NCBI GenBank assembly: GCA_003693705.1
Contig: RBZT01000855.1
Span: 62,001 to 126,000 of the forward strand
Source of the DNA: Polymyxa betae A26-41
Lineage: Eukaryota > Protista > Endomyxa: Phytomyxea
Direction: 5' to 3'
Length of the DNA: 64,000 nt
Under the pieces are notes generated by a model, which did no database searches, was not told the DNA's origin, and worked only from the letters and a program-made list of their open reading frames with translations. Positions 1 through 64,000 of this stretch are shown here, in pieces (positions within the stretch are counted from its first letter, which is position 1; every line of letters begins with the position of its first letter). A program made the position numbers and the translations under genes.

Positions 1-1014
1 GGCCAATTGGAGACTTCTGGCATTCCCAACATAGGTAGAAGGAAAATGAACATGAACAGAGCCTGGAAAGCGTTCTGCCGCAAATTTGAGTCGAGAACTA
101 AATCACCGACTTTTCACTCACGTTTTCAGCAATGCACAGCATCTCGCTCTTCTGGTTTTCGTGACGAACGAATTTGTATGTTGTGACTCCCAGTAATCCC
201 AATGAGGCAGCGCTCGCGAATGATGCCACGGCAGCTAACACAAACTGTAAAGAATCTCCATCGTTTTCCTTCTTGTCTGTACTGCCTGAAAAAATTGACA
301 GACATGATGCAGAGAACATGGTGCCGATCGCCAGATAATGCCAAGCTGTGAACTGAGCTTGCAATGAGTACAATCGGAAAGGAAAAGGATCCAGCACACT
401 CACATGTTTCTTGGTGAACATTTTAGAGAACGTGACCGAGAACACGATCGAGCTCGCCTTTAATACAGTGTAGATGGCAACATGAAGACCAAGTGCACCA
501 ACGGCACCGCAATAGGAGTTGACGGCGTCGAGAAATCCCATGAGGGCGTACATCGACATGCGGTATTTCCCATTGGGTACGTAAATGTAGCCTTGCGAAT
601 AGATGGACATGGCGATCCAGATCATCAAGGATATCGGGAAACTGCAGGCTTCCACGAGCGTGATGTAGACCGACATGTCGATTTTAGCTTTGCCGTCGCG
701 AACATATTTGAAAGGCTGACAGAGAATGGTGTGAGCCGCACGAGCCGCTATTAGAAAGCAGGCGATAATAATGACGGTGACGTTCTTCGACAAGGGACTC
801 CGCAGCTTCGTTGGCTTCCAATAGCAGTCAACGACCATTGAAAGAACGCAAGAAGCCACCGCTCTCCTACCTTGTCGTGAATAGGATGACGATCGACTAC
901 CTCAGAGGCATGCTGGGCGGCCATGTAGTGGTCGATAACGAGCACACAATCTCACTAGTCGAGACACAGACGGGATCTGAGACTGGAGATTATTCCAGGC
1001 CCGGGGGGCGGCAT
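1..1014 (-). CDS. Multi-pass membrane transporter, DMT/nucleotide-sugar/CRT-like superfamily (multi-exon, 3' end runs off the window)
   Basis: ORF 98..859 has many hydrophobic helices and the DMT-type segment 'IYTVLKASSIVFSVTFSKMFTKK...WHYLAIGTMFSASCLS'. Candidate ATG at 1014 with short 5' exons. Confidence 0.6.
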
Positions 1015-1337
1015 GACCAGGCCGCGGTCACGCAGGCGTTTGTTCGGACTTGCGGAGACTGGCGGAGGTCGGCGAACTGGGACCTGGATTTGAGCGCCCC
1101 CGAGGGGGGCCTCTTCTAATGTGAGTTACGCCGTGTTCATCTCTATCCTTTCGTCCTTACGAAACCAAACATCATCGTGATGATCACAAACGACCGTCCT
1201 AACGATAACATGCTCGACGCATCTCCTTTTTTCACCTAGAGCGATTGGAAGTGTGACCAGGCCCGCAATTAAAGTTGGAACGTTTCGAACGAAGACGTTT
1301 AAGTCTTTGGGCCCGAAATCGCTTAAAGCGAAATTAC

Positions 1338-2811
1338 AACGTCCTGGATTTATGCGATGATTTAGGCTTGTTATTTTTATACAATATATTAATATGATAG
1401 CCGATCGAGATGTCAGCCTTGCATTAATAGCAACGGTCGATTCTTTGAATTCGTTGATGACTGGAATGGATTCTCCTTGACCGAGACCTTGGCCTCCAAA
1501 AAAATCTCCTTCTGCTGATTGATTACGGAATGCAGCCGAGCGATATCGGAGGTCAGTTTTTCGCGTTCGTTGTGGTTGGTTACGAACAACGAATGGAGGA
1601 CTGCAGCAAATAATTAGGAGCCGATTAACATTAGCAGACGGAATGCTTCGTACGCTGAGGAGGACTGTGCTGAACTGTTGAAGTGCTGAGATGATGCTGA
1701 ATATCTTCAACGTCATGAGACAGTTTCGATATACAATCTTTGAACTCTTCAATTTTCGCCCAGAAGTACCTGGGCGTTCAGATAAGCATAGGAAACAACC
1801 ACAACAGGATACGAATTGATTACGGTGAAGGCAACTGAGGCCATAGTTGCTGAATAGACTTATGCTTAAGACGAGCATTGGCGAATAATGCTTGCTCGCC
1901 ATACTTTAGCTCTTTTCTCACCTAAAAAGAGTTTGTGAATTAGCAGCGTGACAAGAAGGCGAAACACTTCTTTTTGGCGCGATTTAATTACAAAGCAACT
2001 GATAAAAACAATACAGGAAATGCAACTGGATTCTTGTCAGCAGTTCTTATCAAAGCGATTCGTGAAACACCTTAAACAGGAAATATTTGTAAACAGATAA
2101 ACATTACCTGATCCCTAAATCCTTGGAGACCAGTTTTGGTTTTCCGAATCTGCAATTGCAGGAATCGTAATCTCTGTTCGAATTTGGCTATATCGCTAAC
2201 AGCGAAATGCTCTGAGCGATCTGCATCCTCTAAAAGGCGATCAATTTCCGAGCTATCCATGGTATGTTTCTGGAACTGAGCGCTGGCAGGAACAGATCAT
2301 CACCATACTGCCAACAAACATGTCAGCAAACCCTTACTCAATCTCCTGGAACTTATTCTGCATAGCTTGTGGCAATTTCGAGAATATCGTGCTGTATTGG
2401 ACGATTTCAACGGCTGGCTGTTGCTGTGTCGTCGTGGCCGGCGCCAACGCCAAAGCATTGGTCTGCTGCGGCTGAACCGCGCTGCTACTAAAAGACGCCC
2501 ATCATTTGAAATCGACGATGGCGGCAAACTCGCGAACAGACCCGAAGGAGAACATACAGGTTGAGGACCGACGTCACCGGCAGCAGCTCGAGATTCGAAT
2601 CCGGACGATTGAACCTCCGCAGAAAAATCGCAATTGAATTGTTAAATCTGCTCTGCTGGAGGTGGTAGGTAGGTCAGAAACCCGCTCTGGATTTTTGTAA
2701 TGCTGTTGTTTTTAAAATTTCAGTGGCTGTAAGTTCATTTGAACAATATTAAGCCTGCTGATATGAACAGATTTCTGTTTCAATCTTGGCAAATTCCGGT
2801 GACGATGGCAT
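1338..2811 (-). CDS. Hypothetical coiled-coil protein (multi-exon, boundaries uncertain)
   Basis: Heptad-like exons such as 'MDSSEIDRLLEDADRSEHFAVSDIAKFEQRLRFLQLQIRKTKTGLQ' (2072..2260) and 'EREKLTSDIARLHSVINQQKEIFLEAK', flanked by minus-strand GT/AG sites. Confidence 0.35.
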
Positions 2812-3082
2812 GTCTCCGGTCAGATCAAAATTAGAATGGATGGTTGAATATTGTCACTCTAATAAATCTCATAATGAATTTCGATCTGCGATTATTTCAA
2901 ACAGGAGTGTTGTATAAGAGCTGCATGTAAGTGATAGAAGCCATCGTCACTTTGTCAAAGCGCGATTTAAGAGAGGGAGCGCCCTGAGACGGCGCTCTCT
3001 GACATCAGCAACGATTCTTGACGCCCAGGCCAGTCAGCCGTCCGGGCGTTCCCAATCGCTCCATCTGCTTCTGCCTGGCTCC

Positions 3083-4501
3083 ATGAATCATTCGGTGCCA
3101 TTCCCCAGCCTTCTCCCATCCAGCACCCAATCGTCTATTGATAACGACTCGGTATTCATTCGGTTTCAATTCTCTCTATATTTTAATAACTTTTCGTACT
3201 GTTATTGTTTGCAGAATGGTTTGTTCATGCTAATTCTATTATCCAGAATAACGGGTATTTTCATGGGAATCGGAAGCAGTTTATATCTCGTGCGAGATTT
3301 ATGCTGCGATCATGGATCCAACGCCTGCTGGGTTTCGACGAGGTTTCCATGGGCAGGTTTTCACGTATTATCTCCAATGATGCCGACTCCCGAAAGCTCG
3401 TCGCCTACCTTATAGTAACCGGCAGCCTGATATTCATCAAATTCATTGTCGCCGTCGTCACCTTTAGTACCGGTAAAATGGTTCAAACCGAAATCTTCAA
3501 TTCGTGACAGGATTTAGGTCTCATTGCTCTTTCCATGACGAACATGTTTGATTGCTCGGTTTTACTAACAGCTTTGGCCTCGATGACGTTCTCCAGGAAG
3601 CCCAGCGATTCACTATTTAGTTATGGTAATGCTGATTGGCTCTCTGCGATTTGAGCTTGAAAGATTCTTGCAGGTTATCTAAGATTCGAGATTCTGTCAT
3701 GCTTTACAATCACATGCTTTCTGATGTTCAATGCATTCTTTACGCTGATGGAAGCGCTACACGTCATGGCAACGGGCTCTTTAGGGGACTCGTCCCGAAT
3801 GGTGTTTTTCGAGATTTTAGGTCTTGCTGTCAATATGTTTGGAATGGTATCGTTCAGGCCGGAATGGATTGGGAGATATTTTGGCATTCGCGGTGAGATC
3901 ACATTCCTCCCTCTTGCCGATAGCATTGAAATTTCTGTTTAGAATATTCGCGTCTAACAAACGGTGCACGACGAATCCATCTCGACGCCGTTTTTACTTA
4001 CCTGATCTGCGAATCTGTGTTCCGATCGGTGGCTTTGCTGGGAGTATTTTTCCCCGATTCCAAAGCCGTGTATTTTGTAGGCGATTGTTTTATATAACTG
4101 CAATGTCTAATGCTAGGTTGCAGATGGCATCCCTTTCTGGTGCTGCCTTTGCGTTCTCTCTAGCATATCCAATCTTTATCCGATCTGCAAAGGTTCTGCT
4201 GCAAACGAGGCCCGTTGAATGTGCCGATTCGCTTTACAAAAACATCCGAGATGTAAAGTGGCGCCATCAAAGTGTTCTGCTCTTCTCAGTTGTATTTCAG
4301 ATTTCTGTCCTTGAAGGAGTTCTCGAATGCAGATCATCGCAGTTTTGGTCGTTGGCTCCAGGCGATGTTGTCGGTACCGTACATATTCGAGCACGTGCTG
4401 ATGCAAATGAATCTATGATCCTCGATAATGCACACTCTATTCTGTCCCATTCTGTACAAAGACTAACTATTCAAGTAGAAAAAGATGCAAGAATTGAATA
4501 A
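3083..4501 (+). CDS. Cation diffusion facilitator (CDF/SLC30) zinc-transporter family, ZnT6-like (multi-exon)
   Basis: Spliced translation gives 'DSRKLVAYLIV...MFDCSVLLTALAS...FSYG|YLRFEILSCF...EALH...SAKVLLQTRP...FWSLAPGDVVGTVHI...LTIQVEK', which are CDF signatures. Confidence 0.8.
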
Positions 4502-5369
4502 ATGTACTGGGTATAAGTTAGTGATTACAATGCTGAACATTCATAATCGCATTCCTTGTGGCGGAACGAAGGGTTTTTAAAATGATATCGCAAGACTGTA
4601 CAGCATATTACATGTCCAAAGTATCAAATGAAAACAGCTGTGTTACCTTGACAGCGGATAGCCTCATCTGTCCATCAAGATTCTTGACGCTGGTCTCGTA
4701 GTCACGGCGAATCGACCGGGCTCTTTCGATCAGAAAAGGCAAGATTCCCTAGAAGACGAATACATGATTTTTGTAGCAAGAAAGCGATGGCATTTACTGT
4801 AGTTACTGATCCAGAACTATCATCCTTGATTACATTAGAAAAATTGTCGTGAACTTGAGGCTCGACCATCTGACTTTTAACTCAGGTACACATGAGTTGG
4901 AAGCAACCAGTACTGCCATGTCATTGTGGTTATCGTCTAAAGATTGCGATCGCATTCCTCCATTCGGTTGGCTTTCTACCGAGCCTCCCACTACGAATCT
5001 TTGGAATATACCCAGCATGGCGCTACTACAACCTAACCTGCTAGGTCATTCACCAAGACAGACAGCCTGCTACAGAACGGATCATTGCGCTCCAGCTCCA
5101 GTAAATATTGCACCAGCTGAGCTCGGTCGTCATCTACGACTTTCTGTCCCATCTTCATCAGGCTAGGGTATTGATAATCTAAGAAGTGTTATGAAAGCTC
5201 CGTTTCATGAGGGACTGATTATACAGATGTCAAATGTAACGTCATTTGGCATTTTTGAAGATTTGCATCAAAATAAACGCATTTTTTAGCGAACTTTACG
5301 GGACTGTAGGAACTTCATTCCTCGTTGTTGCCATAGTTTCGACATTATCTTTCTATCTGATAATTCCCC

Positions 5370-8300
5370 AGTATGGCCTGCCTTCATCTGCCGAATTGCC
5401 GAACTGAATTTGTTTGGCAGTGGGTAAAGGTCATTTGACCGCCCTTGATGTCGCTGCTTCAGCCAAAGAATTATCCATTGCCTTGGCTGGATGCCGCCTC
5501 ACCAATGTATACGATCTGAATCAACGAACGTATCTGTTTAAGTTTGGGCGTCCGGGTGGATATAAGGCGTTTCTCATCGTTGAATCTGGTATTCGCTATC
5601 ATCTCACAGCATTCGAACGGGAAACTGGACCGCTTCCAAACCCTTTTTGCATGAAGCTTAGAAAGCATCTTCGAACTAAGTAAGCTGATTATTAACATGA
5701 TCTGCACACACATTTGTCATCATCCAATAGGCGCCTTGAAGGTGTTCGTCAATGTGGTTTCGATCGTATTCTGCAGGTGATCGGAAAGGGAATGCATTTG
5801 TTCTCAACATTCATTGCTTAATAGTTGACGTTTGCTACTGGCGACCATACAAACCATGTTTTTATCGAATTGCATTCTGGCGGTAATATTATACTGGCAG
5901 ATGCAACATTGAAGATCATGAGCCTCCTTCGTCCCTACGAAACTGCCCAAGCTGGGAAAGTAGCGGTTCACGAACGATATCCAATTGAGCATGCAATCGA
6001 ACTGAATGAATCATGCTCGGTAAATGTCGACGAATCGCAATCATTGATGAGTTTCTGTATTGGGCAAGGCCTTCCGAAACAGCTTGTATCTTATTGCTTA
6101 GCTGAGCTCGGTTTTGATAAGAACACAAAAGCTACGCCGGAAAATGTTGCTCTTGTTTATGAGAAGTGCAATCATATTGTCGCTGGTTTGAGAGCATTAG
6201 ATACGCCCACTAAAGGCTACCTGTTCAAAAAGGACGCCAAGAATGTGGAGTTTTCACCGATTCTTTTCCAGGAGCATCAACTGTATTCCGAATCAGAAAC
6301 GTTCCCGACTTTCAATGAAGCGTTTGTGGCGTGTTTATTCTTATTTAGCGACATTTACATGCTATAGGATGGACGCGTTTTTCTCTACTTTAGAATCCAT
6401 ACAAAAAGTGCAACAATCGGCCAAGAACGAATGGAAAGCCTTGTCAAAAGAAGAGAAGATGCGGCGCGATCTCGACCAGCGTATCAACAAGCTCGAAGCT
6501 GTCTCTGATCGTAACTCCCAGCTTGCCGCTCTGATTGAAGATAATCTGGACTTGGTTTGCCCGAAACGTCTCCATGGCTTGTCTTGCTGCTAATTTGGTA
6601 TCAAGATCGATAGTATCATCAACGCCCTGCGAACGGAGATAGCCAGTGGCGCTAGCTGGACCGAATTGGAACGCATGGTGGCTGAAGAAACACAGCATGG
6701 GCAGAATCCGATAGCGTCGTCGATCAAGTCGCTTCATTTCGAGAAGAATTCCGTTGTTGTGTTTCTGGGTCCCGGCAAGACTCCAGTTGAAATCGATCTT
6801 GGCATCTCCGCCCATGCAAGTGCGAATAACTATTACAATGCCAAAAAGAAGGCGAAAAACAAATCGGAAAGAACCATCGTAATTTGATGGTCATCGTTTT
6901 GGGAAATCCTCTATTCATCCGCGTTCAGGCTGCTTCGGAAGTTGCCATGAAAAGTGCCAAGACCCAGGCGCAAAAGGACTTGAAGAAGGCGCAGAAGAAA
7001 GGCACGGTGGGTGCCCAGGCCTTAAGCGTTCGTCGTAGAACGCATTGGTTTGAGAAATTTCAATGGTTTATAACAAGTGACAATTTTCTCGTTATTGGCG
7101 GACGGGACGCTCAGCAGAATGAACTCGTATGATGCAAGCCATAGTTCCGATCTCTTGGTTGGGTTTGATAGTTTCTAGGTGGTGCGTCGCCATCTCGACC
7201 CGAATGATTTGTATTTCCATGCCGATATGCATGGAGCAAGTTCCGTTATTTTAAAGAATCCTGAAGGGGTCGGTTCCGTTCCAGAAAGATCACTTCAGGT
7301 TTTCTTTTGTTTGTGATCATGTCCCTTTTCTAATTGCGTTTATGCAGGAGGCTGCCCAGTTTACTGTATGCAACAGTGCAGCATGGACCAATAAAGCGAT
7401 TGGATCTGCATATTGGGTTAAAGCTGATCAAGTATTTGATTTTTGCGATCCAGCTTGAATCGTTGAGATGATGTATTTTACAGGTTTCAAAAACGGCACC
7501 GACAGGAATGTATGTATCGACTGGTTCTTTCATGGTCAGAGGAAAGCGAAATTACATCCCCTGTTCACAGCTCTTGCTTGGTCTGAATGCACAACGTAAT
7601 GCTGCTTGATCATTTTCTTACGTACATAATAGGATTCACTTTCCTGTTTCGTGTGACAGAGGATTGCATTGCGGCTCATAAAAGCGAAAGATCGGCGCAT
7701 CACGATGAAGACGAGTTTTCTAATCCCGGCAAAGTAACTGGGCAAACATTCCTTTTTTCATTTATTAAGATAATTCACGGCAGATCGACAGAATCATTAG
7801 TGATAACGAGGATGACGATTTGGGGATTCAAGATCTCTCTCTCAAAGCCTCCAACTTTGAACAAAACAGCGGCGATGGATTCAACACGAATCGAGCAGCA
7901 ATGGATAACGGCGACGGGCAATCAGATGACCAAGAGAGCGATGCCGATCCCAGTGATCCAGCTCCTGAAATCGTCGAGTCAGTCATGGTGTTCGTGATCA
8001 TGTTTGCGCTCGTAATCAGTTGACTTTGATGCAGGCAGCCGGATGCGTCGACTGAATTGAAACCATCTGCAGCTTCTTTCGACGTGACCAGCTCGCTGCT
8101 GCACTCGCTAAGTACTGATGACAGTCCATCGTACAATCCGAATTTGTTCAAGAAGTTGGATGACGGTCAATCCGGTGGTGGTCGGCTGAGTGTTAAACAG
8201 AGGCGTCAGATGAAAAAATCTGGTATGCTGCTTTTGTCTCTAATTGTTCATGTTTCTGATTCAATGTAGGAAAATCGGCAAACGAAACCATTCAGGATCA

Positions 8301-9273
8301 GAATCAACCTGAAGAGAAGCCCAAGCCAGCTTCAGCCCCGATTTTACCTCGAGGGAAACGCAACAAATTGAAGAAAATGAAGAAGAAATATGCCGATCAG
8401 GTCTGTTGACTTTTCAGGCTAGATATCGTCTTCATGTGCTCATCGCCTGTTTAGGATGAAGTTGATAGGCAACGTGCATTGCAGTTGCTTGGTTCATCAT
8501 CCATTAAAGAACTAGATGGTGCCGATGAAAAGTCGCCTAGTTCAGAGGAAGAAAGCGATAACGATGAGGCTCCTGTCGCTGATCAAACCGATCAAGAACC
8601 GGTTCAAGATCAAGATTGGATTGTGAAGATCTGTTTTCACTGCCACAGTATAGGACCTGCCATGTCGTATCTTCATTTGTTTGATTCGTTCTAGGCCAAG
8701 GTCACGTTGCTCGTACTTGCCCTCAGCTTGACGGTTTGGACAAAACTACTGTCAATAAGATTGTTCAGCAGGGTACGGTATCTGCCTGATTTCATGTTCT
8801 GTGATTGATGTCTTTTAGGTCAAGATCGCAATCGAGAAGAAAATCAGAAACATACAAAGGATGATGGGGATGAAGATTTCAATTTGCACTGCCTGGTTGG
8901 ATGTCCAACGACATCTGATGAGCTTCTCTATGCATTGCCTATGTGTGCACCATATTCTGCCATCATGAACTATAAATTCAAAGTGAAGGTCATACCTGGG
9001 GTTGATAAGCGAGGTCTTTGGCGATATTGTTGTTTGTGATGTCTGCTGAATCATGATGCAGGAACTGCTGCGAAATCGTGCCTATCGCTTTGCATGCGAA
9101 TGCTGCAAGGTGATCCAGATGCGAATCGAATCCAGAACCTGATGAAAGCCATCAGCGATAACGATCTGGCCGTAGTCCTGCCTCCAGGTTCCAAGGTTTC
9201 CGCTCCTGGAATTGGCAGTATCAAGAACAGCAAACACAGTAAGAAACCTGGGCAAAAACGCCCAAAAAAATAA
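5370..9273 (+). CDS. NEMF: Ribosome quality-control factor NEMF/Rqc2 (Caliban/SDCCAG1) with a CCHC zinc knuckle (multi-exon)
   Basis: '[16 protein letters not shown]...[12 protein letters not shown]...[15 protein letters not shown]', '[12 protein letters not shown]', '[29 protein letters not shown]', 'HADMHGASS', '[25 protein letters not shown]', '[19 protein letters not shown]', '[20 protein letters not shown]'. Confidence 0.95.
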
Positions 9274-9457
9274 ATTTGTACAGCATGTATTTATGCACTG
9301 CTTTGCTCCTGATATTGAGATACTGATAGTCTGGAATGCATTGTTTGGAACCGACGACTTTGCAATGAAATTATTCTCCTGGAACCAATCTGGGTCTAAG
9401 CACATCAGATCGGTATGATTGCTGATCGAAATTCTGATCCTTGAAACAACATTTCTT

Positions 9458-10156
9458 ATGCAAATGGGAAGTTGGGCTCTTCTGGTTCTTGCGCTTTCTG
9501 TTGCTAAAGCACTTGATACCGATATGCTTGTTAGTGAACTTCGCAGATTAGGCCTTTCCAAAGAGCAATTACTTGACGTTATACAACATACACCATCCAC
9601 ATCAGAAGATCTTCCACCAGAACTTAACACTCCGACCGTGAATGAAATCGAACGTATTGAAAGACTGTTTCCCGAAGGTGTCAAGGACGTCACTGGCTCA
9701 GCTAGATGCCCGATTGATGGGTCGGTCTGTTACGAAGTGATTATTGCACCAGCAGGTGCACATCTAGATCTGAAAAACACGGGTTTACGAAGGTTGAAGA
9801 AAGCGCTGAATCCGGATTATCGATCAAAAGCCAAGCGCGAGCTGAAGATTTTCTTCAGAATCCCGAAGCAATACCCAGAAAAAGCGGTTCATCTCCGGAT
9901 CACCAATTCCAAGGGGTTCTTGAAGAAGGACGTCAGAAGACTCGAAAGCGTTCTACGAAATATGGCCCAGCGATCGGGAGCATCGTTGGAGAAGCTGTGT
10001 CGGCGAGCGCTGCGATTCGTAACCGATTCGGATGATCCGCTGAGAACGCAGCCTATCAGTATCTGGATCATTATAGCAGTCGGCCTCACAATTCTCTTCT
10101 TATACAACTATGTCAAATGGCGTCTAGATCATGTCACCACCATCTATCATCGATAA
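9458..10156 (+). CDS. Signal peptide + RWD-like domain + C-terminal TM helix (single exon)
   Basis: N-terminus 'MGSWALLVLALSVAKA'. RWD hallmarks 'EIERIERLFP' and 'LKIFFRIPKQYPEKAVHLRI'. TM helix 'ISIWIIIAVGLTILFLYNYV'. Confidence 0.65.
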   Translation: MQMGSWALLVLALSVAKALDTDMLVSELRRLGLSKEQLLDVIQHTPSTSEDLPPELNTPTVNEIERIERLFPEGVKDVTGSARCPIDGSVCYEVIIAPAGAHLDLKNTGLRRLKKALNPDYRSKAKRELKIFFRIPKQYPEKAVHLRITNSKGFLKKDVRRLESVLRNMAQRSGASLEKLCRRALRFVTDSDDPLRTQPISIWIIIAVGLTILFLYNYVKWRLDHVTTIYHR

Positions 10157-10357
10157 ACAGCTCCTGTTTTTATGTTGATTGAGGTGCATTTATTACAATC
10201 TCAAAACAGTTCATTCGCTCTTGGAATCAAGAAAACACATCGATTGCTGTGAAATGCTCCAGAATAATCCATTCAGCAGTTCTGGAAGGAACCTACTGGG
10301 ATTGACAGATTTTCAACGTCTTCGATCAGATTTATACAAGGTCGCCGTGCTGGCCCG

Positions 10358-11808
10358 ATGTCGGTGAGATTGTCACTGGTGGCGTCAATTATACTGCCAG
10401 TGTTAACGTTATGTGAGGCAGATCTTCGAGCCCTTCTGCAGGTGAATACGGCGCCGGCAGTGACTCCAATCCCCATCAATGTTCAAGACGTGTTCATATC
10501 AAGCGCCGCCATCGGAGCTGGACTTGTCGTGCTGTGTTTGGTGATCCTTCGCTGGTTCATTAAAGGCATGTAATCGAGCTGGCAGTTGTTATGCGAGCGT
10601 TCATTCTCAAGACAAGTAATGGTTATAAAAGGCATCGATTATTTACAGGATGAGAACTGGGTTTCGAGTACCTTTTGACCGAGAATTGCCATTTGGCACA
10701 GTCGGTCTCAAGACGACATGCCAGTTGAGTTCCTTGACGAAGTCTACAGCGACATAGCAAATGATGCCATTGCTCCAGCATCTGAAACTTTACTGCCTTC
10801 GGGATTGGCCAACTCTCGTAATCCGCTTGAATCCGACAACATAATCGTATAGCTTAATCTCGGATGCAGTTCTGATACTCGGATTCGGAGCATGTGTGAT
10901 GTGGTAGAGCTTTATGATATCAAAGTCCAGGCTGTACTTAATGACGTCCAGGGCGTGCTCTATACTATGGAGGTTCAAGATGATTTCTGCCCTGAGTAAA
11001 GCATTTAGTCAAGGGCAGGTACGACAGCCGTTTCTTTGGGGCGTCGAATCCTCTCTGAAGCATGCTGTAGATTATTCGCATCGATTCGGCGGGTCAGTTC
11101 TTATCAACAACCGACACCGCTGTTCGAGTATCCAACGTTCAGACGTTGATTCGCGAATCGCCGCGATCGCCAGAGCGGAGAACTCAGACACGAATCGAGC
11201 AAATCTATTCTCCCATAAATGTTCGGGCCGATTCAGTACGATGTCTCACGAACGAGATTGTGATGCCAATAACAAACGATGTCCCTGTTACTGTTATTGT
11301 TATTCCAGTTTCGATTGATTCAATTCTTGCTTCATTATCCAGTTTTAACGACCTGAAAATGCTTCAACGAAGGCCAGATAAAATGATCGCACAATATCCT
11401 GCAGGAATTAGCTCCATTCAACTTGATGTCGATACGGCGACCCGGTCTGTAGTAATTCTGATGATCGAATCGGTATCATCAACTGCACATCTGCTTGGAA
11501 TTCAAGAAAGGATTGTTCGGCGTCATGTGTTCGTGGCTGGATCAACCGTGGTCGATGTCAGCGAGGTATTCGGTCAGGATAGTGATGACGATTGTGTCGT
11601 GTGCTTATCAAACAACAAATCGGTAGTCCTACTACCATGTCTGCATATGTGCATATGCGCATTCTGTAATCGTCAGATCGATCGGTGCCCTGTCTGCAGA
11701 TCACCAATTGAACGATTCCTATCAGATCAGCCTGGTCCAGTGGAAGATCAAGATCAACCTGTCCCCGACAATCACATTATTGGTCTAGTATCAAGCCAGT
11801 CGTATTAA
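10358..11808 (+). CDS. Membrane-anchored C3HC4 RING E3 ligase, MGRN1/LOG2-like (multi-exon)
   Basis: C-terminal 'CVVCLSNNKSVVLLPCLHMCICAFCNRQIDRCPVCR'. LOG2-like segments 'IYSPINVRADSVR' and 'IVRRHVFVAGSTVVDVSEVFG'. N-terminal signal peptide plus TM in exon 1. Confidence 0.75.
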
Positions 11809-12169
11809 GATCGTTATATGGAACTCTATAGCTTTTCACTCTATTGTTACGCAGCTTTAGATTTGGAAGCTATCATAAGTAGTTGGCTCATTTGTTTTGA
11901 AACGAAAAGCTGTGTGTGGTACGTAAAGACTCTTTCGTCCATACAAGAATCCCGTCATTTGCAGCAATGTCATATTCCATCATATAATATTACTGTTGGC
12001 GGTGACCCGGGTACCACTGTGGGTTGCCCCAGCCCCCCATCACCCCCAAAGGGCTGCGATATCGCTTAGCTCTGGCCAATGTCTACTGAGAGATGCTTTA
12101 CTACATATGGAGTGGACTGTTACACAGATAGGGTCATTGTGCCATTCCATCTAAGGGACATCTTGGACG

Positions 12170-13657
12170 ATGTCTTCATCTCTTTCGTCCAAGCACACAA
12201 ACCATGCATCTGCGTCGGGATGGATAATCTCTATAGGACTGGCGGTTTTCGTGGCATCGTTTTTGTTGGCTGGATATTTCCCGGCTGACGGCAAGACGAT
12301 TTCCTCGATTGAAGTCATGCGTATCTGGGGTGATCACAATTGGGATGTTGGTACTTATGGAAACGATGTCTGAGAGAGTTAGATTCCAATGCCCCATTAG
12401 GAACCACATCCCTGCCCATTTCGAAAGTATCGGTGCTAGCAAAACAAGTTTTATCGAAACATTTTGATAACCTTCCTGATTATCTTCATGAACGCTCTGA
12501 CACGATTCCTATTGCATTGCTTCTTCGCTATATCAATGAAGATCGCCACGCGAAACTGCTTCGATTGTGTCCATCACGTTCATCATGCGATATTGTGACA
12601 CCTGATCCGGTAAGCAATAAGAACCTCGCCATGCTTTGTTTGATGCGCATTTCATTAGATTTACAAGCTGACGCCTTTACATTTGGCTAGCTTCGCAGGA
12701 GATGCCAAATCAGTCAAGTACCTTTTAGATTTAGGAGCTAACCCAGATGCCTTTGATAAATATTCCCGCAAACCGGCCAACCTCACTTTCAAGTCTTTCA
12801 TTAAAAATTCCAAACAATTCGCGGAATTAAGAGGATCGTCATGCCAGCTTCCCGAAGTTTTCATTACTGAGACTGATTCAAACTTGGCTCTTTCTGAAAT
12901 CCGCCGTTTGATTGCTGAGGGCGAACCATTAATCATACGAAATCTGTTGCATTTTATGAATGGTACTGAGTTACTGGAGTGGAACAGTGCGAATTTCTTA
13001 GAAAAGGTTTGCACCCTCACTCTTCTTCAAACTTGCCTGCTAAAGCAGATTACAGTTTGGAAAAAATAACGTGACTGTTGGGTCTGTTCCGTATGCATCG
13101 TATTTCGGTCTCGAAGCGCATGAATCCGACGTGGCAACATATGTGACAAATGCAGACAGCGACATTTATGTATTCAACAAAAACGACGAAATCAGCGCGA
13201 ACGCTTTCAAGCTGCTGGATAAATTCGTCCAAATGACGTTCCCAGCCTTCTTCACTGCTCCCCATACGCTTGGTTACGAATCGATCCATTTCTATCTAGG
13301 ACAGGTTAGAATTTTCAATTTAACTGGAATGTGCTGTGGTAACGTAAAACTTAGAATGGCTCGGGTGCTCCATTCCATTTACATTCTGACGCTGTCAACT
13401 TACTGACGCATGGAAAAAAGAAATGGTTCATTACACCTCCATTGCAATCTGTGTATAGCCGAACGCCAATGCATAAATATCTGGAATCTGAGAAACAAAT
13501 TCCAAGTCTGCAATGCGAACAGAATCCAGGTGATGTGGTTTACATTCCATTTGATTGGGGACATGCAGTTCTTAACATTGCAAATGAGACCTTCGGCTTT
13601 GCTGTCGAACTACTAAACGATCGCGACTCGTTTCGCTTTCTTCAAGTACAATTATAA
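12170..13657 (+). CDS. Signal-anchor + ankyrin repeat + JmjC (JMJD8-like cupin) protein (multi-exon)
   Basis: Ankyrin 'LTPLHLASFAGDAKSVKYLLDLGANPDAFD'. JmjC 'FYLGQ|NGSGAPFHLHSDAVNLLTHGKKKWF...QNPGDVVYIPFDWGHAVLN'. Hydrophobic N-terminus. Confidence 0.8.
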
Positions 13658-13689
13658 ATTATTAATTCTGTGTATAATGACAAGCCGTG

Positions 13690-14976
13690 TCAGAAAGTAA
13701 CCGGCCTGAGCACCCAAAGCTGAGGTTCAGGTCTATTGGTCCGGCTATAACCCGAGATTATCACACAACCATGAACCTGTACAGCAGAATATCCATGTAG
13801 GAGATCAGGACAATCGGAGCCCAGAATATCCAACTCCATCCAGCTACAGTTGGCCACATCCAGCACCCATGGCTTTAGATTAGGCTGGGCATCGAAACAA
13901 ATGACCTTGTTGGCTATTGGAACGCTGGCCGATATCGATCTCAACATTGTATTCATTGCTATAGGCTTATTGGACCAGCAACTATTAGCAATATTCAGCC
14001 TATAAAGACAGCGATCTATAACATCAATGGAGCAGATATTCTGATCTATTATGAAGCTGGTATCTTGTCCATCACAATATCCGTGCTTTGTATGGACACT
14101 TCTCCATCGCAATGTCAATGTATCTAACACTCTGACATCATGCCATCGATGATAGTCACCGCTCCAGGCTCCAACCAGGACAATCTCATCACCAACCGCA
14201 TAAGCAGCATGAATAGCACGACTAACAGGTATGATGGAGAGATCGCCAGTTGTCTTCAGACGATGCCAGACCATAGGAATCGTGCCAGTTTCTAACATGT
14301 AGACCACGCTGGCATCTGGTTTGGGACATCCTTCGCTCGCCAGTTTATCGTTGAAGCAGCCGCCCAGAAAATACAATCCCGTTCTGATACGAGCCACCAA
14401 TGCGCTGTGCAGCTTTGGGGGAGCATCACCCGTCGTTTTCGGTCGATGCCATTCCATTGTTGTGGGATCCAGCAGGAATAAGTCGTTGGTTGTGAAAGTT
14501 TCGAATGGTTGCCGCTGTGAGTTGGCATTCAGCTTAGATCCGCCAAACTGAATTATGCAGCTGAGATGCGGCAAGTACGTCGAGCTATGAAACATTCCAG
14601 CCATTGCATCATGGTTAGTAGCTGATAAACGCTCCCAAACGAATCCTTTAAAGAAACGCGATCGTTCCCAAACAGATCGCACCAACGACTTGATCGATAA
14701 CTTGTCGAGTTTGAAGCTGAGTTTGCTAATCGAGAGCAGCAGTGATAAAAATGGTTTACTGACTGAACCAATCCATGCAGAATTAGTCGATGAGATCATA
14801 TGGAAAAGGCGGCAAACGCTGGCCAGCCTCAGCAGATCATCTGGACCGAGGTGAGCGAAGACCATCTGAATGACATGATCCGGTAGTTCTACAAACAGCT
14901 GGCGCTGATTCGAGCCCTGGCGCTTCACATTCATTACGCCATGCAGACACAGATGATTGGCTTGCACAGGATGCAT
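13690..14976 (-). CDS. F-box/kelch-repeat protein (single exon)
   Basis: F-box 'LPDHVIQMVFAHLGPDDLLRLASVCRLFH' followed by kelch-like repeats ('IIQFGG', 'LYFLGG', 'DPTTMEW', 'LDTLTLRW'). Confidence 0.85.
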   Translation of the reverse strand: MHPVQANHLCLHGVMNVKRQGSNQRQLFVELPDHVIQMVFAHLGPDDLLRLASVCRLFHMISSTNSAWIGSVSKPFLSLLLSISKLSFKLDKLSIKSLVRSVWERSRFFKGFVWERLSATNHDAMAGMFHSSTYLPHLSCIIQFGGSKLNANSQRQPFETFTTNDLFLLDPTTMEWHRPKTTGDAPPKLHSALVARIRTGLYFLGGCFNDKLASEGCPKPDASVVYMLETGTIPMVWHRLKTTGDLSIIPVSRAIHAAYAVGDEIVLVGAWSGDYHRWHDVRVLDTLTLRWRSVHTKHGYCDGQDTSFIIDQNICSIDVIDRCLYRLNIANSCWSNKPIAMNTMLRSISASVPIANKVICFDAQPNLKPWVLDVANCSWMELDILGSDCPDLLHGYSAVQVHGCVIISGYSRTNRPEPQLWVLRPVTF

Positions 14977-15237
14977 TTGGGAGCTCAACCGACATTGGCA
15001 ATTTCACACCATTTCTGAGCATTCAGTTACATACGCCCTGTAGGACCCTTCTCGAACCCAAACTGGGTTGGGTTACGGCTGATCTTTTGCATCAATGAAG
15101 CGTGCTATTCGAAAACCTTGCAAGATGAAGGTAAGAGGACTATCTATATGAGCTGTGTATTGCGTACGGAGTGTGATTCATAATCGTGGTGGTCGCGACT
15201 GGTCCTATCGGTAGTTACGTAATACTCCAACGAGACC

Positions 15238-15519
15238 ATGTCCAACGTTAGCGAAGCCTTGCAGCGCATACAGCAGCAAAATCAGGCCCAGATGGTCCAG
15301 AATATGTTCTCCATGATTACCGATAAGTGTTTCAAAAAATGTATCAAGAAACCAGGCAGCAAGCTGGATTCGTCGGATCAGGTTGGTGTTTGGAACATGC
15401 ACCTGGATAATCGATGCCTTATGGGCTGTATGCAGAAATGTTTGTCGCAATGTGTTGATAGCATTCTCGAGGCTACAAAAGTGTGTAGCGAGACCATAGC
15501 TCAAAGAGCACAAGTATGA
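15238..15519 (+). CDS. TIM13: Mitochondrial small Tim chaperone Tim13 (intron 15382-15435)
   Basis: Spliced 'MITDKCFKKCIKKPGSKLDSSDQ|KCLSQCVD' gives the twin CX3C motif, close to the Tim13 consensus. Confidence 0.8.
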   Translation: MSNVSEALQRIQQQNQAQMVQNMFSMITDKCFKKCIKKPGSKLDSSDQVGVWNMHLDNRCLMGCMQKCLSQCVDSILEATKVCSETIAQRAQV

Positions 15520-15548
15520 CAACTCGTTGATTGCGTAATATAGATGAT

Positions 15549-18243
15549 TTATATTTGGATTAGTCTCAGGTTGGTGAAGATTCTGATTGGTAATTGTATT
15601 GTTACAAGATCAATAAATGTAAGAAATGGTTCAATTCGCTGGCACCTTTCAATGTTGTGTCCTTTCGCTTTTCGACCCTGCGCTGCTTGATAAACAGTAT
15701 CGAAATGTTTAACATTTCGGTTTATTGTATGGACTTTGGAGCTCTTCAATCTCAATGGCTCTGTATTCAATCAAGTATAACGGAATGCAATGTTCTGGAG
15801 CCAGCACGAATATACTTCGACTACCAGCAGTTTCGCCAAACACAATACAATCGTACCTGGTCATCCAACGTTTCTTCAAACTTTTGTAATCAAATTTCAT
15901 ATCTGTTGGCTTATCATACAATAGCGTTCTTGATCTTCGAATATGACAAAGCAATACGCGGTCAACCGAGCATCTCTTTTGAGAGTGTTAGTGCACTTTT
16001 GTCAATTACTTTTGGGTTTCATTACTGATTTGGAATTGATTCTTTCATGATGTGAACTTGTCAATGCATCGTAACACAATAGAGTATAATCGCCACCCTA
16101 CGAACGCTTTAGTAGGGCCCAGCGTTCATATAAATGACCTATTATCAGACCTGACTGACAAACCCACGTTCGAAGATTTCCGATAATTTATCGTGATCAG
16201 AGATATGGAATGCGAATTCGAACCTGGACGAACATGCCCTAAGTGTCAACCGCTATAAGCAAGCTTCTATATACTATACTCCGAATTGTTAGCATGGCGT
16301 CCTAATGGCATCCAATCTGTACTTAGTTGCTGATGAAATCGTCTCCATACCTAATAAGAATTCCTTTAGGGCATCGTTTACAATAGATAACTGGTTTGTT
16401 ACCGAATGCAAATGATATGCGAATACTTTCGCAATCCTCTGACATCGGAACCTATAGCCAGGGCAAGCCTTCAGATCGATAAAATCTTGGCAATTCGCAA
16501 ACTCGGGAGAACTGCTGGCCAGAGTCGAGATCAGAATTACATCAGGATTCTTATGCTTTGTCGATAAGCAGCAAGGCGGAATGCAGGAATATCGCAGCAA
16601 TTTTCTCTGAACTTCTTCAAAGATCCTGCTTCGGTTTTGAATCGCTGACTGCTTTCCATGTTTCAAACTGCGGATAGAAATAGATTCAAGACCAGAGTCG
16701 GTATGGTGCCGGTTACCATGATCAGCTTGCTGATCAGAGGGCTTAAAAACCGGAATACGAAGAATTTTTTTACTGGCTTGAACAGATTCTGGCGGTTTCT
16801 CGTCATTTGAGTGTAATCGTGCAAAATTAGGCAGCGGAACATCTCCGGCCCGGGTATCTGAAACATCTCGTTGAAATCCGGCGTCTGAAAGTCCTTTCCT
16901 GAGAACGTTTTGTGGCTTTTTGGGACTGATCGGACGCCGGACGCTGCCATGGTCTGCATCGCAGTCGGTGATGATGCGATGTCTTGCATCTGATATCTTG
17001 CCCATATCAGAGTATCCTGTATTCAATTCGGCCTGCTCCTTTGGGAAACGCTTCTCAATGAGAGATTCTAAACCGATTATGTAGGTGTCGTCATCGTCAT
17101 CAACGAAGACCAGTTCGTCTTCGGATGGGCTCTTCTGCTTCATCTGCGACATCGATGATGGATATCTTGGTGATTTTCTCCTTTGCGGTTCGCTTTGCGG
17201 TTCAAAAGTCTCAGAACAATTATTGATTGGTTTTTGGTTTGTATCAGGCTCCCAAAATTGGTCAAGAAATCTATCGAGCTCTGTCTGGATGTGCTTCTCG
17301 CTTTCATTTGACGATCCCATTGCATAAACGGCTTTATCTAAAGCAGGAGTAAACGTCACGTCTGAATGTGGTGAGGGTTCTCGAAGCCATGGGAACTGGT
17401 GGTCGTCAGGTTGTGTTTGCATTCGTTCAGGATAAAGTGCCAGAGCAGAAACTGCCACCTCCAAGTTTTAGGCTGAAAAGGCGAGAGCGCCATGAGATTT
17501 TAAACAAAGAAGTCGAGCAGCATTCTCTCTGAGTCTGGGGCTGCGTCTCTAAGACCAACTTCATCATGTAGCTTGCCCTGCTGCAGCCCTCTTTTGCAAT
17601 TATGATCGAGTTAGACATTGTAGCGGCATCAAACCTATTGTCTGAAATTCTTTATTTGCTGATATGATGTTGGATTCGCCGAAAAACGTCTGACTCGTAC
17701 GTCCCCTGTCACAACACGACGAAAAATTTGGTAGATTGGCAAACGAAAATTCGCCCAATTTCAAAAAGACAATTCAAGCTTTTCTGGCATCAATATTATT
17801 CAGTGATATTTACTGAATCGAGCAACCGAAGATTCTCACTCGCCGCTGCCTTTTTCCAATCAACATCTAAATAAGGGCCAACGTCATCAGACAGATATAA
17901 TTCTTCCTCCTTGTTTGAAAATGCCACAAGCTTGACGGGAAAGGTACAAATGACAAGGAATTCAAATATCACATCAAGAAGAAAATGGAACAAACTTGCA
18001 GTTCTCTAACTGAAAAGATACGCGAAATAGATGATGATGACGATGCGACTGATAATGTGGAATATATTCAGGGATAACGGGTTTGTCGACCTCCTTGCAA
18101 TCATCAGGATGAAACATATTAATTACGCATGATGGATGGTCTGAAGCCTGCAACACGGAATCACGTTTCGTCATTTCGTAGACTTCTTTCAAAAATAATT
18201 TATGTCCTGCTGGGCTTGCTCTCACAGTCTTGTTATCCGACAC
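15549..18243 (-). CDS. Hypothetical low-complexity protein(s), multi-exon (one or two genes)
   Basis: Long ORF 16289..17464 plus flanking minus-strand ORFs 17974..18243, 17796..17993 and 15549..15770. No recognisable domain. Confidence 0.45.
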
Positions 18244-18610
18244 CTGTAAATTGATTCGGCGTGAGATCAGAGAGTATCATGAATTTTCGAATGCGCTGGC
18301 TGTATACGAGTTGTGAGGTGTGAGGGCGTTCTACAGAAGACCACTCAACAAGTCTCCTATTAATATAGTTTCAGTTCAATCGTGGATAACGTACGACTGC
18401 AGCTTGGGACCATATGAGAGTGAACGGTTACGGATGGCAACTACCTACACTGATCAACTTACCGCAAGTTCAGATTTTTGGATTAATTGTAGCCCTGCGC
18501 TGACTTAAGAGGGTTGCGGGGTCTCGGGGTTTGAGGTCACAGTCAATTCCTGACGTGGATAAACACGTTTCCGCGTCACCGATTGTTCTCATAAAGCAAT
18601 TTAAAGCATC

Positions 18611-19997
<1,387 letters not shown>

Positions 19998-20325
19998 CCA
20001 AGGGATCAACGGATTGTCAAATTTCTATTCACCAGCTCTAAATAATAGATGTCTTATTGCGAATATGATCGGTACTACTGCTTTGATCCTTCTGTTTGCA
20101 TCCGACGTCATAAGACAGAATGCCCCCAATATCGAAACTACCGTTTCATCTACCTCCTCTATTATTGGATAGGTTACAGAATGGCCCACGACCAAGCACA
20201 GAAAGGAGTAGTTTTTCACTGACGGTGCAAAATTGGATCTGCACGTCAGACGCTCGTTCATTGTTGCTCTATAGACATCAGCTAAAAGCGTGACGCAGCA
20301 AAGGCTAGAGAACTCAAATGTTTTG

Positions 20326-23300
20326 ATGTCATCGCGGCCTAGTCTTCATGCAGAATGGAGGCAAATGGTTGCCGCTCGATCACTTAGACAGCGCCTACAG
20401 AAAAAGATGCAGCAGGCGAAATCGGAAGAGGGTAACTCCGATGGTAGTGACGATAACAGAAGCGAAGATAGCCAAATGGATTTCACCAAAGTTGGAGAAA
20501 AAATTGCCGAACATATGAAAACCCAAGGCGTTGTCTTCCAATCACAGTTGGATATCACGTATTCTATCGAAGCTCTGGAGCGAGTTTGGCTGAAGTTTGA
20601 AGGTATATTATCAATCAATCAGCAACAGAGATTTCAAACCGCTTAAATCATTCAGATGGTATCGAAGAAGAGGATTTTGTCAATCTGCTATCATCTGTTT
20701 TATCAACGGATCCACGAAAACTGTCGACGCTGTTTCAGAAAATGGTCAGCTGTTCTGTTTCATACTTAAAACAGTTTGACGACTAAATATGTCATATGCC
20801 ACAGGACGCAAATGCAGATGGCTCTATCGAATGGGATGAGGTTGCCGATGCATGATTGTGGCAATGATTGGTCTAATAAGAGTCCTCAGTTTTTGTCCTA
20901 TTTACTCAAAGAAGCCACTCACAACTGGGATCGAGCCTGTGAAGAAGGTCGTGCTTACTTGAAGCATAAAAGCCATTCTCACGAGCTGATACCACCAATG
21001 CGGTCTATTATCTTTATTCCAGCAGCTAGCAATCGCGGATTCAAATTCGCTGCTCTTTGGTTCGTCAGTCATACGATTAGATACCTGGGTCTAACTGCTA
21101 ACGTTTTAGTGATGATCGGGCAGTTCGCGTGTTTGATTCTCAATCGCTATCGATGGAATGTCAAGTGCCGCTGAAAGAAGCTCGATCCGTCGTATTGAAC
21201 CAAATCGAGCCTGTCGTCGACCTACACAATGCTCAAGTAGCAGCTCGAGAACGTATCGATCGACATCGTGAACAATTTCAAACCCGAACTCGATTGCGCC
21301 ATTATCGAGATCGGCTTGTCTCATCAGGGCGCCAGGCGACCGCATTTGATGAGCTTCTTATACCAACGACGTCATTGTCATTCCAACCATCGGTAGTGAA
21401 ACAGTTCGCTGGGAGAGAAATTATCCCAACTCCTACAGCTATAGCATACGATGCCAAAAATTCCCAAATCGTTGTTGCATCTTCAGATAAGTCTATTACG
21501 ATGTACGGATCGACGTTTGATCGGAGCCATAAGCTTCAGTTCCATCTGGAGAACGGATTATACGTTAGAACACCGCCATCATGTCTGGATATAGGCGAGA
21601 TAGCAGGATATAGTTCCATCCTGCTAGGCGACAGTCATGGCGGCATCTCGATCCTAACCGGCTCACTGGAACAGCGTCAGATACGACATAGTCGAGCACA
21701 TGGCGACGAATCTGTTCGAAAGGTAGGTCGGCGGTGCCTTCATGGCGCATTGATCAATGATTTATGCAGATCATGATCGTCCCGAACATCGGCGTCGCCA
21801 GCGGCGGTATGGACGCTGACATCGTCATGACAGACATGGAACGCTGGGAGACCGTCCGCCGCATGAAGGGCCATGCTCGAGGAATCTATGGCCTAAGCCA
21901 ATGCCAGCAGAATCGGCTGCTGGTCTCTATTGCATATGATGCGAAGATATTGTTATGGGATCCCTACATCTCCACATCTACAGGGTTGGTACATGGTAAG
22001 CGCAGCCACCCCCATGTCATTGCATTGTCTGAAGTCTTTTGAAGGACATCATTCTGATGTCGTCGACGTCATCGTCAATGAAAAGCATAATCAGATGCTC
22101 ACAGCGACGTTTAACAGGAAGATTCATGTCTACGATATCCGCATGTGGCGGTGCATTCAGACTCTGATTGTCGCTACGAATCATCGAACACAAGCCGATG
22201 CTTGCCTCTCCGGTCGGTTTTTACATTTTGAATTTAGCAAATGCTGATTTCTGCCTTTCCAGCCATAGCGTATGATCCGCTCAACGATCAGTTAGTAACC
22301 GGCGGTACATCATTGCAGTCGTGGCAGGTTGTTTCCGATCAAGGCGAGTCTGTCAACAATTCCAGTCATCAGCCGCGAGCTCATCATTCCCTCGTTGTGG
22401 CGGTTCTTCATTCCCCAGTTTTCAAGCAAATAATCTCTGTTAGTGTTGACGAACGTGTTTGCTTATGGGATATTTTCACTGGAGTGAGGTCTTTCGATTT
22501 CATCGCTAGCCATAATGCTCCAATAACAGCGGCATGCCTGGACCATCGTGGGAAGCGTTTGCTAACGGCGGCACAGAACGGAACTGTGAAAATGTGGAAT
22601 TTCAATAATGGGGCTATGATGCACGAATACAGTAAACGCAAACGAGAAATTTCAGCGATTCTATATCTTCCAAAAGCGTTATTTTCGACAGTGGGCATTG
22701 GCGTTAGCGAAGGCATCATCCGGTATAACGGCTCCCTAATTTTACAATTAGATGAGATACTCATAGTTTGCAGATGGGCTGATCCTGGCGCTCCAAACAA
22801 TACGACATCTGTATTCGTGCATAATGAGCAAGAGAAAGAGCCGCTTTGTATCGTTTGTGTTGGAGATTTATTTGTGTCTGGTGATCGAAATGGCGAGCTT
22901 GTGATTCGTTATGCAACAAGCGCAATCGTCAAAAAGAGACTGCAGCTACCAGTGGCTGGTGACAAAGTAATCGAAACGTTTGGTGTTATCAAATGCAATT
23001 TGAACGTCAGACCAGATTGACGCTATCAACAAAATGAAGTTCCTCACAATCAATAACACGACCTTTGGATTCATCGGCACTGATTCTGGGACCTTGCACA
23101 TCGTTGAGTCGCGAACATGGAACATCATTAGCACTCAATTTAAAGTAGGCACCGCTTGCCAGACATCTTATTGCGATTCATGCCATTTTTAGGCCCTGAC
23201 AGAAAGCATCGTAGCCGTTGACGGTGACGAAACTGCATGTCGATTATTAGTATGCGATAGCTCTGGACTTGCTAAGATATGGGATCTCCAAGCAATTACC

Positions 23301-24023
23301 ATAGAAAATGTCAGCACTCACATCCTACTAATGCGAGAATTTCCTCTCGCTGGACCTGCAGAATCGATCACCACCACTATTTTTTGTCCAGACATACAGG
23401 TCGGTGGGCGCAATTGCCTGAAGATTTGCACTAAAAACGATGCCCAGGCGTTTGTAGTCGGATCGGATTCTGGAGATATTCGGCTATGGACCTTAGAAGG
23501 CTTGCCAATTGCTAGGTTCGGACAATTGGAGTCATGGCCCATCCGATCTACAGATAGCGAAAGTTCTGATTCGAAACCAGAATTTAAAATGCCTCAGGTT
23601 ACTTTACCAAACCAAGAATGCACAAACAGTTTACCACTGAGTCCCGCGAAAGAGCTGAAATTGACCTCAACCTATAGATCGAGTAATCCAAAAACACTCC
23701 AGCCGAAAGGCTTGCGAAGCGAAAGTTTCTTTACGGTGGAAGATCAAACACCAGGAGATAAATTATTTAACAACAACACGAAATTGGCCTTACCTATAGC
23801 AGCCAAACCTCCTACATCTATGCTGGAGGTAGCATTGATGGAGATGAAGGCATTGTTCTGCAATTCTGACACGAAACCTAATGCGTTATCAACTCCAGGA
23901 GCTCCTCATGTAAAAAGATCGGCATCAAGACAATCCATTGAAGCTATGGGTTCAAGGCAGCCTACATTCAGACATTTACTTACAACATCATCGATATCTA
24001 CAGAGTTATCTAAATTAAATTAG
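20326..24023 (+). CDS. Large WD40-repeat protein, WDR49/WDR64/EFCAB8-like (multi-exon)
   Basis: Many WD repeats ('MKGHARGIY...ILLWDPY', 'HNAPITAACLDHRGKRLLTAAQNGTVKMWNFNNG', 'GSDSGDIRLWTLEG'). Confidence 0.8.
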
Positions 24024-24295
24024 TGTTTCCCGTAACGACTGTTCCAGCGATTGGATTTCGATATATTTGAAGACTTGATTGATGAATTAAAATTTACCCT
24101 TTTCGAAGGTCGATCAAGCAGACATTATGTTTGGATTCCGACGAAGTCTACTCAAGATTCCCCTCTTGGAAATAGGAAAGAAATGAATCGACAAGTGTCA
24201 ACGAAACGAAACAGTTAAGTGGAGAAACAGTCATATTTGAAACCAATGGCTCGGAACAGGATTCATTGGTTTCAGGCGAATTCCACTCACGAGGA

Positions 24296-25960
24296 ATGCG
24301 CATTAAGGCAAATCTGTTAGGCAGGGTATTACGCTTTCCGAGACGATTACCATCGTCCACGTCGTTTATGAGTCTACAAGCTCGCGCCTTAGACCCTTTA
24401 GTGGAACTTGAGCAGATTGGCAGCGCAGTGATTCCATTCGAGCGTTTCAAGGCCGATCAATATGCCATCCTAAGAGAAGCTATTGGCTCAGCTCAGGTCG
24501 TTTTGCTCGGCGAAGAGACGCACGGAACTGAAGAGTTCTATCGAATCCGTGCTGACATTTGCAAAGCGCTAATTGAGCGCGAAGGCTTCTCGGCAGTACT
24601 ATGTGAAGGTGAGGCGACTGACTTAGGGTTTTAGGGTTTATTTGACGTCTGCCCACAGCCGATTTCCCAGCGTTCTACGAGCTCAATCGGTATATCGGAG
24701 CAGCACCACTAGCCCGCTGTACACGCGGGAAATCCACGAAATCCGGTCCCAGTACGACCGAGGAAGCCATGGAGAAACTCAAAACCCGGTTCCCGGTCTG
24801 GATGTGGAGAAACGAAGCGTTCCATGAGTTCGTCGGTTGGCTGAAAGAACACAACCAGAATCGAGGACGCGAGGAGAGATCGCTTGTTCACCTGAATGGC
24901 CTCGACATCTATTCAATGTTCGAGTCAGCTGATGAAGTGATTAAGTATTTAGAGCAGGTCGATGACAATCTGGCAGCCGAGGCCAGAAAGCGTTACGAGA
25001 CGCTTGGTACGTTCCGTCCCGAGGCGGCCGACTACTGTCGAGCCATTTTTCAGGGCAAAATCTCAAGCCAGGCGCCGCAAGTCGCCTCGATGTTGGCGTC
25101 GTTGAACGCGATGAGCATGGAATTGAGCGGGATGGAAGGAGACGGCGACGAATTCTTCAACGCTGTCGAGGTAAGAACCGACGTCGGCAGCTCAGGCATT
25201 GCCTTACCAGCAGCAGAACGCTCGCGTTGTCGGCGCCGCCGAGGAGTACTATCGCAAGAGCTACATGGGCGGCAACGTGACCTGGAACATTCGTGACGAC
25301 GCCATGGTCAAGATGATCGAACACATGATCGACTTCCAAGAACGGAAATGCAAGTCGATGGGGATCTCGCAGCGCCCTCGGGTCCTGGTCTGGGCCCATA
25401 ACAGCCATGTCGGCGACGCCCTCGCCACCGAACATCATGAACGGCGCCAGTTCAACGTCGGCCGTCTGGTCCGAGCCAAGTACGGCTACGACAACTCGTT
25501 CATTGTCGGCTTCTCGACGTTTTCGGGGACGGTCCGAGCCGCTCGATCCTGGAACGGCCGCGATTATCTCATGGATCTGAACGAATCATTGCCGGGTAGT
25601 ACTGGCCATCTGTTCCATCGTGTCGCGAAACAGTTGAATATGCCGGATCTGGCAGTTGTTACGAGAACGAACAGCTCCCGGGGTTTGACGAGTGAACAGC
25701 TCGCGTGTCGTCAGGTACTGAACGCTCAACGACTGGAGAGATTCGTCGGCGTCCAGTATATCAAACGAACCGAACGTCAATCACACTATTCATACTGCAG
25801 CATTGGCGAACAGTTTGATACCATCATCCATATCGATAAGACATCAGCCGTCAAGGTGTTACAGCAATCACGATCGACGTCACCACGACCGGGTACGATC
25901 GACTATCGCAAATTTGAAAATTTCGACGAGAGCGCTGGCAGCGAGGAAGATTGCATCTAG
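24296..25960 (+). CDS. Erythromycin esterase (Ere) family protein (2 introns)
   Basis: 'VVLLGEETHGTEEFYRIRA', 'FPVWMWRN', 'GLDIYS', 'NARVVGAAEEYYR', 'WNIRD', 'VLVWAHNSHVGDA', 'QFDTIIHIDKT'. Confidence 0.9.
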
Positions 25961-26456
25961 CAAGTCAGGCATTCATTCACTCCAAGATTTGAACTTGCCT
26001 TTCTCCATTCTAGTAAAATGATTCTGATTGAGCCAAACAGAAGTTCTTAGCACCCGCCTTCCCAACCAGCCAGTTTCCATCTGATGTTCGATAAGCCCCT
26101 TTATTAATAAGTTGGGGTCGCATTATAAGCCCCATCTTAAGAGCGCAATAAATTCCCGTCAGCTGTTTGGCTTTGAGAGAACGATAGTGACACTTCTTTG
26201 TGGACTGTGTAGTAAGACCCCATCACCCCATCCGGGCGAAGACGGACCCCATTGTGTGGGGAGCGACTGTAACACTGAACTGCAGAGTTTCCACTCTACT
26301 TTTACCAGTCAGTTTGAACTGCGGCTGGCAGAAGAGGGATTGCTGGGGTGCTGGGGTGCTGGGGTGTGCTTATTTTACACCCCCAACAACGCTTAGACTG
26401 ATATTATAGCGGCTTCTGTACAGCTGTGTCTCTGTCATTGTCACTATTAAGCGAAG

Positions 26457-28192
26457 ATGTCGCGAACGGCGCCGGCGGGACAGCCCCGGACTCCTAGTGC
26501 GGCCCGGGAATTGGTAAACGCGATGCCGTTCTTCCCAAGGACAGCTGCAACGGCCGTCCCGGTTGGCGGCCAGGCTCCAGGGCCCGGGTCTCGTCAAGTC
26601 GGTATCGTTAGGTTCGTGCTCAGCATTGCTGACGTTGTCGTCAGGTGACATCGTACCAGGAGACGTTTCGAAAACAAAGACGACCTCGTCGACCGCCACA
26701 GCCGCTTTTTATGAGCGAATCTATCTATAATCAGTTACAGAATAGAAATAAGCTGCTTCAGCAGAGGCTTGACGCCATTGATGAGCGATATGGTCACGAG
26801 ATTCCGATACTAATTCATCGCAACAGATTTCATTCGCTATATCCACTCGATGATCCAGATCAGACGTCAACTTCAAAAATGTTTTTTGGCTTTCCGACGT
26901 CCGTTTATAAAGCCACACGCTCAAAAACCAATGATTGTGTTTGTCTTCTGCGATTGCAAGGCTGTCTCGTAGCGAATGACGTCTCGAGTTCGACCCTGGA
27001 GCCGTGGATTCGTTTACGAGGGCATCCCAACCTAGTCGGTGTACAAGAAGTGTTTTCATGTAAAGATTTCGGTGGTGCTGGCGATCTTTGCTTTGTTTAC
27101 GACTATTATCCTGGCGCTGTCAGTCTGTTTCATCGCTATCTGCGAGACGGCATCGAGGCATCTCCGGATTTAATCTGGTCCATTATCTGCCAGCTGGTCT
27201 CCGCGCTTTCTAGCGTTCATGCTGCTGGTCTGGCCTGCCGTATTATTGATGCCAGGCGAATTTTACTGCCTACAAAAGGTACATCCCGGATACGAATCAA
27301 TTTCTGCGGTGTGAAAGACATTGTTCGATTTGGGGCATTGTCTTCTATCGAAGAATCTCAGTCTCATGATATCGTGGCCATTGGACTGATGATACTCCAT
27401 TTGATTATGAAGCAACCTTTTGATGAAGTCTCTGCCGCTTCTGCGATCGCTTTTGTCGATGGCCAATTCTCGCAAGAAATCGCCTCGGTTTTGCATCTCA
27501 TGATTCTTCATCTCGATTCTGCTGGTAAAAGGCCTACCATCTATGATGTATCGCAGACTATCCATCATCGTCTCGTTCGCGAACTTCAATATGCGTATAG
27601 CGAATCAGACAGTCTTTATGTTGACCTTGCTGCTGAAGCTCAAAACGGGAGATTGGTCCGGTTGCTGTCCAAATTGCTGTTCATCAATGAACGTCCCGAA
27701 TTCGACAATGATCCTCAATGTTGTAACGATTGGCTCGTTGCCGCTGGGATGTTAAACTTGGCTAGGGTCCGAACATGGTGATCGGTATCCTATCAAACTG
27801 TTCCGTGATCTCGTCTTCCATCAGGTCAGTGAACTCCAAATCGCTATGAGTGTCGAAGTTTTCCAGGCGATCTGTGTTTTTAGGTCGATAGCAACGGAAA
27901 TCCCGTTATCAATTTAGCCCAGGTCATTCACTGGTTGAACAAACTCGATGCTGGCGTCCCTGAAAAGATGATGCTGTCAAGTCGAGATCTGTCCTCTCTG
28001 GTGGTTTTGGGATATGACGATCTCAAGCGATTTATAGACACCGCATTCACTGAATTGCTGACAAAGAAGAAGCTGCCAGATCTTACTCGAACAGGATCGG
28101 CAACATTCAATCATCGAGCAGCATCGTCATCTACTGACTCCCCAGCGATGACCAGGCTGAACGTTAATGCTCCAGATTTCATTCTAAATTAA
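26457..28192 (+). CDS. PAN3: PAN2-PAN3 deadenylase subunit PAN3 (pseudokinase, multi-exon)
   Basis: 'FVYDYYPGA', 'IWSIICQLVSALSSVHAAGLACR', 'NGRLVRLLSKLLFINERPE', '[22 protein letters not shown]', 'LNKLDAG'. Confidence 0.95.
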
Positions 28193-28217
28193 AACTACGT
28201 AATCAGCATCGAATTGC

Positions 28218-29116
28218 TCACTTTTTATGTCTACGTCTTTGATTGAAGTGCTGCCGTTCACGAACCTTAGCGACCGAATAGAAATCGCCGTCAATGACAG
28301 ATTCCAGCACACGCCATTTGATCTTTCGTTCATGGTCTGCCCAGACCAGATCCTGCTGTTCATACGCTTTCCTTTTATCCTTATCTTTGTTAACTTGGTT
28401 TAGATATCTTGAAGCCCAACCTCGAGATGTTGCCCAATCCACCATTTCGAACGCCCGCTGCTCTTTATTGTACCTCTTCAGTTCTGATACAATCTCATCA
28501 TAGTTCAAGGGGGGAGCTGCCTTACACACACAATCAGTTAAGTGCAACCAATGAGATTATACAGAAATGACATACTGAATTGCCCAATGGGATTTCAAGT
28601 AATTCCAATGTCTGTTTCAGTTCGTTTAGACTGAGACATTTATCGGTGCAGATCGTGACCATTTTCTTGTCGGATTTCTTTTCGCGAGCTGTAGAGGGCG
28701 GTCCCTTGGCGGTTCTATCCACTTTAATGGACATCTGACCTCGGGCGTTATTGCTCCTATATTTCATCGCCGCTAGTCGCCGCTGAACGTCCGCCAACGT
28801 CAGCTGATTGGACCGCGGGCCTTTGGAAGTCGTGGGCGCAGAGGAAGCAACCGATTCTGGACGAAGATGATTAGCAGGGAATCTGGGCGCTTGTCGATCT
28901 AACAGGCGTCCATCTCAGCGAAGGATATGTGATTGGGAGGTATGATGAACCTATAGTATGAGGTGATGTGTGAATATGACATGTTCCTGGTCTGGTACGA
29001 TTCCAATCAACATTGTTAAATATACATTGTGGACATGATCGGATGGGACGCCACGATCCCTGACGTAATTCCTCCACGATATCCTCGCATATGTGATCGC
29101 TGTAATACTCGGACAT
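28218..29116 (-). CDS. Hypothetical basic protein (multi-exon, 5' end uncertain)
   Basis: Consecutive minus-strand ORFs 28534..28797 and 28218..28547 can be joined by a short intron. No domain recognised. Confidence 0.45.
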
Positions 29117-29191
29117 GCTGGACCACGAGCGAAATCACGACGACGGATCGCAACGAAAAGATCATGCAACGGTACTGCTGATTTCAAGTCC

Positions 29192-30530
29192 ATGTCCGTC
29201 CAGCAATCGTCGTTTGCGACGCCGACGATGGACGTACTGGCCCAGCAGGCAGAATTGGAACCGATCGAGCAGGAGGCGGCGTCCGGCTTCGATATGCTGG
29301 AGCCGTTATTCACGAACCTGGATGCCACTAGCGCTTTCCGACCTGGGATCGTTCACGACGACTCCGAGCTCAGCGACAGTTCCTCGGAATCGGGACCTGC
29401 ACATGACGCCCATAACGTCGAGCACCGCCCGCTCAACACTACATCGGTATCTGTGGCCCAGCAGAAACTCCACATCGACTTGGCCAAATTCGCATCCAGC
29501 TCGGATATCGCGGAAGCTGTGTCCCGGTATCGGCGCTGCCGAGCCGACATCGTCAGGTTCGTCGCCGCCCCGGGCCAGTAGGTCACCGAAGCTCTCAGAC
29601 TGACAAACCTGGATGCGGTTCAGGCAGGTGCTGGCCGTGAGCGTGGTCCTCGTTGAGCAATGGCACAAGTTAACGCAGGAGGGCACCTCGCCATTCCGTT
29701 TGGGCCTGATTGGGGCCGGGACCATCGGCCGAGCCCTGCTTCGTGGCCTGATCGATTCAGGTCCGTCCGGGGGGTCAGCACGACCTCCACCCGACTCAGA
29801 TCTAACAGCGAGCCATATAGGACTCCGATCGGGTCAGATCCTGGTCTCGACTCGGCGTCCGGAAACGGTAGGAGCGGCAGTCCCGGCGTGCACCGATAAC
29901 GGGCGAGTACGTCGTTGAAACAGGGCCGGCAGCAAACCCTAAACCCTAGCGTGCAGGTATTCGATCAATGTGACCTGGTCCTGGTCTGCGTCCTTCCCAA
30001 CCAGCTGGGTGCGGTCGCCGCCGACTACCGGGCCTGTACGGCGCCGCGTGCTCTGCTGGCTGTATTGTCATCATCGGTGCCGCTCGGTAAACTGCAGTCC
30101 ATGTTCGGACGTGAGACGATTCTGCATCTGGCCGCGGTCTTGCCGGTTTTATTTCTCATCCCCGTTTTGTTCTGTTTTGCAGTTGGGAATATATTGCTGA
30201 CGATTGAGTGCTGTTTATGTACAGGTGAATAAGAAGGCGAACTATTATGAAGACCTTGCAGCAAATATACAAACACAACTGATTCAAAGATCTGCAGACC
30301 GATTAAACGACTCAATTATCAAGTATTTATCACATTGTCATTGCTGCTGATCTCAATGTTGGTTGTAGACGTACTGCCGATATTCATGACCGTATATTGA
30401 TTCGAATCCGAGGCCTAGGAGATTGATTTTTTAAAGGTGATCAATTGGACCTGGAATTTTGTCTCAGGAGTTTATAAACGGGAGATCCGTTTAATATCTA
30501 TCCTCCGCCAGGTTTAACACATAATAAATG
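29192..30530 (+). CDS. NOXRED1: NADP-dependent oxidoreductase domain protein (P5CR-like Rossmann fold), NOXRED1-like (multi-exon, 3' end approximate)
   Basis: 'RLGLIGAGTIGRALL...QILVSTRRPET...DNGRV|FDQCDLVLVCVLPNQL' follows the NOXRED1 pattern (GIIGxG...ISTRRPE...DVIFLCCLPSQL). Confidence 0.7.
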
Positions 30531-30765
30531 AAGTCATATCTGAAAGCTTGGCTTTCATAATCTGCCAGATGAGTTCGGTTGAGGTTGTTCTGCTGCAAAA
30601 AATTTCGTTCAGTCCAACAATTGTAACTTCAATGAATCGGCGTGGTATCGTTTGAAATAAAAATCAGCAAGAAGCTCAACATAACTCGAATTTTCGTAAT
30701 GACGACGACAATTTGATTATAGGAAGATTAATGGCACAAACAGAAACTCAGAAGAGGGTAATGAG

Positions 30766-31453
30766 ATGGGGCGATGGGGCAGCCCCCTGCGGTGTCATTC
30801 CATCCATCATATGGCGCCACCCATCATTCAGGCCCGACGTCAGCTACTGCAGAACATCAAGACCATTCGAAAGACATACTATGAGGAATGGCGACAGGCA
30901 GAACAGGTTCGCCAACAGGCCCGCGAGGCGGTCCTGGCTCGCCAGAGCCAGCAGCGCGTCGCTCGCATTCAGAAACGCACTGCTGAGCATCAGGCGTGGT
31001 TGAAGGAGTTCGAACATCGCGAAGCCGAACGTAAACGAGTCAAAGCACAGATCGCTGCTGATACATGGAAGCGAACCGCTGCTAATGTATTCGCTCTCGA
31101 TCCAGTTAAAAAGGCGATGCTAACTGAGTGTGTTTTAGAATGAAATTCGGAGATCGGTGCGGGCGAAGACCATTGTAGCCCCATTGAAAGAATCACTTGC
31201 CCATCTGATCGATTCAACGAATTTGGCACAACGCATCACACCTCAGCTGGTTCTACAGCGTAGCAAACTTCGTGGTCTTCCTGATATCGATATCTGCCAC
31301 CAGGATGAACTTCTAATGAAATACCTCTGCGATCCTCTGGATCCCCATCTGGTCCATTTCCAGAAAGAATACCTGCCTGCCAGTACCGGCATGTTTTCAC
31401 AATTATCAAGAGATTTCGTGAAATCCAATAATTCTTCTGCCGCTGCTAAATAG
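30766..31453 (+). CDS. Helical charged protein, possibly mitoribosomal mS26-like (one intron)
   Basis: Long R/E/Q-rich helix followed by 'ESLAHLIDSTNLAQRI', resembling the mS26 'FITxENLxxRI' motif. Resemblance judged by eye only. Confidence 0.4.
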
Positions 31454-31602
31454 AAGTACAGTTATTCGCCAACTTTACATCAATAATGACTGTCTACACA
31501 TAAAGCTGAGAATATGCTGAGAAATCAGGGATTGTCCTCGTAGCATCATGACAACGACATTGTTGAAATTGTTCATTGGCGGGCATATAACATTCGGTAT
31601 TG

Positions 31603-32795
31603 CTATAGAGAATGATCGGAGTCCCAATCTTGATTGCAGACAGCTGCATTCTTTCGAAGTTTCAGCGCATGCAGAGATTCTCGTTCGAACGCGGTGATGG
31701 CTTCATCGCAATCGCCTTTGATTCGCAGCGCCTGAGCGCGATCTCTAATAGCCAGCTCGAAGTTGCCCAACTGCTCGAAACAGAACGCCCTTTCCATTAA
31801 GACACTGCAATCGTCCGGATTTAGTCGATAGGATTTGGTCAGATCGGTGATGGCATCGTCCCAGAGCTCTAACGAGATATTCGCCTTGGCTCGCATCAGA
31901 TAGGCGTCAATGCCACCGCCTCGCTCGACGGCTTCATTCGCATCTATCAACGACTCGGTTGGGCGATCATCAGCTAGCAAGACTTGGGCGCGAGCCAGGA
32001 ACGGCTCCGGGCAGCCCATTGGCGGCACCGCCGAGATCGCCTGGCCGCACGATCGGGATGCTCGTTGATGGCGACCAAACGCCGAGTGCACCACGCCTAG
32101 CTGGGCCAGCGCTAACGGGTTGCCGGGCTCCAGCTCGACGGCGGCATTGGCGTCATCGAGCGCCTCTTTAAGCTTCTTGACGTTTAAATAGACAGCAGAT
32201 CGCTTTAAACGGGCGTCTACAGATCTGGGGCGCAGCCCGAGAGCATCAGTGAGATCTCTCACAGCCTTGTCGAAATCGCTTCTGGCTTTATGAACAGAGG
32301 CCCTCCCCAACAGGACCCGAACTTTGAGATCTTCGTCGCAGTTCGCCACGGTCAGACATCTTCACACGGAAACAGTCAGCAACGAGAGCAAAACACGTAA
32401 AAGGATCCGAACTCGGTGAAATCGGCAACGGCATCGTCGATGTTTCGGATTTTGAGAAAGGCTTCAGCTCGAGAAAGGCGTGCCTGAGCGAATTTGGGGT
32501 CCAGCGTTATCGCCCTGGAAAACCAGCTGATGGCTGTATCGTACAAGGCCACATTCGGGTCCATACAAGCTCGACCATTACGATATGCAGCTCGGGCATC
32601 GACATTGGCAGTGCCGAAAAGATCGACCGAAGCTGACCCTTCCAACCCCAGCGAAGGCATCAATGTTTGCAGCCCCAGACGAAAGCGACGGCGGGCTTCG
32701 GCCAAGCCATATGCAAGCTGGTTGCTGCAGCTCGAAATCCCTTGAACCCGCTCAGCCATGCGCCGGCCATAATTAGGGCGACCTGGCGACGACAT
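31603..32795 (-). CDS. Tetratricopeptide-repeat (TPR) protein (2 exons)
   Basis: Repeated TPR units: 'AISWFSRAITLDPKFAQARLSRA', 'ALDDANAAVELEPGNPLALAQLG', 'AITDLTKSYRLNPDD'. Confidence 0.88.
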
Positions 32796-33761
32796 GATGA
32801 TTCATGAGAAAGTCGAAATTTTTTTGGGATTTTTTGGGTGGCGCAAACCATCGGCCACCCAAGATATGGCCCCAATGAACCTTCGGACTACATCACTATA
32901 ATTTCGTTGAAGTTTTGACACGAAACAAAACAGCATTCAATCGGCCGTACCGATCTGATTCACTTTCCGCAGAGCGTCTCCGAAAACAGTTAATTCTGAT
33001 AAAATAAAGAATGGTTTTCGCTACATTTTACTTTGAAATATGTTGAGCTGATGACAGATTCAGCAGCACAGCATGGCGTCGAACTTTACATGGATTGTGA
33101 TATGCAGGATGAGCTGCAAGAACATTCAACTAAGGGGCATACTGCCCTAGATCGAGGTCGTTCCATTTCAAGTCTTCGTCGCCTGATTCTGGCTTGCTAA
33201 GATCCAACCCTGCTGTAGTCTTATTCAGCAACCGTTCAGAACATTGTCAACACTATTTACGATGGTCATCACTAGGGATCGGATCAGAATCCAGACCAGG
33301 CGGCAGTTCAATTTCTACTCCGGATTTCAATCCCAAAACTCAACTATACCAGCAGCATGTGCCTACCGTCGTCAGACAGGACTTCGGTCATCCATTTCTG
33401 ATCAACTAGATCAAGAAGGATGTTTGGACGATGGACGCTCATAGAGAAGACGGCATCCATGATTGGAATTAAGACAAAGAGAGGATGTAACGCAAGAGGA
33501 CATGAAGATGCGCTACCCCCTTCTGTGTTAACGTTCGTTGTCTTTATTGGCATTTGTAAGATCGTCGTCTCTTCCACAGAATATACAGACCCGACGCTTA
33601 GAATAAGATTCTAATTCAGCATTCGTCGCGAGAGCTGCAGGGACCTTATTGGGCAATCAGGCGATTGGGCGTCGAGATTCCTTAAAGTAGAATCGTTGGC
33701 ATATGATAGAAATGATCATATTGACTGAGCTACAGTTGTTTACAACTATCTATCCTTCAAG

Positions 33762-34062
33762 ATGATTCCCATTGAAGATATGACCCCGTATAACCCCCCT
33801 GTATCTCCATCGTTTTTCATGCCGCTTTTCATTCTTCTGTTGGGTATCGGAATCTCACATCTAGCCTGGTTTTTCGTGTATGTTTACAGAAAATTCGTGT
33901 GGAGACGTTTTTTGTGATATTTACAATGCATGCAGATATGAGACAACTGTTAAGAAGAGCAAGCGATCATTTCTAAAAGAGCTACGTCTGGCGATCGTTT
34001 CGTCCACTAGCTTGAGTCTGGGAACACTCTTCCTGTTCCTCTATTTCGGTGTTTGGCTGTAG
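33762..34062 (+). CDS. TMEM258: Oligosaccharyltransferase subunit TMEM258/OST5 (intron 33878-33935)
   Basis: Spliced 'MIPIEDMTPYNPPVSPSFFMPLFILLLGIGISHLAWFFV|YETT...FLKELRLAIVSSTSLSLGTLFLFLYFGVWL'. Exon 1 is absent from the ORF track. Confidence 0.88.
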
Positions 34063-34091
34063 CTTTAAAATAAACAAGATAATCTCAACGA

Positions 34092-35047
34092 CTACGACAA
34101 GTTCAGCTTTATATACTGTGCGAATGAGGTCGCCGGATCTTTCTCAGGATGAGCTTTCATTTGAGCCAGGAAACTCCTTCTCAGGCGATTCAGTTCCAGC
34201 ATGGTCACCGAACGACCAAGCGCAATCTGAACAGTCGTATGAGGCAGAGTTAAGGATGTCCCTCCAGCAATCTGAGACTGCTTCGAGACGATTTCGTTGA
34301 CTATATCGCGAGTCATGGCATCCATATTGATCAAAAACTGAGAATCGGCAATTCGATTGTTATCAGTACACATTGTCGAGGCCATGGTTCTGTTTGAATA
34401 TAACGCCTTCTCAATGGCATCGAATGGGATCAACGCCGATTCCGGAATTGTGAATAATGGACGATCCCAACGAACAGAACCATTCGGCACTTCTAATCGA
34501 GACACCAGATCATCGAAGACAGCAGCAGGGTACCTTTGATTTTCAGGCTTTGCCGTTTCCTGAATCATGATTATTAAAACAAATCGCGTAAACAAAAAAA
34601 ATGACGCTGAAAGCATGACAAATGCAGAAAAAAGAAACCAAATAAACGAACCCAATCACGACATCGTTCAATTGGAATATCACAAAAGACAGTGCATTGA
34701 TGGGTCTTCAATGCTCGAGCTATGCAGTGGAGCTCATATCGGAATCCCTTGATCGTGTTCAAGCTATCAACAATGACGACAGTGTCTGTAGTCAAGAGAC
34801 GCTCAACAAGCGATTTTATCGACCCGCGTCCAATCTTTTCCGTTGGGAGCGTTGCATAGGCGTTTCGTTCAACCAAAGCGCGCTCGTCATTGGCGATCTC
34901 CACATTTCGACCACGAGCTCGCAGGTATTCGGCGATCTTCTGCGAAACCGTGCTGCAGCACCATAAGCGATGAATTGCAAAGCAAACTGTAATAAGAAAT
35001 CACCTTTTACCCGATGATGGATGACCCACAACAACCACGAGAGGCAT
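34092..35047 (-). CDS. KTI12: Elongator-associated ATPase KTI12 (multi-exon)
   Basis: 'MPLVVVVGHPSSGK', 'VIVDSLNTIKGFRYELHCIAR', 'FDDLVSRLEVPNGSVRWDRPLF', 'LELNRLRRSFL'. Confidence 0.92.
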
Positions 35048-35212
35048 CGTCAATCGAAACTCAAGCCTATACTGCAGTGGCTTTCCAACAGCAGGAAGTA
35101 AGAATCATTTCAAAGAAGTCCGTCAAGTTTTCCTTTTTTGTTAGAAAGTCCGTGAGCAGAAATCCATCTTTGAACTTTCCTGGTTTTTTTATCAACATTT
35201 CAGACATTTAAC

Positions 35213-36345
35213 ATGCCGGCGCCGTTTCAGTTTGCTGGCGGCCCTTCTCCATCAGAATTAACCTATCGGCATCTATCCAGTATCAAGCAGCGTCTTTGTT
35301 TGGCGTTCAATCACGAGATCGAACTGACAATTCCATTGGATTCCGTACCGGATAATTTACCCAGCGCCGAGCTAATCGGCTATACGGTTCGTGTACCGCT
35401 GGCATCATTATTAAGCCCGGAATTCTTGCAGAAATATATACAGAATGGTGAATTCTCTGCGCTTTCATTCGACAGCATGATCGACCATTGTAATACTGTC
35501 GCTTTCCTGCCCAATGGCTCGTTGATGCTGACGGTTGATTGCGATACGTATCAGTCGCTGGGCTTGATTGGACGTCCATCCCGATTCAAATCGTTAAAAT
35601 CCGTCAGATATGATATTGTTGTCGATCTTCGATCTCCGTCATTTCGCCCTGATTCAGCCCAGTATAAGCGTCTATTGTGGTGCTTACAGGACCGCACTGA
35701 GCCCTGTTTGCTTATTGCTACTTATACTCGTGATGGCCGTCCAGAACCCATTGAATTTCCATCTGATGCTGTTTATGAGAGGATCGAGTTTTCAGCGTTT
35801 TCGTCACATATTGGTCCCATTCCGACCCCAGTGTTTCTTATCCAGGAATTTAATACCAGCTTGTCGAATGAAGCGAAACTTGAGCTATTTCATTGGTTCG
35901 GGGCTTTAAGCTGCTCTTGTTTAACTTTCCTTCAGAATTGCGGTCAAAAATCCGATTTTTATGCGTCCAAGTTTGCTTGTGATCAACTGGCATTCAGTAC
36001 AGAATCAAGCAGCTGTGTCAGTCATCGATTGACAGGCCTGATATCTGAGTCTGTCGTTGAAGAATGGGTATCTTATGCTGAAAGCTTAGTTAGATCAAAA
36101 GCCTGCAAATGGGCTGCCATTACGGTATGGCACTTTTGGGTTTTAATGGTCTTTCAGCTAAACCATGGAATCAGATATTTGGGTTCTCAGATGCACCAGT
36201 GTCTTGGGCAACAAGAAATGGCGACCCAGGTTTCTCATCGCATCATTATGAATACGCAGGCGATAACCATTACGTTTTGGTCATTTTACCTGACCTTTCT
36301 TGCGTTCAGTTTTTGGCTGCAGGAGAACTTGATAATGCTCATTGA
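35213..36345 (+). CDS. RPP40: Ribonuclease P/MRP subunit p40 (one intron ~36125-36174)
   Basis: 'FLPNGSLMLTVDCDTYQSLGLIG' and spliced 'WAAIT|IFGFSDAPVSW...GDNHYVLV'. Confidence 0.85.
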
Positions 36346-36376
36346 CATTGTACAAATAATATATATTGAATATTGG

Positions 36377-39207
36377 TCAAGAATCCCAGAAAGTCTTGAC
36401 CGGATTATCGCAATCGTCGCAATACATATCGAGAGTGTTCTGCAAATCGCGTAATGAAAATGGCTGCATCAACTCAGTTCAATCTTCGTCTTGACAAATA
36501 CATAAGGGATTTACCTTTAATAAGAAATATACCATCCGACATGAATCCAATTCTGCCTGGATAGTCGCCCTTGGAGTTCCAGAAGTCAATATTATTGGTA
36601 ACATTTTGGAACCGGGTCGTTCCTGTTCGTATCTTCGAACATTTTGAATCAACTGTATACCGTTGGTTTCGGGCATCTGCCAACCAGGATGAAACCTTTG
36701 GTCTCAAGAAATATTTTGACTAACCAGATAATCAGTCATTATGACGTCTAATGGATATTTATCTGTTGTGGTTTCCAATTGACCAGGATAATCAGCCGAT
36801 GTGTGATCTCGAATCAAAATTTGTATTGCTGATTGGCCGCTGGTACAGACGGTAACGTGATGTCCCAGCTGTTCTATCATTCTTCCAATGACTTTTAGGC
36901 TAACAGGATTATCTATATAACAGGTGATTATAAAAAAAAATCAATTTGCAATCGTTACCATCAACTAGCAGAACGTGCAAAGGCCTCGCTTTCTGAAAGT
37001 CAACAGCCGCACTAATATCAGATATGGCGTTGATTTCTGAACTCGGTTTGTTTGCCGATAAAGCTGACAGAACAATTGATTGAATCTGTTCAGCAACAAT
37101 GGGCTTGGAGTAATAAACCGTATATGGAGAAGAAACCGTCAACATAATATCTTGGTCTTTCAAAGCAACAACAGGCAAACTCCCATATACTACGTCTAGA
37201 TTTCGAATGACCTCTAAACGCGTAGGTCCAGGAATGGATTCAGAACTGGCGCCGATGGTCCCAACATCGACCATGATCAATTTGGGAATCTGGTGTTGGC
37301 TGGATAAAAAGTTGATCATTGCTGAGAACGAAGTGAAACATTGAACTTCGTAACCGATTTGACGAATAGCATTCTCCAGCAACGATAAAGCGGTTGGTAC
37401 ATCATCAAAGATAACCACAGTTCCGGATACAAGAAGCAGATTGTGGTTCATTTCATGATACGACGAATGTTCTCCCACTTCCACATTCACATTAAATGTG
37501 GTACCTTTACCAGGTCCATCTGAATACACAGATATATCACCATTCATTGCACGAGCTAAATTCCGCGAAATCTGCCAAAGGAAGTCAAACGCACTAAGAT
37601 TCCAATAAACGATATAACGCACAGCAAGACCCAAACCAGTTCCTCCCTAAAAAAGGTCATTATGTTGTTATACAAACCATTGCGACTTACGAAAATTCTA
37701 GTTGTGGATAAAGATGCTTGATGAAACGCTTGAAATAAAGTAGGAATGCAATCCCGAGATAAGCCTGCGACTTAATCGGTTACTAGTCAGAGAAAATGCA
37801 ACTGCCTACCAATTCCAGTATCTTTGATAGAGATAACCAACTTCAGTTTTGATCGATCTGATAAATCCATCTCACTTTCCACTTTCACCAAAATCTCATT
37901 TGTCTTCTCTCTCGGCACGGAGAACTATAGAGATAGATTTCGATATCTATTTAGGTAACCAAACTCTGTACGAACCTTGATAGAGTTACTCATTAAGTTT
38001 TGGAGAATTTGGTACAATCTCATCTAAAGCTGCTAAGTGCTAAAAAGCCCAGGATTGATCCTTCATACCTGATCCCCAATGACTATGTTAGGGACTCGCT
38101 CAGAAGTCACTGCCATCAACTGCAATCATGCTGAACAAACAACTCGACGACATTATAGCAGAAGCCATCGTACTTCAATCTGTTTGGAATGTGCTTGAAT
38201 GGCACTCATGTTGAGTAATCTCTTCACAAGCTCTCTAATGTCGAATGGGCACGGCTCAAGCTTGACCATTCCCTTTCCTATTTTCTCGTAATCCAAGACG
38301 TTGTTGACTACAGCAAACATTACGACAAAGCCAGAATTACGATAATGTTCAAACCTAACTGAACGGTTCCCATTGTTGCCGAGCGTAGAGTGTCAATCAG
38401 TGCTTTAACTTCAAAATCCTTATTCAGAGAATCTAGCAAATCGACTAGGCCCAAAATTTGCAGCACAGGTGTCCTAAGTTCATGTGTGGCATTCGCTATG
38501 AAAGTGACGTGATCTTCCAGCAACTTCTTCGCTCGTTCATTCGCGGTTTGCATGACGTCGTTCGCTTTCTTATGGCTTTGAGCGAAACGCACAGAAATTT
38601 CGATAATGAACAGGTTCAAGATGACACAGAGAAAAGCATTAAACATCAGAAGGTCGAAAGATGCAGTTCCATGAAATATCGCACGAGGCCAAGGGTGACC
38701 TAATTCTTGTAGTGCAACAGCAAATTGCTGTGTTGCAATTCCGGCAGCGCCAAAAAAGATACAGGACGATTTAGAGCCAGTCATAGCAATTGCCATCAAA
38801 GGCAAGACAAACTGAAAGCAGAATCCAGCACTGAATATACCGCATTCAAGCATTGCATAGGTTGAGACGACATAGACAAAGACAACAATCGCATTGCCAG
38901 CTATCATCACACGCTTTCGGATAGATAAGGCCAATTTTGAGTCGGCCAGGAAGTATCGAGTCTTCCGAAAGAAAACCAACAGCATAATATTTGTAAGTAA
39001 ATAGACGGCAGCGACAGAAGCATAAGAATCAAACATAGGCAGGAAGCTCATTGCAGCTACTGAGATAAATCCAATGTAGAGTAATGCGAATAATATTTCA
39101 ACGATCTGAGTTGCATGTAAGAACGACCGCAAGTCTTCCGATTCTAATTTTGGGTCGACAAAACTCGCCGTCGTCAAAAAGGACATGGCGAGTGCAAAGC
39201 ACGACAT
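36377..39207 (-). CDS. Membrane hybrid histidine kinase (multi-TM sensor + HisKA + HATPase + 2 receiver domains, multi-exon)
   Basis: H-box 'ANATHELRTP', N-box 'QILQNLMSNSIK', G-boxes 'IKDTGIG', 'GTGLGL', 'GPGKGTTF'. Receivers 'VVIFDD...LIMVDV...SKP' and 'VLLVD...VIMTDYL|MP'. Confidence 0.9.
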
Positions 39208-39600
39208 CGACTGGTCTCAGATCGTTACAGCAACAAAGCATGCATCGACCCCGGAATTTGCAATCACAGCAATGGAGGGTACACTCCCACTAAAACGGAA
39301 TGTTGCCCTGAAGTACTCGCCTAATAGCCGATTCGATCGGTAGGGAGCGAACGTTTTCTAAAAGCATCTCATCGAGGGCACTTCAAGACTAAGTCACAGT
39401 CATCATAGTGCTTCCATACAGTCAGGTCCTTCCCCACAGTCCAAGTTCGATCATTCGAATTTGTGATTTACGTTACATTTGCGGCAACCATCCCTGACTG
39501 CACTAGCTGCCGACTGAGCTAGGGTTTACCTTCGACCTCGTGATTGGCACCCTGTCACCTCGTACAGCACATTGTCGCACCGGCGCTGAATTGAGAGACC

Positions 39601-40132
39601 ATGTCAATGCCAGAAGGCGATGATCGGCGTCAGAGGCGGATGCAGATCACGTCGACGATCAATGCACGACTGATCGAATCTGGGGAAAGAGACCAGTAGG
39701 CAGTGACAGGATAAGCAGCGCTTTACTGATACGCATATAGACTGAAAGAACTACTACGTACTCGATTAGTTGAGGTCTGCCTAACGATTGTAATAGAAAT
39801 ACGGTCAGTGACATTGTAAGCAGTGTGGTTGGCGAGATAATTTAAAAGCCCAATGCGAAGGTATGATGTTTTCATGCATTGCTTGTGAAGGATTTTTGCT
39901 AAAAGTTAGAGTAGAATATATCAAGCGGAAAGGCTTAGAGAAGATCACTGTCGACGATCTCGTTAAGCAGATGCTTCCTTTGGCTCATAGTAATGAATAC
40001 TCAACACAACTTGTTCATTAGCTGAATCTTGTTCAAGGTCTTATACCAGAAGCCATCAAAATGGAGCTAATACAAAGACTGAAGAAATTCTTCACTGCTT
40101 CCCTTCAAGATACTCCTCCTCCTCAAATGTGA
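39601..40132 (+). CDS. ENY2: Transcription/mRNA export factor ENY2/Sus1 (5 micro-exons, absent from the ORF track)
   Basis: Spliced '[13 protein letters not shown]|[11 protein letters not shown]|[12 protein letters not shown]|[17 protein letters not shown]...[16 protein letters not shown]'. Confidence 0.9.
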
Positions 40133-40294
40133 ATCCCATACCTCTATATTTATCGCTAATATTTTATATATGTACTTTGCCTTTATCATTTATCCCAACT
40201 CCTTCATAAATTGAAAATAATGGACTCAATCTATATGGCATGATTAGATTGACACTTAAATGATGCAAATGTTCCATTGCTTTTGGTCGTGGCT

Positions 40295-41500
40295 ATGCCG
40301 GGAAGCCGATCATTGGTACATCGACGATTTGATAGAACGATGTTGTCTCGATGGCATCGGAGGCATACCGTTAAGCCTGTATACAGTCCATCAACATTGG
40401 CGCCTCCAGAGCAACGAAAGAGTTTCGATTCGAGAGAACCTGCAAAGAATCAGGATGCGTTCCGCCGTTCTGAAATTTTATCGAGAGCGAAGCATAGCTT
40501 CACAGTCGATGCTATTTCTAACTCGGAAGATCGTTTCGAGGATTCCCAGATCTCGCATGAAGGCATGGATTACAAGAACGATTCACTTTCTGACAATTGG
40601 ATTAACTATAATGCTTTTTTTACCGAGTTTTTTGAACGATCCGATCTGTCAATCTTCCGAAGGCGTTTCTCGTCTATGAGAAAGAGCACATTGACGATGC
40701 CATCTCTCCCCGTCGAAGAACCACCTTCCGATCAAGCAATTTCGGATCAATTCACGAAAATTTTCGATCCACACAGCTTCTTTGCAGCCTGGAACGGCAG
40801 CGAAGGAGTTCGCGCTTGCATCCGATGGTTTGACGAATCTCCAGGTAAGATCGGAAACCGAATGAGTGACAAAACGATAATCAAACTCTTGGGGAATATT
40901 ACCTATTTGGATGCTATCAAGATCCACGACATTGTTAATGCTTTTGGTAAATGGACTTTGAATCATATGGCATAGACCCTGAAGGCAATTTCAGAACCTG
41001 ATGGTTATCCCTCAATGACATGTATTCAATTTCATGTCTTGATATCTTGTATTCTTGCCAGAGAAGAGGGACGCCTTGGACAATTTGTGTACGTTGATCC
41101 AAGCAGACATGTTTGTATACTCACGGTTTTTAGCTATCTACATTCGGACTGGGTTTACAACTTTTTTAATAAATCTCCCAATTTCACCATGGAACGGGTA
41201 AGTAAAAACATCATCGAAAGGTGTGTATAATAGTTTCAATAGGCACTTGCTTTGATTCGTGCATTGGGTGTCCCAGAAGATCACATAATGTCGATTCTTT
41301 CAAGATTATCGATATCGTTCAACACCACAGCAACGGTGAAGGTTGGCAGCCATTATGTTCAGATACGCCCTTGATGCCCTAACCCAAACTGTAATTCGTA
41401 GATGTTGACCTTATCGTACTTCTTCATTTTAAACGAATGGGAAGTGTACAGAAATGGTCAAACCCTAGAAGTTTTGCTCGAGCAGCGTGGACAACAATGA
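40295..41500 (+). CDS. Degenerate EF-hand protein, EFCAB9-like, with a disordered N-terminus (multi-exon)
   Basis: 'VRACIRWFD...IKLLGNITYLDAIKIHDIVNAF...QFHVLISCILAREEGRLGQFVYLHSDWVYNF' parallels EFCAB9 'VTDLKKAQINIVFD...FYMLVCMLLA...GQFMYRHSRPVF' (recalled from memory). Confidence 0.5.
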
Positions 41501-41920
41501 ACATGAAACAGCAACATCGTGGTGTTAACGCGATGGGACTGAGTTCAATCCATAATCCTAAACAATAACAGTCTATCGAATGTATCGGTCACTATATAGA
41601 TATCCTGTCATTATAGATCGCTGTGAAAACTCGAAACTGTGAGCAATCTCAGTTGTCCAGCCAGCTCAACCAACTTCATAATCGGCGCTACCGACGGATG
41701 AGAATGGCGGATTGACGGGCGGCCGCGTCCCCACAGTGTAACGTTACCATGGCAGATGAGGCAACCCTCTTGCCCCCCATTAAGTGGGACTATTGACTGG
41801 GGCCCTGGACCGGAAATAGCTTCATGCACTCTCAATCGCCTTATTATCCGCTACAAAGGGGGACAAGCCCAAAGTGCAAACATCTGCTTGTAGAAGCCAG
41901 CCGTGCCGGCAAAGAACAGT

Positions 41921-42675
41921 ATGTCAACACTCAGCCAGTCGGAAAAAAGTGTATCCACTGGTCAAGACAGCGTCGGGGACTGCACGACGAGCAAGACGCA
42001 GCATCATTGCGGCCAATGTGGCCGACTCTTCAGTCGCAGGTCTCACCTGTCAAGCCATGTCAGAACGCATACGGGCGAACGCCCATTCCAGTGTCAGATT
42101 TGTAAGAAAGGATTCACCCAGAGCGGGTCGCTCTACAGGCATATGCGAAATCACGAACGGATTGTGAATCGGAACCTAACAAGTGTAACCTGTATACAGT
42201 GCTGCCGTGTATTCTTGTCCAAGAAGGGATTAACTGCTCATTTACGTGCAGTTCACAAATCTACCACGAAAAGCGATTTACTTGTAATCCCGGTATGCTC
42301 ACGTACGAATAATTCTCATTCCTGTAATATAACCAAACGCTGACCATAACTATGTTAGAATCTGTTCCGGTGGAATCTGCTACTAGCGAATGGCTGCCTT
42401 CATTCCCGCTAAACGAATACGAAGACAATTCGGCGCTATACCCTGCGAATGACGAGCAATGGGTGATGCCGTCCTTCGCGTCCATTCCGGTCGCAATCAC
42501 ACCACCAATGTCGCCAACGCTAACTGATAACGTTCAAAACCAACAAAGACAGGCTCAATGCATGCTCTGCTGGCAAGCATTTGGTCATGAAAGCTTGCTT
42601 AGTCAACATATATTTTCGACACATTTCAAATCGCCACCAGTTTCACCTGGACCCAAAATACCTTCAATTCGTTGA
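41921..42675 (+). CDS. C2H2 zinc-finger transcription factor (4 fingers, one intron)
   Basis: 'CGQCGRLFSRRSHLSSHVRTHTGERPFQCQICKKGFTQSGSLYRHMRNH' with the canonical HTGERPF linker, plus two further CxxC...HxxxxH fingers. Confidence 0.88.
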
Positions 42676-43093
42676 TCACTACTTAGAAGGTATTGCAAAT
42701 ACCGGTCCATCGCGGTGTGAACAGGGAGTGCTATCTAAGGATTTGCCTAAGCAGCTCTAATTTATTCATTGCTTAATCGCTACTCTTTGCATATTATCTG
42801 GAACTGACAGACCAAAAATGGGGATAGCTGAAGGACCTTTTAAACCTTAATATAATAAATTATTCGTATGGTTCCAATTAAAATCTTTCGAAAGAATTAA
42901 GTTAGGAATGTGCTTTTTGATTACTAGATCAAGCTTTCCTGCAAATTTCATCAGAAAATTCGGTTTTTTGGACGAAAAGCACGAAATTACATGAAGATGC
43001 CCTAATATAATCGTTCACGGACATGCTTGACTGCGTACGGGGTTGTCGCATCAACTATCGCTTCTAGCCAAAGATTGTCGCTTTCGTTCCGCC

Positions 43094-43678
43094 ATGGGTA
43101 AGGACTACCATACCTACTCGAAAACGGCGAACACGCCCCGTCGTCCTTTCGAAAAGGAGCGCCTGGATGCTGAATTGAAGCTGGTCGGTGAATACGGCTT
43201 GCGTAACAAGCGTGAAGTCTGGCGCGTCCAGTACACCCTGGCCAAGATCCGTAAGGCGGCTCGTGAGCTGTTGACGCTCGAGGAGAAGGATTCCCGTCGC
43301 CTGTTCGAAGGCGCTGCCCTGCTGCGTCGTCTGACCCGTCTTGGTCTGCTGTCAGAAGCTGAGCAGAAGCTCGATTTCATTCTGGCTATGACCGTCGAGC
43401 AGTTCCTTGAACGTCGACTCCAGACTAAGGTCTTTAAAGACGGTCTGGCCAAGTCCATCCACCACGCTCGTGTTCTGATCAAGGGACGCCACATCCGTGT
43501 CGGACGTCGCATCGTCAACGTCCCATCGTTCAACGTTCGTGTTGACAGCGAGAAGCACATCGACTTCGCTCTCACATCGCCATTCGGCCAAGGACGCCCA
43601 GGTCGTGTTAAGCGAAAAGCCCTGCGTGAAGGAAAGGGAGCCGGCGGCGGTTCTGATGATGATGAGGACATGTACTGA
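43094..43678 (+). CDS. RPS9: 40S ribosomal protein S9 (uS4), intronless
   Basis: '[32 protein letters not shown]...[24 protein letters not shown]...GRPGRVKRK'. Confidence 0.98.
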
Positions 43679-44204
43679 GTCGTTCGAGCCTTCGTATAAC
43701 CAAGCTTCGCAATATATAAACAGGACAGTCTTTTCTAATTCTTTACCCCTTTAGAGCATTTGGGCATGTATAGTAACTTCTGTATGGAATCAATGTTCAT
43801 AGTTAATCCAGCTTCGAACACAGGTAAAAGGCGTTTATGATCGCTTACCTGATTGATTTCTTTCACCTTTTGCTGTGTACGATAGGTACTGTAATGTAGC
43901 CAATACCACCTGTATGGGCAAATGGCGGATTACCGTCGTATGGTTGAGTACTTCTATACGTCATTCAATAGCCACACCTGGTAGCCATGTGATGAATCAC
44001 GACATGAGCGATCGAGATCTCGGTGAATCGGTGTCTGCCATAAGCAAGCCAGGCCTTGGAGGCCATGACTCAACCCTTGGATGAGCATCGCGTGTCACAT
44101 GCCCGATCTCAGTTTATATTTTATTCTGGTTTCTATTCGGTATCTGTTTATTTAATAAGCTTTTAAACTCCAAATCCACTTTTGTGCCCGTATATATATA
44201 CTAT

Positions 44205-45836
44205 ATGACCCTGGTTGGAGTTCGTCGAGCGACTGAATATCAATTATCGAATGCCAAAGTCCCCAACAGCAACACTAATAACGACTACAATCCCCAACAT
44301 GTTCGTCGCTCGCTGTTAGGAGAACGACGCTGGAGCTACGCCGTCGAGCCGTCGTCCAGCCCGGTTATCGTCTGCCCTAGACGCAAAGAATCATTTACTG
44401 GTTTCAGAAGCTCATGCTCAGCTTCGATCATTTTCGAGTCACCAACTTTATTTCCAAACTCGCTGATACCTCCAGAATCTGGTTGTATTCCAAACGCTGC
44501 TGTTCTTTTTGATCCTGAATTCAAGAACGACCTCACCCTGACTATGAGAAACCCTGAAACAGAGCATGTACAGCGTCGCATACATTTGATCGATTTCTCT
44601 CGGTCGAAACCTGAATCGTCCTCAGCCAAGCCTCGCGCGAAAACAATTCGATCGTTTAATGCTCGATTGAACAGCTTTGCTCAGAGAGGCAACTACTTAG
44701 AGATTCTGTCATTGATCAAAGACGTTCAAAATGGGGCGATCAACATCTCTGGTCCACTTAACACTTACTCCTTCACGATCCTATTGAAGGCATACTGTAA
44801 TGCTGGCAATCTGGCCGCTGCCCGAAAACTTCTGGAAACCATGCACACGTTCGATGAGAACAAGCGCCCGAACCGCTTCACCTACAATACTCTGATGAAC
44901 GCCTTCATTCGCTGGGAAGACATTCAAGGCGCCACCGAACTGTTTGAGTTCATGGAGACCAGTGACGATGAAAGCATTCGACCGGATCATGTCACATTTA
45001 CAACGTTGATGAAGGGCTATGCTGCAACTGGTAAGCGATCCTCTAAATCACCTTCTGGCTTCGTCATTGATTGTTGAGAAGATATGAAAGCTGCAGCAAG
45101 TCTCTTCCAGCGTCTTCGCGACCACCCAGACCCTGATTGTCGACCCAATCAAGTGACGTACAATACGATGCTGAAAGGTTTCGTTGCCGAGGGCGACATG
45201 GACTCGGCTGATCGTCTCGTGGAAGAAATGCTCCACGATGCGGAATGCCGACCCGATATCGTTTCAATGAACACGATTATCGGCGGCTACGCGAGACAAG
45301 GGAACTTGCAGCAAGCTCGAGAGTATTTCGAGCAGATGCGATCACATGATATCATTCCAAATGCTGTGACGTTGCATGCCTTGATTGAAGGCTCTGTTCG
45401 GAAAGGTGATATGGAGTATGCTGATTACCTGTTTCAAACGACGATCAACGACAGGAACCCAGTGACGCTATCAGCAGCGACGTATCGTGCAATCATCGAA
45501 GCTTGGGTGCGGTTGGGCGAGCTACAGAAAGCCGAGTTCGTATTCTGCCATCAGATGGCGCTTAGCGATCCTGCCAACCAACCAAACCAGACAACATGTA
45601 TGCTCATGGCTGCTGCTTTCTCGCAGGCTGGCATGGTCGATAAGACGGCGTCGATGTTTTCGCGCGGCACGACTCGCCATCGCTATTCGATGGGAAACGT
45701 CCACGATTCGACGCCTGTCTGTTTCGAACCAAACGATTCGCATCCTCAATATACAGCGCTTCGTACTGGACTAAAGAAACGAGAATCCGTCGCTTCCTTC
45801 AGCAGCGATGATTTCGCGTTAAAGCTGAATTTCTAA
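44205..45836 (+). CDS. Pentatricopeptide-repeat (PPR) protein, copy 1 (intron ~45031-45078)
   Basis: P-type repeats 'PNRFTYNTLMNAF', 'PDHVTFTTLMKGY', 'PNQVTYNTMLKGF', 'PDIVSMNTIIGGY', 'PNAVTLHALIEG'. Confidence 0.92.
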
Positions 45837-46169
45837 GCAATACTGAGTGTATTGACAACACGCTTAATTTCTAAACCAGGGTCTAATATCTAAACCGAGG
45901 GCCATTATTTGTAATTAACATTTATTGGTATATTTAAGTTTACGTGAATAAATACTATATCCAATCCCTTATCATATTCAGGCTGGTCTAGTTACCAATA
46001 GGCAGGTTGTCCTTTCGTTCAATCAATTGTTCCTGTGTAGGCAGATATTATCTCAGGCCTATAGTGTGACCTTTTCTTTGCCAGTGTCACAATTGTCAAC
46101 AATCGCAGTCTCTCCCATTCTGCTTACGAGTTGCTCTCTGAACGCCTTCATCCAGGTTTAGTTTTGCTG

Positions 46170-47365
46170 ATGTCAGGGGCTCGCAAACCAGGACGACATC
46201 AATCGCAAGTTCTGCATTCTGAAGAGACTAAGATTTGGACAATCCGATTGTTCAACGCTCATTTGAACAGTTTGGCTCAAAGTGGAAAATTCGCTGAGAT
46301 TCTGTCCAAGATTGACGATGCTCAAAAAGGGATCATTGAACTAGCCAATCCGCTCAACACACATACTTTCACAATTCTTTTGAAGGCTTTTGGCAACGCT
46401 GGCAACTTGGTTGCTGCCCGGAGGCTTCTGGACGCCATGCACAGTTTCGATGAGGGCAAACGCCCGAATATCTTCACCTATAACACAATGCTGAACATTT
46501 GCATCCGAAAGGGAGATATGAGAGGTGCCAGACAGCTGTTCGAATTATTGGAGTCCAACCAGATAGACAATGTTCGTTCTGATTGTATCACATATACGAC
46601 CATGATCAAGGGATATGCTGCTAATGGTAAGTAGTCACCTGAATCCTTAGCTTCATTCACTTATTGTGCTTAACAGGGGATATGCAAGCTGCCGATAATC
46701 TATTCAAGCGTATTCATCATCATCCTGATTCCGAATGTCGACCTACTCAGGTGACGTATAATACCATGATGCAAGGGTTTGTTTCTAGGGGTGACATCGA
46801 GTCTGCTAATCGTCTTCTGGAACAAATGTTTCAGGATGATGGAATCCCTCCTGATGTTGTCTCCATGAATACGATCATGAGCGCCAATGTAAAACAAAGA
46901 AACCTACAACGTGCAAAAGACTGGTTCCAGCAGATGCGAACCAAAGAAATTGAGCCTAATGCAGTCACATACCAGATCTTGATAGAAGGATCCATTTGGA
47001 ATAATGATATGGAATATGCTGATATGATGTTCCAAGATGTCATCAATGCCAAGAGCCCTATAATACTGTCTGCAGCCGTCTATCACTTCCTAATAGAAAC
47101 TTGGTTACGACGAGGCAATCTACAGAAAGCAGAGTTCGTATTCAACCATCAACTGTCACTTACAAAACCAGAAAGCCAACCGGATGAGAAAACATTGATG
47201 CTCGTGGCTGCTGCTTATTCACACTATGGTATGACCGACAAGCTGATGGTAGTTCTGTCACGAATCACAAATGGGGTTAATGACTCGACTCCAGCCTACT
47301 TCGAACCAGAGAAAAAAAGTCGTGCTGACAGCAACAAACATGCAATTGGCTTCTTCCAGCGCTGA
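46170..47365 (+). CDS. PPR protein, copy 2 (tandem paralogue, intron 46627-46676)
   Basis: Collinear repeat-for-repeat with copy 1 ('PLNTHTFTILLKAFGNAGNL', 'KRPNIFTYNTML') and has the same intron position. Confidence 0.9.
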
Positions 47366-48007
47366 CTGACAATATCATGGTGAAATACAAAACGAGTAAT
47401 ATGAATACAACGCTACCATTGACAATCGAGGGTGTGCTGCCCAGTCAATATCGCTTTATCACTCGGCATTACAGTGGAGTAATAGCTACAACATACCTCC
47501 TACCCATAAAGGAAACCTTTCAGCCAGCTGCCCTCGCAAAATATCTGCAAATTATTTCATAGAGGTTCGTGAGTTTTGCGAACTGCAGTCTGCCAGTCTC
47601 TATCCAGAAAATCGTGTTGTCATTCATTCAGAAGCTCGTTTATTTGCAGTTTGCATCGATTGAAGTGCAGAGTTTTCAGGTTTCTGAAATTATATGCCGG
47701 ATTTCCAGGTTTTTGCATCGACGGAGCTCATTTTCAATAAAATGCAATGCTAAAAATAGAGCGCAAGCCGCAAACGGCAAATCTGATTGGAGGGTTGCTC
47801 GTTTGTTTTCCGCATTTTTGCACTTGGATATGCTCTTAATACCAACAGTGACGGTTTTCACTTTTCGCCATGGTAATTGAGGGTAATGTTACAAGTACTA
47901 TGCAGTCATGCTGCAGCCTTTCATGTTATCAGTAGGGGCTCTCTTTTCATCTTCGAATTCGCAGCTCATCTCCTGCTGGGTTGGTTCAGCCAGACCTTGC
48001 TGTTTGG

Positions 48008-50750
48008 ATGTCGGCCGTTCGAAATTCAGAACCCCGGCAATCTCGTACTCTGCTTTCTGATTATTATGGCCTGCAACGCGCTGAGAGTCCCGGTATGGCT
48101 CAGATCGTCTGAGGATTTCAATGAACAATTTATCGGAATTATAGGACCACAGGATTCATCTTCTGACGATAAGGACGAGTTATTTGATGAGCAAGTTGAT
48201 GCGATTGCAGCATTGCCAGAGAATGCTCTCTCTGCTGACCCATTAGACCATCAAGATTTCGAATTGGGGACCTATGTTCATGATCTCATCTCAAAGAGCA
48301 CAGTTAAGTATGCAGATTCTGTATCAAAGCAGAACATTTCATTGAAATCAGTTTCAGAGAGCTCATTGAAATTGACAATACCATAACCGGAGAGATTAGG
48401 ACGCTTGACAATGATTTACAAATGCTTGTTTATGAGAACTATGCTAAGTTTATTGCTGCAACTGATATCATAAAAGAAATGCAGGTTCTATTGGTTCTTC
48501 AGCAAAATCTATTTTGTATCAACTCTATTTAGCTTAAAGTGGATAACCTATACTCTGATATGTCGAAGCTAAAGTCGACCATTGATACACTCGGTATGAC
48601 ATTACCAACATCAGCAATCTTTTCAATCACATGTTTTCTGTAGGAAATTATTATACGGCAGCTGAGCAAGTTATCGATCCACAAAGGTCCAAGATCGAAC
48701 GGCTTCTTGGACTATCTAGGCTTGTTGGCAGATTGAACTTTCTTTTCGATATGCCGGATCGCCTCAGATCTGAAATATCAAAGCAAAATTATGCAAAGGC
48801 TATCTCAATGTTTACAAGCTCATCCCAGATTCTGGAACAATATAGCTCCATAAAGTCGTTCCAGGATATTCGAAAAGAATCGGATCAAATCCTCCAAGAC
48901 TTAAAGTTGAAACTACGCTCGAAGCTACAAAGTTATGAAAATGCTAAAGCAGTTGAATTGATTTCTATTGCAACTCTTTTGTTAAGATTAGGTGAAGAAC
49001 CTTCGCTGCTTTGGCATGATATCTTAAGTACGATTGATGAATCTGATTAGCCCCCTTCTGACTTCAAAATAGGTTCTAAGCGCGACTGGTTCTTGATAAA
49101 CCTCGAAAAGGCAAAAAAAAATGATACTTCTACTGCACATTTACTGAAAAGCCTGCGAATGTGCTTTGCCGAGGAATTTGCCGAATTTGCAACCGGATTT
49201 AGAGATCTTTTTTTGCCAGCCCTACCAGGAGCTGCCTCCTCAAACGTATTGAAGCCTGTTTTTCTACGTGGTTATTTCTCTAAAACTATATTGATATTAT
49301 TTAGGAACAGCAGGTGCCGAGAACGATTCACGATGATGCTCTGGTTGCTCTTAATTCGTTCAGTCGACAGGTCCTTCTCATAGTGTTGCATCTCTTGCTG
49401 TTGATTAGAATAGGTTTTCACAATGTATCTCGAAGATGCCCGTTATACTCTTATGAAAATTGTGGAAGAACTATCATCCACCGACCTCAGTAACGATGAA
49501 CATCGTTGTCAGTTAGAAATTCTTGTCAACGAGGTTAAATCCCTTTTCGATGTGGCTGGCGCTGTCGAAAAAGCAGTACCTTCGTCACGACTCGGTACCC
49601 GTTGTAAAGAGGTCGGCGATGGTGTTATCAAGCGAACAATTGTGTCAGTGTTCACACACTGCCATCGTCATACTCTTAAGAGTGTGGTCTCCTATGTTCG
49701 CCAAACGTCGCCAACGATACCAAACTCTGACGAGTGTATCAAGCAAATCCATGAACACCTCAAATCAGCATCATTGGATGTTAGTTCAATATGCAATTAT
49801 CACCCACAAGCAGATAAATTGATTCAAGGTCTCATTGCCGGAAAATCCAATTAGTTAGTTTCTGAATCATTTCGACAGACTTGTTTTTGGATGCATTGGG
49901 AAATGTTCAGACATTGTTGCTTGGAGACAATGGAGTTGTGAATTCTGAAGCTGCCGTCCAAGTTACTGCCAACAAATTCGAAATTAGGAGGTCTCTAGCA
50001 GCTTCAGTCAAGAAAGTTTCTCCATTAATCCTCCTTCGATTATCAAAGCTCTGTGCCCCGTGCCAAGGGTTCGTTTTGCCTGAGCTGTTCGAGTATCTTG
50101 CCGGATTATTCCCGTCAGTATCTGCTTCGCCTGCCTTCAACAGAAAGTGTGCCACGCTCGTGCAACTATTCAAAGAAACTGAAAAGGCATTACTGAACGC
50201 AGCTGCTCGCCAAGCTGGAATGGATATGTCTGTGCACTTTATGGGAAGGCATGAAACCATGTCAATTGCTCCTACACGGCCAAGCGAGCGCATGTTTTCA
50301 TGGAAAAGTACAGTTCTGGAGTTCCAGCAGCATTTATCAGCAATCTACTCGCAACAAGCTATCGAATCACATTCAAAGCATCCAGTTTCGCCCGGTCGTC
50401 CTATGAGACGGAACGACATTCATCGGATGTTCGCACAGACCCATACAACCCCCATTTTTGTTAGCGTCGAGCCAAGCCTTGAATCTCTACTTCACACCGC
50501 CATCAAAATTGCATTCAAAGCTTGGGTTGAGTTTATCCGTCTCAACACTTTCACCGTTATGCAATTCCAGCAAGTCCAAATAGATGTGTTCATGGCTCGT
50601 GTTAACATACCACCTTGTCTGGGTTCAAATCGCTCAATTCTGGACTCGTTATTGAATGAAGTTATAACCAGCGCCATGGATTCATGCAATGATAGTTCTG
50701 CCGAACTTCCCCCAGATCTGGTGGAGCGTTATGGCTCCGTATCACAATAA
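48008..50750 (+). CDS. VPS51: GARP/EARP complex subunit VPS51 (multi-exon)
   Basis: 'TLLSDYYGL', 'EIRTLDNDLQMLVYENYAKFIAATDII', 'LNFLFDMPDRL', 'KAWVEFIRLNTF...QQVQIDV'. Confidence 0.92.
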
Positions 50751-51230
50751 ACTAAAAGTGATCTGTTGCGTTTGCGTCCATGCCTTCTGCTAAGGACATA
50801 CAATATAGTTTAAATGTTCAGTACAAGGTGGTGCTAGATTATCTGTTAAATAAACGAACAATGTAGCTTCCGCTATTTGAAGACACTTAGTTCGTATGGA
50901 GGAAAGTGCAAGTCGTGAATACAGTTGGGCTAACTCGTAAGGAGAATGATGAGAATATTTATAAAAGTAATCCTGATTGCAATCTCAGTACTAGATGGCT
51001 CTCCTCACGACACATCTCAACGAACTTCGACTGAGTCAAGCTAAACAATTTGGGACCAACATAACATTCCAGTTTGTCTTGAAACCAACACGCTGGACCG
51101 AACCCGACGTCAGAGTTGACGAGATGAGAACTGCCCCATGAAAACTACGAAAATTTTGTGTGACAGACGGTTATAGATGTTGTTATCGTTAAATTCCTAT
51201 TCGCTCTAGCAGACGCCCAGTTCTGCAATC

Positions 51231-52106
51231 ATGGCGGATTTAAGCAAAGGCGGTCTGGTGAAGGCTAAATCCAACTATCTCAGCGATGCGATTCGGGACG
51301 GACAGAACGCTTCCGTCATGGTCTCGTTCGCCCGACAGGACAAAGCGTTCGTCCAGATGCTGGTCACGACCCTGAAAGCGCAAGTCAGGACGATCTGGGT
51401 CGATTGGGAGGACGTCCCTCCAGTTACGTATTGCCGCCAACCGTTTTTATTTTGGTGGCCGTACCCGACCATCTGAAACCTGAACCGATTTTAGAGCAAT
51501 GATTGGCTGGACGAGATCCATCGTGCTGTCGAACGAATGGACGTCTGTCTGTTGGTGCTGAGCCCAGATTCAGTACGGACCGAGGTCGTCAGCTGGGAGA
51601 TCGAGCACGCTGTCAAGAACGGCAAACGGATCGTGCCGGTCGTCTGCCGGGACGTGGATTTCGCCGAAGTCCCGCCCGAGATCGCCAAACTTGAATGGAT
51701 CATCTTCCAGGACGGGACGGATAATATCGAAGCTGCCATGAAGCTGCTGCAGCAGGTGATCGATAACGAGCTGCATCATCTGAAGTTTCATACAGTGATC
51801 TTGAACCGGGCACTGCTATGGTCGAATAGCGATTTCGATAAATTCACGTTGCTGACCGGTGACGATCTCGATCGAGCTAAAGCCTGGCAATCAGCGTCGG
51901 CGCTGGGCAAGGAACCCAAGCCCACCGCCTTGCAGATGTCGTTCATCAATGCGTCGGCGACGATGGCGGCGACCAGACAGAGGCGAAAGGTGATCGCCTT
52001 GTTCTTCCTATTCATCCTGGTGATCGCCATCATCTTCCCATCCTGGGGCGTCTTCTTCTTCGCTCTCATCTTCGCGCATTTCTTCGTCTATTTCGCCTCC
52101 AGCTGA
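51231..52106 (+). CDS. TIR_2 domain protein with C-terminal transmembrane anchor (intron ~51423-51494)
   Basis: '[13 protein letters not shown]...[10 protein letters not shown]|[13 protein letters not shown]...LLVLSPDS...[17 protein letters not shown]'. Ends in '[41 protein letters not shown]'. Confidence 0.9.
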
Positions 52107-52426
52107 ATAAATCAACCGGTTTTTGGGAATCCGGACTAAATGCTGCGATGGTCAGGTGAGACGTCGTTCCGGGGGGCCGTTCTGGGCCAGCACGACACCG
52201 AATGTGTTTCATCCAAACCGGATTCGATTTTTGTTACTGCCTTTCGAACAACCAAACCATCAATCGGTTGACATCAAACACATGATGGCAATTTGATTAA
52301 GAAAAGTTTCGAAAAAAAAATGTTTAAAAAAGTGCACTGCGTAGCCGTTTATTGGCGCCGATCTGTCATATCGTTATCAATTAGGTTGGTGTCGTATCAG
52401 CCACGCCTCTCGGGCTGGTCGTCGTC

Positions 52427-53399
52427 ATGCAGTCGACCTTCTTCCGGGGTACATCACATGATCAGGATGCCAGGTTCGCCAACAAGAACAAACAGCTGCT
52501 GACGAAACTCAAGTTCCCGTCGACCTTCCGCGTTAAGGTTCGCGCCCCGAGCGATTTTTTCCCTGATTCTTCGGTTTTCGATTAAACGCTGCTCTGTTTA
52601 GGTTGATATGAAGAAGGTAGCATTGGAAACTATTAAACCTTGGGTGTCGCAACGAATCACTGAATTGCTTGGCATTGAAGATGACGTCGTCGTCAATCTC
52701 TGCTTCAATATGCTGGCGGGCGACAGTTCACAAGACATCGACCCTCGAGAACTGCAAATCAACCTGACCGGCTTTATGGGTCAAAACGCCAAGACGTTCG
52801 TCTCCGAGCTTTGGTCGCTGCTGATCAGCGCCCAAAAGTCGGACGGCGGCATCCCTGCCGAACTGCTCGAACGTTATGCCGCTGACCTCGCTGCCCAACA
52901 AGCTCAGTCGCCGACTCCTGCTGAACCCATTGTTGAACCGAAGCAGCGCGAGCCATTGCCGTCACGACGCTCTCCATCGCCTCGAAGGAAGAGAAGCTAT
53001 TCGCCACAAAGAAACCGACGACGACGATCGCGATCGCCAGGTCGCCGTCGATCCCGGTCGCCTCGTCGCCGTAAACGGTCGCCGCCACGCGAGCGTCGTC
53101 GTTCACGCCGAAGTCGCTCGAAGTCGCGATCAGTGGAACGACGCCGCCATCATGATGAACGGAGACGCAGGCGTCGTCATCGCCATCGTCGTTCGGCGTC
53201 GCAGTCGTCGTCATCGGCGTCGAGAGAGCGTTCGGCGTCCAGAACGAAGCATCAGGAGACGGCCGAGAAGCCTGTCGATAAGACGATGGATCCTCGAGCC
53301 GCTGAAGACGAGCTACGTATGCTGGCGCTGCGATCAATCGTCGTCAATAAGAACAAGCAGAAGGACGATAAAAGCGATGCTTCGCCGATTCAATCCTAA
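52427..53399 (+). CDS. SRRM1: PWI-domain SR-related splicing factor SRRM1/SRm160 (2 exons)
   Basis: 'FFRGTSHDQDARF...KFP|VDMKKV...IKPWVSQRITELLGIEDDVV...LQINLTGF...FVSELWSLLISAQ', followed by an RS domain. Confidence 0.93.
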
Positions 53400-53738
53400 A
53401 CTCCATCTATATTTTAACTTTAAGAGTGTCACCTTGTATTAAATGTGGTTGCATAGGATATCAGTATACAAAGTTCTCGATTGGAATCTCCATTTATGAG
53501 CACTCGCAAATCAGAAATTGATCCTGTTACGTTGTGTGTTTGCTCTTTTCCCGAATCGGATTTTTTTCTGGTTTTTTTTAGCTAGATTGATTCATTCGTG
53601 AGGCGCTTAAGCATCGGAGTCAATCAGATGACTCAACACAGCTAACGTGACCCTGCAACTAAACAACTCACTGGTCGTTAAATATATCATTTTAAGTTAA
53701 CCCGCATCTATAATATTCCAATCTATCTAGCTCGATCT

Positions 53739-55957
53739 ATGCAAACCTTTTTAACGATCGCAATTGTCGTTTTAACGATCCTGCAGCTGTTCGTCAATGG
53801 TTCTGTCGTCGACCACGGCTCCTTCTCGGTAATGATCGATGATAGCGATTTAAGCCGCTCTCGATCAACTTCTGTTCCTGCAATAACTCCGATTTCTGAG
53901 TCAACAACGAACATCCCATCAGTATCGAGTTCTCCAGCAGATGCATTGAATGTTTCAGCGGCGGCGCCAGCTTCCTTCACAAGCATTCAGAATAGCTCGT
54001 TGACAAATGCGATGAACGGATCAGCTGTCAAGAATACTGGTGACATAATCGCATCAAATGATTCGTCAGCAAATAGCCTCTTGGCAGCAATACGATCTGC
54101 CAGTGAAGCTGCCGACCTTCAATACAAGCCGGCTTCTACAAATGAGAACCCGAAACGAGGATATCTAAGTTCCATGTCCAACAAGCCGGTTGATAAACGA
54201 CCAAGCGCAATTAGCATCATCGAGGAAAATTTGCTGGTGGTTCCGATGCCGAATGGCGTCCAGGCGATCGCCTATGGCATCAATGCTGCCGATTCTTACG
54301 GGCATGAATATCATAATGGTGTGAAGGGTGTTAAAGTTGTACCTGGATTAAGACCTGTTCTCCCTGTAAATCAACCAAGCACGAATTCAGACAACTGGCT
54401 GAGATTCCAACCGAATGTTGCCGGCAGCCAATCTCAGTTCAGCGAAACGAATGACGCCCAATATCGCGCTCAAATCCCGTCCGCTGATTACGATCTCGAA
54501 TTTCAACAGCATAAGGTGCCAGGCGACGACAGGGATACTGGCTTCCAGTTCGGACAGCCTCAAATGCCTGTNNNNNNNNNNNNNNNNNNNNNNNNNNNNN
54601 NNNNNNNNNNNNNNNNNNNNNNNNNNNNNNNNNNNNNNNNNNNNNNNNNNNNNNNNNNNNNNNNNNNNNNNNNNNNNNNNNNNNNNNNNNNNNNNNNNNN
54701 NNNNNNNNNNNNGGCAAAGGCTTCCAATTCGGACAACCACAGATGCCTGTCAAAGACAATCAGAAAGATTCCCAATTCCGAGGGCCTCTAAAGCCCGCTG
54801 GAGTCAACCAGAAGCCACAAATGTCAACTGGAAACGATGAGGACGAGCTCGATTTCCCAAGCCCAGCAACCATGTGGGTACAGAAACCATCCAAGCAAGG
54901 CTCTGCTCAACTTGAAGGCGCTTCGTTGAAGCGTAACGCCGTCCAAGACCAAACTGAAAGTCGCCCTAGCCAAGGGCAAGGCGAGCTTCATCCTTGGGAG
55001 CGTCACCAAGGACGTCATTTCGTCCATATTCGTGATGATGTCTTTGAGAGCAGCCAAGTTCAGAATGGAGATGGCCGCGCCCCTCATAACCATAATCAAG
55101 GCAAAACCCGTCACCACAATGTTCGCAACGACGAAGATCATGGCGAGCACAAGAAACAGAAACGCCAGCCGATTCGTAAATACGCTGAGGAATGGCGCTG
55201 CCTGGAGTCGGATGTCACCGCTGGCGTCCAGGTCGAGAAGCTGGTGTGTCCTCCCGGGCTGATGATCACATCGTTCGGTCTGGCGTCGCTAGGCAACCCA
55301 CAAGGAGCCTGCAAAGGTCAGGGCACTCGGCAGCCTGGAGCCTGCCATTTCGACCTATCCACGACGCTTCAGAATCAATGTCGTGGCAAATCCGTTTGCG
55401 ATATTGAATCAATTCGTGTCGCCGACGTCCAAAAACACTGTCCCGGCTACTCTGGCGAATCGCGAGCTGTTATCGAGTACCAATGTTCGCCTTGGGTGTC
55501 GAAGCCGGCAGAGAGCAACTCCACCATTGAACATTGCCAGAAAGTGCAAAACAATGGAACGCTGAACTGTCCTCAAGATCAAGTCATTCTAGGGTTCGGA
55601 TTCGGGTTCTTTGGCGAAATCGATGGTTCGTGCTCGAAAGGAATTTCACCTGGCGTCTGCTCTCGAAATGTCATGACCGACTTGACAGCTAAATGTGTTG
55701 GACGAAGTCAGTGCCAAGTTGAGGTTAACACCAAACAATTCGGGTCTGCTTGCAGTAACAGCACGTCGCTATCGCTGGCAGCCAGCTTCAAATGTGGCCC
55801 ATTGTCCGAATATGTTCCAAACAACTCGACCCAAAAGGCCATCAATCAGACATATTCAAGCAGCAACCTGCAGTTCGCTAAAGGCAACGGAGCGGCAAAG
55901 CAATGTTTCATTGGAGCTTCAATGATAGCATTCGGAATCATATCATTCTTGATTTAA
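53739..55957 (+). CDS. Secreted, probably GPI-anchored surface protein with two SUEL (galactose/rhamnose-binding) lectin domains; interrupted by an assembly gap
   Basis: Signal peptide 'MQTFLTIAIVVLTILQLFVNG' and S/T/N-rich stalk. Lectin 1 'LVCPPG...ASLGNPQGAC...CRGKSVC...CPG...YQC'. Lectin 2 'LNCPQD...FGEIDGSC...CVGRSQC...FGSAC...FKC'. Hydrophobic C-terminal tail. Confidence 0.8.
54572..54712. other. Assembly gap (141 N) inside a coding tandem repeat
   Basis: N run flanked by near-identical GGCTTCCARTTCGGACARCCWCARATGCCTGT (GFQFGQPQMP) on both sides. Confidence 0.9.
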
Positions 55958-56103
55958 GCCGCATTATTACTTCCACATATTCATTACACTTCCAAATAAA
56001 TAAATATACATATATATGTGTGTATACCTTGATAGCTACAATTGCTCTTTGTCTCGAGCTAAATTGCGGCTTTAATGATTAGAACATAATAACGATAAAG
56101 CCT

Positions 56104-56477
56104 TTAGTCTTCGGTGTCTTTCGGTGCTGATGTCGACGACATGCTAAATATCCTATCTTTGGCTACAATCTTGCTTCGTTTTTGATTCTGCGCTCCAGGC
56201 AAACGACAGTTCAAGAATCCTTCCCAACCTCTAGAAAAACGCATGCGTTTAGACTGAAACCAGATATCAGAATTTCTTACATAACGACGTTGCCATATAA
56301 TTGCGTTCTTTCAACGTAATGCGCTTCCAAGTCAAAAATCTGCTTCTCAATCTGTTTCAGGTCATCCTCCATCTGTTCGCGCTTGAGCTGCAGTGACCGT
56401 AATCGGGCGGATGGATCCTGAGCGGAGGCTAATTCAGCGGCAGGAGTGCTGAGCCCATCGCTGGTAGGATCCGACAT
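56104..56477 (-). CDS. EAF6: NuA4/NuA3 HAT subunit EAF6 (2 exons)
   Basis: 'LKQIEKQIFDLEAHYVERTQLYGNVV...GWEGFL...DRIFSMSS'. Confidence 0.9.
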
Positions 56478-56613
56478 CTAAAAGCGACACCTTTGCCTAG
56501 GAGATATAAAACACCGCCATACCGAATTGTTCTTTCCCCGGATATTTTCCTGTTTTGCTCACTCTTAATTTGATCAGAGCTTGTTAAAGAATCAGGGTTT
56601 ATTTGAGTACTTC

Positions 56614-59600
56614 TTAATCAATTACTTTGTAATCAGATAGATCATTGGAAAACACGCTCTCCAGGAATTCCTTGCACTGCTTTTTGTGAACCTGCGAAGC
56701 ACCAACAGCCTGACCAATTACTGAGCATTTGCAGGAAATTTTCAAGACAAAATTGCCTACAGATGACGCAACAGCCTTCCTTCCTACGTAGACAAGATCT
56801 GTTAATGAATTCAGTTGCTCCATCACTTTAGATATCCTGGGCGATACAAAGCTCCAAGCTCCTCCATTTGCTGGCTCCTCCTATACCAAGAGTCACCAGA
56901 TCATCCAGGAATGCAATAGGCTTTACCTGAGCCCAGATAATGTGTTTCATATTACCATACCGCGATAATTCCTGGCCAATCATCTCGAATGGAAAAGGGC
57001 TCAACTCCTGCTGGAATCAACCAAATGATTGGCAAGCAAACTGTATAGTACTACCTCCAAGCGAATGATAGCAAACTGATTTCCGTTTGCAACTGAATTT
57101 CTGGCCTTAACTAAGTCATAGTAGACTTTACCGGAACAAAGAATGACGCGAGTGATACTGGCACAGTTTGTGAAATTCGAACAATGCTTTTGCATCGAGC
57201 CATACCCGTTGTTTGCTCCGTCCCCGTTTTCTCCAATTACAGGCTTGAAGAATGTTCCTGGTTGCTACAACTATTCTTGAACAATGAATTTCAATATCTG
57301 TCGCTATTACGAATTCGTCAAGTGTTGATGTCGCTTCCGGCAACCGAAGAATCGTCTTGGGTCCAATCACTATAAGAGGCTTGCGAAAATTTCTCAACAT
57401 CTGATCGTAGGTTTAGTTTCAACATCTACCGTTAACTGACGTCATACCTGCCGTCGAAGAACATGAAAGTAGTTTGCAGGTGTTGTGCAGTTGACAACTG
57501 ACATATTCACAACATTGTCATTTCCGGAAAATTCTTCGCTATCGCATAGCTTATGCAATGGTAAATAGTAGTATCGAGAGTACCCAACTCTACATACTTG
57601 AAGTAATCGTTCGATTTTTGCAGTAGAATGCTCTGGTCCAGCACCATCTGTTGAAGTGTTAAACATCCTTAGAGTGTCGAATGACAGAAACAACCATATC
57701 CATGAGGAAGTACCATAACAATGCCAGATTGTCGAATCCATTTAGCTATCGGAAGTCATTATTGTCATCTCATAATACACAGTGAAGACCTTCCCCCGAA
57801 GCAATGAAATTGTCAACAATGGCCTGGGCTGTGTTCCAGAAATCACCAAACTAAGACGTCAGTACAAACGTATTTCGCGTTCCACTCAAAGTTACCTGGG
57901 CCTCCCAGATATTCAAGTTTTTTGGCGACTCCCAGTTATAGCCAAACTAAACATTCCAGTGAGCACAGAGGTTCATAACCGATCACAGTAGAATATTACC
58001 TCGAAGCCAAGAACGGCAAATTCTGAAAGATGGCTGTTGACCGCATAAAATTTTCCACATTCCCCTTCGAAATGGAAAAATGGTACGTATCTCTCATCAG
58101 TGTTTTGGTCGGTAAATGCTGCATGACGTTGCGAAAACGTCCCTGATACCCTCGCTTAGTTGGTGTTCCTATCCGCGCTGAGCTGTTATCGTACCTCGTT
58201 GCACATCTTGACCACATAGGCGTATATTGAACCCATCTTTCAATAATGCACCGAATGCTAAAGCTTCAGCAGTAGCCCAGTCAATCTGTTTGCCTGAATT
58301 CATCATTTCTTGTCGCGCCGAGATATGTGATTTAACGAGTCGAGGATGAACGGCGAATCCTTCAGGAACTTCAACCGACTTCAGCCCTACCTAAGACCAT
58401 GTTGATATTGCACTGCAACACATGAAAGGTTAATTGCCTTTTTCAGAAGCTCCAAATCAGCGCCCGTATTTACTGGGGCTTTCATATCAGAAGCCTGAAC
58501 AAACCCTTCCCAATTACATTGAAAATTCCATTTCTAAAATCGCATTAGAAAAATAAAGAAGATGGTAAACAGCAGACAGAGTCTGGTTTAAAGTCATCAG
58601 CAAGTTTTAGTTCTGACTCCAAAAACTGGCTCACGGTGGACTGAACTTTATCAAATACGGACTGAGTTTTAACACCTATAAAATGAACCTAAATACTTCG
58701 GCAATACAAACCCATCGCAATCTGGTACCCGTCATTTGCAGCTCCTCAGCGTATTTATGAACTACTGATGCCCTTGATCTAATATTTTTGTACAAAGTTG
58801 GCTGAAGCTGATTAATATACAGCAAAAAAATGTCTTCGCGTAGAAACGAATTTACCTGGGTAAAGCTTGGTTCATCCACTTCATTATGGCCTTGCTTTCG
58901 ATAAGTAAGCAAGTCTATAATTATGTCGTTCTTAAATTCCTTCCTGTAGTTCATTGCTACAACGCAGGCCCGATAAACAGCCTGTTAGCACTTAGAGCAA
59001 CATATACATTAGGTTGCAGCGAACAGCACCTCAGGATCTTCGCCTAAGCACACGGTTTAAAATCCAGAATAACTTGATACTGAATTCGATACCATTGACG
59101 TGAAGGACAGGGCAACGGATCATAGCAGCAACGTCAGAGGAGTAAGGTCCACTACGACCGTCAATCGGCTCCGTCGTATAGCCGATCTGATTATTCAAAA
59201 TAACATGAACTGTTCCTCCAGTAAAGAATCCTTTCAATTGAGAGAGTTGCAATGATTCAGTCACAACGCCCTGCAAAACAACATGAGTCCTCACTGAGCA
59301 CCAGTAAGCGACTTCGTACTTGACCGGAAAATGCTGCATCTCCATGGAACTGAATACATAAACTGGATTCCCCAAAATGGTCGCCCCCCATGTCTTGAAT
59401 GGCCTTCACTTTCCCCAACGCTACAGGATTAATCGCCTAAAGCTCTTTAACAATAAACAAAAATAAGAGAGTCAATGCAAGTCAACCTCAAGATGGCTCG
59501 GGTTGTGCAACAGCGAAATGTGAATGGGGCCATGATTGTTGAACTTTTTTGTTACTGAAGTTGCTGGAGGAATCATTAGACAAACGTATTTTCAGAAAAT

Positions 59601-60611
59601 ATTTATGGAATTACCAATATGTGATACAACATCGTCGCTGCCAACCTGACCTGATTCAAGTGTGTGGCTAGCGCCTTTCACTTTAGAGAATATTGCTCGC
59701 GGTGGATAATCTAGCAAGGCTACCAGCATATTAAGTCGGCCTGCATATCATTTGAATATGCGAAAATCAATTGAAATGCTAAACAACCTCGGTGAGGCAT
59801 GCCTATGACAACGTCTTCGATATTGGCGGCTGCTGCCTGTGAGAGCAGTGAATGAACTGCCACAAGAAAGGATTCGGATCCTTCTAATCCATATCGTTTG
59901 AACGCCCGAAATTTTTTTTGCATGTAATCATCAAATAGTTCGCTTTGATCTGACCATCCTTAGCGATGCTAGGAATGCAAGAGCAAGTACAGTACACATT
60001 AAAGAAAGTATATTCTTCTGAAGACCCGGCGATATCGGAATGGAAGTAATGGATTCGATCTGATCTATCATCCACTGTCTTTCCTTTACATCCTGTATCA
60101 TAGGGTAAATGAATGGATTTTTCAGGCACAGAATAGGTCCATACTGTGATGAACATAAACTCAGCACCAATAGATCTAGTGTATATATTTCTTAGATGAT
60201 CCAGAAGCGTGTCGGCAGTTGAACCAGAAAATTGATTAGATAGGCGAAAGCTAGCGATATCTTCGTCAGAAATGATATCCGACGATGACAGCTTATGGAA
60301 ATCGAGATTTAATTCTGGATGATCCCTTCGTAACATGGATTAAATCTTCTCAGCAATGTACTCGAGCCATACTTAATGGTTCTTCTTTCCAATGGGTCAA
60401 TATCAGCTACCAAGTGACCTAATCTTCGATAGGCATCAACTAACGCGAACATTCCAATACTCTGAATCAAGCTTCAGTCGATTTCCATAATCGTGCCCTC
60501 CATGGGAGGTTAGATCTGGCCAATATCAACCTGGCTAGAGAATAGGCGCCGGGAGCACCCCAAGACCGGTGCACGTCCAAACCGCTGTGAGATTGCGAAT
60601 CTAGAGAGCAT
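56614..60611 (-). CDS. DHTKD1: 2-oxoacid dehydrogenase E1, DHTKD1 (2-oxoadipate)-type; many short exons
   Basis: '[10 protein letters not shown]', 'GMPHRG', 'HNPSHLE', TPP motif '[13 protein letters not shown]', 'NNQIGYTT', '[12 protein letters not shown]', 'GAGPEHS', '[19 protein letters not shown]'. Presequence '[13 protein letters not shown]'. Confidence 0.85.
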
Positions 60612-60970
60612 TGGATCACTGCTACTTTAAACGATTAAATGTAAAACTAATAGACAAAAGATAAATGGCAGTGTGACAAAAGACAGACAGGCAGTGGATT
60701 TGTGGTCCATCGGCATGACAGATGTAACATTAAACAATCTATAGTGAACATTCCAACTCATGAGAGAGGTGAGAGAGGGCTTTTGAATTCTTCAAAGACA
60801 TAATCTATATCCATAGATAGACGGGAGAGATTGTCGTTCTGACCAACTGATGCTCGTTATTCTTCTTATAGCAGATGCTATGATCTATCAACGACCCGCA
60901 CCAATCAGAGCGTAACGTCTTGGTTGGGCACATTGGCTACATGTGCTTATCATGAGAATTGTATGAGAAA

Positions 60971-60990
60971 GGATTGGATTGGATTGGATT
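60971..60990. repeat. (GGATT)4 microsatellite
   Basis: ggattggattggattggatt in the DHTKD1/kinesin intergenic region. Confidence 0.8.
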
Positions 60991-61104
60991 ATTCTAGCTT
61001 GCTGATCTTTGTCAACAGAAGGCACTGTTCATTTTATCGAGAATGCGCATTGAAAGATAGACAGTTGGGATCGCTTTCTGTACAGTTTTAGTCGTCATCT
61101 GATA

Positions 61105-64000
<2,896 letters not shown>

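Follow-up and report, generated by a model that had tools for sequence, protein, structure and literature searches.

What is a bacterial-type TIR domain doing in the genome of a eukaryotic plant parasite, and how did it come to be there? The question arises from a gene on the forward strand of the window (the whole stretch of 64,000 nucleotides of Polymyxa betae DNA that was analysed). A preliminary description of this DNA had read the gene as a compact protein of about 267 aa – a TIR_2 domain with an intact catalytic Glu, a helical extension and one or two C-terminal membrane helices – and had proposed a horizontally acquired NAD+ hydrolase that serves protist immunity or cell death, or manipulates the plant host. 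In the analysis that follows exons were searched separately, trees were built from exon 2 alone, and the Spongospora orthologue stood in for the P. betae protein in the structure model. The features referred to throughout are these:

51231-51422, forward strand: exon 1 (64 aa), encoding a variable basic N-terminus, TIR strand A, helix A, strand B and the start of the BB-loop.
51423-51494, forward strand: spliceosomal intron (72 nt, phase 0, GT..AG) with an in-frame TGA.
51495-52106, forward strand: exon 2 (203 aa and the stop codon).
51495-51767, forward strand: remainder of the TIR to the end of helix E (TIR_2 profile and orthologue model).
51585-51587, forward strand: Val95, placed by alignment at position E-4, which is aromatic in cyclase TIRs (WxxxE).
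51597-51599, forward strand: Glu99, the putative catalytic residue, placed by alignment.
51771-51986, forward strand: three-helix extension with a basic patch at its end, common to bacterial relatives.
51990-52037, forward strand: membrane helix 1, its position ancestral as judged by bacterial relatives.
52038-52103, forward strand: Pro-Ser-Trp-Gly turn followed by membrane helix 2, specific to the family and more conserved than any other part.
52077-52079, forward strand: invariant His in membrane helix 2, from the family alignment.
49881-50750, forward strand: last exon of VPS51, a neighbour gene and synteny marker that is not part of the TIR system.

The reading frame of exon 1, left unspliced, terminates at a TGA at 51476, within the intron: splicing is thus required for the full protein of 267 aa (TIR_2 domain, helical extension and two-helix membrane hairpin). 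The single splice proposed earlier has indirect support from comparison. The P. brassicae orthologue carries an intron of 68 nt, also phase 0 and GT..AG, at the same codon, and the Spongospora protein CRZ06118 runs unbroken across the P. betae exon junction. We take CRZ06118 to derive from a Spongospora transcriptome. A transcriptome of Spongospora has been deposited (PMC4471660). Other in-frame splice sites are present and were rejected, since family spacing is restored by 51423-51494 alone. Positions 1-36 of the Pfam TIR_2 profile match residues 29-64 on exon 1 (E 1.4e-4) and positions 38-120 match exon 2 (E 3.6e-11; 44.1 bits, cut-off 28), so that the profile is contiguous over the junction. 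VPS51 adjoins the TIR orthologue CEP02444 (PBRA_009028) in P. brassicae too, in inverted orientation. The pair (window 47900-52106 in P. betae) is tandem in one species and convergent in the other, a local inversion. Synteny of a PPR gene between P. betae and Plasmodiophora was also considered and was unconfirmed by comparison. Since intron and synteny are conserved and the protein is under purifying selection (below), a pseudogene and a bacterial contaminant are both excluded: as read from the sequence, the P. betae gene is real and intact.

The gene is, as had been observed, richer in GC than VPS51 (GC3 0.72-0.74 versus 0.35-0.44), but as a sign of transfer the observation fails: the GC3s of native P. 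betae actin is 0.67 against 0.70-0.73 for the TIR gene, and the Plasmodiophora orthologue is the highest-GC3 gene of its own region, so that GC as a mark of recent foreign origin was rejected. Coding GC is bimodal window-wide (about 0.44-0.46 versus 0.55-0.57), with higher-GC examples at 24646-25957, 31606-32361, 43031-43734 and 51231-53399. At 52427-53399 on the forward strand lies an ordinary SRRM1-like gene with a PWI/RS domain, in which 52538-52601 is a likely intron.

The predicted model of the Spongospora orthologue (pLDDT 88) comprises a TIR, a three-helix extension and two terminal helices. Together with exon-wise Pfam searches it confirms the compact TIR_2-plus-extension protein, and with hydropathy it puts the count of C-terminal membrane helices at two, split by the Pro-Ser-Trp-Gly turn. 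The flavodoxin-like TIR fold of the model (residues 26-153) superimposes on Hydra TRR-2 with Z 17.6 (122 residues aligned, rmsd 2.9) and on the SARM1 TIR with Z 17.1 at 20% identity. The three-helix extension has no counterpart in Pfam, PDB sequences or folds (best Z 6.6); the hairpin has no Pfam match and is not homologous, as far as hhalign can tell, with the three-helix tail of the compact bacterial proteins described below (probability 0.4%). TAL-repeat matches in PDB searches were dismissed as chance. No signal peptide or N-terminal hydrophobic segment was found by hydropathy alone (exon 1 maximum 0.99). Throughout the family Pro and Gly of the turn and the His inside helix 2 are invariant, and the chain ends 18-19 residues past the turn; nearly all members have the basic patch before helix 1. 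The patch and the four-residue turn imply that the TIR and both termini lie in the protist's own cytosol, and the patch and the short chain end imply that there is no lumenal domain. In agreement with the preliminary description, the TIR is N-terminal and the family lacks an extracytoplasmic sensor, WD40 or other, beyond the membrane segment.

How widely is this architecture shared? A search with exon 2 returned 93 proteins, mostly of 255-285 aa and aligned over their full length, to which a profile search adds more: about 80 sequence clusters have equal size and architecture. We define a Rhizarian TIR-hairpin family by a length of 255-300 aa, the order TIR, extension and hairpin, the invariant Pro, Gly and His, and a position inside the clade recovered below; the P. 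betae protein agrees in size, architecture, residues and clade. Most members are unnamed environmental sequences. Named ones come from Spongospora, Plasmodiophora, Lapot gusevi, Mataza sp. (two) and Paulinella chromatophora, all of which we take to be Cercozoa or Endomyxa. Identity to the P. betae protein is 72-88% per exon for Spongospora and Plasmodiophora and 43-59% for the free-living Paulinella, Mataza and Lapot. A protein labelled Euplotes focardii (P0117, MMETSP0206) shares 85% identity with the Paulinella copy and probably stems from a cercozoan contaminant in that transcriptome. These searches turned up no member from chlorarachniophytes or foraminiferans. Environmental copies are flanked by eukaryotic genes (Ariadne, RhoGAP, CCT7), and introns at two further positions are common to several of them; the CCT7 of one such contig (L038), compared with Norrisiella, P. 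betae and opisthokonts alone, falls with the first two, a weak placement.

Some relatives depart from this plan or keep other company. One environmental eukaryote carries a tandem pair of family genes (L079:1-2129), and derivatives with two tandem TIR-extension modules and no hairpin were found in EukProt (P0146) and at L164:229-2349 (P0202), the latter with a weak PDZ match and a PLAC8 neighbour. Another environmental eukaryote with a family gene encodes an 874-aa protein with both SAM decarboxylase and ornithine/arginine decarboxylase domains (L009:7078-9702).

Selection on the family is severe. In four unsaturated environmental pairs dN/dS is 0-0.007, and for exon 2 of P. betae and P. brassicae it is about 0.13 (dN 0.166, dS 1.31); between these two parasites the TIR protein is 72-79% identical, VPS51 35-66%. 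Strong purifying selection of this kind, on a protein better conserved than its VPS51 neighbour, is as expected for a core gene and not for an arms-race receptor or effector.

Outside the family the TIR-plus-extension module occurs in 4,265 clusters at E<=1e-30, of which those inspected are multi-domain and bacterial-type: they carry WD40, FGE-sulfatase or CHASE2 domains, and frequently have several TIR modules. In the sequences P0126-P0275 as many as seven or eight such modules stand ahead of the TM helix and the WD40, FGE-sulfatase or CHASE2 domain. The 80 best GTDB loci are mainly from Chloroflexota and Cyanobacteriota, and the earlier assignment of the TIR and its extension to the TIR-WD40 type of these phyla is upheld. 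Such TIR-extension-TM-sensor proteins (Chloroflexota, Cyanobacteriota, Verrucomicrobiota and Actinomycetota; uncharacterised) resemble the P. betae protein closely: the TIR is N-terminal and carries the WVDWED motif, the Glu and Val or Ile at E-4, the same three-helix extension follows, and a TM helix comes after it; identity to exon 2 is about 42% and the TM-score 0.73-0.83. They differ in their extracytoplasmic sensor (median length 892 aa), which the P. betae family lacks, while the family adds a second helix, with the invariant Pro, Gly and His, and introns. Since a TM helix directly follows the extension in all 79 bacterial relatives long enough to judge, membrane helix 1 is ancestral, and the membrane anchor is not the eukaryotic addition for which it had been taken.

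Nor is a sensor-less form confined to eukaryotes. Two complete bacterial relatives are compact (283-284 aa), with three TM helices and no sensor: these uncharacterised proteins, from Piscinibacter sakaiensis 201-F6 and a Rhodospirillum MAG (L084:5001-5855, L085:5001-5852), match the family in size and plan but have three TM helices in place of the hairpin, and at both loci, read by eye, the neighbours are transport and regulatory genes. An Atlas cluster of 287 aa aligns to the whole orthologue model (TM-score 0.83). The hairpin form itself was found neither in a GTDB scan with family-specific patterns nor in a scan of viral contigs.

The tree and the paralogue search that had been suggested were both run. 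In the tree – unrooted, with backbone and donor left unresolved and bootstrap not fully settled – the eukaryotic family forms a single clade (100/100) among bacterial sequences, within which the three plasmodiophorids group together (100/100), set off by a long stem. The compact bacterial proteins form a separate clade (100/99) in the best tree; an AU test does not reject a topology that unites them with the eukaryotic family (p-AU 0.20). A bacterial origin of the P. betae TIR is likely, and we hold it highly probable, as the account with the fewest assumptions, that the gene passed once, anciently, from bacteria to Rhizaria – the direction being one that we infer – and was inherited vertically thereafter. 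The horizontal acquisition proposed earlier survives in this form, and not as a recent or lineage-specific event: orthologues run across Cercozoa and Endomyxa, free-living ones included. The preliminary description had itself named widespread, vertically inherited eukaryotic orthologues of the same architecture as counting against it; such orthologues were found, within Rhizaria. We think it very doubtful that the gene is instead an older eukaryotic one that other lineages have lost or that bacteria received, or an unexpressed gene model. The unrooted tree with its unresolved backbone and the unnamed hosts of most members leave room for such readings, but bacterial diversity is far larger, all named members are Rhizaria bar the Euplotes-labelled one, and shared intron, synteny and purifying selection leave no room for a pseudogene or a bacterial contaminant.

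The search of the genome (27,085,814 bases in 1,001 contigs) with protein, profile and Pfam queries detected one TIR locus, a lower bound. The link to STAND proteins drawn in the preliminary description could not be upheld: the closest relatives are of the TIR-extension-TM-sensor type, Pfam finds no STAND NTPase domain in the protein, and the genome yielded no nSTAND1 partner and no NACHT partner above cut-off (one match lies below it), introns reducing the sensitivity of both searches. A search for a ThsA-type partner gave no STALD match in the genome, with the control likewise unmatched.

Is the protein an enzyme? On alignment Glu99 coincides with the helix C Glu that is catalytic in Cat1 and with the Glu of other TIRs, so the intact Glu described earlier stands. 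It is kept in 171 of 198 eukaryotic sequences (which are partly redundant), in 60 of 81 eukaryotic clusters and in every named member checked, as well as in 80/80 bacterial relatives; in 21 of the 81 clusters it is lost while the hairpin is retained. Many members of fast-evolving clades of the family (P0055-P0074, P0155, P0277-P0292) have Gln, Ala, Asp, His or Phe in its place, with the hairpin intact. At E-4 the family has Val (160/198) and the bacterial relatives Val or Ile. Every cyclase TIR surveyed carries an aromatic at this position; when it is lost, the product shifts to ADPR (10.1101/2022.05.07.491051). Because the WxxxE tryptophan is replaced by valine, synthesis of cyclic ADPR by the P. 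betae TIR appears unlikely, and with it the role of signal generator earlier put forward. Plasmodiophorids carry Phe-Ala in box 1 in place of Tyr-Ser, and at E-3 another residue stands where the Cys is otherwise conserved. A Glu is in any case no guarantee of activity: some Glu-bearing TIRs are inactive, and only 4/29 Glu-bearing protist TIRs gave a cyclic product in a read-out that did not cover ADPR-only activity (10.64898/2026.04.20.719644).

Among characterised TIRs the closest parallel is Dictyostelium TirC, a horizontally acquired, membrane-tethered TIR that produces ADPR and nicotinamide (PMC13142454). Both are bacterial TIRs in a protist, tethered to the membrane and without the bacterial regulatory domain; TirC, however, is a recent acquisition of CAP12/Pycsar (TIR-STING-like) type whose N-terminal helix was gained in the amoeba (PMC13142454), whereas the P. 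betae TIR is TIR_2-type, ancient and C-terminally anchored, with a first helix that was inherited. Exon-wise Pfam gave no PF10137 match in it. SARM1 is likewise an ancient bacterial-type TIR in a low-copy, conserved, membrane-associated eukaryotic protein, but the P. betae protein has no ARM or SAM domain and no equivalent of W638, and belongs to another clade and lineage. Thoeris ThsB, plant TIR-NLRs and Toll-like receptors share the TIR fold and the Glu position (the ThsB_TIR profile matches weakly, at 21.5 bits); unlike them, the P. betae protein has no WxxxE Trp, NB-ARC/STAND or LRR, no partner that we could find, and a TIR N-terminal to its membrane segment. By analogy it would work most like TirC or SARM1, while belonging to neither, nor to the Thoeris, NLR or TLR families.

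Our preferred reading, to which we assign a probability of roughly 0.45, is of a membrane-tethered TIR that is silent until clustered and then hydrolyses NAD+ inside the protist's own cell. A bacterial TIR-extension-TM receptor would have passed once, anciently, to a rhizarian ancestor; its extracytoplasmic sensor would have been lost and the chain closed by a two-helix hairpin, which in P. betae would hold the TIR at the membrane, facing the cell's own cytosol. Hairpin and extension would cluster the TIR, giving assembly-gated activation, and the clustered TIR would split NAD+ into ADPR and nicotinamide, while Glu-less paralogues in other Rhizaria may serve as scaffolds or regulators. That catalysis is the main function of the protein we put at about even odds. 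A more ambitious form of the idea, which we consider unlikely, makes the family an ultra-conserved core switch of Cercozoa and Endomyxa that cleaves NAD+ at the membrane, its new His hairpin replacing the sensor and reading a membrane property (lipid, pH, curvature or damage) and its Glu-less paralogues acting as regulators. If true, this would be a TIR enzyme for housekeeping and not immunity, and a marker gene for a branch of the supergroup.

The same history could have led to a different end, in which the protein is in the main a non-catalytic scaffold or adaptor at the membrane: assembly of TIR with TIR, together with the hairpin, would organise a membrane domain or complex, with the Glu vestigial or weakly used. 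We regard this as less probable than hydrolysis, though a serious competitor. The turn and helix 2 are better conserved than the TIR (0.94 versus 0.81) and remain so in Glu-less members (0.91), the Glu has been lost repeatedly, the WxxxE Trp is absent and purifying selection is extreme; actin-like GC3 and frequent transcript-sized contigs hint, too, at high expression, which is awkward for a toxic NADase. Yet the Glu persists in most clusters and in the sole copy of the P. betae genome, and conservation of the TIR falls from 0.86 to 0.56 once it is lost, as if the site were selected.

That the protein executes antiviral or antibacterial cell death, as TirC does – infection leading to release or clustering, NAD+ depletion and death – seems to us improbable. 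The ancestry, the Glu, the tether and the TirC precedent itself (PMC13142454) favour it, and Glu-less paralogues and the tandem pair recall regulator pairs; but a single copy without a sensor, with dN/dS near zero instead of diversification, is hard to reconcile with it, matches to defence models are weak and generic (PADLOC best E 1e-8 to 1e-10; NCBIfam far under cut-offs), and the two compact bacterial relatives sit, by eye, among transport and regulatory genes. Least probable of all is the host manipulator of the preliminary description, an effector acting on plant NAD+ or TIR signalling. The gene does occur in three plant parasites, whose copies have a long stem and substitutions of their own, and bacterial plant pathogens have TIR effectors (HopAM1). 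Set against this are the missing signal peptide (by hydropathy), the integral membrane hairpin, the absent cyclase Trp, the single copy under purifying selection, the better conservation than VPS51 between parasites and the orthologues of free-living Paulinella, Mataza and Lapot.

We found no paper on this TIR family by accessions or by TIR and Cercozoa, in a search outside which most subscription journals lie; family names are absent from the text supplements, as far as these extend, of two 2026 TIR surveys, and EukProt-based atlases probably contain family sequences, unnamed. Database annotation goes no further than TIR-domain protein. It is already known that protists gain TIRs horizontally; what is new is an ancient, lineage-wide and highly conserved case with a new hairpin. 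As such it sets an ancient case beside the recent transfer of TirC, bearing on how eukaryotes tame bacterial TIR NADases, and it offers natural comparisons between Glu-plus and Glu-minus versions of the family and between sensor-bearing and sensor-less bacterial relatives. The P. betae TIR is small and directly assayable, and the compact bacterial TIR-extension-3TM proteins provide a culturable test case for the bacterial module.

For P. betae itself, the protein is on present evidence no new plant virulence factor. It has the look of a core protein of the cell, so far undescribed and common to free-living and parasitic Rhizaria, neither a recent theft nor an anti-plant weapon, and it has been kept even in a streamlined obligate parasite, as the only TIR found there. 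TIRs are usually viewed as fast-diversifying immune modules: here a bacterial-type TIR has stayed nearly unchanged across a large and ecologically dominant group of protists.
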